NCBI GenBank assembly: GCA_017631955.1 | Contig: JAGBSJ010000005.1 | Coordinates: 18,688 to 82,687, forward strand | Direction: 5' to 3' | DNA length: 64,000 nt | Origin: Clostridia bacterium | Lineage (GTDB): Bacteria; Bacillota; Clostridia; Oscillospirales; Acutalibacteraceae | Shown: positions 1 through 64,000 of the stretch, piece after piece | How positions within the stretch are numbered: position 1 is the first letter of the stretch | How the letters are laid out: each line of letters opens with the position of its first letter | Program-made: the position numbers and the translations under genes | Notes under the pieces: generated by a model | The model's input: only the letters and a program-made list of their open reading frames with translations | Told to the model about the DNA's origin: nothing | Databases searched by the model: none

Positions 1-1111
1 AAAGAAGATGTGTACCGATAATTCTAAGCGCTGGCACACCGATCTGGAGCATACTTTCTGACGCGTTAAAGAAACCAAGAAGAATATGCGGTATAAACTC
101 AAACGCCAACAATCCCACAAACATAATTGAGATGGCTGTGATAATTGTAATTGTAATTGTCTTTTTAACACGGTCATATCGTTTTGCACCATAGTTATAT
201 GCAATAATCGGCACCATACCATTATTGAGTCCGAAAATTGGCATAAAAATGAAACTCTGCAACTTAAAGTATGCACCAAAAACTGCTGTTGCGGTTGTTG
301 TAAATGCAATAAGAATTTTGTTAAGACAGAATGTCATAACTGAACCGATTGACTGCATTATAATTGACGGAAGACCGATTCTATAAATTTCTTTTACTAT
401 TGCTTTTTCAAATCGGATTAAACTCAAACTTATATGAACATCTTTATTAAACTTGAGATTGAAAAGAATTGCTGCAAGTCCTGCAACAATTTGACCTGAA
501 ATGGTCGCAACCGCCGCGCCCGCAACTTCAAGACGAGGAAATCCGAAAAGTCCAAAAATAAGAATAGGGTCAAGAATAATATTAACAATTGTACCCATAA
601 GATGAGTAATCATTGTGCAGAATGTTCTTCCTGTTGCCTGAAGCATTTTTTCAAAACAGAACTGAGAAAAAATACCTATTGCACCACACATACAGATTGT
701 TGCATAGTCTGTGCCGTACTTTACGATTTCTTCCACATCGGTCTGTGCTAAAAAGAATGGCTTTGAAAAGAAAAAGCCAACCAGAGCAAAAACTACATAA
801 CTACAAGCAAACAAGAAAATTCCTGTGTTTGCAATTTTATTTGCCTTATCAAATTCTTTTGCGCCGAGAGCCCTTGAAAGCAACGCATTCATACCTACTG
901 CTGTACCGCCACATACTGCAATCATAAGTTGTTGCAATGGGAAGGCAAGTGAAACCGCATTCAATGCATTTTCACTTAACTGGGCAACAAATATACTGTC
1001 AACAATGTTATAGCACGCCTGAATAATCATTGAAAGCATCATTGGTGCAGACATTGAAAACAACAGCTTTCCTATGGGCATTACTCCCATTTTGTTTTCT
1101 TTCACACTCAT
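1..1111 (-). CDS. MATE family efflux transporter, N-terminal ~370 codons (gene runs off the left window edge)
   Basis: Absent from the ORF track because it is open at the edge. Manual translation from ATG (complement of 1109-1111) gives MSVKENKMGVMPIGKLLFSMSAPMMLSMIIQACYNIVDSIFVAQLSENALNAVSLAFPLQ. A spot check at 540-600 gives GTIVNIILDPILIFGLFGFPRLEVAGAAVATI. Both are typical MATE/NorM sequences. Confidence 0.8.
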   Translation of the reverse strand, partial: MSVKENKMGVMPIGKLLFSMSAPMMLSMIIQACYNIVDSIFVAQLSENALNAVSLAFPLQQLMIAVCGGTAVGMNALLSRALGAKEFDKANKIANTGIFLFACSYVVFALVGFFFSKPFFLAQTDVEEIVKYGTDYATICMCGAIGIFSQFCFEKMLQATGRTFCTMITHLMGTIVNIILDPILIFGLFGFPRLEVAGAAVATISGQIVAGLAAILFNLKFNKDVHISLSLIRFEKAIVKEIYRIGLPSIIMQSIGSVMTFCLNKILIAFTTTATAVFGAYFKLQSFIFMPIFGLNNGMVPIIAYNYGAKRYDRVKKTITITIITAISIMFVGLLAFEFIPHILLGFFNASESMLQIGVPALRIIGTHLL

Positions 1112-1126
1112 TGTTTACATCCTTAC

Positions 1127-1157
1127 AAAAACAAACCGTACACTAAGTACGGTTTGT
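1127..1157 (-). terminator. Rho-independent terminator after the BY-kinase gene
   Basis: 11-bp perfect stem ACAAACCGTAC/GTACGGTTTGT (1131-1141 with 1147-1157), 5-nt loop, followed on the minus strand by TTTTG. Confidence 0.75.
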
Positions 1158-1171
1158 AGTTTATTGTTTAA

Positions 1172-2692
1172 TTATTTTTTGCTCTTTTTATCACTGCTTG
1201 AGCCGTAACCATAACCATAGCCGTAACCATAACCATAGCCGTAGCCATAACCGTAACCGTAACCCTTTTTGCTCTTTCTTGATGTTTTAAGGAATTTATT
1301 TGCCACACCAACTTCTGTGCCATTATAGATACAACCAACAACTTCTTTACCTGTTGCACTCATATCTTCAATTGCTTTCTTAATACGGCGGATTGGAGAG
1401 TGGTCATTACGAACAACTACCATACAAGCATCTGCATACTGAGTTACGATTGCCGCGTCAGCAACAAGACCTGCAGGAGGAGTATCAATAATAACATAGT
1501 CAAATTCATTCTTAACTGCTTCAATAACTTCTGCAGTTTCGTCAGATGCAAGAAGTTCAGCAGAGTCAGTAACTGGCTGGCTTGAAATAAGAAGGAATAA
1601 ATTGAATTTTTCAAAATACTTGATTGACTCACTAAGTGATTTTTCACCACGAACTACGCCTGCAAGACCAGATTCGTTAGCAGCAGAAACACCTAATGTT
1701 TTGTATACTGATGGTTTACGAAGGTCTGCATCAACAAGTAATACTGACTTTCCGTTCTGTGCAAGAGCCAATGCAGTGTTTGTTGAAATTGTTGTTTTAC
1801 CTTCATTTTCAGAAGCACTAGTAATTGTAAACACTTTATAATTCTGACGTTTTGCAACATTTTCAATCTTAGTACGAATAAGTTTGAATGCTTCAATGAA
1901 CATAAAGCCATTCTTTCTGTCAGTAATAAGAATATTCTGCTTTTCTGCATCTTTACCTGACTTCTTAATACTGATGATTGAGCCGAGCATTTTGCTACCA
2001 AGTTTCTTTGTAATATCATCAGATGCTTTAACTGTATCTTTAATAAAGATGATAAGACAGATTGCAAGAACAACCATACCTGCACCTGCAACAAATCCCA
2101 ACAATGTGTAAAGAAGAGTTGTGTTGTTAGCATTTGCTTTTTCAGGTTTTACAGGAGGGTCAATAAGAATAGCACGAGTGCTTTGATATGCCTTTTCTGT
2201 AATCTGGCTATAATTGTTAACATAACTTGTTGCAACTGCATAAGAAACATTAGGGTCAGAAGATGTAATAGAAAGTGCAATAATAGCAGTTTCTTCCATA
2301 AGAGTTGAACTTACCATACGCTTAACATCGCTACCAGAAAGGTCTTTACCATTTACTTTGTAACCACTGTTCTGTGCAACAATATCCATAAGACTGTTTG
2401 TTTCAGTCATAATATACTGATAGTTTTTAGCAAGGTTAACACCTGCACTGATATCGGATGCAGATTGCCCTGAAGTGATTGTATTTTCACCTTTATTATC
2501 AATAACAAAACGCATTGTACATGTGTATGATGGCACATAGTTGAGTTTTGCAACACCAAAACCAATACCTGCACAAACAACAGCAGCAATGAAAATTACC
2601 CACCATTTTTGAATAACGCGTACTGCATATTGAGTTATGGTCTGAAAATCAATACCTTCTTCAACTTGGTTCATTTTAGAATTATATTCCAT
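1172..2692 (-). CDS. Fused polysaccharide co-polymerase (Wzz-like, 2 TM) and BY-family protein-tyrosine kinase with C-terminal (GY)10 cluster
   Basis: N-terminal TM WWVIFIAAVVCAGIGFGVA and second TM LLYTLLGFVAGAGMVVLAICLIIFI. Walker A SASENEGKTT, Walker A' LLVDADLRKP, Walker B VIIDTPP. C-terminus KKGYGYGYGYGYGYGYGYGYGYGSSS. Start moved from 2740 to the ATG at 2692 (MEYNSKMNQVEEG), which has AGGAG upstream and lies downstream of the promoter at 2744-2772. Confidence 0.85.
   Translation of the reverse strand: MEYNSKMNQVEEGIDFQTITQYAVRVIQKWWVIFIAAVVCAGIGFGVAKLNYVPSYTCTMRFVIDNKGENTITSGQSASDISAGVNLAKNYQYIMTETNSLMDIVAQNSGYKVNGKDLSGSDVKRMVSSTLMEETAIIALSITSSDPNVSYAVATSYVNNYSQITEKAYQSTRAILIDPPVKPEKANANNTTLLYTLLGFVAGAGMVVLAICLIIFIKDTVKASDDITKKLGSKMLGSIISIKKSGKDAEKQNILITDRKNGFMFIEAFKLIRTKIENVAKRQNYKVFTITSASENEGKTTISTNTALALAQNGKSVLLVDADLRKPSVYKTLGVSAANESGLAGVVRGEKSLSESIKYFEKFNLFLLISSQPVTDSAELLASDETAEVIEAVKNEFDYVIIDTPPAGLVADAAIVTQYADACMVVVRNDHSPIRRIKKAIEDMSATGKEVVGCIYNGTEVGVANKFLKTSRKSKKGYGYGYGYGYGYGYGYGYGYGSSSDKKSKK
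1202..1264 (-). repeat. In-frame GGY-TAY dicodon repeat encoding (Gly-Tyr)x10-Gly
   Basis: Plus-strand codons gcc gta acc ata acc ata gcc gta acc ata acc ata gcc gta gcc ata acc gta acc gta acc. This is 11 Gly and 10 Tyr codons in strict alternation. Confidence 0.95.
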
Positions 2693-2743
2693 ATTTAATA
2701 CTCCTATCACATAGTTTCCCAGAATATTTATTTTATTCAACTC

Positions 2744-2772
2744 ATTATATCAAAGCAATTTGCTTTATGCAA
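2744..2772 (-). promoter_or_regulatory. Near-consensus sigma-A-type promoter for the BY-kinase gene
   Basis: Minus strand reads TTGCAT (2767-2772), a 17-nt spacer, then TATAAT (2744-2749). The spacer contains the palindrome AAAGCAAaTTGCTTT. Confidence 0.55.
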
Positions 2773-2790
2773 TCTTTTTTTAGAAATAAT

Positions 2791-4434
2791 TCAACTTTCT
2801 TCTATTTTACCGTCCGAAACTATAATTTCGCGGTCACAATATTCAAGAACAGATTCGCGATGAGTAATGAACAACACAGTAATATCTTTTCGTTTTCTGA
2901 TATTCTGTAGCAATCTCTTTTCACTTTCACTATCAAGAGCGCTTGTTGACTCATCCATAAGAAGAATTTTTCCTTCACCTAAAAGAGCACGTGCAACCGC
3001 AAGTCGTTGTGCCTGACCTTCTGAAATTCCGCCACCATCTTCGCTCAGCACAAAATCAAGTCCATTTTCAAGGTCATAGACAAACTCGGCACACGAATCG
3101 GTAACCGCTTGTTTTATTTCTTCTTCACTTGCTTGTGGTCGAAGCAAGGTAATGTTTTCTCTTACTGTTCCGCTGAAAAGCATATTACCCTGAGGGACTA
3201 CTGAGAAAAGATGTCTTGTTTTCTGGCAAGAACACTCGCCTTTTTCTGTTTCAATACAAATGCAACCATCATTTGCCGGGTAAAGTCCTGTAATCAATTT
3301 AAATACTGTTGATTTTCCCGCACCTGACGGACCTTTTATTCCTACAAACTCACCTTTTTCAATAGTAAAGGTTGCATTCGAAATAACTTTTTCGCCACCA
3401 TAACCAAAAGACACATTTTCTGCCTTGATTTTTTTGAAATCGTTATATTCAATTGCCATATCGCTTTCTGTTTCATCATTGCCCACTTCTGAAATTTCAA
3501 TAAGGCGCTGTGCAGATGCAATCATGGCATAGAAAGCGGGCAACACGCTTGTAACACCTACAATAGGTGATTGCAGTTGATTCACAAGCTGAACAATTGC
3601 TACAACTGTACCAAAAGTCATTGTGCCGTTGAGAATTCCGTATGAGCCATACCAAACCGCCGCAAGAAATCCTATTGCAAAAGCCAGCGAAAAACTGATA
3701 GTTGCTAAAATCGAAAAACTTTTTTTCTTTACTTTTTCACGATAGAACTTTTTCTGTTGTTTATATGAGCGGTTTATGATTTTTTCTTCTATACCAAAAA
3801 CTTTTACTGCAAAAAGATTTTCAAGCATTTCCTGCATAAATGAACGGACACGTGCATCTCTTTTCTGTACGCGCAAGTGCAAATTTTTAAGTATTTTTCT
3901 GAATGTTGCCGCCGCTATAATTACAACTATACCACAAACAATAAATACTATTGCAAAGCGTTTATCAAGAGCCAACAGAGCAATCGCGGCGCTTGCAATT
4001 CTGGCGATATATGCTACCATTGACGGAAAAATTCTTACATAGTTATCACTTACAAGCGTTACATCTGATGTAAGACGAGTCATAAGGTCACCGCTATGAC
4101 GCTCACTTACATTTGCATATTGACCATAAATAACACTTTTGAAAACGTTAGTTTTAAGAGCAATTTCCGCTCTACCCTGACTTATTGCCTCAACAAAAGA
4201 AGCGCAAACTCTCGCTATAATCTGAAAAATTATAAAAAACATAAGAATTAAAGCGTTCTTTAAAAGCTCGTCTGAGTTTTTGCTTTGAGCATTATCTATT
4301 ACAGTTTTAGAAAGCACCGCAAACATAGTTGCACAAACGGCAGAAAAGGCGTTAAGCACAACAAGTGCCACACCTTCTGCTCTGCGTTTTTCGCAGTGAT
4401 TATAAATCCATTTCAAAACTGCTGTATCTTTCAT
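2791..4434 (-). CDS. ABC exporter, fused 6-TM permease plus ATPase (ABCB-type half transporter, no C39 peptidase domain)
   Basis: 547 aa. Walker A GPSGAGKST, ABC signature LSEGQAQRLAVARAL, Walker B ILLMDESTSALD, hydrophobic N-terminal half. Confidence 0.9.
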   Translation of the reverse strand: MKDTAVLKWIYNHCEKRRAEGVALVVLNAFSAVCATMFAVLSKTVIDNAQSKNSDELLKNALILMFFIIFQIIARVCASFVEAISQGRAEIALKTNVFKSVIYGQYANVSERHSGDLMTRLTSDVTLVSDNYVRIFPSMVAYIARIASAAIALLALDKRFAIVFIVCGIVVIIAAATFRKILKNLHLRVQKRDARVRSFMQEMLENLFAVKVFGIEEKIINRSYKQQKKFYREKVKKKSFSILATISFSLAFAIGFLAAVWYGSYGILNGTMTFGTVVAIVQLVNQLQSPIVGVTSVLPAFYAMIASAQRLIEISEVGNDETESDMAIEYNDFKKIKAENVSFGYGGEKVISNATFTIEKGEFVGIKGPSGAGKSTVFKLITGLYPANDGCICIETEKGECSCQKTRHLFSVVPQGNMLFSGTVRENITLLRPQASEEEIKQAVTDSCAEFVYDLENGLDFVLSEDGGGISEGQAQRLAVARALLGEGKILLMDESTSALDSESEKRLLQNIRKRKDITVLFITHRESVLEYCDREIIVSDGKIEES

Positions 4435-4443
4435 TTTGTCGCC

Positions 4444-4710
4444 TTATTCGTCGAGCAAATTATGCTCTTTCATTTTCTTTATAAGATTTTCCACATCTGT
4501 TTTAACTCTTTCAACAGACACACCGTAGTCGTTTGCAATTTTTACTACTATTTCATCAACAGAGTTTGTGCCATCAAGCATATTGAAAACATCTGCACCA
4601 ACACTGTTAAAAGTCATAATTCCGTTAAAATTCAATTTTTGTTTACCTGTTGCAATAACAATATTTGAACCGGCAACTTCTTTCAAGATATATCCGTCTT
4701 TTATTTTCAT
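4444..4710 (-). CDS. PqqD-family protein (RiPP recognition element-like, 88 aa)
   Basis: MKIKDGYILKEVAGSNIVIATGKQKLNFNGIMTFNSVGADVFNMLDG..VDEIV..IANDYGVSVERVKTDVENLIKKMKEHNLL matches the usual stand-alone PqqD/RRE pattern (beta strands, then a winged-helix-like tail). Its ATG overlaps the upstream stop (ATGA at 4707-4710). Confidence 0.75.
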   Translation of the reverse strand: MKIKDGYILKEVAGSNIVIATGKQKLNFNGIMTFNSVGADVFNMLDGTNSVDEIVVKIANDYGVSVERVKTDVENLIKKMKEHNLLDE

Positions 4711-5420
4711 TCGTTAATCAACCTTTCAATTTCGTTGTATGCAACTATTGCCGCATCATCATCCATATTACACCCTAATGAAAACACAGGCACATCACGC
4801 AACAATTTGTCAACCATATCGAGCATTGTTTCAGCAAGTTCTTTGTTTGCCGGATGCAATGTCTGTTCAATCATCAGTCCTATTGCTTGTGGCATTGGAA
4901 TTCTTTTTACAGAATTAGTTTCGCTTCTGTGCAAGAATACAATTGCTCTTACAGGAATTCTAACATCTATATTTTCATCAGTTTTTCCTGAAAACGGAGT
5001 TCCACAAGCATACCACTTGCCTTCATCTAAAATGAGCGCGGGCTTATCGTCATTGATAATTCTTGCACCCTCAAAATTTTTAAGCCACAAATGAGTGTGG
5101 GTCGACTTGCCTGTTCCGCTTCGTGCAGAAAAAAGATATGCAAATCCATCTTTTTCAACGCAAGAGGAATGAAGCATCATACCATTATACCTTAAAAGTT
5201 CTCTGTAAAACGCTTCGCAAGTCCACATATATTCGTGTTCATCTGCATTAAGATATGGAATTTTTTCCATTCTTCTATTTATATACTCATCACTTACAAT
5301 TGCTCTTATCTGAGTTTCATCGTCACTAAAATCCGCTTTGTACGGCTCTGAGCGTTCACGAAGAAGTTCGCCACGAACTTGGTATTCAGTTTTTAATCCG
5401 GCAATTATGTATTTTTCCAT
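4707..5420 (-). CDS. HPr-kinase-like P-loop protein (HprK C-terminal-domain fold, putative peptide/protein kinase)
   Basis: LHSSCVEKDGFAYLFSARSGTGKSTHTHLWLKNFEGARIINDDKPAL parallels the HprK/P core (hG..v...G..vLi.G.SG.GKS ... lvaDD). The ORF track starts at TTG 5426; the ATG at 5420 is preferred. Recognised by motif only. Confidence 0.6.
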   Translation of the reverse strand: MEKYIIAGLKTEYQVRGELLRERSEPYKADFSDDETQIRAIVSDEYINRRMEKIPYLNADEHEYMWTCEAFYRELLRYNGMMLHSSCVEKDGFAYLFSARSGTGKSTHTHLWLKNFEGARIINDDKPALILDEGKWYACGTPFSGKTDENIDVRIPVRAIVFLHRSETNSVKRIPMPQAIGLMIEQTLHPANKELAETMLDMVDKLLRDVPVFSLGCNMDDDAAIVAYNEIERLINE

Positions 5421-5438
5421 TTTCAAAATCCAATCAAA

Positions 5439-7151
5439 TTATCGTTTTAAATAGTTCATAGGGTTAACATTTCTACCATTAACCTTAACTTCAAAGTGAA
5501 GATGTGCACCTGTAACAAAACCTGTTGCACCAATTTGTCCAATTGCTTGTCCTCTAACAACTTTTTGACCTGAATAAACTCTTAATGAGCCGTTTCTCAT
5601 ATGGTTATACATTGTAGAAAGACCGCCTGAGTGCTTGATAATAACTGTATTACCACCTGAGCCATACCAACCTGCAAAGGTTACTGTTCCTGACTCTGCA
5701 GCAACAACAGTACAACCCGTACTGCCACCTGGACGGACAATATCGATACCCGCGTGCCAACCGTCACCGAAATTACGGCGACCGTATCCAGATGAAACAG
5801 AGTAAGCGCCCACCGTAGGCCATAAAAGACGACCGCCACCAGACACAATAGCACCTGATGAATAATTGTTTTTCTTTGTACCTACCTGAACTTTTTGGTC
5901 TCTTGGCTCACTTATTGTTGTTCGTGAAACCTCTTTTGTTGATACTCTTACACCGTCAATATATGTTACAAGTTCCGTTACTTCCTGCACGCCATTAGCG
6001 CCTTTAGTAACAGTCTTTTTGTCGCCTATGTAGAGTTTATCTGTCTTGATTTCTACTGTTTTATAAGGAATTTCCACTCTTCTTGTTTCAGTTTTTGTAG
6101 TCTGAACACGAAGGAAATTAACCTCATTTGACAAAAGTATCTGTTGGCCGATATAAATATTCTCTTTAAGGGATGGGTTAAGATTGAAAATCTGTGAAGA
6201 TTTCATACCGAATTTCTGTGCAATCTGAGAAACAGTATCTCCTGCCTGAACGGTATAATAGCGTGCTTCACTCTTTTTAGAATTGAGTTTTTCACTAAGA
6301 AAAGCCGCATCTTTTACTGTGCTTTCATTGTCTGGGTACAGACCCTGAACATACTCAATATTTTCAACAAAACTTACCACTGCATTTTCTTCGTCAGTTT
6401 CGTGCTCAGCAAGAATACTGTCAAAAACACTTAATGCGTCAGTTTCATTTTTAACCGCACATACGAACTGATTATCAATATAAATTCCGCAAGCGTTTGT
6501 AATTTTACTGTCAGAATTTTCAATAAGCTTATCACAAATTTCAGAAGCATCGTTAATCTGGCTCAACTTCACTGCTTTGATTTTATATTGTGCTTCGCCT
6601 ATAAGTTCGGTTTCTTTTCCGTCGTCTGTAACAACTGACGATGCAGCAGAAATGTCAAGACGGTCGAAAGCTAACTCTCTGGCTTCTTTATATACCTCTT
6701 CATTCTGCACATAACCGATTGTTTTATCGTTATAATTCACTTCAAGAGCAAAGGTTGTATCCGCCCACAAAGTTGCCACGTTAAGAAGAATGACAAAAGC
6801 CACTATCGGTAATGCAAAATTAAGCACATAAACGAACGCTTTTCTGTAACGTAAATTTGCTTTTTTAACATAAGCAGAAAATTTCTTAAACCAGTTACCC
6901 TCAACTTTTGCCTGAGTAAGTTTATCAGAAACTTTTCGGGTATCTTCAACCAAATCTTTTATTTCATTTACGATTTCATGGAATGTTTTAAGGGCAAACT
7001 TGTCAATAAGAATAAACAATGTGAAAACAAGCGTAGCAATAGTTTTCAATGGTTTAAGCATTAAAGCCCACAGACCCTTGAAAAATCTTTTGCCATATCG
7101 CATTGTCTGAATTCCGATATAATATATTTGATTGTAAATGTTTTCAAACAT
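5439..7151 (-). CDS. Membrane-anchored peptidoglycan hydrolase with LysM, G5 and M23 metallopeptidase domains
   Basis: LysM YYTVQAGDTVSQIAQKFGMKSSQIFNLNP. G5-like VEIPYKTVEIKTDKLYIGDKKTVTKGANGVQEV..VQVGTK. M23 motifs HAGIDI and GATGFVTGAHLHFEV. N-terminal TM segments. RBS GAGGA. Confidence 0.9.
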   Translation of the reverse strand: MFENIYNQIYYIGIQTMRYGKRFFKGLWALMLKPLKTIATLVFTLFILIDKFALKTFHEIVNEIKDLVEDTRKVSDKLTQAKVEGNWFKKFSAYVKKANLRYRKAFVYVLNFALPIVAFVILLNVATLWADTTFALEVNYNDKTIGYVQNEEVYKEARELAFDRLDISAASSVVTDDGKETELIGEAQYKIKAVKLSQINDASEICDKLIENSDSKITNACGIYIDNQFVCAVKNETDALSVFDSILAEHETDEENAVVSFVENIEYVQGLYPDNESTVKDAAFLSEKLNSKKSEARYYTVQAGDTVSQIAQKFGMKSSQIFNLNPSLKENIYIGQQILLSNEVNFLRVQTTKTETRRVEIPYKTVEIKTDKLYIGDKKTVTKGANGVQEVTELVTYIDGVRVSTKEVSRTTISEPRDQKVQVGTKKNNYSSGAIVSGGGRLLWPTVGAYSVSSGYGRRNFGDGWHAGIDIVRPGGSTGCTVVAAESGTVTFAGWYGSGGNTVIIKHSGGLSTMYNHMRNGSLRVYSGQKVVRGQAIGQIGATGFVTGAHLHFEVKVNGRNVNPMNYLKR

Positions 7152-7207
7152 AACAATTCCTCAATTTCGCATCTGTAAACAGACATAAAAATCCAATATA
7201 CAGACGA

Positions 7208-7236
7208 ATTATACCACAAAAGAATGAAAAAGGCAA
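7208..7236 (-). promoter_or_regulatory. Sigma-A-type promoter of the M23/HprK-like/PqqD/ABC operon
   Basis: Minus strand TTGCCT (7231-7236), 17 nt, TATAAT (7208-7213), about 55 nt upstream of the M23 start. Confidence 0.5.
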
Positions 7237-7295
7237 GTTGCAGTTATTACCTTTAATATATACTATAATAAATATATATTTTTTCTAAATATTCA

Positions 7296-7324
7296 TTTAC
7301 TTTTTTATTAGGTTGTTGTATAAT
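7296..7324 (+). promoter_or_regulatory. Sigma-A-type promoter for the GDPD gene
   Basis: TTTACT (7296-7301), 17 nt, TATAAT (7319-7324). Confidence 0.45.
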
Positions 7325-7369
7325 GGCTATAATTGTATAAATATGCACAATTTTTAAGGGGCGAATGAA

Positions 7370-8221
7370 ATGAAAAAAGGAACAAAAAGATTTTTAGGTT
7401 TTGCAATTCCAACTGCAGCTCTTGCACTTGTTGCAAGAAAAAAGTATGTTGACATCCGTTATGGTGCAAAAAATGCAAAGGACACTCTCAAATTCAGCGA
7501 ATCTGTTGAAACTGAAGCACCAGAAGTACATCTTACTGCTCACAGAGGGCTTTCTTCTGTTTGTCCTGAAAATACTATTGAAGCATTCAAAGAAGCTGCA
7601 AAATACAACTATTATGCTCTTGAATGTGACGTTCATTACACAACTGATGGCAAATGGGTAATCATTCATGACTATATGCTTCAGTCAATGTGTGAAGAAA
7701 AAGGCGACGTTAAGACAATGTCTTATGACGAAAAACTTTCTAAAATCAGATTTACAAACGGCGCTAACATCAAAGATTATCCTGATGCACGCCCTTGCCT
7801 TGTTGAAGAATTTATTGAAATTTGTAAAGAGGCAAATATCAAGCCAATGATTGAAGTTAAAGACAAGAGAATTGACAAAGTTGAATCTCTTTACAAAATC
7901 ATTTGCGATTACGGCATTGAAGATGATGTAATTCTTATTTCTTTCCACGCTCCTGTGCTTCGTGAATTCAGAAAACTTTCTCCTAACATGGAGTTATGGC
8001 TTCTTGTTCACACTATTACTGACGAGAAAATTCTTGAATGTATTGAAAACGGTAACGGTGTTGCTTTTGAGGCAAAGAGAAGTAGCGCTGAAACAATCCA
8101 GAAAATTCACGATGCTAATCTTACAGCTGCTTGCTGGACAGTTGACACAAAAGAAATGCTTAACGAAATGATTAAGAACGGTGTTAAGTACATAACAACA
8201 AACGCAATTCTTCCTGAATAA
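7370..8221 (+). CDS. Glycerophosphodiester phosphodiesterase family protein with N-terminal membrane anchor
   Basis: AHRGLSSVCPENTIEAFKEA...LECDVHYTTDGKWVIIHD is the GDPD catalytic signature. Confidence 0.85.
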   Translation: MKKGTKRFLGFAIPTAALALVARKKYVDIRYGAKNAKDTLKFSESVETEAPEVHLTAHRGLSSVCPENTIEAFKEAAKYNYYALECDVHYTTDGKWVIIHDYMLQSMCEEKGDVKTMSYDEKLSKIRFTNGANIKDYPDARPCLVEEFIEICKEANIKPMIEVKDKRIDKVESLYKIICDYGIEDDVILISFHAPVLREFRKLSPNMELWLLVHTITDEKILECIENGNGVAFEAKRSSAETIQKIHDANLTAACWTVDTKEMLNEMIKNGVKYITTNAILPE

Positions 8222-8234
8222 GAGGTTTATATAA

Positions 8235-9890
8235 ATGACAGACTGCAAAAAAATTGCTGAACTTATTTTCAGCGATGTGGACAAGTCCACAGAATATTAT
8301 GAAGAACTTTACCCTGCAAGAAATCTTCCCGAAGGTGCAAGAGTAACAAGATTTGCTCCAAGCCCCACAGGTTACTTGCATTTCGGCGGACTTTATGCGG
8401 GTTTTGCATCAAAACTCACTGCACAGGCAACTGACGGTGTGTTTATGCTCCGTATTGAAGATACTGACAAAAAGCGTGAGGTAGAAGACGGCGTTACAGG
8501 TATTGTAACAGGTCTTAAAGCATTCGGCGTTTCACCTGACGAAGGTGTTATGGGATTTGACAGTGAAGAGGGCAAATATGGTCCTTACACACAAAGTCAT
8601 CGTCGAGCAATTTACCGCGCTTTCGCTAAAAAGTTAATGAAAGAAGGCAAGGCATATCCTTGTTTCTGTACTCCTGAAGACCTTGATGAAATCCGTGCAA
8701 AACAAGAAAACGAAGATATTAAAGGTTACTATGGTCCTTATGCAAAATGCAGAGATTTAACTGACGATGAAATCATTGAAAAAATCAATGCAGGTGTTCC
8801 TTTTACAGTTCGTCTTCGTTCAACTGGTGACATTTCAAGAAAAATCAAGTTTGACGATATGATTAAGGGAAAAATTGAAATGAGTGAAAACGTGAATGAC
8901 GTTGTTATCTTAAAGGCAGACGGAATTCCTACTTACCATTTTGCTCACGCTATTGATGACCACTTAATGCACACCACACACGTTGTCCGTGGCGACGAGT
9001 GGATTGCGTCAGTACCACTCCATGTTGAACTTTTCAGAACTTGTGGTTTCAAGCCGGTTAAATATGCTCACATTGCTCCGATTATGAAAGAAGAAAACGG
9101 TGGCAAGCGTAAACTTTCAAAGAGAAAAGACCCTGAGGCAAACGTTTCATACTACATTGAAAAGGGTTATCCTGAAGCATCTGTCAAAGAATATATGCTT
9201 ACAATTCTCAACTCTAACTTTGAGGAATGGAGAAAGGCAAACAAGACAGAAGACATCAGCAAATTCCCATTCAATCTTAAGAAAATGAGCGTTTCAGGTG
9301 CACTTTTTGATATGGTTAAATTCAACGATGTATCAAAAAACGTTATTTCTGTTATGACTAACGAACAGGTTTACGACTTGGTTGTTGCCTGGGCAAAGGA
9401 TTATAACGAAAAGTTATATAATCTTTTTGTTGCTGATAGCGATAAAGCAAAGGCAATCCTCAATATTGACCGTGATAATCCAAAACCACGAAAAGATATT
9501 GCTTGTTGGGAAGAAGTAGAAAACTATGTTTCATTCTTCTACAACGAACTTTATAATGCAGATTACACTCTTCCTGAGCACATAAACAGTGCCGATGCAG
9601 TTGAAATCCTTACAAAGTATAAGGAAATCTATTCTGCAGAAGATACAAAGGAAGAATGGTTCAATAAAATCAAAGAAATTTGTTCTGCTTGCGGATTTAC
9701 TCCTAATGTTAAGGAGTACAAGCAAAATCCCGATGCATTCAAAGGTCATGTTGGCGACGTTTCAACAGTTATTCGTGTTGCGGTTACTTCTCGCACAAAC
9801 ACTCCTGATTTGTATTACATTATGCAGATTTTAGGCGTAGACGAAGTGATGAGCAGAATTGACAATGCGATAAATTCATACAAAGCATAA
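8235..9890 (+). CDS. gltX: Glutamate--tRNA ligase (long form, 551 aa)
   Basis: RFAPSPTGYLHFGG (HIGH-type motif), LRIEDTDKKR, KLSKRK (KMSKS-type motif). Confidence 0.85.
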   Translation: MTDCKKIAELIFSDVDKSTEYYEELYPARNLPEGARVTRFAPSPTGYLHFGGLYAGFASKLTAQATDGVFMLRIEDTDKKREVEDGVTGIVTGLKAFGVSPDEGVMGFDSEEGKYGPYTQSHRRAIYRAFAKKLMKEGKAYPCFCTPEDLDEIRAKQENEDIKGYYGPYAKCRDLTDDEIIEKINAGVPFTVRLRSTGDISRKIKFDDMIKGKIEMSENVNDVVILKADGIPTYHFAHAIDDHLMHTTHVVRGDEWIASVPLHVELFRTCGFKPVKYAHIAPIMKEENGGKRKLSKRKDPEANVSYYIEKGYPEASVKEYMLTILNSNFEEWRKANKTEDISKFPFNLKKMSVSGALFDMVKFNDVSKNVISVMTNEQVYDLVVAWAKDYNEKLYNLFVADSDKAKAILNIDRDNPKPRKDIACWEEVENYVSFFYNELYNADYTLPEHINSADAVEILTKYKEIYSAEDTKEEWFNKIKEICSACGFTPNVKEYKQNPDAFKGHVGDVSTVIRVAVTSRTNTPDLYYIMQILGVDEVMSRIDNAINSYKA

Positions 9891-9902
9891 AGAGGCAAAA
9901 TT

Positions 9903-11567
9903 ATGGACGAAATTATTACAACTACTTCAAACTTTATACACGATTTCATTGACGAAGACCTTGAAAATGGTGTGTATAACAAAGTGCAGACTCGTTTCCC
10001 ACCTGAGCCAAATGGTTACCTTCACATTGGCCACGCTAAAGCAATCTGCATTAACTTCAGTACATCAAACAAGTACAAGGGCGAATGCAATCTTCGTCTT
10101 GATGATACGAACCCACAAAAAGAAGACACAGAATATGTTGATGCTATTAAAGAAGACATTGAATGGCTTGGTTTCAAATGGAACAAATGTCTTTTCGCAT
10201 CAAGTTATTTTGATTACATCTATGAATGTGCAGTAAAACTCATTGAAAAAGGTCTTGCATTCGTTGACGACCTTACTGCAGACGAAATCAGAGAATATCG
10301 CGGCACTCTTACAGAGCCGGGCAAAAACAGCCCTTACCGTGACAGAAGTATCGAAGAAAATCTTGATTTATTCAAGAGAATGACTGACGGTGAATTCCCT
10401 AACGGCGCAAGAGTTCTTCGTGCAAAAATTGATATGGCATCACCTAACATCAATATGCGCGACCCTGTTATTTACAGAATTGCTCACGTGCCACACCATC
10501 AGACAGGTGACAAATGGTGTGTTTACCCAATGTATGACTTTGCACATCCATTGTCAGATGCAAGAGAAGGCGTTACACATTCTCTTTGCTCACTTGAATT
10601 TGAAAACCACAGACCACTCTATGACTGGTTCTTGCAGGCGCTTGATATAGAAATGCCACCAAGACAGATTGAGTTTGCTCGTCTTAACCTTAACTACTGC
10701 CTTACAAGTAAAAGAAAATGCTTGGCACTTGTAAACGAAGGCATTGTTGATGGTTGGAACGACCCACGAATGGCAACTCTTAGCGGTATGAGAAGACGCG
10801 GTTACCCTGCAGCGGCAATCCGTAACTTCTGTGAAAAAATCGGCGTTTCAAAGGCCTATTCAGTTGTTGATTACGGTCTTTTGGAATCTTGTGTTCGTGA
10901 CGAGCTTAACGCAAATGCTCCTAGAGCTATGGCAGTTATTCGTCCACTTAAAGTTGTTATTGACAACTACCCTGAAGACAAAACAGAAACACTTGAAGTT
11001 GAAATTCACCCTGAACACCCTGAAATGGGTACTCGTAAAGTTACTTTCGGCAAAACTCTTTATGTTGAACAGGACGACTTTATGATTGAACCAGTCAAAA
11101 AGTATTTCCGTCTTTTCCCAGGTAATGAAGTTCGTCTTAAGAGTGCATATTTTGTTAAGTGTGTCGGTTATGATACAGACGAAAATGGTAATGTTACTTG
11201 TGTTCACTGTACTTATGACCCTGAAAGCCGTGGTGGTAACTCACCTGACGGAAGAAAGGTTAAAGGTACACTTCACTGGGTAAGTGAGGCAGACAGTTTC
11301 AAAGCAGAAATTCGTCTTTATGACCGCCTTTTCAATAAAGAAAATCCATCAGATGAAACTGCGGGCGCATTCACAGAAAACCTTAATCCTGACTCTCTTG
11401 TTATTCTTAAGGACTGCTTAATTGAGGGCGGACTTAAAGATGGTCTTAAAGTGGGAGACACCTTCCAGTTTATGCGTCAGGGTTATTTCTGCGTAGATAT
11501 TACATCAACTGAAGATAATATTGTATTTAACCGAACAGTACAGCTTAACTCTTCTTGGGGGAAATAA
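9903..11567 (+). CDS. glnS: Glutamine--tRNA ligase
   Basis: [53 protein letters not shown] are typical GlnRS blocks. Confidence 0.92.
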
Positions 11568-11568
11568 T

Positions 11569-12276
11569 ATGAGTAAAACAAATAAAATCAAGCAAAAAAC
11601 AACTGGTTTTGACATTGTTTACCGCGTTGTAGCAGCAATAATGGCGGTAGCAATGTACCCTGTGTTCTATTTTGGAAAGTTGCTTACATTTGAAATAGTT
11701 CATGAAGATATTTCAAATCTTCTTAATTACTTCAAAGACGAGGCAGACAAAACAATCGAAGCAACTTATGATTCAATCTCGTTGGCAGACCTTTCTAAAT
11801 GGACTAAACTTTTCTCAAGTTTTACAAATGACGATTTCGATTTTAAAACAGCAATTTTACAAAATGAAATGTATACCCCTGTTATTATTGCTGCCGTATT
11901 CGTTGCAATTGCCCTTGTTATTGGTCTTGTAATTCTCGGCTTTGCAATCTTTTCAAACAAGGTTAAGGTTATTACAGCCCTTTCAGGCGCTGGCTTTTTA
12001 AGCACCTTTGCCGCATATATTTCATTTGGATTCTTTGCAAAACCACTCATTTCAGGCGAAATTACACTTGCACAACTTTTCAATGTTGATGGCATTATCG
12101 GCTCAACTATCATGAGCTTTTTAGGTGATGTTACAGTTTTCGCACTTGACACTGCATTCTTTGGAGTTATGTTCTTAATGCTTGGCATTCTTGTTTGGTC
12201 TGTTTCTGTTCTTATTGTTAATAAGAGTGAAGAAAAAGAAAAACAGATGAAAGAAGCAGCAAGAAAATACAGATAA
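11569..12276 (+). CDS. Hypothetical multi-pass membrane protein
   Basis: Start moved to the ATG at 11569 (GGGGG RBS, 1 nt after the glnS stop). Several hydrophobic helices. No recognisable motif. Confidence 0.6.
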   Translation: MSKTNKIKQKTTGFDIVYRVVAAIMAVAMYPVFYFGKLLTFEIVHEDISNLLNYFKDEADKTIEATYDSISLADLSKWTKLFSSFTNDDFDFKTAILQNEMYTPVIIAAVFVAIALVIGLVILGFAIFSNKVKVITALSGAGFLSTFAAYISFGFFAKPLISGEITLAQLFNVDGIIGSTIMSFLGDVTVFALDTAFFGVMFLMLGILVWSVSVLIVNKSEEKEKQMKEAARKYR

Positions 12277-12287
12277 TTTTAAAACAA

Positions 12288-12325
12288 AAAAATTAACGGC
12301 TCGGTTTTTACCGAGCCGTTTTTAT
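12288..12325. terminator. Bidirectional rho-independent terminator between convergent genes
   Basis: 10-bp stem AACGGCTCGG/CCGAGCCGTT (12295-12304 with 12311-12320), flanked by an A-run and a T-run. Confidence 0.8.
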
Positions 12326-12330
12326 TATAT

Positions 12331-13452
12331 TTAGTTGTTTTCTAAATTCTTTTGTGACTGCATTTTGAGATATGCGTTAATAAATCCGTCAAGGTCGCCA
12401 TCCATAACAGCATTTATATTACCATTTTCAAAAGATGTTCTGTGGTCTTTTGCAAGGGTGTATGGCATAAACACATAAGAACGAATCTGGCTACCCCATG
12501 CGATTTCTTTATGGTCACCTTTAATATCTTCAATCTTTGCAAGATGTTCACGCTCTTTAATCTCAATAAGTTTTGATTTGAGCATTGTCATAGCAACTTC
12601 ACGATTCTGATGTTGGCTTCTTTCAACCTGACAAGAAACTACAATGCCTGTTGGCTTGTGAGTAAGACGAACTGCAGATGATGTTTTATTAACTTTTTGT
12701 CCACCCGCGCCACTTGCACGATAAACTGCCATTTCAATGTCGTCAGGGTTAATCTCAACATTTGTATCTTCATCGATTTCAGGCATAACTTCAAGTGAAG
12801 CAAATGATGTATGGCGTCTTCCAGATGAGTCAAAAGGTGAAACACGAACAAGTCGATGAATACCTGCTTCACTCTTCATAAATCCGTAAGCATTTTCACC
12901 TTCTATAAGAATACAAGCGGATTTAAGACCTGCTTCGTCACCGTCAAGATAGTCAAGTGTTGACACCTTGTAGCCATGACGCTCGCCCCAACGGTTATAC
13001 ATTCTGAAAAGCATCTGTGCCCAGTCCTGTGCCTCTGTGCCACCTGCGCCTGCATGGAATGTAAGAATTGCATTTTTAGAGTCATATTCACCAGTAAGAA
13101 GTGTTGCAAGCGTTTGTGCATCAAGGTCTTTTTCAAATTTATCTACACCTTGTGTGCATTCTTCAACGAGTGATTCGTCCTCTTCTTCGTCGGCAAGCTC
13201 AATCATAACAAGGGCGTCTTCATAATCACTTTTAAGTTTCTCGTAAGCAGAAACCTTATTCTTAAGAACGCTTGTTCTTTGTAAAACTTTCTGTGAATTC
13301 TGAATGTCGTCCCAAAAGCCCTCTTGTGCTTGTTGTTCTTCAAGAAGAGCAATTTCACTTTTCATTTTTTCAAGACCTAATGCATCTGCTAAGTTAGAAA
13401 GTTCTTCTTCGTGAGCAATAAGTCGGAGTTTTAATTCTTCGAATTGAAGCAT
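12331..13452 (-). CDS. prfB: Peptide chain release factor 2, encoded in one continuous frame
   Basis: [35 protein letters not shown] (GGQ motif), [10 protein letters not shown]. Start set to the ATG at 13452 ([19 protein letters not shown]). Confidence 0.92.
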
Positions 13453-13599
13453 AAATGTACCTCGCTTAATAGTTTCTTTGCTTTTGTCACTTGTCCGCAA
13501 AAATCACATACAATGTATTAAGGCAACCGTCTTAAAACGGTATGCGGTAAGCTTTGCTTTTCAAAATAGCCGTATGCTTTGAGCGGACTGATATATTTT

Positions 13600-14415
13600 T
13601 TACGCTGCTGCAGTAGTTGATTCAACATCAGTTGAATTTTCTTCTGCAGTAGTTGTTGATTCTTTGGCAACTACATCTGCCTGGTCAATAAGCTCTTTGC
13701 TTTCTGTTGTGGATTCTGTAGTTTTCTCCGTTGTTGCAACTTCAGGTGTTGTTGTACTCTGAATTGCAGAAATATAAAGGTTTTCATCTTTCTCACGGAG
13801 TGTAATCTTAACATATTTATCAGGTGAAGGTGCAATCATATCACCATTTTCACCTTGTTCCCACGCGTCGCCTGAAAGACAAGCAACTGTAAGCACTACT
13901 GTGTCAGAAGATGTTGATTTATCAACAACTTTTGGTGTGTAAATCGGTGTAACACCTGTAAGTGGCACTGTATACATTTCTGTTTTTGCATCATAAGGGA
14001 ATTCAAGTGCATAGCCATCAATTGTAGCATGTACAGGTGTGATTTCTGTGCCGAAAAGTTCAATAAACTTTTCCTCAACCGCCGATTTAGGAATTGAAAG
14101 TCCGTTTTCGTTGCTTTCAAAAGTATCAGGGTCAATATCACTTTTAAGAAGTGACCAAATTGAAATTTCAACAAGTTGGCTCATATTTGCTTTTGTAATG
14201 TCATCGAAATTATCAGGGTCAATAAGGAATACAGGTGCAAGAATTTTTTCGTATTCCTCATAATTTTTTGACTTATCGATTGCGGCATCTATACCATTAA
14301 CCGCTGAAATGACAACAGTTACAAGTCCGATTGCAGCAAGTAAAACGATAATGCAACCAATAGGGAATGCAAGTTTATGAGTACCCTTATGCTTTTTATT
14401 TGTATTTTCTGCCAT
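13600..14415 (-). CDS. Hypothetical N-terminally anchored extracytoplasmic protein with Thr/Glu-rich tail
   Basis: TM FPIGCIIVLLAAIGLVTVVISAV. C-terminal low-complexity TTTPEVATTEKTTESTTES...STTAAA. No known motif. Confidence 0.6.
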   Translation of the reverse strand: MAENTNKKHKGTHKLAFPIGCIIVLLAAIGLVTVVISAVNGIDAAIDKSKNYEEYEKILAPVFLIDPDNFDDITKANMSQLVEISIWSLLKSDIDPDTFESNENGLSIPKSAVEEKFIELFGTEITPVHATIDGYALEFPYDAKTEMYTVPLTGVTPIYTPKVVDKSTSSDTVVLTVACLSGDAWEQGENGDMIAPSPDKYVKITLREKDENLYISAIQSTTTPEVATTEKTTESTTESKELIDQADVVAKESTTTAEENSTDVESTTAAA

Positions 14416-14419
14416 AAAA

Positions 14420-15658
14420 TCACCTTACCTGACCGTTACCGTAAATTTTATATTTGAATGAATTTAACTGTTCAAGTCCTAATGGACCGCGAGCGTGAAG
14501 TTTTTGTGTTGAAATACCGATTTCTGCACCAAATCCAAACTCACCACCATCAGTAAAACGAGTGCTTGCATTATGATAAACCGCAGAAGAGTCAACCATA
14601 TTCATAAACTTTTCTGCATTCTGAGTATTTTCAGTAATAATACTCTCGCTATGACCTGTTGAGTATTTTCTAATATGCTCTGTTGCCTCTTCTAATGAAG
14701 AAACAATCTTTACCGACATTTTATAATCAAGATATTCTGTTGCCCAGTCTTCTTCTGTTGCTTTTTCTATATCAGGACAGATAGTGCGGGCAATTTCGTC
14801 GCCGTAAAGAACAACATTTTTCTCGTCTAACTTTGCCTTGATTGCAATAAGTGCAAACTCGGCAATATTTTTATGTATCAGCAGACTTTCTGCAGTATTA
14901 CAAACTGAAATTCTTTGAGTTTTTGCATTGTATACAATTTCTGCTGCCATATCAATATCTGCAAACTCGTCAACATAAATATGACAGTTGCCTGCACCTG
15001 TTTCAATTACAGGCACAGTTGAATTCTGAACAACGGCGTTAATAAGTTTTGCACTACCGCGCGGAATTAGCACATCAACATAACCATTCATTCGCATAAG
15101 TGCAGTGGAGCTTTCTCTTGAAGTATCGCGCACAAGTTCAATGATGTCCGGATTAAATCCCGCGTTTTCAACTGCTTTTCGCATAACATCCATAATTGCA
15201 GAGTTTGAATTGAACGCCTCTTTACCGCCACGAAGAATTGCGGTGTTGCCGGATTTGATTGCAAGAGCCGCCGCGTCACTTGTAACATTTGGTCTTGCCT
15301 CGTAAATAATACCGATAACGCCGAGAGGTGAACTTACTCTTTGAATTTTAAGACCATTTGGGCGAACATCTTCCCAAAGGACTTTACCCACAGGGTCAGG
15401 AAGTGAAATTACACCTTCTACACCCTGTGCCATACCCTCAACTCTGTCTTCATTTAACATAAGACGGTCAAGAAGTGCCTCTGACATACCATTATTTCTG
15501 CCATTCTGAAGGTCAAGAGCATTTGCCTTTAAAATTTCTTCACAATTTTCGCGAAGCGCAACGGCAATCGCCTTTAATATTTTATTTTTATCGTCAGTAG
15601 ATACAACAGCCAACTGAGCCGCCGCATTTTTTACTCTTTTGCCGATTTCTGTAAGCAT
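14420..15658 (-). CDS. proA: Glutamate-5-semialdehyde dehydrogenase (gamma-glutamyl phosphate reductase)
   Basis: 412 aa, aldehyde-dehydrogenase-like; VIGIIYEARPNVT, CNTAESLLIH, HSESIITEN are typical ProA blocks. Lies adjacent to proB. Confidence 0.9.
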   Translation of the reverse strand: MLTEIGKRVKNAAAQLAVVSTDDKNKILKAIAVALRENCEEILKANALDLQNGRNNGMSEALLDRLMLNEDRVEGMAQGVEGVISLPDPVGKVLWEDVRPNGLKIQRVSSPLGVIGIIYEARPNVTSDAAALAIKSGNTAILRGGKEAFNSNSAIMDVMRKAVENAGFNPDIIELVRDTSRESSTALMRMNGYVDVLIPRGSAKLINAVVQNSTVPVIETGAGNCHIYVDEFADIDMAAEIVYNAKTQRISVCNTAESLLIHKNIAEFALIAIKAKLDEKNVVLYGDEIARTICPDIEKATEEDWATEYLDYKMSVKIVSSLEEATEHIRKYSTGHSESIITENTQNAEKFMNMVDSSAVYHNASTRFTDGGEFGFGAEIGISTQKLHARGPLGLEQLNSFKYKIYGNGQVR

Positions 15659-15660
15659 AA

Positions 15661-16446
15661 TTATTTCCCCTTAAAGAAAGTACCTACCTGCTTGCCATCA
15701 AGCGCTTTATAAATCTCAGTTGGGTTTTCACCATTCATAACGATTGTGTCAATCCCTGCACCCATTGTAATTTCTGCCGCATGGAGTTTTGTTACCATTC
15801 CGCCTGTGCCGAGGTTTGAGCCCTTACCACCTGCAATTTTATACAAATCTTCGTTGATTTCTGTAACAACAGGAATAAGTTTTGCATCTTCATTCTCATT
15901 AGGATTTGCGTCATAAAGACCGTCAATATCTGAAAGAATAATAAGCGCATCTGCATTTACAAGTTTTGCAACAATTGCAGAAAGTGAGTCGTTATCGCCA
16001 TAAACGATTTCTTCAACTGCAACGCTGTCATTTTCATTTATAATCGGGATTGCACCAAACTCAAACAACTTATTAAATGTATTTATAAGATTTTGTCTTC
16101 TTTCATCATTTTCAACGTCGCTTTTAGTTATGAGCAACTGACCGACAGTATGACCATATTCGCCGAAAAGTTTATCATACATAAACATAAGTTCACATTG
16201 ACCGATTGTAGCCGCCGCCTGTTTGCCTGCAGTATCGGCGGGCTTTTCTTTAAGCCCTAACTTACCTACACCAACGCCAATAGCACCGCTTGTAACAAGT
16301 GCTACTTCAATACCTGAATTCACAATGTCAGAAAGTACGCTTACTAACTTATGCATTCTTCTGATATTTGTCTTACCTGTTGAGTATGTAAGTGTTGATG
16401 TGCCAACCTTTACAACTATTCTTTTTACGTCTTTTAATACTGCCAT
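15661..16446 (-). CDS. proB: Glutamate 5-kinase (short form without PUA domain)
   Basis: RIVVKVGTSTLT, amino-acid-kinase fold, IINENDSVAVEE, GTGGMVTKL. Confidence 0.9.
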   Translation of the reverse strand: MAVLKDVKRIVVKVGTSTLTYSTGKTNIRRMHKLVSVLSDIVNSGIEVALVTSGAIGVGVGKLGLKEKPADTAGKQAAATIGQCELMFMYDKLFGEYGHTVGQLLITKSDVENDERRQNLINTFNKLFEFGAIPIINENDSVAVEEIVYGDNDSLSAIVAKLVNADALIILSDIDGLYDANPNENEDAKLIPVVTEINEDLYKIAGGKGSNLGTGGMVTKLHAAEITMGAGIDTIVMNGENPTEIYKALDGKQVGTFFKGK

Positions 16447-16603
16447 AGTTACGCCTTCTAACCTATTATAAGATTAATCATAATATTTTAACATATATTT
16501 TCCACTTTAACAACTGTTTTTATTGTATTTATATTTGTAACAAAAGATTTTTACTTTCATACAATGGTACTGTCAATGACAATATTTTTTAGGAGGAATA
16601 CTG

Positions 16604-17431
16604 ATGTCAGAAAATAAGAATTGTTTGCCTTCAAAAATTAAAGAGGCAGTTTGCATTGATGTTGGTAGAGTTTATGACTCTTGTGCAGACAAAGATTGTC
16701 TTGAAGATTTAAGAGTATATTTTACAGATTCTGCTCAATGCATTATTGACCGTGCAACAAATGTCCGTTGTCGCGGTGCAGAAGTACTTAACGCTTTTAT
16801 TGAAGTTGAAAGAGTGCCATTTAACCGTGGTTTTTACTCAGTAGATATTACCTATTATTTCAAAGTTTGCCTTGATGTTTTCTGCGGGCACACAAATGCA
16901 CCTACAATGGTTGACGGTCTTGCAACATTCTCAAAGAAATGCATCCTTTACGGCTCAGAGGGTAATGTGAAAGTGTTCTCATCTGAATTTGCTTGTGGCG
17001 ATATTGACGAGCAATTTGATATGGTAAGCACAAATCCACGCGCAAAAGTACAGACTGTTGACCCTATTTGTCTTGATGCTAAACTTTGCAAAATTCACGA
17101 ATGTTGCCATGTAGACCCGTGTTGCAAACCATCAAGAATTCCGAAAAATGTATGCCGTTGCTTTGATGGTTGCTTTGACCCATGCGAAAACGAAGGCGAA
17201 AAAGCCGTTACTGTTACTCTTGGCATTTTCACAATCGTTCAACTTGAACGCGATGTGCAGATGCTTGTACCTGCATACGATTTCTGCATACCAAGCAAAG
17301 AATGCAACTGCGAAACAGATAACCCTTGTGATGCATTCCGTAAAATCCAATTCCCAGTTGACGAATTCTTCCCACCAAAAGAAGGTTGCTTGAAAGACAG
17401 TTACAGACCAACCTGTGCTTGTGGCGACTAA
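16604..17431 (+). CDS. Cysteine-rich hypothetical protein (27 Cys in 275 aa); possible spore coat or exosporium component
   Basis: Strong RBS AGGAGG. Motifs VCIDVGRVYDSCADKDCLEDLRVYF, CKIHECCHVDPCCKP, CRCFDGCFDPC, CNCETDNPC. No signal peptide or TM. The function is inference only. Confidence 0.6.
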   Translation: MSENKNCLPSKIKEAVCIDVGRVYDSCADKDCLEDLRVYFTDSAQCIIDRATNVRCRGAEVLNAFIEVERVPFNRGFYSVDITYYFKVCLDVFCGHTNAPTMVDGLATFSKKCILYGSEGNVKVFSSEFACGDIDEQFDMVSTNPRAKVQTVDPICLDAKLCKIHECCHVDPCCKPSRIPKNVCRCFDGCFDPCENEGEKAVTVTLGIFTIVQLERDVQMLVPAYDFCIPSKECNCETDNPCDAFRKIQFPVDEFFPPKEGCLKDSYRPTCACGD

Positions 17432-17452
17432 CTCCCCTTTTTACACCTTTGT

Positions 17453-17485
17453 GCCCTTGTGAAAACAAGGGCTTTTCTTTTTTTC
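17453..17485 (+). terminator. Rho-independent terminator of the Cys-rich gene
   Basis: GCCCTTGT gaaa ACAAGGGC followed by TTTTCTTTTTTT. Confidence 0.85.
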
Positions 17486-17548
17486 AATAATTGCATTTTG
17501 TCGAAAAGCGTTATATAATGTATACAAAGCAAAAAGGCGGGTGTATTT

Positions 17549-19279
17549 ATGAAAAAATTCCTTTCACTTTTTATGGCAATTCTTATGATTGTTGCATCAC
17601 TTTTTACTGTCTCTGCATACGAAGAAGTAGTTGCAGATAAAAACGCTGTGCTTTCCGCATTGTATGAGTCAGATATTGCTACCATCCGCGAGGCAATAGA
17701 TTTAAAAATTATCACTTGTGAAGAATTGACCGCATATTACCTTGAAAGAATTGAAAAATACAACACTCCTTATAACTGTTTTATTACTTTTTGTGATAAT
17801 GCTTTAGAAGTTGCAAAACAGAGAGATGCCCAACTGCAAAAAGGTGAAAATGACGGTCTTCTTTTCGGTATTCCTGTTGTTGTGAAAGATAATATTGATA
17901 TTAAAGGCCTTTACACCACAAACGGACATACCTATGAAAAGTCAAAAATTGCAGACAGTAACGCTACTGTTGTAAATTATCTTTTAGAGCAAGGCGCAGT
18001 AATAATCGGCAAAACAAATATGAGCACTGACGCTCAGGATGCTCGAATTTCATACAGCGAAATCACGGGACAAACTAAAAACGCCTACAATACATTGCTT
18101 GCAGCGGGTGGCTCATCAGGTGGCACTGCGGTTGCGGTTTCACTGAATTTCGCCGTTGCAGGACTTGGTACAGACACAAACTCGTCTTTAAGAATCCCCG
18201 CGGTGCTTAATGGATGTGTTTCTTTGCGCACTACTTTTGACCTTGTTGACCGCACAGGTTGTACTACTCTTAACAGCACCCGAGATGTTGCGGGAGCAAT
18301 TACAAGAAGTGTTTATGACCAAGCAATTATGATGGATGTTCTTACAAATGGACAGTATAAATACACCGAAAATCTTGATAAAAACACTCTTGATGGCTTA
18401 AAAATCGGTATTCTTAAAGAATTATCTTATGCTACAACATCTGCTACAATTACAGGTACAGAGGTTGAGCGAAACGCTATTGCTACAAAATTTGATGTTT
18501 CTGCAAGAACGGACAAGCATATTGATGGCGAAGTTGCTAATGCTTTCGAAAATGCAATAAGAGAACTTGAAGATTGCGGCGCAGAGATTGTAACCGTTTC
18601 AATGCCGAAACTCTGGAATTTGTCTTATAACACCTTTGCAAGTGGACACAAATCAAACAAACAGGCACTTTATAACGAGTTTGAAAAAATCGTTAACGAA
18701 AATGGACTTGATGCGGTAATTTTTCCCTCATACCTTTCAACTCCACTAAAATCAGGAACAGATGAGAACGGAAAATACTGGAATGCTTGGAGTCAGGTAT
18801 TCTTGAACAACTGCCGAGCATTATCTCCATCTGCATCACTACCTGAAATTTCAATCCCAATCGGTTACCACTCATCAGGCGCAGGAATAGGTCTTGAAAT
18901 TGCTGGGCTTAAAAACTCTGAACAATTACTTTTGAATATTGCATATTCATACACAGAAAAATATAATCACCGCGCAGTGCCAACAGGCGCACCCGACTTA
19001 TATGCTGATTACGGCGCAGATTCACTTGAAGCAATAATCGGAGCTGTTATAGCACAGGTAAACGCAAAACCCAAAGAAACTACTACCGAAAAGCAGAATA
19101 CAACAACAGACAATAATGCTGACAATAATAAACCAAATTCAAAAATTGTTCCTGTTTTAATTGGTGGCGGATTTATTAGTGCGGGGTTAATTCTGACTGC
19201 AATTTCCAAACGAAAAAAGCCAAAAAAGAAAAAAGTTAAAACTCCCGAACCGCAGTATGATATAAACACACAGAAATAA
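17549..19279 (+). CDS. Exported amidase-signature (AS) family enzyme with C-terminal TM anchor
   Basis: Signal peptide MKKFLSLFMAILMIVASLFTVSA. AS motif AAGGSSGGTAVAVSLNFAVAGLGTDTNSSLRIPA. C-terminal TM IVPVLIGGGFISAGLILTAI followed by KRKKPKKKKVK. Confidence 0.85.
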   Translation: MKKFLSLFMAILMIVASLFTVSAYEEVVADKNAVLSALYESDIATIREAIDLKIITCEELTAYYLERIEKYNTPYNCFITFCDNALEVAKQRDAQLQKGENDGLLFGIPVVVKDNIDIKGLYTTNGHTYEKSKIADSNATVVNYLLEQGAVIIGKTNMSTDAQDARISYSEITGQTKNAYNTLLAAGGSSGGTAVAVSLNFAVAGLGTDTNSSLRIPAVLNGCVSLRTTFDLVDRTGCTTLNSTRDVAGAITRSVYDQAIMMDVLTNGQYKYTENLDKNTLDGLKIGILKELSYATTSATITGTEVERNAIATKFDVSARTDKHIDGEVANAFENAIRELEDCGAEIVTVSMPKLWNLSYNTFASGHKSNKQALYNEFEKIVNENGLDAVIFPSYLSTPLKSGTDENGKYWNAWSQVFLNNCRALSPSASLPEISIPIGYHSSGAGIGLEIAGLKNSEQLLLNIAYSYTEKYNHRAVPTGAPDLYADYGADSLEAIIGAVIAQVNAKPKETTTEKQNTTTDNNADNNKPNSKIVPVLIGGGFISAGLILTAISKRKKPKKKKVKTPEPQYDINTQK

Positions 19280-19284
19280 AAAAT

Positions 19285-19308
19285 GGGCTATCGCAAATGC
19301 GATAGCCC
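19285..19308. terminator. Bidirectional terminator (amidase gene and pnp converge)
   Basis: GGGCTATCGC aaat GCGATAGCCC. T-run on the minus side (plus-strand A-run 19279-19283), weaker TTAAATTTT on the plus side. Confidence 0.8.
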
Positions 19309-19325
19309 TTAAATTTTATTAATTA

Positions 19326-21521
19326 TTAGTCGTTGTTTCTTCTTCTGTTGAAACGGCGGTTGTTATCACGCTTTTTTGGCTCTTCATCAATGTCATTTTC
19401 AGGAACAAGTCCTTTAACTTCGATAAGAGCGTCACGGCGAGAAAGGTTAAGACGACCTTGGTCATCAATTTCAAGTACTTTTACAAGTACTGTATCGCCA
19501 ACATTAACAACATCTTCTACCTTTTCTGTGCGCTTAACATCAAGACGGCTAATGTGAACAAGACCTTCTTTACCAGGAGCAATTTCAACAAATGCACCGA
19601 AGCTCATAAGACGAGTTACAACACCGTTATAGATTGCGCCGATTTCTGGGTCTTTTGCAATAAGTTCAACGATTGTCAATGCGCGTTTTGCATTTTCAAG
19701 GTCGATACCTGAAATAAATACGCGACCGTCTTCTTCAATGTCAATCTTAACTTCGCAATCTGCCTGAATCTTCTGAATAACCTTACCCTGTTTACCGATA
19801 ACATCACCGATTTTTTCAGGATTAATTACTGTTGAAAGCATCTTTGGAGCATATTTTGAAAGTTCTGCTCTTGGCTCTGCAATGCAAGGAATCATAATTT
19901 CATCAAGAATGTAGTTTCTTGCTTTATGAGTTTTTGCAAATGCTTCTTTAATGATTTCAGGTGTAAGACCATGAACTTTAAGGTCCATCTGAATTGCTGT
20001 GATACCATTCTTTGTACCTGCAACTTTAAAGTCCATATCGCCATAGAAGTCTTCAAGACCCTGAATGTCAACCATTGTCATAAAGTCGCCATAAACGCCT
20101 TCGTCACCTGTGATAAGACCACAAGAGATACCTGCTACAGGAGCTTTGATTGGAACACCTGCTGCCATAAGAGCAAGAGTTGAACCACAAATTGAGCCCT
20201 GTGAAGTTGAGCCGTTTGATGAAAGAACTTCTGAAACTACGCGGATTGCGTATGGGAATTCATCAACTGATGGAAGAACAGGAACAAGAGCTTTTTCTGC
20301 AAGAGCACCGTGACCAATTTCACGACGTCCAGGGCCACGAGATGGCTTTGTTTCACCAACTGAATATGATGGGAAGTTGTAGTGGTGAATATATCTCTTT
20401 TCTGTCTGTTCATCAAGACCATCAAGAAGCTGAGCATCACCCATAGGTCCGAGAGTTGCAATTGAAAGTACCTGTGTCTGACCACGAGTAAACATACCTG
20501 AACCGTGAGCGCGGGCAATAAGGTCTACTTCTGCATTAAGAGGACGAATGTCATCAATGCCACGACCGTCAACACGCTTGTGTTCATCTTTAAGCCAAGC
20601 ACGAACAACGTGTTTCTGAACAAGATACATAATCTCGTCAAGTTTGCCTTCGTTGCCTTCAAATCTTTCGTCAAACTTTTTATGAACTGCTTCATAAATT
20701 GGAAGAAGTGCTTCGTCACGAACAAGTTTGTCGTCAGTATCAAGTGCTTTTTTAACATCTTCAATGCAGAATGCTTCGATTTCTGCCATAATTTCTGGGT
20801 CTGGGTCTGAAGATTCATAAGCGAATTTTGGCTTACCAACTTCGTCAACAATACCCTGAATGAATTTAACGATTTTCTGGTTTTCTGCGTGACCTGCCAT
20901 AATTGCGTCAAACATTGTATCGTCGTCGATTTCGTTTGCGCCTGCTTCAATCATAGCAACAAGGTCTGCAGTAGAAGCAACAGTAAGAACTAAGTCTGAC
21001 TTTGCTCTTTCTTCAAGATTTGGGTTGATAACGATTTTACCATCAACAAGTCCAACGTTTACGCCTGAAACTGGACCGTCCCATGGAATATCAGAAATTG
21101 CGATCGCTGCTGAAACACCAATCATAGCTGTAATTTCAGGTGAGCAGTCAAGGTCAACTGACATTACAGTTGCAACAACTGAACAGTCATTTCTAAGGTC
21201 TTTTGGGAAAAGTGGACGAATAGGTCTGTCAATGCAACGTGATGTAAGGATTGCTTTTTCACTTGCTCTGCCTTCTCTTCTCTGGAATGAGCCAGGAATG
21301 CGACCTACTGAGTACATTTTTTCTTCATAGTCAACTGAAAGTGGGAAGAAATCTACGCCTTCTCTTGGTTTTGCAGAAGCTGTAACTGTACAAAGAACTT
21401 CTGTTTCGCCGTAACGAGCCATAACTGCAGCGTTAGCAAGACCAGCCATTTTGCCTGTTTCAAGTGTTAATTTTCTGCCAGCAAGTTCAGTTTCCCAAAC
21501 TTTGAAATTCTTGAAAAACAT
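19326..21521 (-). CDS. pnp: Polyribonucleotide nucleotidyltransferase (PNPase)
   Basis: 731 aa with two RNase PH-like halves, KH (GKVIQKIQ) and S1 (GAIYNGVVTRLMSFGAFVEI) domains. Lies downstream of rpsO. Confidence 0.95.
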   Translation of the reverse strand: MFFKNFKVWETELAGRKLTLETGKMAGLANAAVMARYGETEVLCTVTASAKPREGVDFFPLSVDYEEKMYSVGRIPGSFQRREGRASEKAILTSRCIDRPIRPLFPKDLRNDCSVVATVMSVDLDCSPEITAMIGVSAAIAISDIPWDGPVSGVNVGLVDGKIVINPNLEERAKSDLVLTVASTADLVAMIEAGANEIDDDTMFDAIMAGHAENQKIVKFIQGIVDEVGKPKFAYESSDPDPEIMAEIEAFCIEDVKKALDTDDKLVRDEALLPIYEAVHKKFDERFEGNEGKLDEIMYLVQKHVVRAWLKDEHKRVDGRGIDDIRPLNAEVDLIARAHGSGMFTRGQTQVLSIATLGPMGDAQLLDGLDEQTEKRYIHHYNFPSYSVGETKPSRGPGRREIGHGALAEKALVPVLPSVDEFPYAIRVVSEVLSSNGSTSQGSICGSTLALMAAGVPIKAPVAGISCGLITGDEGVYGDFMTMVDIQGLEDFYGDMDFKVAGTKNGITAIQMDLKVHGLTPEIIKEAFAKTHKARNYILDEIMIPCIAEPRAELSKYAPKMLSTVINPEKIGDVIGKQGKVIQKIQADCEVKIDIEEDGRVFISGIDLENAKRALTIVELIAKDPEIGAIYNGVVTRLMSFGAFVEIAPGKEGLVHISRLDVKRTEKVEDVVNVGDTVLVKVLEIDDQGRLNLSRRDALIEVKGLVPENDIDEEPKKRDNNRRFNRRRNND

Positions 21522-21562
21522 AATTTTTACCTCTTTTCTTTTACTTAAAATTTGTATTTCTT

Positions 21563-21647
21563 CGGGGCAAAAATCTGTTTAGCAATAAATACAATCTTCA
21601 ATTTCTTGAAAACTCTATTTACCGCTAAAGCTTTGGATTTCGCCCCG
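21563..21647 (-). promoter_or_regulatory. Structured pnp 5' leader (long-range stem)
   Basis: Minus strand GGGGCGAAATC ... GATTTTTGCCCC pairs (5+5 bp with a bulge) and encloses about 60 nt, between the rpsO terminator and the pnp RBS. The function is inferred by analogy with pnp leader autoregulation. Confidence 0.3.
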
Positions 21648-21664
21648 TTTTTAACTACCTCAAA

Positions 21665-21705
21665 AAGCAATTCAAGGCAGATAAGTGAAAAAACTTATCT
21701 GCCTT
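21665..21705 (-). terminator. rpsO terminator or attenuator hairpin
   Basis: 13-bp stem AAGGCAGATAAGT/ACTTATCTGCCTT (21674-21686 with 21693-21705). A T-run follows after a short spacer on the minus strand. Confidence 0.6.
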
Positions 21706-21717
21706 AAAGGGTTTTGA

Positions 21718-21987
21718 TTACTTACGAAGACCAAGTTTTGCAACGATTGCACGGTATCTTTCGATATCTTTCTTCTGAAGGTATGCAAGAAGATTTCTTC
21801 TGCGACCAACCATCTTAAGAAGACCGCGACGTGAGTGGTGGTCCTTCTTGTTAACCTTAAGATGCTCTGTAAGGTCGTTAATTCTCTTTGTGAGAACTGC
21901 GATTTGAACTTCAGGAGAACCTGTGTCGCCTTCGTGTGCAGCGTATTCAGCCATGATTGCCTGTTTTTCTGCCTGTGTCATTGTCAT
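21718..21987 (-). CDS. rpsO: 30S ribosomal protein S15
   Basis: 89 aa, [51 protein letters not shown]. Confidence 0.97.
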
Positions 21988-22121
21988 TTCACCTCATTAT
22001 AAAATATTTATGCTCAAATGCCCCAGATGAAAGCAGGTGAATTCCCAGTTGGGATTACTCAATCACCCGAGTGCACAGAGATAGCCATAAAAGTATAACA
22101 CAATGAATTCAAAAAAGTCAA
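21988..22121 (-). promoter_or_regulatory. rpsO promoter plus structured ~100-nt leader (possible S15 autoregulatory element)
   Basis: Minus strand TTGACT (22116-22121), 18 nt, TATACT (22092-22097). The leader has stem GGTGA...TCACC enclosing hairpin CCCAactGGG just upstream of RBS GAGGTG. Confidence 0.4.
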
Positions 22122-22159
22122 GTGTTTTTTATAAGAATATTATTTGTTTAAAAATCTGT

Positions 22160-24274
22160 TTAATTCAGTATATTACCACTTTGCTGTGAATTTGTTATAT
22201 CTGAATTTCTGCTGAAATATGCATCATAAACTTCTTTTGCATAGTTTGCAAGACCTGCAGATTTAACATTTTCAACGGCGATTACTACCGCAATTTGTGG
22301 GTTATCGGCAGGTGCATAAGAAATAAAGAAACCATTTGTATATGCAACTGTTACGCCATTTACTTTTTTCTTTGCATCAGCAGTACCTGTTTTTGCGGCA
22401 ACCTGATAATCTGCATCACGAAGTGACGCATAAGTGTTTGCCATTGAAATCATACCCTTTTTAACCGCCTCATAAGACGCCTTTGAGCCACCGACTTCGT
22501 TAAGAATTTCCGGCTCTGCCTTATAAAGTGTTTCGGAGTAGTCTGCTGATTTAATACTGTCAACAAAATGAGCTTTATATCTTGTTCCGCCATTTGCAAG
22601 GGTTGAAACATAAGAGCAAAGTTGAATTGGTGTATAAAGGTGGTCAGTCTGACCGATTGCCGCCTGAACAGTATCGCCAGGGTACCAAGTGCCGCCTAAT
22701 GATTCGCGATATTCAATACTTGGAACAACACCTTTTGTTTCAGTAAGTTCTGTGCCTGTATCACTGCCAAGACCGAATTTTTTGAAATATTCTGTCATTC
22801 TGTTAATGCCAAGTTGTCTGCCCACTTCATAGAAATAGATGTTGCAAGAATGTTTAAGACCTGTTTCAAGGGTTATTTCTCCGCCCGCGTGATTGTTTAC
22901 ATTAAAGCAGTAGAAACTCATATCTTTGAAATATGTGTATCTTCTTGTACACAAAATTCCTGTTGTTGGAGTTATAATACCCTCTTCAAGACCTGCAAAG
23001 CCCATAATCGGTTTCATTGTTGAACCGGGAGCATAAGTACTACGGAGTGCTCTGTTCCAGAGCGGTGCGGATTTATCGGAATTAAGTTTTGAGTAGTCCT
23101 GTTTATATGTCTGCAAATCATAAGATGGATATGTTGCACAAGCAAGAATTGAGAAATCGTTAACATCCATAACAACAATACTACCCGCGGTATCGATGTG
23201 TTGTATTTCTTTTGTGCTATCGATTTTTGAAGCTAGAATATTCTGTACTTTTTTCTGGAAATCACCGTCTATTGTGAGGATTACATTGTTTCCGTTAACA
23301 GGTGCAGTTGTAATTGTTGTGTTTTTTGTGCCGTCTGCATTGGTTACCGTTGTGGCAACACCACGAGTACCACGAAGCTCATTTTCAAGGGCACTTTCAA
23401 GACCGAATTTACCGATTTTATCGGTCATTTTATATGAGCGAAGTCCTAAAGTTTCAATTTCTTTTTCAGTAAGATTTTCGTCTTTAAGTGACTCTTTGTA
23501 TTTTTCTGTTACAGATGCATATTCTTCTGCATTAAGATAATCGTAATAGCCGATAATATGCGGTGCGATTGTGCCGTCATAATAAGCGCGCTCGGTGTCA
23601 ATTCGAGTTTCAATACCTCTGTAAAATCTGCTTTGCTCTTTAAGAATAAGAATAACTTCATTCGGCACATTTTCAGCGATAGTGAACGGATTGTTTTTTG
23701 AGAAATCTGCTTTAACCATTGCAAAGTGCACAGATGCAACCTTGATTGCATCGGCAACTGACATATTTTCAAGTGAATAATACTCGCAAAGTGCATCAAA
23801 AACATTCTTTGGAGTTGCATAGCGGTTTAAGTTAAGATAATCTCTTGCGAAAAGTTTGTTTTTGTCGTTTTTACTGTTTTCTGTGAAAACAATATTGCTA
23901 CCTACAAGCTCAATTGGTAATGTTGAGTTGTATTCAACAGCTTTGCTTTCAAACAAACGAATAAGTGAAAGAATAATCTCATTACGCTCTTGGATTTTTG
24001 ATGCCTTTGGGAAATATGACGCATCAATATAAACCGTATTTGAACTTTCGTTATAAACAAGCGGAGTGCCGTTAATATCGAGAATTTCGCCACGTAAAGC
24101 ATCTATTTTTGTTTTTGCAGATGAGAGATAGATGTTTTTTGATGTGTATTCATCCGCCATAATAACCTGAATTCTGAAAAGGTCGGCAATAAAGAATGAA
24201 ATCACAAGTAAGACTGCAACAACAAACGCGGTTGCTCGCATTTTATAACTATAAGTACCTTTCATTCTTTTCAC
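22160..24274 (-). CDS. mrdA: Penicillin-binding protein 2 (elongation transpeptidase)
   Basis: SxxK STMKP, SxN SCN, KTG KTGTA, N-terminal TM. Directly downstream of mreBCD. Confidence 0.88.
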   Translation of the reverse strand: MKRMKGTYSYKMRATAFVVAVLLVISFFIADLFRIQVIMADEYTSKNIYLSSAKTKIDALRGEILDINGTPLVYNESSNTVYIDASYFPKASKIQERNEIILSLIRLFESKAVEYNSTLPIELVGSNIVFTENSKNDKNKLFARDYLNLNRYATPKNVFDALCEYYSLENMSVADAIKVASVHFAMVKADFSKNNPFTIAENVPNEVILILKEQSRFYRGIETRIDTERAYYDGTIAPHIIGYYDYLNAEEYASVTEKYKESLKDENLTEKEIETLGLRSYKMTDKIGKFGLESALENELRGTRGVATTVTNADGTKNTTITTAPVNGNNVILTIDGDFQKKVQNILASKIDSTKEIQHIDTAGSIVVMDVNDFSILACATYPSYDLQTYKQDYSKLNSDKSAPLWNRALRSTYAPGSTMKPIMGFAGLEEGIITPTTGILCTRRYTYFKDMSFYCFNVNNHAGGEITLETGLKHSCNIYFYEVGRQLGINRMTEYFKKFGLGSDTGTELTETKGVVPSIEYRESLGGTWYPGDTVQAAIGQTDHLYTPIQLCSYVSTLANGGTRYKAHFVDSIKSADYSETLYKAEPEILNEVGGSKASYEAVKKGMISMANTYASLRDADYQVAAKTGTADAKKKVNGVTVAYTNGFFISYAPADNPQIAVVIAVENVKSAGLANYAKEVYDAYFSRNSDITNSQQSGNILN

Positions 24275-24298
24275 CGTCCTTTCAAAAATTTATAAATC

Positions 24299-24826
24299 TT
24301 AATATTCTGTGTAGTTGAATGAGAATTTTCTGTTTACTGCGCGAATAATTGCATACCACAATGGAGTAAGCACTAGAGAATAAATGCTCATTGGGAAATA
24401 ATATCTCAACAACATTTCTGCACCACCGTCAATACCGCGCGCAGTTATGAAGAAGAGTACATAACTTAAAAAGTAAAGTAGTGTAAATCCCGTATTCATC
24501 ATTATATAAGTAACAATGTTATTGCGCATAAAAATACGAAGTAACACACCACAAACTCCACATGCAACCATTAGGAAAAGTGCATTGTAACCGTCAGCGG
24601 TAACTGTAAGAGTATCCCACAATGCGCCTGAAAGAAGCCCTGCGACTGCACCAACCACTTCGCCCTCAAACATAGAAATACATACTGCAACGGAAATAAG
24701 TAAAACAGGTCGGACCGATGCAATCTGCGGAAAGATTGTCAGTATATTCTGAAAAGCATGCGCCAAAAGAATTATAACGCCATACACGGCATATCTTTTG
24801 ACTTTTATTTTGGTCTGAACTCTCAT
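24299..24826 (-). CDS. mreD: Rod shape-determining protein MreD
   Basis: 175-aa polytopic membrane protein immediately after mreC. Confidence 0.8.
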   Translation of the reverse strand: MRVQTKIKVKRYAVYGVIILLAHAFQNILTIFPQIASVRPVLLISVAVCISMFEGEVVGAVAGLLSGALWDTLTVTADGYNALFLMVACGVCGVLLRIFMRNNIVTYIMMNTGFTLLYFLSYVLFFITARGIDGGAEMLLRYYFPMSIYSLVLTPLWYAIIRAVNRKFSFNYTEY

Positions 24827-24838
24827 TTTTTATTTCCT

Positions 24839-25675
24839 TTATTGCTCACTAAAGTCTGTAATAACAAAACAATCGTGAATGTCTTTTGTGTTAACTGGTG
24901 GTTCAACTATTGCATAAGATGAAAGGTCTGTTTCACTCTGTTTAACTGTTGAAACTGTACCTATAATAAGGTCTTTAGGGAAAATTCCGCCTGTACCTGA
25001 TGTACACACAATACCACCTTTTGAAACTGCAGTATTACGGTCAAGAGAAGAAAGTGCACAAGTGCCGTTTACCGCCATATCATAAGTAGCGTTTGTATAA
25101 CCCAACTCACCTGTTCTGATTTCATAAGCCGCAACATGAACTGATGGGTCGAAAACTGAACGGACAACCGCCGATGTGGGATTAACTTCAGTTACAACAC
25201 CTACAAGGTATTCACTGTAAATAACCGCATCATTTACTTTGATTCCGTCATCTGAGCCCTTGTTGATTGTGAATGAGCCAAACATATCGGCAGAATCACG
25301 ACCTATAACTGTTGAGTAAACCCAAGTGTAGTCAGGATTTTTCTCGCGGACATCAAGAAATTCTTCGTATGCTTCAAGTTGTTTTTTAGTTTTTTCGTAA
25401 TCTACAAGTTGTGCCTGATAATCAGCAACCTGTTGTTCAAGCTCTGCAACTCTATCGCGGTAGGCGTCAGATGAAATAAAGCCACCTGTTGCACCGTCTA
25501 ACTTTGCAGAAAAGTATGACGCCACATTCTGTAACGGAGATGTTATAAAATCAACCACATTTGTAAGTGGAGATGTTTTGCTCCCTACAACAGTAGCAAG
25601 AACAGTTGCACACACAAGGATTATTGCAACCGCAAGCAGAACTTTGAATGTTGTACTTTTGAAAAAATTGTTCAT
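24839..25675 (-). CDS. mreC: Rod shape-determining protein MreC
   Basis: N-terminal TM, coiled coil (RDRVAELEQQVADYQAQLVDYEKTKKQLEAYEEF), beta-rich C-terminus. Lies between mreB and mreD. Confidence 0.88.
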   Translation of the reverse strand: MNNFFKSTTFKVLLAVAIILVCATVLATVVGSKTSPLTNVVDFITSPLQNVASYFSAKLDGATGGFISSDAYRDRVAELEQQVADYQAQLVDYEKTKKQLEAYEEFLDVREKNPDYTWVYSTVIGRDSADMFGSFTINKGSDDGIKVNDAVIYSEYLVGVVTEVNPTSAVVRSVFDPSVHVAAYEIRTGELGYTNATYDMAVNGTCALSSLDRNTAVSKGGIVCTSGTGGIFPKDLIIGTVSTVKQSETDLSSYAIVEPPVNTKDIHDCFVITDFSEQ

Positions 25676-25698
25676 AATTTTTTCTCCAATTTATAAGA

Positions 25699-26688
25699 TT
25701 AGATATTTCCTTTTTCTAAGCAAATTCCCATACCTGCTGCTACACAATCCATTGGGTCAACTGCAACATGAACAGGGATTTTTGTTTCTTGTGAAATAAG
25801 CTTATCGATTTCGCGAAGAAGTGCTCCGCCACCTGTAAGCATAATTCCGTTATCAACAATATCAGCCAATAATTCAGGTGGAGTTTTTTCAAGAGTTGAA
25901 CGGATTGTTTCAAGAATTTGTGAAATTGGGTCTGCGAGTGCTTCACGCACATCTTCAGATGTGATTTCAACATTCTTTGGAAGTCCGTCAACAAGGTTAC
26001 GACCGCGGACATCCATAGCGCCCTCGCCGTCATAACTCATAGCAGAACCGATTTTAATTTTAATTTCTTCCGCAGTACGCTCACCAATAAGAACATTATG
26101 CTTTTTGCGTATGTATTCAATAATCGCCTCGTCAAAATCGTCACCCGCAATTCTTGATGACTTTGCAGTAACAATATCACGGTATGAAACAACTGCAACT
26201 TCAGTTGTACCGCCACCGATATCAACAATCATACTACCTACTGCCTCAGTTACAGGAAGACCTACACCAATAGCAGCAGCAAGTGGTTTGTGAATAAGAG
26301 ATGCATATTTTGCACCCGCATCACGAGCCGCGTCGTGAACGGCTTTTCTTTCAACCTCTGTAATACCTGATGGCACACAGATAAGTACCCTTGCTCTTGC
26401 AAAAGGAGAACGCTTAATAACCTTTTTAATAAATTCTTTAAGCATGTCCGATGTGATTTCAGAATTGACAATAACACCATCTTTTAATGGTTTAACTGCA
26501 GTAATTGAGCCAGGTGTTCTACCAATCATATCTTTTGCTTCGTTACCAACTGCAACAACTGATGGCGGGTCAGTTTTTTCATTAACAGCCACAACTGATG
26601 GCTCACGAAGAACAATGCCCTTTCCCTTAAGATATACAATTGTGTTGGCAGTACCCAAATCGATACCGATGTCCTGTGCAAAAAGCAT
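25699..26688 (-). CDS. mreB: Rod shape-determining protein MreB
   Basis: [34 protein letters not shown]. Start moved to the ATG at 26688 (GGAG 8 nt upstream). Confidence 0.95.
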
Positions 26689-26834
26689 TTTTACATCTCC
26701 CATTTTCAAATATTTATATAATGTGTTCAATACATAGTTAATCTATTATAGTATAACAAAATCGCAGATATTATACAATACCTGCGATAAAAAATTCATA
26801 TTAAATTTTTAATTTTATAGGTATAGATATAAAA

Positions 26835-26900
26835 GCCTCCCTCTGACGAGGGAGGTGGCAAAATCTTTGGTTTTGACGGAGGGAGAGATATACTCCCCTT
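26835..26900 (+). repeat. GC-rich structured intergenic repeat, copy A (S / loop / S' / variable hairpin / S'')
   Basis: CCTCCCTC tgac GAGGGAGG TGGCA aaatctttggtttt GAC GGAGGGAG, directly after the stop of the 26902-27306 gene. On the minus strand the terminal hairpin CCTCCCTCgtcaGAGGGAGG is followed by CTTTTAT. Related copies lie at 61542-61651 and 61673-61716. Confidence 0.8.
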
Positions 26901-26901
26901 A

Positions 26902-27306
26902 CTACATAAAATAGTAAGCAAACACAATAACCACTATACACATTGCAAAAACAATCGCACATGGCAACAAAGTGTTTCGCAACAATCGTTTACCCTTTTC
27001 ATCAATGAAACCTTTTTTATAAGCCAAATATGCAAAATACATGAAAAGTATTAGAACAACCGCCAATAATAACCACATTAAATATTGCGACATATTTATA
27101 AGTAACGAATTGGGCGAATATTCTTTTATCGCTTTATATGGTACAGTATATAAGCCAAGCACGAGAATACCATACAATGCATTTATAAAAGGATGTCCTG
27201 GTTTTTTCTTTTTCATATCAATAATACCATATACGAAGAAAATGGCACAAATTAAAATCATTATAGAATAAGGAAGTAATGACAGACTATTAAAGAAATT
27301 AAACAT
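26902..27306 (-). CDS. Hypothetical small membrane protein (4 TM)
   Basis: 134 aa, strongly hydrophobic, RBS GGAGG. Confidence 0.6.
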   Translation of the reverse strand: MFNFFNSLSLLPYSIMILICAIFFVYGIIDMKKKKPGHPFINALYGILVLGLYTVPYKAIKEYSPNSLLINMSQYLMWLLLAVVLILFMYFAYLAYKKGFIDEKGKRLLRNTLLPCAIVFAMCIVVIVFAYYFM

Positions 27307-27369
27307 CTAAATCCTCCTTCAAACAACTTTTTCTTAACTCAAATATATCATTTCAAACTTAAAATGTCA

Positions 27370-27400
27370 ATAAAAACGGGACGCTGTGGTCAGCGTCCCC
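27370..27400 (-). terminator. argS rho-independent terminator
   Basis: GGGACGCTG tggt CAGCGTCCC; the minus strand continues GTTTTTATTG. Confidence 0.85.
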
Positions 27401-27426
27401 TACATTGTTTTGTATTTGAAAATTCA

Positions 27427-27454
27427 TTTTGCGCTTTGCGTTTTGCATTTTGCA
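27427..27454. repeat. Four tandem heptamers (TTTTGCG CTTTGCG TTTTGCA TTTTGCA) abutting the argS stop codon
   Basis: Read directly. Minus strand: TGCAAAA TGCAAAA CGCAAAG CGCAAAA. Confidence 0.9.
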
Positions 27455-27455
27455 C

Positions 27456-29201
27456 TTACATTGAAGTTGGTGTTGAAATTCTGAACATCTCAAGAATGTT
27501 TGTAATTACGCTCATTACACAGTTGCAGAGATACAAACGAGCTTGCATAAGTGATTCATCTTCAACTGTTACACGACAAGCGTTATAGAATTTATGGAAC
27601 AATGTTGCAAGGTCGATACAGTAACGAGTAATCTTTGCAGGGTCATAATTCTTTGCAGAGTTTACAATTTCGTCTGTAAGTGATGCTAAATGACGAATAA
27701 GCTCGATTTCTTCAGGAGCTGTGAGGAGTTTAAGTTCATCCTTTGTGCAATCGCGAACTGCTACACCGTCTGCCTCAACCTTACGAAGAATACTATGAAT
27801 ACGAGCATTTGCGTACTGACAATAATAAACAGGGTTTTGGCTTGACTGCTCAACCGCTAAATCAAGGTCAAAATCCATTTGTGAGCCCGGCTCACGCATA
27901 TTGAAAAGGATACGAACTGCATCAACAGGAATATCTTCAAGCAAGTCAACAAGTGTGATTGCTTTACCTGTACGCTTACTCATTCTTACAACTTCGCCGT
28001 CGCGTGTAAGACGAACTAACTGCATAAGAATAACATCAAGACGGTCAGCATCAAGGTCGAGTGCTTCAAGCACACCTTTCATACGAGCAACGTGGCCGTG
28101 GTGGTCAGCACCCCAAACATCGATTGCTTTGTCAAATCCACGAGTAACAAGTTTGTTCTTGTGGTAAGCAATATCTGCTGCAAAATATGTTGGGTTACCA
28201 TTCTGACGAATAAGAACATCGTCTTTAAGGTCTAATTTTTCAATATCTTCTTGTGATTTGCCCTGACGAGTAAGCATTTCTGTTTGTACTTTAATATTGT
28301 TGTACCAAACTGCACCGTCTTTTTCGTAAGTTAAACCCTTATTTGTAAGATAGTCGATAACTTCTTTAACGGCACCGCTGTTATGAAGTTGACTTTCCTT
28401 AAACCAAGTATCATATTCAATACGGTATTTTGCCATATTGGCTTTCATATTGTCGATATTTTTAGGAAGAGCAAACAGGACAAGTGCTTTTCTTCTTTCA
28501 TCTTCGCTCTTAGTTATATATTCGTCGCCATAAACATCGGCAAACTGTTGTGCACGCTCTTTAATATCTTCGCCGTGATAGCTATCTTCAGGTAATTCAA
28601 CTGCATCTTCGCCTTTGAAAATCTGCTGATAACGAATATCAAGTGAAAGACCGAATTTTTCAATCTGGTTACCAGCATCGTTGATATAGAATTCACGCTC
28701 AACCTCATAGCCCGCCATATCAAGCACTGCTGCAAGGCAATCGCCTAATGCACCGCCACGAGCATTACCCATGTGCATTGGTCCTGTTGGGTTAGCAGAA
28801 ACGAATTCAACGTTGATTTTTTTGCCGTTACCATAGTCACTTCTACCGTAATCTTTGCCGAGAGCTTTAACATCACAAAGAATATCTGCATAGAAATCCT
28901 TTGAAAGTGTAAAGTTTACAAAGCCCGCACCTGCAACTGAGCAATCTGCAAAGTATGTGCCGTCAAGCTCAATGTATTTTGCAACTATATCTGCAATCAT
29001 TTTAGGTGCACGACGAAATACCTTTGCACAAACGAATGCGATGTTTGATGAATAGTCGCCGTTATCACGATTTGCAGGTACTTCAATATTAAACGCAGGA
29101 ATTGGCTCTGATGGGATTTCGCCCTCTGCCACCGCTTTGCCTAACGCGTCAACAATAAGTGTATGAAGTTGGTCTGTTGCCTGTTTAACAAGTTTTGACA
29201 T
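27456..29201 (-). CDS. argS: Arginine--tRNA ligase
   Basis: 581 aa; SANPTGPMHMGNARGG (HIGH region), MSKRTGK (KMSK), and a C-terminal anticodon-binding DALR-type domain. Confidence 0.95.
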   Translation of the reverse strand: MSKLVKQATDQLHTLIVDALGKAVAEGEIPSEPIPAFNIEVPANRDNGDYSSNIAFVCAKVFRRAPKMIADIVAKYIELDGTYFADCSVAGAGFVNFTLSKDFYADILCDVKALGKDYGRSDYGNGKKINVEFVSANPTGPMHMGNARGGALGDCLAAVLDMAGYEVEREFYINDAGNQIEKFGLSLDIRYQQIFKGEDAVELPEDSYHGEDIKERAQQFADVYGDEYITKSEDERRKALVLFALPKNIDNMKANMAKYRIEYDTWFKESQLHNSGAVKEVIDYLTNKGLTYEKDGAVWYNNIKVQTEMLTRQGKSQEDIEKLDLKDDVLIRQNGNPTYFAADIAYHKNKLVTRGFDKAIDVWGADHHGHVARMKGVLEALDLDADRLDVILMQLVRLTRDGEVVRMSKRTGKAITLVDLLEDIPVDAVRILFNMREPGSQMDFDLDLAVEQSSQNPVYYCQYANARIHSILRKVEADGVAVRDCTKDELKLLTAPEEIELIRHLASLTDEIVNSAKNYDPAKITRYCIDLATLFHKFYNACRVTVEDESLMQARLYLCNCVMSVITNILEMFRISTPTSM

Positions 29202-29203
29202 CC

Positions 29204-29623
29204 TTATTTCTCCTCAATATATATTTTCATAGTATTTTCTGATACAAATCCGTTATTAAAATCAAGCGAATATTTCATTTTAAGAATTCCGCCATTGTCG
29301 TCTTTTGACCATTCAACTTGATTTCCGTAAATGCCCATTGTAAGTTCCCCATAAGGAGTACTGTAAAACGTATGATGGCGGGCATTTTTTTCAACCATCA
29401 TTTCACTACTGAACTGACCTTTTCGCACGATGCTTACAGTATTGTTATTAAAAACCGTAATTGTTGTTTCTTCTGGACCTGTTTCTTCGTTATTTTCAAT
29501 ATATTCAATTATTGCTTTGTCATTTTCACAGGCAAGAGTACCTGTAACTGTCATTTCGCCTGAATTGTCGCCATTTTCGGTGCGTTGCATACTGACAATT
29601 CTGATTACCGCTTCTTTTTTCAC
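29204..29623 (-). CDS. DUF1934-type small beta-barrel protein (usual upstream partner of argS in Firmicutes)
   Basis: 139 aa; size, position and sequence style fit. GTG start overlaps the ddl stop (GTGA). The family assignment is from memory. Confidence 0.6.
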   Translation of the reverse strand: MKKEAVIRIVSMQRTENGDNSGEMTVTGTLACENDKAIIEYIENNEETGPEETTITVFNNNTVSIVRKGQFSSEMMVEKNARHHTFYSTPYGELTMGIYGNQVEWSKDDNGGILKMKYSLDFNNGFVSENTMKIYIEEK

Positions 29624-30699
29624 TGTTCAAATTCCTTTTCCCATTTTTCAATTGCAAAAGTGCAGAGTTTATCAATTAAATCGCCATAAGGAATACCCGC
29701 TTTGTCCATAAGCATAGGGTACATACTGATATTTGTAAAGCCAGGGAGTGTGTTTGGCTCATTAAGAAGCACCGCACCGTCAGAATATCTTACAAAGAAA
29801 TCTACACGTGCAAGACCTGAACAACCCCACGCTTTATATGCTTTAATTGCTTTTTCTTGTACTTCTTTAATCTTTTCTTCGCCAATTCTTGCAGGAATGT
29901 GAAGTCCGCTATCTGACTCATATTTTGCGTCAAAATCGTAAAACTCGTTACATGGTTCAATCTCGCCGACAGCACCTGCGAACGGCTCGTCGTTACCCAT
30001 AACTGCACATTCAACCTCAGCACCCTCAATCGCTTCTTCAACAACTACGCGAGAGTCAAACTGAAGTGCATAGTCGAGTCCGCGTTGAATTTCTTCAAGA
30101 GTTTTTGCTTTTACAACGCCAACTGATGAGCCCGCATTTGCTGGCTTAATGAATACAGGAAGACCTAAATATTCTTCGCATTCTCTTGCGAATTCTCTGC
30201 CGCGTTGTTCGAAATCGTATTTTGTTATGTATTTCCACTTTGCCTGTGCAATTCCGTTAATGTCGCAAATAGCATTTGTCATTGCTTTGTCCATACAAAC
30301 TGCAGACGCCATTGTGTTACAACCAACATAAGGAATTCCTGCAATGGTGAGAAGACCTTGCATTGTGCCATCTTCGCCGTTTTTACCGTGCATTACAGGG
30401 AAGCACACATCAATTCTGATTTTCTCATAACCATTTTCGTTGAACACTATAATTCCGTGGTCGGCACGGTCAGTTGAGATTACTGCTTTTTTGAGCTTTG
30501 ACTTATCTTCGAGCCAACCGTCATTTTTAAGGTTGTTAAAGTCACCCTCATAAACAAACATTTCACCTTTAGTTGTAATGCCAAGCATAACAATGTTGTA
30601 TTTATCTTTTGGAATATTTCTGATTACTGAAGTTGCTGAAACACAAGAAACACTGTGTTCAGATGAAACTCCGCCAAAAATTATAAGTGCATTTTTCAT
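29620..30699 (-). CDS. ddl: D-alanine--D-alanine ligase
   Basis: FGGVSSEHSVS, PVMHGKNGEDGTMQGLL, ATP-grasp FIKPANAGSSVGV, NEPNTLPGFT. Confidence 0.95.
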   Translation of the reverse strand: MKNALIIFGGVSSEHSVSCVSATSVIRNIPKDKYNIVMLGITTKGEMFVYEGDFNNLKNDGWLEDKSKLKKAVISTDRADHGIIVFNENGYEKIRIDVCFPVMHGKNGEDGTMQGLLTIAGIPYVGCNTMASAVCMDKAMTNAICDINGIAQAKWKYITKYDFEQRGREFARECEEYLGLPVFIKPANAGSSVGVVKAKTLEEIQRGLDYALQFDSRVVVEEAIEGAEVECAVMGNDEPFAGAVGEIEPCNEFYDFDAKYESDSGLHIPARIGEEKIKEVQEKAIKAYKAWGCSGLARVDFFVRYSDGAVLLNEPNTLPGFTNISMYPMLMDKAGIPYGDLIDKLCTFAIEKWEKEFEQ

Positions 30700-30859
30700 A
30701 AATTTTCACTCCGCTACTGACTGATAGTCATAGATATATTTATTTTATCACAATATATTTAAGTAATCAATTATAATATTCACAAATTTTTAATGACAAA
30801 CCGAAATAAATGTGTTATACTACATAAGATATATAATTTTTTGATTAGAGGTATTAAAA

Positions 30860-31711
30860 ATGCTTGAAAGAAAAGAAGCCCTCGAACTTATCGTAAAGGG
30901 TTGTAGTGAAAAACTCTCTGCTAACGGATTTGAACTTTTAACTTCTGTTACAGAAGAAGACGAAACTGCTTTTGCAGAATTCAAAAAAGGCGACCTTACA
31001 CTCCGTCTTTTAAGCCACGACAATCTTCTTGATGTTATGGAAAAAGTTGAAGACGGCGAATTTGCTAAAACCGAATCAAACCTTCTTGACCTTGACTCCT
31101 ATGAAGAGCGTGATATTAAATCACTTTGCAACGAAATTACTGACACAGTTGCAACATCTCATGGCAAAAAAGCGAAACAGGTTGCAAAAAAAGCACCACA
31201 GACAATTTCAAAATCAGCCGCAAAGAATGGTACTGCTTATGACGCTAACACTCTTGCAAGCAGAATTGTTACTCTTTATCCTGAGCTTAAAGATGCATAT
31301 AAAGAGAATTTCCAGAAATACGACGAATTCCTTGGTGAAGATTTCTTTGTAAATCATGGCAACGCTTATGTTATGAACACAATCCGTTCAAACGACGCTC
31401 AACAGTTAAAGAAACTCTTCAAGATTTTAAGTGAAATCTATGAAAACGGCTCAAACGATGTTCAAGACCTTGTTGTTGTTACAATTTTAGGCGAAATCGA
31501 CAATGACAAAGAACTTCTCCAGAAATGCCGTCAGTATATTACTGATGACGATTTCTATGAAACACTTGTTGCAGTAAACGCTTACCTTGCAACATCTGCA
31601 GGTAAAAAGGCAAAAGAGCTTATGAAAAACCCACCTGCATACAAACCACCTAAAAAGAAAAACGGTGGAATGATGTCATCTCTTATGGGTATGCAACCAC
31701 CACAACAGTAA
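30860..31711 (+). CDS. Hypothetical acidic cytoplasmic protein with two GKKAK-containing basic linkers
   Basis: 283 aa, RBS GAGGT. SHGKKAKQVAKKAP and SAGKKAKELMKNPPAYKPPKKK, with a Met/Gln-rich end. No known motif. Confidence 0.55.
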   Translation: MLERKEALELIVKGCSEKLSANGFELLTSVTEEDETAFAEFKKGDLTLRLLSHDNLLDVMEKVEDGEFAKTESNLLDLDSYEERDIKSLCNEITDTVATSHGKKAKQVAKKAPQTISKSAAKNGTAYDANTLASRIVTLYPELKDAYKENFQKYDEFLGEDFFVNHGNAYVMNTIRSNDAQQLKKLFKILSEIYENGSNDVQDLVVVTILGEIDNDKELLQKCRQYITDDDFYETLVAVNAYLATSAGKKAKELMKNPPAYKPPKKKNGGMMSSLMGMQPPQQ

Positions 31712-31721
31712 ATCACATAGC

Positions 31722-31755
31722 AAAAGCCACTTCATACGAAGTGGCTTCTTTTTTA
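31722..31755 (+). terminator. Rho-independent terminator
   Basis: AAGCCACTTC atac GAAGTGGCTT followed by CTTTTTTATT. Confidence 0.85.
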
Positions 31756-31760
31756 TTCTC

Positions 31761-32936
31761 TTAATAAATTTCGCCTTTATAACTTACACAGTTTTTACCA
31801 TGTTTTTTAGCATTATAAAGTTCTTTATCGGCACGCTCAACAAGGCGTTCAATTTGCACATCTGCATCTTCTTCTGTTGCAACATAAAGTCCCGCACTTA
31901 TTGAAACAGACTCATAAGTATTTTCTAACTCAATGTCATTAACGAGTTCAAGTGTGTCTTCAAGATGCTCAACTAAATTTTCAACATCTTTTTGTGCTGT
32001 AAGAACAAGAAACTCTTCACCACCATAACGGACACACAAGTCAGTAGGTCTTGAGAAATTCTCTTTAACACAGGCGGACACAGTTTTAAGACAAATGTCA
32101 CCTTCAAGGTGGCCATATCGGTCATTATATGACTTGAAGTTATCGATATCTATCATAATCAAACAAAAATCATAACCATTGTTTTTACAGAAACTGCGAA
32201 GTATTGGTGCCGCTTTTTCAAGTCCGCGTCTGTTCATAAAACTTGTAAGCAAGTCACCGTTAGCCGAGAACTCAAGTTTCTTATTAGCAATACTTACTGA
32301 AAGATAATGATTAAAATGAATAACCGAATAGCCCATACCAAGTACAGTTATAAGGAAACATACCATTAAGTCAGTTGGCGTTGCCATTGCAAAAAGTAGT
32401 GCGCAACACTCCACATAAAGAGCCACGATGAGCATAAGATTTTTGGTAAACGGAGTAATTACAGGTAGTATTGAAATAAGAAGCACGAAAATCAGATAAT
32501 TGTTTGTAGTTTGTCTGTCAAGCGCCTCCATAACTGAGAAAGACAATGCTTCTATTGTATATAGCACCCAATAAGAAGTGTAAATAATCTTCATTTGTTG
32601 ATTTGACGTTTTCTTGTATTTAAGCAAAAACTCAATAGCAACAATAAAGCACACCGAAGCAAAAGCAAAAACGCAGCAGGAAATCAGAAATCCTTTGCCG
32701 AAATCAAACTTAACATCGGTCCACAATGCCCAGAGCATACCAAAAATTTCAACAATCAAAAGTGCAATTGATGCGGGAATAATTCTTATAAAGTTTGTAT
32801 GTATTCTATCCGCTTCAACTTCACGATAAATAGGATTATCACTATTTTTTGCTTTTTTGGCTTCATACGCCTCGCTGATTTTACTCTGCTCAATATTCTT
32901 GATTTTTGCAATTTCCGAAATAATATTTCTGAACAT
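31761..32936 (-). CDS. Membrane-bound diguanylate cyclase (GGDEF domain, GGEEF active site)
   Basis: DIDNFKSYNDRYGHLEGDICLK and RYGGEEFLV, multi-TM N-terminus. Start moved to the ATG at 32936, preceded by a perfect AGGAGG. Confidence 0.88.
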   Translation of the reverse strand: MFRNIISEIAKIKNIEQSKISEAYEAKKAKNSDNPIYREVEADRIHTNFIRIIPASIALLIVEIFGMLWALWTDVKFDFGKGFLISCCVFAFASVCFIVAIEFLLKYKKTSNQQMKIIYTSYWVLYTIEALSFSVMEALDRQTTNNYLIFVLLISILPVITPFTKNLMLIVALYVECCALLFAMATPTDLMVCFLITVLGMGYSVIHFNHYLSVSIANKKLEFSANGDLLTSFMNRRGLEKAAPILRSFCKNNGYDFCLIMIDIDNFKSYNDRYGHLEGDICLKTVSACVKENFSRPTDLCVRYGGEEFLVLTAQKDVENLVEHLEDTLELVNDIELENTYESVSISAGLYVATEEDADVQIERLVERADKELYNAKKHGKNCVSYKGEIY

Positions 32937-33025
32937 TTCCGATTTCCTCCTTTCTTTCATTCTATTATAATTTTATCACACTCTTATAAGTTGTGCAATA
33001 TGTATGCATATAATTTTAGTCGCTC

Positions 33026-33054
33026 TTGAAATGATTTATATGATGTGATAAAAT
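33026..33054 (+). promoter_or_regulatory. Sigma-A-type promoter with extended -10
   Basis: TTGAAA (33026-33031), 17 nt, TGaTAAAAT (-10 at 33049-33054). Confidence 0.5.
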
Positions 33055-33083
33055 TGTATATATATTTCTCAAAGGTGACACAG

Positions 33084-34271
33084 ATGGATTATTATTTTTC
33101 TAAAAGAATATCAGAATTGCAACCATCTGCAATTCGCGAAATCTTAAAGGCAACTCAAGACCCTGACGTTATTCCTTTTGCGGCAGGCAACCCTGACGCT
33201 TCTTCTTTTCCCACAGATGAAGTTAAACGAATTTCGGCAGAAATTTTTGAAAACTCCCCTGTTACTGCGTTGCAATATGGAGTTACAGAAGGTTACAAGC
33301 CACTTATAGACACTCTTACAACTTTTGTTAGAGAAAAATATAACATCGGTAAAGATTTTGACTCGCTTATTATAACTTCAGGTGCACAACAGGTTATGGA
33401 TTTAGCCACAAAGTCACTTTGTGACTTTGGAGACACAGTAATTTGTGAGTGTCCGTCATTTATCGGCTCGCTTAACTGTTTCCGCTCATATGGTTGCAAA
33501 TTGGCAGGTGTACCTGTTGAAGCGGACGGAATGAACATTGAAAAACTTGAAGATGCAATCAAGAATGCAGTAAATCCAAGATTCATTTACACTATTCCGA
33601 ATTTTCAGAATCCATCAGGCGCTACAATGAGTTTAGAAAAGCGTAAGGCAGTTTATGAACTTGCTAAAAAATACGGATTGCTTATTCTTGAAGATAACCC
33701 ATATGGAGATTTGCGAGTTTCGGGTGAAGATGTTCCGTCAATCAAGAGTTTTGATGAAGATGGAATTGTAATTTATGCGGGCTCATTTTCAAAACTTTTA
33801 GCGCCAGGTATCCGTGTTGGCTACATTGTTGCTCCGTCTCCGATTATTGCAAAAATGACTGTTGGTAAACAAGCTTCCGATGTACACACTCCAGTGTTCT
33901 CACAAATGCTTGTGCATAAATGGATGACAGAAAATGATGTTGATACTCATATTGAGAAAATACGTGAAATCTACCGTGAAAAGCTCAATCTTATGTGCGA
34001 TTTAATCGATAGCGAACTCGGCGATTTCGTTAAATATGTTCGTCCCGAAGGCGGATTGTTCGTATGGTGCGAACTCCCCGAAAATATAGATATGCTTGAT
34101 TTCGTTAAAGAATGTATCAAGAACAAGGTTGCGGTAGTACCCGGTACTGCATTTATGATTAACGACGAAAAAACAAATTGTTTCAGAATGAACTTCTCAA
34201 CACCATCAAAAGAAAAAATTGTTGATGGTATAAAAATACTTGGTAAGGTAAAGAGTAAATATGTCAGATAA
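33084..34271 (+). CDS. PLP-dependent class I/II aminotransferase (MocR-less, 2-aminoadipate/aromatic aminotransferase-like)
   Basis: LQPSAIREILK, IPNFQNPSGATMS, YAGSFSKLLAPGIRVGY (PLP lysine region). Start moved to the ATG at 33084 (RBS AAGGTGA). Confidence 0.8.
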   Translation: MDYYFSKRISELQPSAIREILKATQDPDVIPFAAGNPDASSFPTDEVKRISAEIFENSPVTALQYGVTEGYKPLIDTLTTFVREKYNIGKDFDSLIITSGAQQVMDLATKSLCDFGDTVICECPSFIGSLNCFRSYGCKLAGVPVEADGMNIEKLEDAIKNAVNPRFIYTIPNFQNPSGATMSLEKRKAVYELAKKYGLLILEDNPYGDLRVSGEDVPSIKSFDEDGIVIYAGSFSKLLAPGIRVGYIVAPSPIIAKMTVGKQASDVHTPVFSQMLVHKWMTENDVDTHIEKIREIYREKLNLMCDLIDSELGDFVKYVRPEGGLFVWCELPENIDMLDFVKECIKNKVAVVPGTAFMINDEKTNCFRMNFSTPSKEKIVDGIKILGKVKSKYVR

Positions 34272-35142
34272 GAAAAATTACACGCTTACAGACCTTTCAG
34301 TTATTAAAAAGGTTATGGGTGAGCATTCAGTTACATTTTCAAAGGGATTAGGACAAAACTTTCTTGTAAACCCTACCGTTTGTCCAAGAATGGCAGACGC
34401 GGTACGAGAAAGCACAGATAAACCAATCGGTGTGCTTGAAATCGGTGCGGGTGTCGGTGTTCTTACAAAAGAACTTCTTGAACGCTGTGAAAAGGTTGTT
34501 TGTGTTGAGCTTGATACACGCCTTTTCCCTGTATTAGAAGATACACTTTCAGGGTATGATAATCTTACACTTATAAACGGTGATATTCTTAAAATCGACT
34601 TGCAACAAGTAATCAAAGAGCATTTTGAGGGTATGGAAGTTTTTGTATGCGCAAACTTACCATACTACATTACAAGCCCTGTTATTATGCGACTTTTAGA
34701 AGAAAAGTTGCCATTCAACAAAATTATTGTTATGGTGCAGAAAGAGGCAGGCGACCGTCTTTGTGCAAAGGTTGGTTCAAGAGAAAGTGGTGCAGTTACT
34801 GTTGCAGTAAATTATTATGCATATGCGAAAAAGCTTTTTGATGTTTCCCGCGGGTCATTTTTTCCAAGCCCTAAAGTTGACAGTTGTGTAATCGGACTTG
34901 ACTTGACTAAAAAGGGTAACTATGATGTAAAAGATGAAGAACTTTTCTTTAAAATGATTAAATCGGCTTTTGCACAGAGAAGAAAAACAATTCTCAACTC
35001 TGTTTCAAGCGGAATGGGTATTGGGAAAGACAAAATTTCACTTGCAATAGAAAACGCAGGGCTTTCCCCTACCGCTCGTGCAGAAGCACTTACAATGGAA
35101 GAATTGGTTACACTTGCAAATAAAATTTATGAGGTAAAATAA
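34261..35142 (+). CDS. rsmA: 16S rRNA (adenine1518/1519-N6)-dimethyltransferase
   Basis: FSKGLGQNFLV, LEIGAGVGVLT, ANLPYYITSP. Confidence 0.93.
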   Translation: MSDKKNYTLTDLSVIKKVMGEHSVTFSKGLGQNFLVNPTVCPRMADAVRESTDKPIGVLEIGAGVGVLTKELLERCEKVVCVELDTRLFPVLEDTLSGYDNLTLINGDILKIDLQQVIKEHFEGMEVFVCANLPYYITSPVIMRLLEEKLPFNKIIVMVQKEAGDRLCAKVGSRESGAVTVAVNYYAYAKKLFDVSRGSFFPSPKVDSCVIGLDLTKKGNYDVKDEELFFKMIKSAFAQRRKTILNSVSSGMGIGKDKISLAIENAGLSPTARAEALTMEELVTLANKIYEVK

Positions 35143-35143
35143 T

Positions 35144-35401
35144 ATGACACATTCATATAAAACTCGTGGCACTTGTTCACGACAGATTGATTTTGAACTC
35201 GATAACGGAATAGTAAAAAATGTTTCATTCTATGGCGGATGTAACGGAAATCTCAAAGGAATTGGCGCTCTTGTTGAGGGCAGACCTGCCGAAGAAGTTA
35301 TTGAGTTACTTAAAGGTATGAAATGTGGATTCAAGCCAACATCATGCCCAGACCAGTTAGCATTGGCATTAGAAAAAGCGTTAGATGAAGAAAGCAAATA
35401 A
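35144..35401 (+). CDS. TSCPD-type small Cys protein (TIGR03905-like)
   Basis: 85 aa; GTCSRQIDFELDNGIVKNVSFYGGCNGNLKGIGALVEG...CGFKPTSCPDQLA. The family name is from memory. Confidence 0.6.
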   Translation: MTHSYKTRGTCSRQIDFELDNGIVKNVSFYGGCNGNLKGIGALVEGRPAEEVIELLKGMKCGFKPTSCPDQLALALEKALDEESK

Positions 35402-36728
35402 TTTCAAACCTGAATCAAAAACCGCCATTGAAACTCTTAAATCAAAGGGTTTTGAGGCGTTTTTAATCGGCGGTAGTGTCCGTGATTTTGTTATGGGATT
35501 ACCCATTGGTGATATTGACATTACAACAAACGCTACTCCTGATGAAGTCAAACAGGTTTTTGCGGATTTTAGAGTTGTTGAAACAGGCATAAAGCATGGT
35601 ACAGTTACTGTGCTCATAAATAATGAGCCACTTGAGATAACCACATACAGAAGTGAGGGCACTTACTCTGACAATCGCCACCCTGACAGCGTAGTTTTTT
35701 CTGACTCGTTGGCAGATGATGTTGTGCGCCGTGATTTCACAATGAACGGTATTGCATACGATTTTGATAATGGTTTTTGCGACCTTGTTGGGGGACTTCA
35801 AGATATAAAAAACAAAACAATCCGTTGTATTGGCGATGCAGAAACAAGATTTCGTGAAGATGCACTGCGTATTCTTCGTGCTATACGATTTTCTGCAGTT
35901 TTGGGATTTGAAATTGAAACTGAAACTAAAAATGCAATTCACAAGTGCAAAGACTTGCTTAAAAACATTTCGGCAGAGCGTATTCGCGAAGAATTCACTA
36001 AACTTATTTGTGGTAAGAATGCTTACAATGTTTTGCAGGAATTTTCAGATGTTATTACTGTGTTTATTCCGGAAATCTGCGAATGTATAGGTTTTGAGCA
36101 GAAAAATCGTCATCACTGTTTTGATGTTTACACTCACATCCTTAAAGCCGTTGAAAAAAGTAGCCAGAATAGTATAGTTCGTCTTGCGCTTTTCTTCCAC
36201 GATATTGGCAAACCAAGTGTGGCACATTTTGATGAAAATGGCGAGCAACATTATTACTCACACCCGAAAAAGAGTGCAGAAATGACCGAAAAGATTATGA
36301 CTCGGCTTCGTTTTGACAACGATACAAAAAATAAAGTTGTAACTCTTGTAAAAATGCACGACTCACCTATTATGGTTAACAATATGACAAATCCTGACCG
36401 CAGACGACTAAAAAAAATTATGTCGCAAATAGGTAGTGATTTGATTTTTGACTTAATCGAAATAAAATATTGTGATAATTCTGCACAAAATCCCCAATAT
36501 TTCCGCGGGGAAGATTTTTATAAAGAAACTCGAGATATTGTAAACGAAATTATCAATGAAAAAGAATGTTTTTCAATAAAGCACCTTGCCATTGACGGTA
36601 ACGATTTGATTGCTCTTGGTTTCAAGGGCAAAAAAATCGGCGAGACATTAGAAAAATGCCTTAACGCTGTAATTGATGGTAAAGTTGAAAATGAGAAAGA
36701 TAAGTTGATAAAGTTTATACAAAAATAA
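35385..36728 (+). CDS. cca: CCA-adding tRNA nucleotidyltransferase with HD domain
   Basis: GGSVRDFVMGLPIGDIDITT, RDFTMNG, FFHDIGKP. Confidence 0.9.
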   Translation: MKKANNFKPESKTAIETLKSKGFEAFLIGGSVRDFVMGLPIGDIDITTNATPDEVKQVFADFRVVETGIKHGTVTVLINNEPLEITTYRSEGTYSDNRHPDSVVFSDSLADDVVRRDFTMNGIAYDFDNGFCDLVGGLQDIKNKTIRCIGDAETRFREDALRILRAIRFSAVLGFEIETETKNAIHKCKDLLKNISAERIREEFTKLICGKNAYNVLQEFSDVITVFIPEICECIGFEQKNRHHCFDVYTHILKAVEKSSQNSIVRLALFFHDIGKPSVAHFDENGEQHYYSHPKKSAEMTEKIMTRLRFDNDTKNKVVTLVKMHDSPIMVNNMTNPDRRRLKKIMSQIGSDLIFDLIEIKYCDNSAQNPQYFRGEDFYKETRDIVNEIINEKECFSIKHLAIDGNDLIALGFKGKKIGETLEKCLNAVIDGKVENEKDKLIKFIQK

Positions 36729-36751
36729 AAGCAGGTCGTTTGACCTGCTTT
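36728..36751. terminator. Bidirectional terminator (cca and glgP converge)
   Basis: AAAGCAGGTC gttt GACCTGCTTT, flanked by A and T runs. Confidence 0.85.
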
Positions 36752-36758
36752 TTATTAT

Positions 36759-39173
36759 TTATTTTTTAAGGGCTGATTTTGCGTTCCAGATGTTTGCGGC
36801 ATATTCGTTAATTGCACGGTCTGCTGCAAATCTGCCTGCACCTGAGATATTCATAAGAGACATCTTGTTCCAGTTGTCACGGTCAAGGAAGTCCTTAGAA
36901 ATTCTCTGTTGAGTTGCTCTATAATCTTCAAAGTCTGCAAGTGCCATATATGGGTCGTGGTGAATGATTGAAGCTGTTACTTCATGGAACATTTTACCAC
37001 CTATTCCGTTTGCATTTGCAAAATCAAGAATCTTGTGAAGCTCTGCGTTATTATTATAGAACATTGTTGGGTCATAACCACGCTTTTTAAGTTGTTCAAC
37101 TTCAGGTGTGCTCATACCGAAAATGTAGATGTTTTCGTTGCCAACTGCCTCATAAATTTCAACATTAGCACCGTCCATTGTACCAAGTGTAACTGCACCA
37201 TTAAGCATAAGTTTCATATTACCTGTACCTGATGCCTCTGTACCTGCAAGTGAAATCTGCTCTGAAATATCTGCCGCAGGCATAAGTTTTTCAGCAAGTG
37301 TAACATTGTAATCTTCAACATAAACAACTTTAAGGCGGCCTTTAACATCAGGGTCATTGTTGATTACATCAGCAAGTGCACAGATGAAAGAAATAATCTT
37401 CTTTGCCATAAAGTAGCCAGAAGCCGCTTTCGCACCGAAAATATATGTGTGAGGAATAAACTCACCATTTGGATTTTCTTTAATTGCAAGGTACTGTGAC
37501 AAAATGTTAAGAGCATTCAACTGCTGACGCTTATACTCGTGAAGACGCTTAACCTGAACATCAAAAATCGAATCAGGGTCAAGCACGATTCCGTTATGCT
37601 TAAGAACATACTTCGCAAATTCTTCTTTGTTTGCACGTTTGATTTTGCCAAGTTCGTCAAGTACTGTTTTGTCGTCTTTATACTTTCTTAAATCGAGAAG
37701 CGCGTCACCATTCTTAACAAATCCGTCTCCGATTGTTTCAGTAAGGAAATTTGTAAGTTTTGGGTTTGCCTGACAAAGCCATCTCCTATGAGCGATGCCG
37801 TTTGTAACGTTTGTGAATTTATCAGGTGTAAGTGAATAGAAATCAGAGAAAACTGTGTCTTTAAGAATTTCACTGTGAAGTGCAGAAACGCCGTTTACAT
37901 AGTGTGAGCCCGCAACACAAAGGTTAGCCATTCTTACAACACCGTTTGACATGATTGCCATGCGCTCAACTTTGTCAGCATCGTGAGTGCTTTCCCATAC
38001 ATAAGAACGGAAACGATTGTCGATTTCTTTTGTAATCTGCCAAAGACGTGGCATAAGACGCTTGTAAAGGTCTTCGGGCCAACATTCAAGGGCTTCTTTC
38101 ATAACTGTATGATTTGTATATGCAACTGTTTTTGTTACGATATTCCATGCTTCATCCCAACCATAACCACATTCATCAAGCATAATTCTCATAAGCTCAG
38201 GAATTGCCATTGTAGGGTGAGTATCATTAACATGAATTGCAACCTTATCTGCAAAGTTATCCATTGTACCAAATTCACGAAGGTGGTGTTGAACAATATC
38301 TTGAATTGATGCAGATACAAGGAAATACTGCTGACGAAGACGAAGTGATTTGCCTTCTGGGTGGTTATCTGCAGGGTAAAGAACTTTACTGATTACCTCT
38401 GCCATAGCGTTTCTTTCCATAGCGCGCATATAGTCGCCCTGATTGAAAAGAGCCATATCAAGACCAGGTGCTTTTGCAGACCAAAGACGAAGAACTGAAA
38501 CGCCTTTACCATCTTTACCTGCAACATGCATATCATAAGGCACTGCCTGAATTACTGTTGGATTTTCAATTTCAACGTGATGGTACTGATTTTCCCATAC
38601 ATCACGAACTTCGCCCTCAAAGTTAATGTTGATTGCACTTTCTTCGTGAGGAACAAGCCACACATCGCCACCAGGAAGCCAGAAATCAGGAAGTTCTGTC
38701 TGCCAACCGTCAACAAGCTTCTGTTTGAAGATACCGTATTCGTAAAGGATTGAATAACCCTTTGCCACATAACCTTGAGTTGCAAGGCCATCAAGGTAGC
38801 AAGCCGCAAGACGACCAAGACCGCCATTGCCAAGACCTGCATCTGGTTCACAATCATAAATTGAGTCCATTTTGATGCCGTAATCTTTCAAAACGCTTTC
38901 AAAAACTTTTGTAAGGTTTAAGTTGTAAAGGTTATTTTTAAGTGAGCGACCCATAAGGAATTCCATACAGAGATAATAAACTCTTTTTGTTCCTTTTTTA
39001 GAGCCCTCTTTTGAGAATTCTGCTCTGCCCTGACTCATCATATCACGGACAATAAGAGAAATTGCTTTATAGAATTGCTCATTTGTTGCATCACTAGGGT
39101 TAACGCCGATAAAATGAGAAAGTTTTGATTCAACAAGTTCTTTTGCTTGTTTCTTTGTAAGGGTATAATTCAT
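36759..39173 (-). CDS. glgP: Glycogen/alpha-glucan phosphorylase
   Basis: 804 aa; EPDAGLGNGGLGRLAAC and EASGTGNMKLMLNG (PLP-lysine motif). Confidence 0.95.
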   Translation of the reverse strand: MNYTLTKKQAKELVESKLSHFIGVNPSDATNEQFYKAISLIVRDMMSQGRAEFSKEGSKKGTKRVYYLCMEFLMGRSLKNNLYNLNLTKVFESVLKDYGIKMDSIYDCEPDAGLGNGGLGRLAACYLDGLATQGYVAKGYSILYEYGIFKQKLVDGWQTELPDFWLPGGDVWLVPHEESAININFEGEVRDVWENQYHHVEIENPTVIQAVPYDMHVAGKDGKGVSVLRLWSAKAPGLDMALFNQGDYMRAMERNAMAEVISKVLYPADNHPEGKSLRLRQQYFLVSASIQDIVQHHLREFGTMDNFADKVAIHVNDTHPTMAIPELMRIMLDECGYGWDEAWNIVTKTVAYTNHTVMKEALECWPEDLYKRLMPRLWQITKEIDNRFRSYVWESTHDADKVERMAIMSNGVVRMANLCVAGSHYVNGVSALHSEILKDTVFSDFYSLTPDKFTNVTNGIAHRRWLCQANPKLTNFLTETIGDGFVKNGDALLDLRKYKDDKTVLDELGKIKRANKEEFAKYVLKHNGIVLDPDSIFDVQVKRLHEYKRQQLNALNILSQYLAIKENPNGEFIPHTYIFGAKAASGYFMAKKIISFICALADVINNDPDVKGRLKVVYVEDYNVTLAEKLMPAADISEQISLAGTEASGTGNMKLMLNGAVTLGTMDGANVEIYEAVGNENIYIFGMSTPEVEQLKKRGYDPTMFYNNNAELHKILDFANANGIGGKMFHEVTASIIHHDPYMALADFEDYRATQQRISKDFLDRDNWNKMSLMNISGAGRFAADRAINEYAANIWNAKSALKK

Positions 39174-39294
39174 ACAAATCCTCCAAAAAAATTTATAAAA
39201 AACATTAAAAATTAAAGTCTGTTTGTATATTTTACACTAAAATACTGCATTTTTCAACTGTAATAAGCGATTTTTTAAAATTATTTTTTGGAAA

Positions 39295-39334
39295 CTAAAA
39301 AACACCACTGATTTTTATGAAAATCAATGGTGTT
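39295..39334 (-). terminator. Rho-independent terminator of the lipoprotein gene
   Basis: 15-bp stem (one mismatch) 39301-39315 with 39320-39334; the minus strand continues TTTTAG. Confidence 0.75.
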
Positions 39335-39347
39335 TTATTTATTTTAA

Positions 39348-40316
39348 TTATGCATTAGGAGAAATGTCGCCTGTCTGGTAGTTTTCGTAACCTGCATCTA
39401 CCCATACTACTGTAAACACATTTCCGTTTCTCTTATAGAAATTCTTTGTGCCTGCTGGCATTGATTTTGAATATTCAACAAAGCCCTTCCAATTGCCTTT
39501 ATTGTCAGTAACTGCACGAAGACCTGCTTCAATACCATTTGCCATATCTTCATCATACGCTTCAAGAGTTGCTTTAACTACACTCTTGTTTGAACCTGCT
39601 GTATAACCAACTTTAAAACCGGTGAGCCACCAGTGTGGTTGCTCCTCACGATAGAACAACATATTTTTCTCGTTGTAATCTTTTACTGTACGGTAATACT
39701 CAAAGCTCATATCCATAAGGTGGTCATTGTCTGCACAATCATAGAATTCAGATGTTGAGTTAGGGTCTTTTGTGTAAACACCCAATTCGGCACCTTCAAG
39801 AATGCCATACTGACCTTTCCACCATTGAAGACGCCAAAGAAGACCATCATAAGAAAAATCTGCCTTGAATGTAGTATATCTCATATTAACATAAGCAGCT
39901 GCTTCGTCATAAATGTCGCCAAAACCAAAGTGGCGCTGCCATGGGTTAAGTGTTGAGTAATAAACTTGCTGTGAAGCGTCATAAGCATAGCCCGCAGCAT
40001 CAAGAACTGCAAGCGCATCTGCCTGACTAAATGACTGACCTGATGTCTGTGGCAAAGTTGTATTTTGAGATGGTTTCTTTGTGGTTGATTCTGTTGAAGA
40101 CTGTGTTGTAGTAGTGGTTGTAGTTGTGCCTGTTGTTGATGGGTCATCCCAATCAACACCGTCAAAATCAACAATATCATCATCAACCGGTTTTTCAACA
40201 TCGCCTGGCTTTGTGATTTCAGGGTCGTTAGTGTTGTCGCCACAAGCAGTGAAACAACAAACCATCATAACAAGAGCCATCATAGCTGCTAATATTCTGA
40301 TAAGTGTAGATTTCAT
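39348..40316 (-). CDS. Lipoprotein with poly-Thr linker and DUF4474-like domain
   Basis: Start moved to the ATG at 40316 (RBS GGAGG). Signal and lipobox MKSTLIRILAAMMALVMMVCCFTAC, linker TGTTTTTTTTQSSTESTT, then YDASQQVYYSTLNPWQRHFGFGDIYDEAA...WRLQWWKGQYGILEGAELGVY. The DUF assignment is from memory. Confidence 0.6.
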   Translation of the reverse strand: MKSTLIRILAAMMALVMMVCCFTACGDNTNDPEITKPGDVEKPVDDDIVDFDGVDWDDPSTTGTTTTTTTTQSSTESTTKKPSQNTTLPQTSGQSFSQADALAVLDAAGYAYDASQQVYYSTLNPWQRHFGFGDIYDEAAAYVNMRYTTFKADFSYDGLLWRLQWWKGQYGILEGAELGVYTKDPNSTSEFYDCADNDHLMDMSFEYYRTVKDYNEKNMLFYREEQPHWWLTGFKVGYTAGSNKSVVKATLEAYDEDMANGIEAGLRAVTDNKGNWKGFVEYSKSMPAGTKNFYKRNGNVFTVVWVDAGYENYQTGDISPNA

Positions 40317-40489
40317 AAAAAATTTCCTCCACATAAAAATACAAATTGTCAAATTATTATCTCATAAAACTAGTTTAATGTCAACATTTTAAGAGGGTTG
40401 CTATCGTAATCTTTTTGTAATTGATTTTTTATATGCATTGTGATAATATATAAGGTAAATAATAATACGTATTATATGGAGTTAAAAAT

Positions 40490-41734
40490 ATGAATCTTAT
40501 TCGTGATATTTCACTTTATGAATCAGGTCAAAGAAAAATTGACTGGGTAAAGGCGCATATGCCTGTACTTCGTAGTATTGAAGCAGATTTTTCTGAGACA
40601 AAGCCATTTAAGGGACTAAAAGTTGCACTTTCAATTCACCTTGAAGCAAAAACCGCATACCTTTGCACAGTTCTTGCAGCAGGCGGTGCAGAAATGTATG
40701 TTACCGGCTCAAATCCGCTTTCAACTCAAGATGATGTTGCGGCGGCGCTCGCGCACAACGGTCTTAATGTTTTTGCCTGGTATAATGCAACAAGCGAAGA
40801 ATATATGACTCATCTTCGTGAGGTTATCAAGGCGGGTCCTGATGTAATTATTGATGACGGTGGCGACCTTGTAAATCTTATTCACAACGAATACCCCGAA
40901 TTTTTACCTAATGTTATGGGCGGTTGCGAAGAAACAACAACCGGTATTATTCGCCTTGTTTCAATGGCTAAAGACGGCGCCCTTAAATTCCCTATGATTG
41001 CAGTAAACAACGCAAAATGCAAATATCTTTTTGATAACCGTTACGGTACAGGTCAATCTGTATGGGATGGCATTAACCGCACAACAAACCTTATTGTTGC
41101 GGGCAAAAAAGTTGTAGTTGCGGGCTACGGTTGGTGCGGTAAAGGTGTTGCCATGAGAGCAAACGCTCTCGGTGCACAAGTTATTGTTACTGAAATTGAC
41201 CCTATTAAGGCAATGGAAGCTCGAATGGACGGCTTCTCTGTAATGGAAATGGTTGACGCGGCAAAAGAAGGTGACTTCTTCGTTACTGTTACAGGTTGTA
41301 AAGATGTTATTACAAAAAAATCTTTCGAAAATATGAAAGATGGTGCTATTTGTTGTAATGCGGGGCATTTTAATGTTGAAATCAATCTTCCAGACTTAGA
41401 AGAAATGGCGGTTGAAATCAAAGAGCAGAGAAACAACATTATGGGGTACACACTCCCTGACGGCAGAACAATCAGCGTAATCGCAGAAGGTCGCCTTGTA
41501 AACCTTGCCGCAGGTGATGGACATCCTGCCGAAATTATGGATATGAGTTTCTCAATTCAGGCACTTTGCGCGGAATATATTGTTAAAAATCATCAACGTT
41601 TAACTGCATCTGTTATTGATGTGCCTGAAGAAATTGATAAAAAAGTTGCACTTCGCAAACTCAACAGTTGGGGCACAGAAATTGACGTGCTTACTCCTGA
41701 ACAAGAAAAATATGTAAACAGTTGGAATGTATAA
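40490..41734 (+). CDS. ahcY: Adenosylhomocysteinase
   Basis: 414 aa; DDGGDL, GCEETTTG, VAGYGWCGKGVA (NAD site). Confidence 0.93.
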   Translation: MNLIRDISLYESGQRKIDWVKAHMPVLRSIEADFSETKPFKGLKVALSIHLEAKTAYLCTVLAAGGAEMYVTGSNPLSTQDDVAAALAHNGLNVFAWYNATSEEYMTHLREVIKAGPDVIIDDGGDLVNLIHNEYPEFLPNVMGGCEETTTGIIRLVSMAKDGALKFPMIAVNNAKCKYLFDNRYGTGQSVWDGINRTTNLIVAGKKVVVAGYGWCGKGVAMRANALGAQVIVTEIDPIKAMEARMDGFSVMEMVDAAKEGDFFVTVTGCKDVITKKSFENMKDGAICCNAGHFNVEINLPDLEEMAVEIKEQRNNIMGYTLPDGRTISVIAEGRLVNLAAGDGHPAEIMDMSFSIQALCAEYIVKNHQRLTASVIDVPEEIDKKVALRKLNSWGTEIDVLTPEQEKYVNSWNV

Positions 41735-41736
41735 AA

Positions 41737-42669
41737 ATGAGTAATAATTATTTCAGATATACAAATCAGGTTTGCCCTGTTTGTAACAAGGATTTTTCTA
41801 CAGATGATGATATTGTTGTGTGTCCTTTGTGTGGCACTCCGCATCACCGCGATTGCTATAAACAAAATGGTGAATGTGGAAACTATGACAAACACAACGA
41901 GGGTTTTCGTTGGAGTCCCGCAGAAACATTAATAACAGAAACTCCTACAGAAGCAAAAACCGAAACACAAGAAAATCCTGTTTTCGATGAACAGAATATT
42001 CCTATTCCGCCACTTTTCGGCGCGGGGGTAAATAATCCTCTTTCACAATTTCCGAAACAGATAGAAGAAGATATTGAAACCGCAGAGGTTGCAGATTTTG
42101 TACAGATAAATGCGATAAAATATATTCAGAATTTCTTTAGCGGGAAAGTGAACAAGAAATCATTTAACTGGGCAGCTTTTTTCTTTACTCCGTACTGGTT
42201 TTTCTACAGAAAAATGCATAAACTTGGTGCAATTTTCTTGGCAATAACACTTTTGTTGTCAATTGGATTCAGTTTTATTCCGTCCGTGCAGAAACTATAT
42301 ACAGATATGGCAGAATGGACATCAAAATATAATGTTGAAGAAATCAACGAGCTTTCAGAAGAAGAACTTGCTTCGGCTTACGAAGAACAGAAAACTTTTA
42401 TTCTTGAAAACAAAACAGGTGCCGTACTTGTTTTCACACAAGGTGTATTATCTTTTGCGCTTCAGATTTTTGTTGGATTTAAAGCAAACAAGTGGTACTA
42501 TAATCACACAACAAACAATATAAGAAAAATAAAAAAAGAATCAACCGACCCAAATCAGTTACGACTTTTGTATTTCAAGACAGGCGGTTGTTCAATGGGC
42601 GCTACATTCCTTGCAATTCTTGCAAACAATATGATTGTTATGGCGGCAGAAATGCTGATGACACTATAA
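41737..42669 (+). CDS. Zinc-ribbon / DUF2628-type membrane protein
   Basis: CPVCNKDF...CPLCGTPHHRDC, then FNWAAFFFTPYWFFYRKMHKLG and TM helices. The ATG lies 2 nt after the ahcY stop. Confidence 0.6.
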   Translation: MSNNYFRYTNQVCPVCNKDFSTDDDIVVCPLCGTPHHRDCYKQNGECGNYDKHNEGFRWSPAETLITETPTEAKTETQENPVFDEQNIPIPPLFGAGVNNPLSQFPKQIEEDIETAEVADFVQINAIKYIQNFFSGKVNKKSFNWAAFFFTPYWFFYRKMHKLGAIFLAITLLLSIGFSFIPSVQKLYTDMAEWTSKYNVEEINELSEEELASAYEEQKTFILENKTGAVLVFTQGVLSFALQIFVGFKANKWYYNHTTNNIRKIKKESTDPNQLRLLYFKTGGCSMGATFLAILANNMIVMAAEMLMTL

Positions 42670-42698
42670 AATAATTTCTCATTAAGGAGATTGGTATT

Positions 42699-43574
42699 AT
42701 GAAAATTACAAAGGCGATTATTCCTGCGGCAGGTCTTGGCACAAGGGTTTTACCTGCATCAAAGGCAGTTCCAAAAGAAATGCTTAACATTGTTGATAAA
42801 CCCGCAATTCAGTATCTTGTTGAAGAAGCGGCAAAGTCAGGCATTACCGACGTACTTATCATCACAAACCGTGGCAAAGGCGTAATTGAAGACCATTTTG
42901 ACCACGCTTATGAGCTTGAAGATAAATTAAGCAAAAATCCTGACAAGAAAGACCTTTATGAGTCTGTTCTTGAACCATCTCAACTTTGCAATACATATTT
43001 TCTTCGTCAGAAAGAAACAGGTGGGCTTGGTCACGCCGTTCTTTGTGCAAAGAACTTTGTGGGTAACGAGCCATTTGCTATTCTTTATGGTGACGATGTT
43101 TTCATTTCTGATAAAGAGCCAGTTACAAAACAACTTATTGATGCTTATGAAAAATATGGCAAGGGCGTTGTTGGTGTTAAAGAAGTTCCAACAAAAGATG
43201 TTTCAAAATACTGTTCACTTAAAGTTGAAGAAATTGAAGACAAGGTTTTCAACTGTACTGATATGATTGAAAAGCCAAAGCCGGAAGAAATTTTCTCAAA
43301 CTATTCAATTCTCGGTCGTGTTGTTATGCCACCTGAAATTTTTGACATTCTTGAAAGCACACCAAAGGGCGCAGGTAATGAGCTTCAGCTTACAGACGCT
43401 ATGAAAACCCTTGCACAGACAAAAGGTGTTATTGCTCTTGATTATTATGGCACACGCTATGATATGGGCAACAAAATGGGTATTATGAAAGCAAACTGCG
43501 AAGTTGCTCTTAACCACCCAGAAATCGCAGAAGATTTCAAAGCATATATCAAAGAATTGGCAAAGAATTTATAA
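42699..43574 (+). CDS. galU: UTP--glucose-1-phosphate uridylyltransferase
   Basis: KAIIPAAGLGTRVLPASKAVPKEML and VEKP-like IEKPKPEE. Confidence 0.93.
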   Translation: MKITKAIIPAAGLGTRVLPASKAVPKEMLNIVDKPAIQYLVEEAAKSGITDVLIITNRGKGVIEDHFDHAYELEDKLSKNPDKKDLYESVLEPSQLCNTYFLRQKETGGLGHAVLCAKNFVGNEPFAILYGDDVFISDKEPVTKQLIDAYEKYGKGVVGVKEVPTKDVSKYCSLKVEEIEDKVFNCTDMIEKPKPEEIFSNYSILGRVVMPPEIFDILESTPKGAGNELQLTDAMKTLAQTKGVIALDYYGTRYDMGNKMGIMKANCEVALNHPEIAEDFKAYIKELAKNL

Positions 43575-43588
43575 TTGAGCATAAAATT

Positions 43589-43610
43589 AAGGCGGTCGTT
43601 TGACCGCCTT
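43589..43610. terminator. Bidirectional terminator (galU and dapL converge)
   Basis: AAGGCGGTC gttt GACCGCCTT followed by TTATTTT. Confidence 0.85.
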
Positions 43611-43619
43611 TTATTTTAC

Positions 43620-44837
43620 TTATTTGCAAAAGTAATTTTTAATTCTTTCTACTGCTTTAATTGTGTTTTCTGTTGAGCCGAATGCTGTGAGACGGAAGTA
43701 ACCCTCACCACTTGGACCAAAGCCCTCGCCCGGAGTACCAACAACCTGAATGTTTTCAAGAAGTGTGTCAAAGAAATCCCAGCTGCTCATTCCGTCAGGA
43801 GTTTTGAGCCATACATAAGGAGAATTCACTGCGCCGTAAACTGTGAAACCGCAATCTTTAAGTCCGTTGTAAATAATCTTTGCATTGTTCTGATAATATG
43901 CAATGATTTCACGAATTTGCTTTTTGCCCTCTTCACTATAACAAGCTTCTGCTGCTCTTTGTGTAATATAAGAAACACCGTTGAACTTTGTTGCTTGACG
44001 ACGAGCCCAGAGAGCGTTAAGTTCAACACCGTCAACCTTAATGTCGTGCGGCACTACTGTATAACCGCAACGAACACCTGTGAATCCTGCTGTCTTTGAG
44101 AAACTTCTAAACTCGATTGCGCAACTCTTTGCACCCTCGATTTCATAGATTGAATGTGGAACATCATCTTCAGTAATAAATGCTTCATAAGCAGAGTCAA
44201 AAAGGATTACTGCGCCATTTTCATTTGCATAGTCAACCCACTTTTTAAGTTCATCTCTTGTTGCTGCCATACCTGTTGGGTTGTTAGGGAAGCAAAGATA
44301 AATAATATCAACTTTTTCTTTTGGGAGTTCAGGTAAAAAGTTGTTTTCTGCAAGGCAAGGCATATAATAAATATTTGTCCAGCCATTTTCTGTCTTGTCG
44401 CCTGAACGACCACTCATAACGTTTGTGTCAACATAAACTGGGTAAACAGGGTCGCAAACCGCAACTTTATTGTCAGTTGAGAAAATGTCGCCAATATTAC
44501 CGCAGTCGCTCTTTGCACCATCTGACACAAAAATTTCGCTGTTATCAAGATTTACACCATATTTTTTGTAATCGTTATCGTTAATTGCATTGAGAAGCCA
44601 TTCGTGACCATATTCTGGTGGATAACCCATAAATGTTTTTTCATCTGCCATTTCGTCAACCGCTTTGTGCATTGCAGTAATACAAGCATCTGCAAGCGGA
44701 CGGGTAACGTCACCGATACCAAGACGAATAATTTGTTTGTCAGGGTTAGCAGCAGTATATGCCTTTACCTTTTTCGCAATATTTGAGAAAAGGTATGAAC
44801 TCTGAATTTTTAAGAAGTTTTCATTTATTTTCATCAT
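43620..44837 (-). CDS. dapL: LL-diaminopimelate aminotransferase
   Basis: 405 aa class I aminotransferase. The N-terminus [22 protein letters not shown] and [15 protein letters not shown] are typical of DapL. Adjacent to dapF. Confidence 0.85.
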
Positions 44838-44858
44838 TATTCCTCCAATAATGGATTT

Positions 44859-45686
44859 TTATATTTCACCGCGGAACACTTCAACTGCATTTCCGCTTAA
44901 ATAAACATTGTTATTGTTATGCCATTTAACTGTTAAAACTCCGCCTTTTGCATGGATTTTTATGTCTTTATTTCTTTCACAAAATCCGTTGACTACTGAC
45001 GCCACCGCGACGGCACAAGCACCTGTACCACAAGCAAGAGTTTCGCCACTACCACGCTCCCACACTCGCATTTTAAGGTTACCTTTATCGATAATCTCTA
45101 CAAATTCTGTGTTTATTCTTTCAGGAAACATTTCGTGGCTTTCAAAAAGTGGGCCTTGTTTTTCTAAATCTAATTTATCTATATCTTCGCGAAAAACTAC
45201 ACAATGTGGGTTGCCCATACTCACACAAGTTATTTCGAAATCTTTATTTTCTATGTTAATGATTTTGTTTTTTACAATACTGTCGCCGTATCGTGTAGGG
45301 ATTTGCCGACCATTAAAAATTGGCTTTCCCATATTCACTTTTCCGCCAACAACAATTCCGTTTTCAGTATAAATTTCAACAAGTTTTATACCACTTAAGG
45401 TATCAATTTTAATAACCGGCTTTTTCTTTTTATTGTCGTATATGTATTTCGCAACACAACGAATTGCATTACCACACATTTTTGCCCTTGAGCCGTCTGC
45501 ATTATAAATGTCCATAAAGCAATCGGCAACATTTGATGGTTTTATAAGAACAATTCCATCTGCACCAACTGAAAAATGTCTATCACTCAAAATTTTTGAC
45601 AATTCTGTTGGATTTTCAACATTTTCTGTGAAGCAGTCAATGTAAATATAGTCATTTCCTGCTCCGTGCATTTTAATAAATTTCAT
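44859..45686 (-). CDS. dapF: Diaminopimelate epimerase
   Basis: KMHGAGNDYIYID, MCGNAIRC, ACGTGACA (two catalytic Cys). Confidence 0.93.
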   Translation of the reverse strand: MKFIKMHGAGNDYIYIDCFTENVENPTELSKILSDRHFSVGADGIVLIKPSNVADCFMDIYNADGSRAKMCGNAIRCVAKYIYDNKKKKPVIKIDTLSGIKLVEIYTENGIVVGGKVNMGKPIFNGRQIPTRYGDSIVKNKIINIENKDFEITCVSMGNPHCVVFREDIDKLDLEKQGPLFESHEMFPERINTEFVEIIDKGNLKMRVWERGSGETLACGTGACAVAVASVVNGFCERNKDIKIHAKGGVLTVKWHNNNNVYLSGNAVEVFRGEI

Positions 45687-45694
45687 TATAAATC

Positions 45695-45729
45695 CCCCAC
45701 TGCATTTTTATAAATTCTATGCAGTGGGG
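45695..45729 (-). other. 11-bp intergenic stem-loop between glyA and dapF (possible attenuator or processing site)
   Basis: CCCCACTGCAT with ATGCAGTGGGG, 13-nt loop. The U-tract on the coding (minus) strand is weak (GAUUUAUA). Confidence 0.4.
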
Positions 45730-45740
45730 TTTTAGTTTTA

Positions 45741-46994
45741 TTATTCGTATAATGGGTATTTTTTGCAGATGTCACTTACACCGTTTTTGATGTATTCTTT
45801 CTGATTTTCAAAATCAGTAGCACAAAGATAAATAAATTCTGCAATCTTGTCCATATCTTCTACACCCAAACCTCTTGTTGTAACTGCAGGTGTACCAAGA
45901 CGAACACCGCTTGTTACAAATGGCTTTTCGGGGTCATTTGGAATTGCGTTTTTATTAGCAGTAATATGAACTTCGTCAAGACGATGTTCAAGTTCTTTAC
46001 CTGTAATACCAACTGAACGAAGGTCAACAAGCATAAGATGGTTATCTGTACCGCCTGAAACAAGGTTAATACCACGCTTTGTAAGGCCTTCTGCCAAGGC
46101 CTTTGCATTATCAATAACTCTCTGCTGGTAATTCTTGAAGTCATCACTTAATGCTTCACCAAAGCAAACTGCTTTACCTGCGATAATATGCATTAAAGGA
46201 CCACCCTGTGTACCTGGGAAGATTGCTTTATTAAACTGCATACCAAATTCTTCGTCTTTGCAAAGAATAATACCGCCACGAGGACCGCGAAGAGTCTTAT
46301 GTGTTGTTGATGTAACAACATCTGCATAAGGCACTGGAGATGGATGAAGACCTGCCGCAACAAGACCTGCAATATGAGCCATATCAACCATAAAGTAAGC
46401 GCCAACGCTATGAGCAATATTTGCCATTCTTTCAAAGTCGATTGTTCTTGGATATGCAGATGCACCTGCTACGATAAGCTTTGGTTTGCATTCTTTTGCT
46501 TTCTGCTCAAATGCTTCATAATCAAGAAAACCGTCTTCATTAACACCATAAGGCACGAAGTTGTAGTATTTACCTGACATATTTACAGGAGAGCCGTGTG
46601 TTAAGTGTCCGCCCTCTGCAAGATTCATGCCCATAACTGTATCGCCCGGATTAATAAGAGCAAAATAAACTGCCATATTTGCCTGAGCGCCTGAGTGTGG
46701 CTGAACGTTTGCATAAGCTGCACCGAAAAGTTTCTTAAGACGGTCGCGAGCAATATCTTCAACAATGTCAACATGCTGACATCCGCCATAATAACGTTTG
46801 CCCGGATAACCTTCTGCATACTTATTTGTAAGCACGCTACCCATAGCCGCCATTACTGCAGGAGAAACAATGTTTTCACTTGCAATAAGTTCAATATTTT
46901 CACGTTGTCTTTTAAGTTCAAGACCCATAGCAGCTGCTACTTCAGGGTCAGTATTGTTAATAAATCCGATTGAGTCGATTAAATTAGCAAACAT
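45741..46994 (-). CDS. glyA: Serine hydroxymethyltransferase
   Basis: [25 protein letters not shown] (PLP lysine). Confidence 0.96.
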
Positions 46995-47012
46995 ATTTTC
47001 AAAATCCTTAAA

Positions 47013-48476
<1,464 letters not shown>

Positions 48477-48518
48477 TTATATCTCCTTCACTTTTATAAT
48501 CGTTTTATCCGTCAAGAT

Positions 48519-49727
48519 TTATTCAGCTGGGAAGAATGCCTTGTGGATTGCACTAACTGCACGGTCTGCGTCTTCAAGGTCAATAAGAACTGAAATCTTG
48601 ATTTCACTTGTTGCAATCATATCAATGTTGATATCTCTTTCATAGAGTGCTTCAAACATTTTTGATGCAGTACCAGGATGAGATTCCATACCTGCGCCAA
48701 CGATTGAAATTTTAGCAACTGATGTATCGCAGATGATATTTTCATCTTCAATATCAAACAAATTCTTTATACATTCAACTGTTTCTTCAGCGTTGCTCTT
48801 AGAAACTGTAAATGTAATGTCTTTTGTGCTGTCACGACCGATTGACTGTAAAATGATGTCAACATTAATCTTGTGTTTTGCAAGAACGTCGAAAAGTTTG
48901 AAAGCAACACCTGGTGTGTTTGGGATTTTTGTAACTGAAATACGTGCTACGTCTGTATCTTTTGTAACACCTCTGATAAGCATTTTTTCCATTTTGGTAA
49001 CCTCCTTAACGATTGTACCGGGAACTCTCTTAAGACTTGAGAGAACTTCTAACTCAACATTATACTTTTTAGCCATTTCTACTGAACGATTGTTTAATAC
49101 CTGTGCACCAAGAGTTGCAAGTTCAAGCATTTCGTCATAAGTGATTTCTTGAAGTTTCTTTGCATTTTCTACTTTTCTTGGGTCTGCGGTATAAACGCCC
49201 TCAACGTCTGTGAAAATCTGGCAACGGTCTGCACGAAGAGCCGCCGCAATAGCAACCGCACTTGTATCTGAACCGCCACGACCGAGAGTTGTAAGGTCGT
49301 CATATTTGTTAAGGCCTTGGAAACCTGCCACAACAACAATGTTATGACGGTCAATTTCTGAACGAAGACGGTCAGTTTTAACATTCTTGATACGAGCTGT
49401 ACCGTAAGCAGAACTTGTGTTAAAACCTGCCTGCCAACCAAGAAGAGAAACTGCAGGACAACCTAACTTTTCACAAGCCATAGCAAGAAGCGCGATTGAA
49501 ATCTGTTCACCTGATGCCATAAGCATATCCATTTCTCTTTTTGATGGTTTTGAATTGATTTCGTATGCCTTTTCAATCAAATCATCTGTTGTGTCGCCTT
49601 GTGCTGATACTACAACTACCACGTCATTACCTGCACGGTAAGTATCAGTAACAATCTGGGCAACATTCATTACTCTTTCGGCGTCACGAACACTTGAACC
49701 ACCGAATTTCTGAACTATAAGTCCCAT
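48519..49727 (-). CDS. lysC: Aspartate kinase (with C-terminal ACT domains)
   Basis: IVQKFGGSSV, GRGGSDTSAVAIAAAL. Confidence 0.92.
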   Translation of the reverse strand: MGLIVQKFGGSSVRDAERVMNVAQIVTDTYRAGNDVVVVVSAQGDTTDDLIEKAYEINSKPSKREMDMLMASGEQISIALLAMACEKLGCPAVSLLGWQAGFNTSSAYGTARIKNVKTDRLRSEIDRHNIVVVAGFQGLNKYDDLTTLGRGGSDTSAVAIAAALRADRCQIFTDVEGVYTADPRKVENAKKLQEITYDEMLELATLGAQVLNNRSVEMAKKYNVELEVLSSLKRVPGTIVKEVTKMEKMLIRGVTKDTDVARISVTKIPNTPGVAFKLFDVLAKHKINVDIILQSIGRDSTKDITFTVSKSNAEETVECIKNLFDIEDENIICDTSVAKISIVGAGMESHPGTASKMFEALYERDINIDMIATSEIKISVLIDLEDADRAVSAIHKAFFPAE

Positions 49728-49762
49728 ATATTGCCTCCTAAATGGAATAAATACTATTTTAA

Positions 49763-51001
49763 TTAATAATCAGTTACTCTGATAAGAGATTTTATGCTGA
49801 TTGAAGAAATACTGTTAAGTTTTTCTGTCAATTCACCTTCAGCCATTGCGCTTGTTACGAATGCAAGTTCATTTGACTTACATCCTGCGAATTCAAGCAC
49901 CTGAACTTTGCCGATTGTTGAAACAACGTCCTGTAAAGCATTTGCTCTGTCAGTAACTTCTGCACGAATGTAGAGAGGGTTAACTGCAGTTTTATAATCA
50001 ACAACATAATTTTCTTCTGCTTCGCCCCAACCAAGAGGTTTCTTTCTGCCCATATTTCTTGCACAGTCAATAACGTCAGCCACAACTGCTGATGCAGTAG
50101 GAAGTTTACCAGCGCCCTTACCATAGAATACAACATCACCTGTTGCATCGCCACGTACAAGAATTGCATTGAAAACATCATTAACTGATGCTAACTGACT
50201 GCCCTCCATTACAATTGCAGGAGAAACGATTGCGAAAATCTTGCCGTCATCCATTCTCTTTGCACGACCAAGAAGTTTTATTACACCACCAAATGCGCCG
50301 ATATATGCAACGTCATCAAGTGTAATTTTTGTAATTCCTTCAGTATAAACCGAATCAGGGTAAACGTGTTTGCCGAAGCAGAGAGATGCAAGAATACAAA
50401 TCTTTCTGCAAGCATCGTGACCTTCAACGTCGGCTGTTGGGTCTTTTTCTGCATAACCATTGTCCTGAGCAAGTTTTAATGCATCTTCAAAACTCATATT
50501 CTTTTCAATCATCATTGTAAGAATAAAGTTTGTTGTGCCGTTAAGAATACCTGCAATTTCGTCAATCTCATTTGCAGCAAGACATTGTGAAATTGGTCTG
50601 ATAATTGGAATACCGCCACCAACTGATGCTTCAAACAAGAAGTTTACATTGTTTTCTGCGGCAAACTGTAAAAGTTCACAACCCTTTGCAGCAACTAACT
50701 CTTTATTTGAAGTTACAACGCTTTTACCCGCTTTAAGACAAGATGAAACAAATTCATATGCCGGATGAAGTCCGCCCATTGTTTCAACTACAACTTTAAC
50801 ATCATCATCGTTAAGAATAATGTTAAAATCTTTTATCATTTTACTCTCGTGAGGGTCTCCTGGGAAATCTCTCAAATCGAGAATATATTTAACTTCCATT
50901 TCATTTTGTGTACTTCTTTTAACGATACTGTCGTGGTTTTTTGTAAGCACTTCAACTACGCCTGAGCCAACTGTGCCGTAACCCATAACTGCAACATACA
51001 T
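49763..51001 (-). CDS. hom: Homoserine dehydrogenase
   Basis: VAVMGYGTVGSGV, NKELVA, EASVGGGIPII, C-terminal ACT-like region. Confidence 0.9.
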   Translation of the reverse strand: MYVAVMGYGTVGSGVVEVLTKNHDSIVKRSTQNEMEVKYILDLRDFPGDPHESKMIKDFNIILNDDDVKVVVETMGGLHPAYEFVSSCLKAGKSVVTSNKELVAAKGCELLQFAAENNVNFLFEASVGGGIPIIRPISQCLAANEIDEIAGILNGTTNFILTMMIEKNMSFEDALKLAQDNGYAEKDPTADVEGHDACRKICILASLCFGKHVYPDSVYTEGITKITLDDVAYIGAFGGVIKLLGRAKRMDDGKIFAIVSPAIVMEGSQLASVNDVFNAILVRGDATGDVVFYGKGAGKLPTASAVVADVIDCARNMGRKKPLGWGEAEENYVVDYKTAVNPLYIRAEVTDRANALQDVVSTIGKVQVLEFAGCKSNELAFVTSAMAEGELTEKLNSISSISIKSLIRVTDY

Positions 51002-51246
51002 TAAAATTTCACTTCCTTGCCAATACCTTGAACATGAAAAAAGGTATAATAAATCATTATAAAATATACTTTCGAATATTCTATCACAAATTACAACAAT
51101 AATAAAGGGGTAATATACAATATATTTACATTATTTTTTACATAATTTTTAGAAAAATTTACACAAATTTTATACTTTTTAATTGATACTTAATTAAAAA
51201 TGGTTTATTATATTGTTGAACATTATTTTTTTGGAGATATATAGTT

Positions 51247-52446
51247 ATGACAGGAACAGAAAAAAAGAGAAAGTTTATAATCAACATCGTATATACTGTT
51301 ATTATGATTGCACTTTTTTACCTTTTCTTTAAATTTGCTTTGGGAACAATTCTTCCTATTCTTTGTGCAATTGTTGCAGCTATGATTTTACAGAAACCCG
51401 TTAACTTTATATGTAAAAAAACTCCATTTAAACGCGGTCTGGTTTCTGCTTTAAGCGTTCTTTTCGGATTTGGACTTTTCATATGTGCGCTTGTTCTTAT
51501 TGCAATTTGGGTTGGCTCTGAATTCAAGGGCTTTTTCCAATATATTATGATTCAATTTGAAGATATTCCTGCACTTGTTCAAAAAATTGAGAATTATATT
51601 GCAAACGCAGTTGGCTTTTTACCTGAAGAACTTGAAACAACGGTAATGGATTTTGTCAGAGAAAAACTTGCTACTCTTACCGAACCAAAAGTTACTCCAA
51701 CAGAGCCGAATACAAGTATTGATTTGTCAATACTTTCTACTCCACTTATGGGAATATGGAACACTGCAAAACAAATTCCTACAACACTTGTTTCTGTTGT
51801 TGTTGCAGTTGTTACATGTTGCTTTATGACTGCAGACTTTGAAAATGTCAAAAAACTTATTCTTGGATTCTTTGCGCCTGAAACTCGTTCAAAAATTGTT
51901 CGTGCAAAGCGTCTTTTGTTCCCATCTCTCGGCAAAATGGCAAAGGCATACGGAATTATTATTACAATTACATTCTGCGAATTATCATTGGGTCTTTTCT
52001 TGTTGAAACTTATCGGTGCTTACGATAGTGGATATATTTTCGTTATTGCAATTCTTACTGCTATTATTGATATTGTACCTGTGCTTGGCACTGGTACAGT
52101 GCTTATTCCTTGGGCAGTTATCTCACTCCTCAACGCTAACTACCCACTTGCAATCGGACTTTTCGTGCTTTACGGTTGCATTACAGTAATCCGACAGATT
52201 ATTGAGCCAAAACTTGTTGCGGCTCAACTTGGAATTCCTGCTTTCCTTACAATTTCTTCAATGTTTATCGGCTCACAGATTTTTGGCGTAATCGGCATTT
52301 TCATTCTTCCAATTACCATTGTTATGCTTAAACTTCTTAACGACGAGGGAATTATTCATATTTTCCATCATAAAGATAATATAAATAAAGAAGAAATCCC
52401 ACAAGAAAAATCCGAAGTAAAAGCGGAGGTGGCACAAGAACAATGA
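51247..52446 (+). CDS. AI-2E family transporter (YtvI-like sporulation membrane protein)
   Basis: 399 aa, about 8 TM; the end LPITIVMLKLLNDEGII is typical. The family call is by overall pattern. Confidence 0.7.
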   Translation: MTGTEKKRKFIINIVYTVIMIALFYLFFKFALGTILPILCAIVAAMILQKPVNFICKKTPFKRGLVSALSVLFGFGLFICALVLIAIWVGSEFKGFFQYIMIQFEDIPALVQKIENYIANAVGFLPEELETTVMDFVREKLATLTEPKVTPTEPNTSIDLSILSTPLMGIWNTAKQIPTTLVSVVVAVVTCCFMTADFENVKKLILGFFAPETRSKIVRAKRLLFPSLGKMAKAYGIIITITFCELSLGLFLLKLIGAYDSGYIFVIAILTAIIDIVPVLGTGTVLIPWAVISLLNANYPLAIGLFVLYGCITVIRQIIEPKLVAAQLGIPAFLTISSMFIGSQIFGVIGIFILPITIVMLKLLNDEGIIHIFHHKDNINKEEIPQEKSEVKAEVAQEQ

Positions 52447-53162
52447 CAGATATTCATAACCACATACTTTTTGCCATTGACGACGGTGCGCACGATATTG
52501 ATACATCTGTTGAAATGTGTCGTGAGGCATACGAAAACGGTTATAAAGCAGTTGTAGTTACCCCGCATTTTGCAAATTATAACCACATTGACGAGTTTGT
52601 TAATGAGCGAGATTACAAAATCAGCGAATTACAAAAAGCTTTGCAAGTTGAAGAAATTCCACTTACTATACTCCGTGGTGCAGAGTTGTTTTTAAGTGAC
52701 GCGCTTATGAAATCAGGCAACATTGACGACCTTACAATTAACAATTCACGATATATGCTTTGTGAATTCCCATTGGGACCTTTCAACATCAAACGCGGTC
52801 TTATGTGGATTGACGAACTTATTGAGCGTGGCTACACACCAATTCTTGCACATCCTGAAAGATATTATGAGATTCATCGCAATCTTCATATTATTGACGA
52901 GCTTCTTGACAGAGACGTTGTTTTTCAAGTGAACATTGACTCCCTTACAGGTAAAAATGGTAGCACTGCACAACAGTTGTCAATCGATATGATTTGTCGC
53001 GGATTTGCACAGTTAATTGGCACGGACGCTCACGATTTGAAATATCGCCATACAAGAATAAAAGAAAAAATTAAAGAATTACCTTATGAAATTGACCACG
53101 ATATTTTTGTAAAGTGTGTAAAAATAAATTCACAAAAAGTGATTGATGATGAGGAGATATAA
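52443..53162 (+). CDS. CpsB/YwqE-type PHP-family protein-tyrosine phosphatase
   Basis: MTDIHNHILFAIDDGA, ILAHPERY, GTDAHD. ATGA overlap with the upstream gene. Confidence 0.85.
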   Translation: MTDIHNHILFAIDDGAHDIDTSVEMCREAYENGYKAVVVTPHFANYNHIDEFVNERDYKISELQKALQVEEIPLTILRGAELFLSDALMKSGNIDDLTINNSRYMLCEFPLGPFNIKRGLMWIDELIERGYTPILAHPERYYEIHRNLHIIDELLDRDVVFQVNIDSLTGKNGSTAQQLSIDMICRGFAQLIGTDAHDLKYRHTRIKEKIKELPYEIDHDIFVKCVKINSQKVIDDEEI

Positions 53163-53191
53163 AAAACGCTCTCTAATACTGAGAGCGTTTT
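53163..53191. terminator. Bidirectional terminator
   Basis: AAAACGCTCTC taatact GAGAGCGTTTT. Confidence 0.85.
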
Positions 53192-53194
53192 CTT

Positions 53195-54103
53195 TTATTT
53201 TTTAATTGTCATTCTTGCTTTGAAAAATTCTGCGATTTCGGTATTTGCTTGGTCGCCTGCAGGGGAGAATGGGTTTATAACATTGAAAACATGTGTAAGA
53301 TATTTATCGTTTTCTTTCTCGTTAAAATCATGGAATTTATATTCGATTTTATAGATATCAAGCAAGTTTTTAAGTTTATAACACTGCTTTTTAAGGAAAT
53401 CATTTGTTGCAGTATTCACATAATAAGGTGGGAAATCCTTTGAGATAATCTGTGCTACATCAAGATATTTTCTGAATTTGCTCTTTCTATGTTTTTCGCC
53501 TAAAAGCACAGGTACATTAATGTTCATAATAAGATTTGGACTTAACAAGTCAACTGCGGGGCAGATTGCCGCAACGGCTTTGAAATCAAGACCACAATAT
53601 GTAACACCAAAATCTTTTTGCATATCTTCGTTAAGATTGACTGCAGTTGTAACACAAGAGAAGTGTCCGCCTGCAGAGTCGCCCATTAAGAAAACATTAT
53701 CTAAATCTGCGGGGTAATTTTCAAGGTTTTCACTAAGCCAAGTAAGTGCCGCAAAAACATCGCGAATCTGGTCATCAAACCTTATACCATTACCTGCAAG
53801 ACGATAGTTGATTGATGCCACTAAAAAGCCCTTCTCGCTGACTTTAAGACAGAAATTTTTGTTGATTTCTTTATAACCATACATCCATCCGCCACCGTGA
53901 ATATCAATAATTACAGGGAGTTTCTCAGTTGTACCTTGTGGGTAGTAAATATCAAGCAAATGTGCTCTTTCACCGTCGTCGATATACGGAATATCAAGGA
54001 TTTTAACGAGTCCTTCTGGCTCTGTCTGTGATGCAATTCGTTTTGCATCACTTTTTTCTGTTTTTTCCCAGTTTTTTCTTAAAATCGGTTCAAAAATATA
54101 CAT
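53195..54103 (-). CDS. Alpha/beta hydrolase (esterase/lipase, HGGG type)
   Basis: DIHGGGW oxyanion motif and GDSAGG nucleophile elbow. Start moved to the ATG at 54103 (RBS GGGGGT). Confidence 0.85.
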   Translation of the reverse strand: MYIFEPILRKNWEKTEKSDAKRIASQTEPEGLVKILDIPYIDDGERAHLLDIYYPQGTTEKLPVIIDIHGGGWMYGYKEINKNFCLKVSEKGFLVASINYRLAGNGIRFDDQIRDVFAALTWLSENLENYPADLDNVFLMGDSAGGHFSCVTTAVNLNEDMQKDFGVTYCGLDFKAVAAICPAVDLLSPNLIMNINVPVLLGEKHRKSKFRKYLDVAQIISKDFPPYYVNTATNDFLKKQCYKLKNLLDIYKIEYKFHDFNEKENDKYLTHVFNVINPFSPAGDQANTEIAEFFKARMTIKK

Positions 54104-54120
54104 AATTTTTACCCCCCACA

Positions 54121-56172
54121 TTATATTGTGTTTGCAGTGTTAGAAACTTGTAAACTATAGACTTTTTTCATTACTTGTCTTCCGATTTTTTGATGGTCAG
54201 TCATTTTGAAATCTTTATCGACAGCCATAATTTCTTTCGCCAACTCTTGTGTTTCCATAAGAATTTTTGTATCAGTTAAAATGTCGGCAATACGAAGTTT
54301 AGGAAGACCGTGTTGACGAGTACCGAAGAAATCACCGGGACCGCGAAGTTTCAAATCTTCGTCGGCAATCTTAAATCCGTCGGTAGTTTCACACATAATT
54401 TTCATTCGTGCCATTGTTTCGTCACTTGTTGCATCTGTCACAAGAATACAAGTGGATTTTGCCTGTCCACGACCTACACGACCGCGCAATTGATGAAGCT
54501 GTGAAAGACCGAAACGCTCGGCATTTTCAATCACCATAATAACAGCATTAGGCACATCAACACCAACCTCAATAACAACTGTTGAAATAAGCAGTTGTGT
54601 TTCGCCGCTCTTAAATTTAAGCATTATTTCGTCTTTTTTCTTTGGGGACATTTGACCGTGAAGCAAATCAAGTTTGTAATCCTTAAACGGTAATTGTGCT
54701 TTTTTGTAATATTCTTCTGCTGAAAGTACACCCTGCATCATTTCGCTTTCTTCAACAAGTGGACAGACGATATATGCCTGATAACCTGCATCAAGGTGTT
54801 TTCTTATGTAGTCAAACATTCCGCCACGCTTACCTGAATTTACTGAATATGTTTCGATTTTTTGTCTGCCCGGTGGCAATTCGTCGAGAATTGAAACATT
54901 CAAATCCCCAAACATAATAAGGCCTAACGTTCGTGGAATTGGCGTTGCCGACATAACATAAACATGAGGATTGTCGCCTTTTGCACAAAGTCCTGTTCGT
55001 TGTTTTACACCGAAACGGTGTTGTTCATCAGTAATAACAAGACCAAGTTGTTTGAACACAACATCATCTTGAATAAGCGCGTGAGTGCCTATAATTAAAT
55101 CGATTTCGCCATTTTCAAGGCGATTTTTTATTTCTTTTTTCTCTTTTGCTTTTGTGCTACCAGTTAACAATTCACAACGAATTCCACTGCCTTTAAAAAG
55201 TTTTTCAAAGGTTTCAAAATGTTGCGTTGCAAGCACTTCTGTTGGTGCCATAAGGGCAGACTGCATTCCGCTTTTCGCTACATTATAAACAATTGCGGCG
55301 GCTACTGCAGTTTTACCGCTACCAACATCACCCTGTAAAAGTCGGTTCATTTGTTTTCCACTTTGCATATCAGAAACAGCTTCTTTTACCGCTCTTTTTT
55401 GTGCATTTGTAGGGGTAAACGGTAAAACTGAGAAAAACTCGTCGGAAAAATCTTTTGCAACAATGTTGCCTGTTTTTACAGTTGAGTTATCTTTTTTCAA
55501 GGACAATAAGCTCAACTGTAAAATGAACAACTCGTCAAAAATCAATCTGTTTCTTGCATTCTGCAAATCTGTATCATCTATTGGAAAATGAATATTGCGA
55601 AGTGCAGTATCAAGGGACACAAGATTAAATTTTTTAATAATATAATCAGGTAAATAGTCGGGTATTTCGTCAATTTTATTAAGTGCATTCTGCACCGCCG
55701 ATTGAACAATTTTTGTAGTAATAGTTTTATTCTGTGGGTAAATTGGTCTTATTTCTACGCTTTTCTCGGCTTTTATAAACATTGGTGACACCATTTCGCG
55801 TGCCGCAAATTTACCTAACGTAAATTTTCCGTAGAAAAGATATTCTTCACCACTTTTAAGCATTTTTTCAATATATTTGTTGTTGAAAAATGTTACTGCA
55901 ATAACATCTTCACCGTCAGTTACAGTTGCTTTCGCAACAAGCATTCCGCCACGGACACGCTCATTTTTAACAGGGAACATAACAGTACCCTTAATGCACA
56001 CATTTTCACCAACTATACATTGAGAAATAGGAACAATTTTACTCCAGTCCTCATAAGCGCGAGGATAAAAACGAAGAAGTTCCCCGACAGTTGACACACC
56101 AAGGAGGCGAAAACCCTCTGCACGAGTTTCGCCAACACCCTTGATATACTTAATATCGTCGGAAAACTTCAT
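54121..56172 (-). CDS. recG: ATP-dependent DNA helicase RecG
   Basis: Wedge domain, GDVGSGKT, DEQHRFG, TATPIPRT-like SATPIPRT, QLRGRVGRG. Confidence 0.95.
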   Translation of the reverse strand: MKFSDDIKYIKGVGETRAEGFRLLGVSTVGELLRFYPRAYEDWSKIVPISQCIVGENVCIKGTVMFPVKNERVRGGMLVAKATVTDGEDVIAVTFFNNKYIEKMLKSGEEYLFYGKFTLGKFAAREMVSPMFIKAEKSVEIRPIYPQNKTITTKIVQSAVQNALNKIDEIPDYLPDYIIKKFNLVSLDTALRNIHFPIDDTDLQNARNRLIFDELFILQLSLLSLKKDNSTVKTGNIVAKDFSDEFFSVLPFTPTNAQKRAVKEAVSDMQSGKQMNRLLQGDVGSGKTAVAAAIVYNVAKSGMQSALMAPTEVLATQHFETFEKLFKGSGIRCELLTGSTKAKEKKEIKNRLENGEIDLIIGTHALIQDDVVFKQLGLVITDEQHRFGVKQRTGLCAKGDNPHVYVMSATPIPRTLGLIMFGDLNVSILDELPPGRQKIETYSVNSGKRGGMFDYIRKHLDAGYQAYIVCPLVEESEMMQGVLSAEEYYKKAQLPFKDYKLDLLHGQMSPKKKDEIMLKFKSGETQLLISTVVIEVGVDVPNAVIMVIENAERFGLSQLHQLRGRVGRGQAKSTCILVTDATSDETMARMKIMCETTDGFKIADEDLKLRGPGDFFGTRQHGLPKLRIADILTDTKILMETQELAKEIMAVDKDFKMTDHQKIGRQVMKKVYSLQVSNTANTI

Positions 56173-56184
56173 AAATTCACCTTA

Positions 56185-57675
56185 TTATAAGTTGTGGTAT
56201 AAATCAAATGGATTTTTTGACAAATCCACTTTCACATCTGCACTTGTTACTGAGTATCCATTACGGAAAAGTACAGGTACAAATGGGTATTCTTCTGCGA
56301 AAATTTTATAGTATTCCTCCACAGTAATTTCACCTGCACGGTAACGGAAATAATCTGTTGCCGCTTTACCTGATTTATCAATTCCGCCATTTAAATTTCC
56401 GCGGAAAAATCGTGATAAATCCATTGAACCGTCAAGCTTGACTTCACCTAAATACATATCATAATTTCCTGCAGAAATTCTCTGGTTGTAATCTGCGAAA
56501 GAGAGCAAACTAACATTTACATAAAATCCGATTTTGTTCAGGTTATCGGCAATATTATATGCCGCTGCAACTCTATATTTGTTATCTTTATTAACAATTA
56601 AATTGAATGACAATAAATACGCGCCATTTGTTCTTGCTTTTCCAGAAAAACGAGTATAACCGCATCTGTCAATGATTTTTTCAGCAAGAGCGGTGTCGCC
56701 TTGCTCACTTACTGTCTTAATCTTTTCATAAAAACTAGCATTTGGATTAACAGGCATTTTTACCGCTTTGCCATGCCCCTGATAAGACGAGAGTACTACA
56801 TCTTCACCGTTAAGTTGCGCCGCAATTGCACTTCTTATATACTTATTCAATGCACCATTGTTACTGTTAAGCCCAAGATACACCATATTATTAAGCATTA
56901 CTTCTTCTGTTTTGCCGGTAACACCAATATATTCGCAATTTGAAAGGTCGCTGAAATAAACATCTGTAGCACCTATTTTAAATGCATTTTCTGAACTTTT
57001 GTTTGTATCAATAGTATACAACTTGATTTTCTTTGAACTATCGGTATTGTTCACAAGTTGATTTTCAAGCCAATAGTATTCGCCACTACCAGTTGGCACT
57101 GCAGTTTGAATATCGGCAGTACCTTCTTTAGTTATTGGGAAACAAAGTTTTGCACCCACATAAACATCGGAAAAATCAAGTGTGAATTCAACTGTGTATT
57201 TTGATTTTGCAGTAGCACTCAAAACCCCGTTTAGATACCCCGCCCAAGCGTATGATGCCTTTGCAAGATTAAGAGAATACACAACATCATAAGCGTTAAT
57301 TGGTTGTGAGCCACGGCACACAGCATCTGTTCGCAACTGCACTGTTGCAGTTGTTCCCTTGACCGATATGCTTGTGGCAATCTGTGGAACAATTTCGTAG
57401 TTTTCATCCACCGTAAAAAGTGAGTCGAAAAGCATTTTACAGATATAAATATTTTCGTTGCTCTTTACAAAATAAGGATTAACTCCGTCACTCTCGTTAT
57501 AAGGCAAGGCGATTACTCCGTCACCTTTTGCGGTTTCTTCACCATTAGAAGTTGCAATATTGTCTTGTGGAGCATCTGTTGATGGCTCATTCGTTGTTGG
57601 ATTATTACCACCGCAAGCAGAAAAGAGCATAGTAACACATAAAATTAATGCAATTATTTTTAATGCACTTTTCAT
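56185..57675 (-). CDS. Family-5 ABC substrate-binding lipoprotein (peptide/nickel type), no cognate permease nearby
   Basis: Lipobox MLFSAC. 496 aa with SBP_bac_5-like overall pattern. Weak motif evidence only. Confidence 0.55.
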   Translation of the reverse strand: MKSALKIIALILCVTMLFSACGGNNPTTNEPSTDAPQDNIATSNGEETAKGDGVIALPYNESDGVNPYFVKSNENIYICKMLFDSLFTVDENYEIVPQIATSISVKGTTATVQLRTDAVCRGSQPINAYDVVYSLNLAKASYAWAGYLNGVLSATAKSKYTVEFTLDFSDVYVGAKLCFPITKEGTADIQTAVPTGSGEYYWLENQLVNNTDSSKKIKLYTIDTNKSSENAFKIGATDVYFSDLSNCEYIGVTGKTEEVMLNNMVYLGLNSNNGALNKYIRSAIAAQLNGEDVVLSSYQGHGKAVKMPVNPNASFYEKIKTVSEQGDTALAEKIIDRCGYTRFSGKARTNGAYLLSFNLIVNKDNKYRVAAAYNIADNLNKIGFYVNVSLLSFADYNQRISAGNYDMYLGEVKLDGSMDLSRFFRGNLNGGIDKSGKAATDYFRYRAGEITVEEYYKIFAEEYPFVPVLFRNGYSVTSADVKVDLSKNPFDLYHNL

Positions 57676-57679
57676 TGTG

Positions 57680-58471
57680 TCACCTCACTGTAATCGAGGT
57701 TGCCTCAACAGTTTTTCCTGTGTCGCGGTCAATAGTGAAAACACAGCCCTGCATAAAGCAAGGGGTGTCCGCAGTTTCAAACATAGGGGCAAATCCTTTT
57801 CTGAATTTCTCAATAATTATTTCTTTTTTCACACCCAGTACTGATTCTTCGGGACCTGTCATACCTAAATCGGTAATATAACCTGTACCGCCAGCCATAA
57901 TCTGCGCATCCGAAGTCTGAATGTGTGTATGTGTACCGAAAATCGCACTCACTTTGCCATCAAGAAAATAACCGAGGGCTTTTTTCTCTGCAGTTGCTTC
58001 GGCATGGAAATCAACAAGTATGATTTTCGTTTCTTTTTTAAGTTCATCAATAAGTTTTTCGGCAGTTTCGAATGGGTCGGAGTGACCTTCAAGCCAAACT
58101 CTGCCGAGTAAGTTTATAACGCCTACCTTATAGGCGCCTTTGTCAATAATTCCGTAGCCCTTACCCCATACTCCGTCACCAAAATTTGCAGGGCGAATTA
58201 CGGCTTCTGCGCGGTCAAGATATTCGTAAATTTCACGACGTTTGAAAGAGTGGTTACCACCTGTAATAAAATCTGCACCGCTTGTAAAAATACTGTTGCA
58301 GGAGTTTGGTAACATGCCGTTGCCTACTGCAGAATTCTCACCGTTTACAATACAAACATCAATATTGTTTTCTTTTTTAAAATCTGCAAGTTTTTTTCGT
58401 AAAAACTCGCATCCATTGGCACCGACAACATCGCCGACACAAAGAATTTTAATGTTGCGTGACATAAGCAC
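57680..58471 (-). CDS. ymdB: YmdB-type metallophosphoesterase (TIGR00282)
   Basis: KILCVGDVVG, NGENSA, GNH, DFHAEATAEK. Directly downstream of rny, as in Bacillus. Confidence 0.88.
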   Translation of the reverse strand: MLMSRNIKILCVGDVVGANGCEFLRKKLADFKKENNIDVCIVNGENSAVGNGMLPNSCNSIFTSGADFITGGNHSFKRREIYEYLDRAEAVIRPANFGDGVWGKGYGIIDKGAYKVGVINLLGRVWLEGHSDPFETAEKLIDELKKETKIILVDFHAEATAEKKALGYFLDGKVSAIFGTHTHIQTSDAQIMAGGTGYITDLGMTGPEESVLGVKKEIIIEKFRKGFAPMFETADTPCFMQGCVFTIDRDTGKTVEATSITVR

Positions 58472-58544
58472 ACCGTTTCTATATATGGATTTAATTTATT
58501 TTGCCCCGAAGCCGAAAGACAACGGGGCATTTTTAGCAAAATTA

Positions 58545-60095
58545 TTATTTAGCGAAATCAATAACTCTGTTCTCGCGAACAATATTAACCTTGATTTGAC
58601 CTGGGTATTCAAGCTCGTCTTCAATTTTCTTTGCAATATCGCGAGCAACAATAACCATCTTTTCGTCAGATACCTGGTCTGGATTAACCATAATTCTGAT
58701 TTCGCGACCTGCCTGAATAGCGAATGATTTCTCAACGCCTTCAAATGAAGTTGCGATTTCTTCAAGTTTTTCAAGACGCTTGATGTAGTTCTGAACATTT
58801 TCACGTCTTGCACCAGGGCGAGCCGCTGAAATAGCATCTGCTGCCTGAACAAGTACGGCAACAATTGTTTTTGCTTCGATTTCACCGTGGTGAGCCGCAA
58901 TAGCATGAACAACTTTGTCGTTTTCTTTGTATTTTTTAGCCGCTTCAACACCAAGTTCAATATGTGTGCCTTCGAATTCACGGTCAAGTGCTTTACCGAT
59001 ATCGTGAAGAAGACCTGCACGTTTAGCTTGTTTTACGTCTGCACCAAGCTCTTGTGCCATAAGACCTGCAATGTATGAAACTTCAAGTGAGTGGTTGAGC
59101 ACATTCTGACCGAAACTTGTACGGTATTTAAGTTTACCAAGAAGTTTTACAAGTTCAGGATGCACACCATTAACGCCTGCATCAATAACTGCGCGTTCGC
59201 CTGTCTGTTTAATTGTCTGTTCAACCTCACGCTTTGATTTTTCAAACATTTCTTCAATGCGAGCAGGGTGAATTCTACCGTCCTGAATAAGACGTTCAAG
59301 AGTAAGTCGTGCTACTTCACGACGAACAGGGTCAAAACTTGAAACTGTAATTGCTTCAGGAGTGTCGTCAATAATAAGGTCAACACCTGTAATTGTTTCA
59401 AGAGTACGAATGTTACGACCTTCACGGCCGATAATTCTACCCTTCATTTCGTCATTTGGAAGAGCAACAACTGAAACTGTTGCTTCAGCAGCGTGGTCGG
59501 CCGCACAACGCTGAATAGCACCTGAAATAATTTCGCGTGCAAGATTGTCGCTTTCGTCACGAGTTCTCTGTTCAAAATCCATAATTTTGAGTGCTTTTTC
59601 GTGAGTGAGTTGTTCGTCAAGTTCTTGCATAAGAAGTGCTTTTGCTTGTTCTTTTGAGTAGCCACTAACTTTTTCAAGCATTTCAAGTTGGCTACGTTTA
59701 AGCATTTCAACTTCTTCCATTTTAGCATCAGCAGCTTTAAGCTTTTCGGCTAAAAGTTCTTCTTTCTTTTCAAGGTTTTCAGTTTTCTTGTCAAGATTTT
59801 CTTCTTTTTGATTAAGTCTGTTTTCTTGTCTTTGTACCTCTGCGCGTCTTTCACGAAGTTCTTTATCAACTTCACTTCTTAACTTGTGTATTTCATCTTT
59901 CGCCTCAAGAATAGCTTCTTTTTTCTTACTTTCAGCAGATTGCACTGCCTGATTAACAATTCTTAATGCTTCTTCATTAGCGGAGCCGATTTTTGCTTCT
60001 GCAACCTTTTTACGATAAAGGTTACCAACAACGAAGCCCAATACTCCAAATACAACAGCAGAGACAACGGCAAGAATAATGGTAATAGGTTCCAT
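58545..60095 (-). CDS. rny: Ribonuclease Y
   Basis: N-terminal TM, coiled coil, KH ([12 protein letters not shown]), HD (LLHDIGKA). Confidence 0.96.
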
Positions 60096-60257
60096 TATGT
60101 CGTTCCCTCCTTAAATAATATTTAATTTCAAAAGATATATCAAAAATATGTAATGAAATTAAGGTGAATGAGTATAGAAATACTATTTTCCCATACTATC
60201 TTTTATATTTTACACAAAAATGAACACAATGTCAAGATGGGATTCGGTAGAAATGCG

Positions 60258-60283
60258 AAAAGCAGTTCCGAAGAACTGCTTTT
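60258..60283 (-). terminator. Terminator of the cohesin-dockerin gene
   Basis: AAAAGCAGTTC cgaa GAACTGCTTTT, an 11-bp stem with A/T arms that could act in both directions. Confidence 0.75.
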
Positions 60284-60316
60284 TCTAAAAATATATCATT
60301 CCACTCTTTTTACAAA

Positions 60317-61372
60317 TTATCTTATTTGTAAAACAGCAGATTCATTACCGCCTACATACTGCTTAATCTTCAAAGCGTCTGTACCTGAAAGAACTGCATC
60401 ATTATCTGCATCTGCAGCACTTAAGTTTACCTCTTCACTAATTCTTGCGATATTACCACCTGCATATTGCTTGATATAGAGAGCGTCTGTGCCCGAAAGA
60501 ACACCATCACCATCCACATCGCCAAAAATGATAACTGTATATGTATCAATTACTGCGCCACTTGAATTTTTTACATTAATTGTAGCACCTGTGCCGTTTT
60601 TATAGCCCGCTGAATTGGCAACAAGTTCAAGGGTGCCGTTTTTAACTGTAAAATAGGTTTCTATATCTGTACCAGGGGTAATTCCATAAACATATTTGTT
60701 TTCTTTGTCAATTACAGGGGATTTGCCGTCTTTAGCGATAAGCTCTGCATCACCATCCACAATCATAATTGAAGATGAAGCACTTTCAAGATTCACGTTT
60801 TCAACATTTTCAGGGATTGATGTTATTTTTGTTCCGCTAGTTGTTGTACCAAAATACAACATACCTGCAACATTATCTTCTGTTTTTGCTGATTCAGTAA
60901 TGCATTTTATAAGAGCATTACCTGTCATATCTGTCTTTGCAGTAATTGTAAACATGAGAATTGTCGCTTCTTCAACGGTTGCAACTGTATCATTTGCACC
61001 GCCAATATATGTAACAAGAACAAAACCGTATTTTGAACTATCAATTTCTGTGTTTGCATATATTTTTGAACTGTCAGTTGCAGTTGCATCAGTTGTTACA
61101 TTCGATATGGCATAATCAGTAAGTGTTGCAGTAATATTGCTTACACTAACCAGTGTCTTATCATAAAACACTGGTATTGATGCGGTAGCAACAGGGAAGT
61201 TAGTGGTTGATTTTACTGTTACTGTTGCAGTTTCACCTGCTGAAAGTTCAGTTTTATCAATAGTAATTGAAACTGAAGCGCTATTTGTATTCGCAACTGT
61301 ACCTACTATAAAAGCAGATATAATTAAAACCGCCGCCACAACTATTGCGATTATTTTGTTTTTATTTTTCAT
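60317..61372 (-). CDS. Secreted or anchored adaptor protein: cohesin-like module, conserved X module and C-terminal dockerin
   Basis: Signal/anchor IIAIVVAAVLIISAFIVG. Cohesin-like SITIDKTELSAGETATVTVKS...IPVFYDKTLVSV...ILMFTITAK. Dockerin repeats DVDGDGVLSGTDALYIKQY and DADNDAVLSGTDALKIKQY. Confidence 0.75.
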   Translation of the reverse strand: MKNKNKIIAIVVAAVLIISAFIVGTVANTNSASVSITIDKTELSAGETATVTVKSTTNFPVATASIPVFYDKTLVSVSNITATLTDYAISNVTTDATATDSSKIYANTEIDSSKYGFVLVTYIGGANDTVATVEEATILMFTITAKTDMTGNALIKCITESAKTEDNVAGMLYFGTTTSGTKITSIPENVENVNLESASSSIMIVDGDAELIAKDGKSPVIDKENKYVYGITPGTDIETYFTVKNGTLELVANSAGYKNGTGATINVKNSSGAVIDTYTVIIFGDVDGDGVLSGTDALYIKQYAGGNIARISEEVNLSAADADNDAVLSGTDALKIKQYVGGNESAVLQIR

Positions 61373-61402
61373 TACAACCGCCCCTGAACATTATTTGATT
61401 TC

Positions 61403-61431
61403 ATTTTACCATTTTATTTTATTTATTGCAA
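61403..61431 (-). promoter_or_regulatory. Sigma-A-type promoter for the 60317-61372 gene
   Basis: Minus strand TTGCAA (61426-61431), 17 nt, TAAAAT (61403-61408). Confidence 0.45.
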
Positions 61432-61541
61432 TACTCAAATAGCAAACGAAAAGAGTTTTGTAAATTTGAGTTTGTAGGTATAAGTGCAAAATAGAAAGTG
61501 GAAAACGGAAAACGAAGGAACTGCGTTGCAATTTATATATT

Positions 61542-61651
61542 GCCTCCCTCTGACGAGGGCACGGGCATCCGGTGGATGCCGAATTAGCGCTGTCTGAGCC
61601 GGCAGGCGAGTAATGAGGTGGCAACGCGTTAGCGTTGACGGAGGGAGATAT
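61542..61651 (+). repeat. GC-rich structured repeat, copy B, with a 56-nt nested insertion
   Basis: CCTCCCTC tgac GAGGG [cacgggcatccggtggatgcc...gcgagtaatg] AGGTGGCA acgcgttagcgt TGAC GGAGGGAG. It is collinear with copy A apart from the insertion (61560-61615, containing hairpin GGCATCCggtGGATGCC) and a different second hairpin. Confidence 0.8.
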
Positions 61652-61672
61652 AGTTAATATATAAACTTACTA

Positions 61673-61716
61673 CCCCTCAGTCAACTTCGTTGACAGCTCC
61701 CCTGACAAGGGGAGCC
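61673..61716 (-). repeat. GC-rich structured repeat, copy C (sister variant, opposite orientation)
   Basis: Plus strand CCCCTCAG TCAACttcGTTGA CA GCTCCCCT gaca AGGGGAGC. The reverse complement has the same S / loop / S' / TG / hairpin / TGAC / GAGGG order as copies A and B. Confidence 0.75.
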
Positions 61717-61780
61717 AAATATATGCCTTTAATGAACTAGACAAACTATAATTTGTGAAACAGAACAAAATATATAGACT

Positions 61781-61815
61781 CCCAACGAAAAGGATTATTC
61801 TCGTTGGGCTTTTTG
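61781..61815 (+). other. Plus-strand terminator-like hairpin with no plus-strand gene
   Basis: CCCAACGA (61781-61788) pairs with TCGTTGGG (61801-61808), followed by CTTTTTGC. Confidence 0.4.
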
Positions 61816-61877
61816 CTAAAAGACAAAAATTATAGATTCATAATATTAAAATCCATTTTACATTATGCTTTTTGCTA

Positions 61878-61900
61878 AAAACGATTCCCCGAATCGTTTT
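61878..61900. other. 10-bp A/T-armed hairpin
   Basis: AAAACGATTC ccc GAATCGTTTT. It is preceded by GCTTTTTGCTAAAA, which also occurs at 61808-61821. Confidence 0.5.
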
Positions 61901-61908
61901 CTTAACGC

Positions 61909-61936
61909 AAAAAACCCGAGGGGGTTACCCTCGGGG
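61909..61936 (-). terminator. Strong rho-independent terminator of the 39-codon ORF
   Basis: Minus strand CCCGAGGG taacc CCCTCGGG followed by TTTTTT (plus-strand A-run 61909-61914). Confidence 0.85.
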
Positions 61937-61961
61937 AAAAATATTTTTTTCTAGAAACGGA

Positions 61962-62081
61962 TTAGCCGTTCCAACCGTCATTACCACCGTCGACTGCGCC
62001 TTCACCGATTGAAAGAGTAATAACATCTTCAATCTCGTAAACTGTCACATCGAAATCTGGTGTCATATATTCACGTGTCAT
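61962..62081 (-). CDS. Untracked small ORF, 39 aa, acidic: MTREYMTPDFDVTVYEIEDVITLSIGEGAVDGGNDGWNG (candidate RiPP precursor-like peptide)
   Basis: Manual translation. ATG at complement 62079-62081, AAAGGAG 11 nt upstream, TAA at 61962-61964, and a strong terminator about 25 nt downstream. It lies 72 nt after the 399-aa cohesin-like gene with no intervening terminator. Confidence 0.55.
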   Translation of the reverse strand: MTREYMTPDFDVTVYEIEDVITLSIGEGAVDGGNDGWNG

Positions 62082-62153
62082 ATTCGTGTTAACTCCTTTC
62101 AAATAAGTACATTATAAATTAATAATTGTTTTAATCTCAAAAACTAATAGAGA

Positions 62154-63353
62154 TTATTTGTATTGATTATATAATGCACCTACATTAAGAGTTGCATCGT
62201 AATATGCGTATGCTGTTTCACCGTCAGCGTTTTCATAGATAACATAGCCAAGACCATAAAGAGTTGCTGCTTTGTTAGCGTCGGTATCAGCAATGTTAGA
62301 AACGAAGCATGCGAATGCATAATCTGTGCCTTCGAATGTTGTTGAAACGTAACAGTCTTTAACCTGTGAGTATACTACTTCTCCGCCTTCAACCTGAGCT
62401 TTAGCAGCTTCAACGTCCATTACTTCACTGTTTGTGAAGACATAACCAACGTCAGTAATCTTTGCTTTAGCATCATTAAGGTCAGCAAAAATCTCTTCGA
62501 AGTTATCAAACTGACCAACAATACGATAGTCAAACTGGTTAGCATAAACGCCTTCCTTGTCAAGGTCGAATCTAATCTGGTTCTTGAACCAGCTAACTGA
62601 AAGTTCAGGAGCTGCTGGAGCTGTGTATGTGTAATCAGGTGTTAAGATATCAGATACTGGCAAAATATTAACTGGGTTTGACGCTGTCATTGAGAAGAAT
62701 TTTCCTGCAACTGGAGTTGAGTCATAACCAATTGATTTTGAGTCCTGAATTGATGTACCTGCACCAAATGAGAACTGTGCGCCTTCTACGTCAGCTACAA
62801 GAGCTTTGAAGTAAATTTCGCAGAATCCTTCATTTTCCATTGTACCTGGCATCAATGTTTTGTCGCCAATTTCGTATGTTAAAAGAACTGTACCTGATGC
62901 TTTATAGTCAGCCTTAAGTTCAAAAGAACCTGTTTTGTGGCCACCACCGTAGTACTGACCACGGCTTGTTACAACATTACCTGCAGAGTTGTACATGTTT
63001 GTGTCTGTAAGCTGTCCCAATGGGAAAATTGCAACTGTTGGGAATTCAGGGTCACAAACATATTCGTAGTTGATGCTACCATTGTTTGAGTCAACTGGAG
63101 CAAACAAACTGTCATCATAGTTAACGTCCATAATAACAGTAGCCATTCTACAGTCTGATGTTAAGTTGATAGTTAATTTGTAAATACCAGCGTCCTCTGA
63201 TTTTACGCCAGCCTCGTCAACCTCACCAACAACAGGTGCTAAACTCATTTCGAATTTTACATTAACATCTGCTGCACTAGTTGGAATAACAAGAGCTGTA
63301 CACATTAAAACCAAAGCTAACGCAATTGAAAAAATGCGCATTGCTTTTTTCAT
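62154..63353 (-). CDS. Secreted protein with N-terminal cohesin-like module and unknown C-terminal domain (no dockerin)
   Basis: Signal peptide MKKAMRIFSIALALVLMCTALVIPTSA. VNVKFEMSLAPVVGEV...ATVIMDVNYDDSLFAPV...FCEIYFKALVADVEGAQFSF resembles the cohesin beta-sandwich pattern. RBS AGGAGG. Confidence 0.55.
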   Translation of the reverse strand: MKKAMRIFSIALALVLMCTALVIPTSAADVNVKFEMSLAPVVGEVDEAGVKSEDAGIYKLTINLTSDCRMATVIMDVNYDDSLFAPVDSNNGSINYEYVCDPEFPTVAIFPLGQLTDTNMYNSAGNVVTSRGQYYGGGHKTGSFELKADYKASGTVLLTYEIGDKTLMPGTMENEGFCEIYFKALVADVEGAQFSFGAGTSIQDSKSIGYDSTPVAGKFFSMTASNPVNILPVSDILTPDYTYTAPAAPELSVSWFKNQIRFDLDKEGVYANQFDYRIVGQFDNFEEIFADLNDAKAKITDVGYVFTNSEVMDVEAAKAQVEGGEVVYSQVKDCYVSTTFEGTDYAFACFVSNIADTDANKAATLYGLGYVIYENADGETAYAYYDATLNVGALYNQYK

Positions 63354-63367
63354 GTGGAAAGACCTCC

Positions 63368-64000
63368 TTATCTTGCCTGTGAAACTGCAGATGCATTACC
63401 ACCTGCGAACTGTTTAATCTTCAACGCATCTGTACCTGATACTGATGTGTCGTTATCTGCGTCAGCTGCAAGTAAGTTAGCTTCTTCAGAAATTCTGCCA
63501 GCATTACCACCTGCATACTGTTTGATGTAAAGTGCGTCTGTACCTGAAAGAGCACCGTCGCCGTCAACGTCACCGAATACTACGAGTATGTATTCACCAA
63601 CAACGTTATCGCTCTTATCTTTAACTACAAGAGTTGCACCTGTACCATTTGTTTTACCTGTTGCATTTGCTACAACTTCAATAGAACCTGTATCGTTTGT
63701 TGTGAAGTATTTGTCAACGTCTGTTGCGCCAACTTCAATACCATAAACGAAACCTGTTGACATGTCAGCGCCTTCTTCAGTAGTATCCTTAACGAGACCA
63801 CCGTCAACGCCTTCAAATTCAACGTCTGTTACTGCTTTTTCGAAGTTTGCCATAGCTGCTACAAGAGCTGCGTTAGCTGCGTCAACTTTTGCCTTGTTAC
63901 CAGCTTTATTTGGACGGTCATTTTCTGAGTATTCAAGAGCTGAATCAGCATAGAGGTTGAACATCATTGGTGTGCCGTCGTCATTAACCTTAAGTTCGCC
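63368..64000 (-). CDS. C-terminal part of a dockerin-bearing protein (X module plus dockerin); N-terminus lies beyond the window
   Basis: The frame stays open upstream of the ORF-track Met to position 64000 (GELKVNDDGTPMMFNLY). Dockerin repeats DVDGDGALSGTDALYIKQY and DADNDTSVSGTDALKIKQF. The X module is paralogous to that of the 60317-61372 protein. Confidence 0.8.
   Translation of the reverse strand, partial: GELKVNDDGTPMMFNLYADSALEYSENDRPNKAGNKAKVDAANAALVAAMANFEKAVTDVEFEGVDGGLVKDTTEEGADMSTGFVYGIEVGATDVDKYFTTNDTGSIEVVANATGKTNGTGATLVVKDKSDNVVGEYILVVFGDVDGDGALSGTDALYIKQYAGGNAGRISEEANLLAADADNDTSVSGTDALKIKQFAGGNASAVSQAR

What the first reader, a model, noticed from the sequence alone, without database searches (positions are those of the whole stretch)
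61962..62081. Unannotated 39-aa acidic peptide gene with lasso-precursor-like leader and core, with no maturation genes beside it
The ORF is below the track's size cut-off but has a full expression signal set: AAAGGAG 11 nt before the ATG, no terminator separating it from the upstream cohesin-like gene, and an 8-bp GC hairpin plus U6 right after its stop. The peptide is MTREYMTPDFDVTVYEIEDVITLSIGEGAVDGGNDGWNG. It begins with Y-x-x-P-x-F, close to the YxxPxL motif that PqqD-type RREs bind in lasso leaders (paeninodin has YSKPSLEVLDV). It has Thr at the penultimate position of a putative leader (..VITL|S). The resulting 16-residue core, SIGEGAVDGGNDGWNG, has Ser1, Asp8 (giving an 8-membered macrolactam) and Trp14 as a potential plug. 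Caveats: the Y-to-T spacing is longer than the consensus, Gly at motif position +9 is Val, and the core lacks Cys. No lasso cyclase or leader peptidase is present anywhere in the window. The only RRE is the orphan PqqD 57 kb away, whose partner kinase would be expected to act on a C-terminal Ser, whereas this peptide ends in Gly. Alternatives are another RiPP class, a signalling peptide, a small acidic partner of the cohesin proteins, or a non-coding accident.
Basis: partly seen in the sequence, partly recalled or inferred. Interest (0 to 1): 0.7.

Follow-up and report, generated by a model that had tools for sequence, protein, structure and literature searches.

The report
Conserved leader-plus-variable-tail peptide gene
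This 39-codon gene is real and strongly conserved in gut Clostridia, and it most likely encodes the substrate peptide of an undescribed, cyclase-less relative of lasso-peptide machinery, always sitting just after a cell-surface protein gene.

Summary
The ORF (minus strand, 62081..61962) is real.

About 100 intact homologues were found in 'Candidatus Fimenecus'/Oscillospiraceae MAGs and in gut and rumen metagenomes. The first 24 residues (YxTPDFDVTVYEIEDVITxS) are almost invariant, even though synonymous sites are near saturation. The 10-20-residue Gly/Asp-rich tail, ending W-x-G, is hypervariable between genomes. In one genome, two copies of the tail are identical in protein with 9 synonymous and 0 non-synonymous differences.

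It is not a lasso peptide:
- No cyclase or B2 protease occurs in the window or in eight well-sampled related loci.
- The Asp/Glu ring acceptor is not conserved.

In a scan seeded only with distant family peptides, at least 16 of 44 metagenome loci place the peptide beside PqqD, an HprK/ScmC-like protein, NTP_transf_5, an S24/S26-like peptidase and/or an ABC exporter. The window's "orphan" trio at 2791..5426 is homologous to these.

The gene lies directly after a large surface-protein gene in 93 of 102 cases. Here that gene is a cohesin protein, and the peptide tail follows the cohesin protein's C-terminal domain.

Best reading: a strain-specific, RRE-guided, exported peptide that acts at the cell surface. 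Its chemistry and final role are inferred, not shown.

The parts
61962..62081 (-). 39-codon peptide gene including the TAA stop
   Evidence: 77 protein homologues. Intact frame in about 100 loci. The exact sequence is gene-called but unnamed in public assemblies.
62010..62081 (-). Residues 1-24, a nearly invariant leader-like segment (M-T-R-E-Y-M-T-P-D-F-D-V-T-V-Y-E-I-E-D-V-I-T-L-S)
   Evidence: 15 invariant and 4 nearly invariant columns in 61 sequences. Synonymous codon variety with a fixed amino acid. pN/pS = 0.18.
61965..62009 (-). Residues 25-39, the hypervariable Gly/Asp/Asn-rich tail ending W-N-G (the candidate released product)
   Evidence: Tails differ by substitutions and in-frame indels, but a Trp lies within the last 5 residues in 106 of 122. 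Two copies in one genome have identical tails with 9 synonymous and 0 non-synonymous differences.
62093..62100 (-). Ribosome-binding site GAAAGGAG, 11 nt before the ATG
   Evidence: An RBS-like motif lies within 20 nt upstream in 55 of 60 distinct homologous ORFs. In relatives it is read in frame as 'LKGA' by gene callers that start too early.
62111..62140 (-). Promoter-like site TTGAGA-18-TATAAT in the gap after the upstream gene
   Evidence: 11 of 12 matches. This is a consensus match only. Its function is not shown, and co-transcription with the upstream gene is equally possible.
61909..61935 (-). Intrinsic-terminator-like hairpin (8 bp, 7 G-C) plus a T6 run
   Evidence: A hairpin plus T-run lies within 90 nt downstream in 50 of 60 homologous loci.
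62154..63353 (-). Upstream 399-aa secreted protein: signal peptide, cohesin-like N-domain, conserved C-terminal domain
   Evidence: Homologues lie immediately upstream of the peptide gene in Fimenecus-type loci.
62157..62606 (-). C-terminal domain (CTD, about aa 250-399) of the upstream protein. This is the part shared by all upstream partners in Fimenecus-type loci, and it is inherited together with the peptide tail.
   Evidence: always at the extreme C-terminus. AF2 pLDDT 93. No Pfam family and no significant PDB fold match. Mosaic analysis.
63368..64000 (-). 3' end of the gene for a giant (about 1800 aa in relatives) dockerin-bearing protein that precedes the cohesin-CTD gene
   Evidence: Dockerin_1 hit at 1.2e-9. 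Conserved synteny.
4707..5426 (-). HprK/ScmC-like P-loop protein, a candidate tailoring enzyme acting in trans
   Evidence: ScmC 2e-10 and HprK_rel_A 3e-5, both below the curated cut-offs. Precomputed PF27840 ScmC assignment. 37-46% identical to genes adjacent to family peptides in L068, L071, L072, L083, L084, L087, L098 and L104.
4444..4710 (-). PqqD-family protein, a candidate RRE that binds the leader
   Evidence: Hits to PqqD and lasso-PqqD models. PF05402. Homologues lie next to family peptides in 13 metagenome loci.
2791..4434 (-). ABC exporter (permease plus ATPase, no C39 peptidase domain), the candidate exporter of the peptide
   Evidence: matches to bacteriocin exporters start after their peptidase domain. 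37% identical, E about 1e-127, to the exporter immediately upstream of family peptides in L072, L087, L098 and L104.

Best explanation
The ORF is an expressed small gene. It encodes the precursor or substrate peptide of an RRE-guided peptide system that is related to the paeninodin/pseudomycoidin type of Firmicutes lasso clusters but lacks the ring-forming enzymes.

Proposed mechanism, with each step marked as shown or inferred:
1. **Expression.** The gene is transcribed with, or just after, the cohesin-CTD surface-protein gene and translated from its own strong RBS. The signals are shown; actual expression is inferred.
2. **Recognition.** The invariant 24-residue N-terminal segment (Y-x-T-P-D-F-D-V...E-D-V-I-T-x-S) is bound by the PqqD-type RRE at 4444..4710. 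This is inferred from gene neighbourhoods in distant relatives and from its likeness to the YxxPxL leaders of Firmicutes lasso precursors.
3. **Modification.** The HprK/ScmC-like protein, and in other taxa an NTP_transf_5 enzyme, modifies the peptide, probably by phosphorylation with or without a glycosyl addition. The site is unknown. This is inferred by analogy with PadeK, PsmK and PsmN.
4. **Cleavage.** The leader is probably removed next to the invariant T22-x-S24. In other taxa a cluster-encoded S24/S26-like peptidase is the candidate enzyme. This is inferred.
5. **Export.** The ABC exporter at 2791..4434 secretes the product. This is inferred.
6. **Role.** The released acidic Gly/Asp-rich tail ending W-x-G is a lineage-specific determinant. 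It acts at the cell surface together with the protein encoded upstream, as a ligand of that protein's C-terminal domain or as a strain-specific signal. The tail's linkage to the CTD and its conservation within a genome are shown; the role is inferred.
For: **Real coding gene**
- The frame is intact in about 100 loci.
- Invariant residues use several synonymous codons.
- Over the leader, pS = 0.57 and pN = 0.10.
- An RBS is present in 55 of 60 homologous ORFs and a terminator in 50 of 60.

**Leader and core architecture**

**Link to an RRE system**
- The metagenome scan was seeded only with distant family peptides (pattern F[EA]xEDVITxS). At least 16 of the 44 loci it returned carry one or more system genes on the peptide's contig: PqqD, HprK/ScmC-like, NTP_transf_5 (PF14907), an S24/S26-like peptidase or an ABC exporter. 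Most of these contigs are only 1-5 kb long.
- Gene order is fixed in some loci. In L072, L087, L098 and L104 it is HprK-like, PqqD, ABC, peptide, peptidase, NTP_transf_5. In L068 it is peptide, HprK-like, PqqD, peptidase.
- The window's trio is homologous to these genes: 37% identity at 1e-33, 33% at 1e-12 and 37% at 1e-127. It has no precursor-like small ORF beside it, and the window holds no other family member.
- The same trio and an identical peptide tail lie about 60 kb apart on one 260-kb scaffold of a related strain.
- HprK kinases and PF14907-type enzymes are documented tailoring enzymes of Firmicutes lasso precursors, which carry MKK-(Y/W)-x-x-P-x-L-E-V leaders (PMC6993621; PMC7533575).

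**Link to surface proteins**
- A same-strand ORF of at least 150 aa ends within 300 nt upstream in 52 of 56 Fimenecus-type cases and 41 of 46 distant cases.
- Those upstream proteins are cohesin, DUF285/BspA-LRR, F5/8-C or Laminin_G proteins.

**The tail is constrained**
- It follows the CTD rather than the cohesin domain in mosaic alleles.
- Two copies in one genome, L027 and L035, encode the same 18-aa tail with 9 synonymous and 0 non-synonymous changes.
Against: - In the window the trio is 57 kb away. Co-occurrence of peptide and trio across whole Fimenecus genomes could not be tested.
- The window has no S24/S26-like peptidase or NTP_transf_5 homologue.
- No modification, cleavage or export has been observed.
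- The peptide matches no curated RiPP precursor model.
- The HprK-like and PqqD hits fall below NCBIfam's curated cut-offs.
- The known HprK target, a C-terminal Ser, is absent.
- The tail's linkage to the CTD could be only physical linkage.
- In the distant loci the upstream surface proteins carry unrelated C-terminal domains, so a CTD-specific receptor role does not generalise.
Confidence: 0.55

Rival explanations
1. An unmodified small protein that works only with the protein encoded upstream. It would be a structural partner of the C-terminal domain (for example by beta-strand addition), a chaperone, or a regulator of the scaffoldin, and the PqqD system would play no part.
For: - The peptide gene lies immediately downstream of, and on the same strand as, a CTD-bearing protein gene in Fimenecus-type loci.
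- The tail is inherited with the CTD in mosaic alleles.
- Each paralogous peptide in multi-copy genomes follows its own CTD paralogue.
- The leader sequence looks beta-strand-like (inferred from sequence).
Against: - The upstream protein has a Sec signal peptide and the peptide has none, so the two would be in different compartments unless the peptide is exported.
- Orphan copies exist away from any CTD gene, at the proC/cysK locus (L035, L044, L047).
- Distant family members follow surface proteins with unrelated C-termini and sit next to RRE, kinase-like and exporter genes. This rival does not explain that.
- The CTD model is a complete, confident fold on its own (pLDDT 93).
Confidence: 0.2
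2. A true lasso peptide: Ser24 as core residue 1, a macrolactam to Asp8 and Trp14 as plug, with the cyclase and leader peptidase encoded elsewhere in the genome.
For: - A Y-x-x-P-x-F motif, an invariant Thr22 two residues before a nearly invariant Ser24, and an acidic tail with a late aromatic residue.
- PqqD, an HprK-like protein, NTP_transf_5 and an ABC exporter are typical accessory genes of Firmicutes lasso clusters.
- Asp or Glu at positions 7-9 is somewhat enriched: 87 of 120 against 65 +/- 5 in shuffles.
Against: - No Asn-synthetase-like cyclase or transglutaminase-like B2 was found among the ORFs tested in the window or among 47 neighbouring proteins at eight related loci that do carry the accessory genes. 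The list was truncated to 25 of 40 families.
- 28% of tails lack any acceptor at positions 7-9. Asp8 itself is Asn in the closest relatives, for example SIGEGAPNGG and SIGDGSVNGG.
- The Tyr-to-Thr spacing is longer than in Firmicutes lasso leaders.
Confidence: 0.04
3. A secreted pheromone-type signal. The conserved leader serves export and processing. The hypervariable tail defines specificity groups sensed by a cognate receptor, as with ComC/CSP or AgrD/AIP pherotypes. The surface protein would be only a transcriptional neighbour.
For: - A conserved leader with a hypervariable mature part.
- The same tail is kept by selection in two copies within one genome.
- Tail alleles shuffle between otherwise near-identical strains.
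- A dedicated ABC exporter is present.
- Tails end in an acidic residue plus W-W, which resembles streptococcal XIP pheromones. That resemblance rests on my own knowledge and was not tested.
Against: - No histidine kinase, Rgg/RNPP regulator or AgrB-like gene is consistently nearby.
- No double-glycine leader is present, and the exporter has no C39 domain.
- This rival overlaps with the best explanation, differing only in the final role of the product.
Confidence: 0.15
4. A non-coding accident, or an RNA element that happens to contain an ORF.
For: The ORF is short, and ORFs of this size are common by chance.
Against: - Third-codon-position variation with fixed amino acids.
- pN/pS = 0.18.
- Length changes in the tail always keep the frame.
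- No Rfam match of note.
Confidence: 0.01

Closest known systems
Paeninodin/pseudomycoidin-type lasso peptide systems of Firmicutes (PadeA/PsmA precursors with HprK kinase K, PqqD-type B1, NTP transferase N and ABC exporter D)
   Same: - A short precursor that starts M-K-K-(Y/W)-x-x-P-x-(L/F)-(E/D)-V and has a Thr near the leader end.
- An acidic Pro/Asp-rich tail with an aromatic residue near the C-terminus.
- The same accessory gene set, next to distant family members and in the window: PqqD RRE, HprK-like protein, PF14907 nucleotidyltransferase and ABC exporter.
   Different: - No lasso cyclase and no B2 protease.
- The ring acceptor is not conserved.
- There is no C-terminal Ser for the kinase.
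- The leader is longer.
- An S24/S26-like peptidase stands in place of B2.
- The precursor gene is tied to large surface-protein genes.
HprK-related/PqqD cassettes defined only by genomics (NCBIfam ScmC of the SynChlorMet cassette; HprK_rel_A of the 'HPr-rel-A system')
   Same: An HprK-like P-loop protein paired with a PqqD-family peptide chaperone. The window protein's best family hits are ScmC and HprK_rel_A, and the precomputed assignment is PF27840 ScmC.
   Different: - The scores are far below the curated cut-offs: 40 bits against 125, and 23 against 200.
- No radical SAM/SPASM partner is present.
- The substrate family described here is not part of those definitions, to my knowledge. This was not tested.
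Pherotype peptides with conserved leaders and hypervariable mature parts (ComC/CSP, AgrD/AIP)
   Same: - A conserved leader with a hypervariable mature region.
- Alleles exchanged between close strains together with part of a neighbouring polymorphic gene.
- Within-lineage constraint on the mature sequence.
   Different: - No cognate histidine kinase, AgrB or C39-domain exporter nearby.
- The linked polymorphic partner is the C-terminal domain of a secreted cohesin protein, not a sensor.
Cohesin-dockerin scaffoldin loci of ruminococcal cellulosomes and amylosomes
   Same: The peptide sits inside such a locus: a giant dockerin protein, then a cohesin protein, then the peptide, then another dockerin protein.
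   Different: The peptide is far too short for a dockerin. It follows the non-cohesin CTD. The same peptide family occurs after non-cohesin surface proteins.

Membership tests
Lasso peptide (precursor plus biosynthetic cluster) | An Asn-synthetase-like lasso cyclase (C protein) encoded with the precursor | tested here: not met
   None was found among the ORFs tested in the window, which include every ORF of 480 aa or more that was still unassigned. No PF00733 hit appeared among 47 neighbouring proteins at eight related loci (list truncated to 25 of 40 families). None is seen in the conserved Fimenecus neighbourhoods.
Lasso peptide (precursor plus biosynthetic cluster) | A transglutaminase-like leader peptidase (B or B2) | tested here: not met
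   No such hit. Related clusters carry an S24/S26-like peptidase instead.
Lasso peptide (precursor plus biosynthetic cluster) | A conserved Asp/Glu acceptor at core position 7, 8 or 9 | tested here: not met
   87 of 120 tails from protein hits, and 67 of 99 from loci, have Asp or Glu there. Composition alone predicts 65 of 120. The window's Asp8 is Asn in its nearest relatives.
Lasso peptide (precursor plus biosynthetic cluster) | Thr at leader position -2 and a small residue (G/A/S/C) at core position 1 | tested here: met
   Thr22 is invariant. Ser24 is present in 115 of 122 sequences. This holds if cleavage falls between residues 23 and 24. The same pair also fits a -3/-1 signal-peptidase-type site.
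Lasso peptide (precursor plus biosynthetic cluster) | A PqqD-type RRE (B1) and a YxxPxL-type leader motif | tested here: inconclusive
   Y-x-(T/S)-P-D-F is invariant. A PqqD gene lies next to distant family members in 13 loci and 57 kb away in the window. Binding was not tested, the spacing is longer than in known leaders, and the PqqD scores are below the lasso-specific cut-offs.
RiPP in the broad sense (RRE-dependent) | A genetically encoded precursor with a conserved leader and variable core, found with an RRE and at least one tailoring enzyme and exporter | tested here: met
   Architecture. Co-location with PqqD, HprK-like, NTP_transf_5, peptidase and ABC genes in at least 16 of 44 loci found by peptide sequence alone.
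RiPP in the broad sense (RRE-dependent) | A demonstrated post-translational modification of the core | not testable with these tools
   Needs mass spectrometry of the native or heterologously produced peptide.
Double-glycine-leader bacteriocins and pheromones | A GG/GA/GS cleavage motif and an exporter with an N-terminal C39 peptidase domain | tested here: not met
   No conserved GG follows the leader. The exporter aligns to bacteriocin ABC models only from about residue 150-180 of those models, so it has no peptidase domain.
Dockerin (cohesin ligand) | A duplicated Ca-binding loop-helix module of about 60-70 aa (PF00404) | tested here: not met
   No Pfam hit at E up to 10. The tail is only 15 aa. 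Tail variation follows the CTD, not the cohesin domain.

The most novel reading that the evidence does not exclude
The exported and possibly phospho-glycosylated tail is a lineage-specific "key" that docks onto the C-terminal domain of the surface protein encoded just upstream. On this reading, lasso-derived RiPP machinery has been repurposed to anchor, assemble or give self-identity to cell-surface scaffoldin and adhesin complexes in gut Clostridia. That would be a peptide-mediated surface-protein attachment or recognition system with no described precedent.
Probability: 0.15. Interest if true: 0.9.

Novelty: new variant of a known kind. Interest (0 to 1): 0.72.

Why it matters
If the reading is right, three things follow.
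- A widespread peptide family in gut and rumen Oscillospiraceae-type Clostridia is defined. Its genes are unnamed in public assemblies and matched no sequence in the full-text literature search.
- The accessory half of Firmicutes lasso clusters (RRE, HprK-like kinase, PF14907 enzyme, ABC exporter) can work without the cyclase, on a distinct substrate. This would be a new RiPP-like class, and it would give a function to "incomplete lasso clusters" and "orphan" PqqD genes.
- A hypervariable, strain-specific peptide is tied to cohesin/dockerin and adhesin-type surface proteins. That opens a testable route to how these uncultured fibre- and starch-degrading gut bacteria build or distinguish their cell-surface complexes.

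The finding is also a warning for annotation. The gene falls below usual size cut-offs, yet its leader is among the most strongly constrained coding segments at this locus.

Tried and rejected
**Searches that found nothing**
- Pfam and NCBIfam scans of the peptide at E up to 10: no hit.
- Rfam on 61300..62200 at E up to 1: only weak chance-level hits.
- Full-text literature search for the leader sequence (YEIEDVIT, TPDFDVT, EDVITLS, EDVITTS): none. PF14907 literature: nothing relevant.
- PDB sequence search of the upstream protein, the HprK-like protein and PqqD: nothing significant. TbiB1 matched only at E = 0.41.
- Foldseek of the CTD model against the PDB: best E = 0.012 and TM at most 0.42, so only a generic Ig-like sandwich.

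**Leads that failed or were discarded**
- The MSCRAMM hits for the whole model have TM about 0.2. I do not treat them as evidence for "dock, lock and latch" binding.
- Profile comparison of the CTD with the C-termini of the upstream proteins in distant loci: no relation.
- P0078, a 6596-aa protein with 21 weak matches to the leader profile. I judged it a repeat-inflated chance hit (SYTTPQLDITAGAIQDV) and did not pursue it.
- The radical SAM gene two genes from the orphan copies (L035): judged from its N-terminal sequence alone to be a housekeeping PflX-like protein in a proC/mscL/cysK neighbourhood, and treated as coincidental.
- Dockerin-mimic and double-glycine-leader ideas: rejected (see the membership tests).

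So was a deeper CTD alignment built from locus-derived sequences.
- The third protein search, with the CTD profile, returned only 5 fragments.
- Two context look-ups for distant peptides landed on contigs under 1 kb.
Full report
**1. The observation**

The ORF lies on the minus strand. The ATG is at 62081..62079 and the TAA stop at 61964..61962. The other signals are as follows.
- GAAAGGAG sits 11 nt upstream of the ATG.
- No terminator-like site separates the ORF from the upstream gene 62154..63353(-).
- An 8-bp, 7-G-C hairpin plus T6 follows the stop, at 61935..61909.

A 39-codon ORF is not significant on its own: 97 ORFs of at least 25 aa overlap a 9-kb stretch here. The case therefore rests on conservation.

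**2. It is a real, strongly constrained coding gene**

A protein search found 77 small homologues, none with a name or a Pfam domain. An exhaustive HMMER search with their profile found 72 cluster representatives. A scan of one genome per species found 57 loci. All are MAGs labelled 'Candidatus Fimenecus', Clostridia, Eubacteriales or Oscillospiraceae, apart from one labelled Lachnospiraceae and one Ruminococcaceae, and the isolate names point to sheep, goat, buffalo, deer and rabbit gut samples among others.

The frame is intact in every locus. In an alignment of 61 sequences, 15 columns are invariant and 4 nearly so. All but one (the tail Trp37) lie in residues 5-24, Y-x-T-P-D-F-D-V-T-V-Y-E-I-E-D-V-I-T-x-S.

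At the DNA level these invariant residues use several codons: Pro uses all four, and Asp, Phe, Tyr and Thr use two or three. Over the 20 leader codons pS = 0.57 and pN = 0.10. That settles protein against RNA. An RBS-like motif precedes 55 of 60 distinct ORFs, and a hairpin plus T-run follows 50 of 60.

**3. The tail**

After Ser24 the sequences become hypervariable in length (5-58 residues, median 17) and in sequence. Composition is constant, however: Gly 22%, Asp 15%, Trp 8% and Asn 7%. A Trp lies within the last five residues in 106 of 122 tails, usually as W-(W/Y/F)-G.

The tail is not unconstrained. In one MAG the copy behind the CTD gene (L027) and a second copy at a proC/cysK locus (L035) encode the same 18-residue tail. 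The two tails differ by 9 synonymous and 0 non-synonymous substitutions, including an AGT-to-TCA Ser codon switch, and their flanks are unrelated. The tail is therefore diversified between lineages and conserved within a lineage.

**4. Local context**

In Fimenecus-type loci the peptide gene directly follows, on the same strand, a secreted protein homologous to the window's 399-aa protein. The median gap is 62 nt, and 52 of 56 cases have such an ORF.

The part shared by all these partners is a domain of about 150 aa at the extreme C-terminus, the CTD. The CTD has the following properties.
- It has no Pfam family.
- Its structure is predicted with confidence (pLDDT 93).
- It has no significant PDB neighbour.

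The N-domain is a type II-like cohesin. A giant dockerin-bearing protein is encoded just upstream, and often another dockerin protein just downstream.

Mosaic alleles are informative.
- L065 has the window's cohesin domain (97% identity) but a different CTD (34%). Its tail is different.
- L066 has a different cohesin domain (20%) but the window's CTD (91%). Its tail is identical.

Across 51 loci, tail identity correlates with CTD identity (Spearman rho = 0.21, nominal p = 5e-14; the pairs are not independent) and not with the N-domain (rho = 0.04). Physical linkage could explain this on its own.

**5. The wider family reveals the machinery**

I scanned metagenome contigs with an alignment of the most distant peptides only (pattern F[EA]xEDVITxS). 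This returned 44 gut and rumen loci encoding M-(K/E)-K-Y-x-x-P-E-x-E-I-x-x-F-E-x-E-D-V-I-T-T-S plus variable tails.

At least 16 of the 44 loci carry, on the same usually very short contig, one or more of five gene types.
- A PqqD-family protein (PF05402).
- An HprK/ScmC-like P-loop protein.
- A PF14907 NTP_transf_5 enzyme.
- A small S24/S26-like serine peptidase.
- An ABC exporter.

Two gene orders recur.
- L072, L087, L098 and L104: HprK-like, PqqD, ABC, peptide, peptidase, NTP_transf_5.
- L068: peptide, HprK-like, PqqD, peptidase.

The window's string at 2791..5426(-) is homologous to these genes. The figures are 37% identity at 1e-33, 33% at 1e-12 and 37% at 1e-127, and up to 46% for the HprK-like protein of L084. 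The string has no precursor-like ORF beside it, and the window has no other family member. An identical PqqD and an identical peptide tail lie about 60 kb apart on one 260-kb scaffold of a related strain.

**6. Relation to lasso systems**

HprK kinases, PqqD-type B1 proteins, "uncharacterised NTP transferases" and ABC exporters are the accessory genes of Firmicutes lasso clusters (paeninodin, pseudomycoidin). In those clusters the kinase phosphorylates the C-terminal Ser of the precursor. The NTP-transferase-like PsmN is needed for a hexose addition to the phosphorylated peptide (PMC6993621). Their predicted precursors begin MKK-(W/Y)-x-x-P-x-L-E-V and have acidic Pro/Asp-rich cores (PMC7533575).

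The present family resembles them in leader start, tail composition and accessory genes. The defining features of a lasso peptide fail.
- No cyclase or B2 protease was found in the window or among 47 neighbours at eight related loci.
- The ring acceptor is not conserved: 87 of 120 tails have one, against 65 expected, and Asp8 is Asn in the nearest relatives.
- A C-terminal Ser is almost absent (2 of 122).

The invariant Thr22 and Ser24 fit a lasso-type -2/+1 pair. They fit equally well a -3/-1 site for the cluster-encoded S24/S26-like peptidase. That second reading is my inference.

**7. Link to surface proteins beyond Fimenecus**

In the distant set the peptide again follows a large same-strand ORF in 41 of 46 cases, with a median gap of 20 nt. 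The proteins tested are surface or adhesin types: DUF285/BspA-LRR, a cohesin-containing protein, and F5/8-C plus Laminin_G.

Their C-termini are not detectably related to the CTD. The recurrent theme is therefore "surface-protein gene, then peptide, then RRE system", not one particular receptor domain.

**8. Conclusion**

- **Shown:** a real, expressed-looking small gene; the leader and tail architecture; lineage-specific but constrained tails; obligate placement after surface-protein genes; and co-location of distant family members with an RRE, kinase-like protein, NTP-transferase, peptidase and exporter, a set whose homologues exist in this window.
- **Inferred:** the PqqD protein binds the leader; the peptide is modified, cleaved near T-x-S and exported; and the tail acts at the cell surface.
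- **Not supported:** a lasso topology.

The system is best filed as a new, cyclase-less variant of RRE-dependent (lasso-related) peptide systems. Its chemistry and function remain to be determined.

Noticed in passing
window 61530..61730 (also L024 10294-10400 and 12043-11937; L013, L016, L019, L027, L033, L043, L054-L056): A GC-rich (50% against 38% for the window), hairpin-rich intergenic element just downstream of the peptide's terminator (MFE -79 kcal/mol, z = -4.9). Pieces of it recur in both orientations in other Fimenecus loci, like a dispersed REP- or MITE-type repeat. It has no Rfam match.
   Followed up: partly
window 1172..7151 (-): A tight same-strand string of genes: M23/LysM/G5 peptidase (5439..7151), HprK/ScmC-like protein, PqqD, ABC exporter, then a Wzz-type tyrosine autokinase with a (GY)n tail (1172..2740). 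The RRE trio is thus embedded among cell-envelope genes. The M23 peptidase, 13 nt upstream, could be co-transcribed with it.
   Followed up: partly
window 62154..63353 (-) compared with L065 and L066: The cohesin-CTD gene is a mosaic. The cohesin N-domain and the C-terminal domain recombine independently between near-identical strains, with a breakpoint at the domain boundary (about aa 245-250).
   Followed up: yes
L035 9998.., L044 9998.., L047 10001..: Some genomes carry a second, orphan copy of the peptide gene at a conserved housekeeping locus (ProC-like gene, peptide, CysK-like gene, going by N-terminal sequence). It has a different start (MKQY...) but the same tail as the copy linked to the CTD gene.
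   Followed up: yes
L037-L039, L043, L058 (one MAG, JAZLAH01); L051, L053-L056 (one MAG, JAFTUP01): Multi-copy genomes hold three or more distinct peptide types. Each follows its own CTD-bearing paralogue (864-1232 aa). Several contigs start or end within about 150 nt of the peptide gene, which suggests assembly breaks at repeated sequence.
   Followed up: partly
P0078 (6596 aa; not in the window): A giant repeat protein gives 21 weak matches (SYTTPQLDITAGAIQDV...) to the leader profile, with a summed E-value of 4e-33. This is probably inflated by the repeats rather than true homology.
   Followed up: partly
P0144 (83 aa; not in the window): A predicted protein that joins the N-terminus of a type III pantothenate kinase-like protein to the end of the peptide (…EIEDVITLSINNNDPDPVDPERPWWDAN). 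This could be an assembly chimera or a recombination product at the orphan locus.
   Followed up: no
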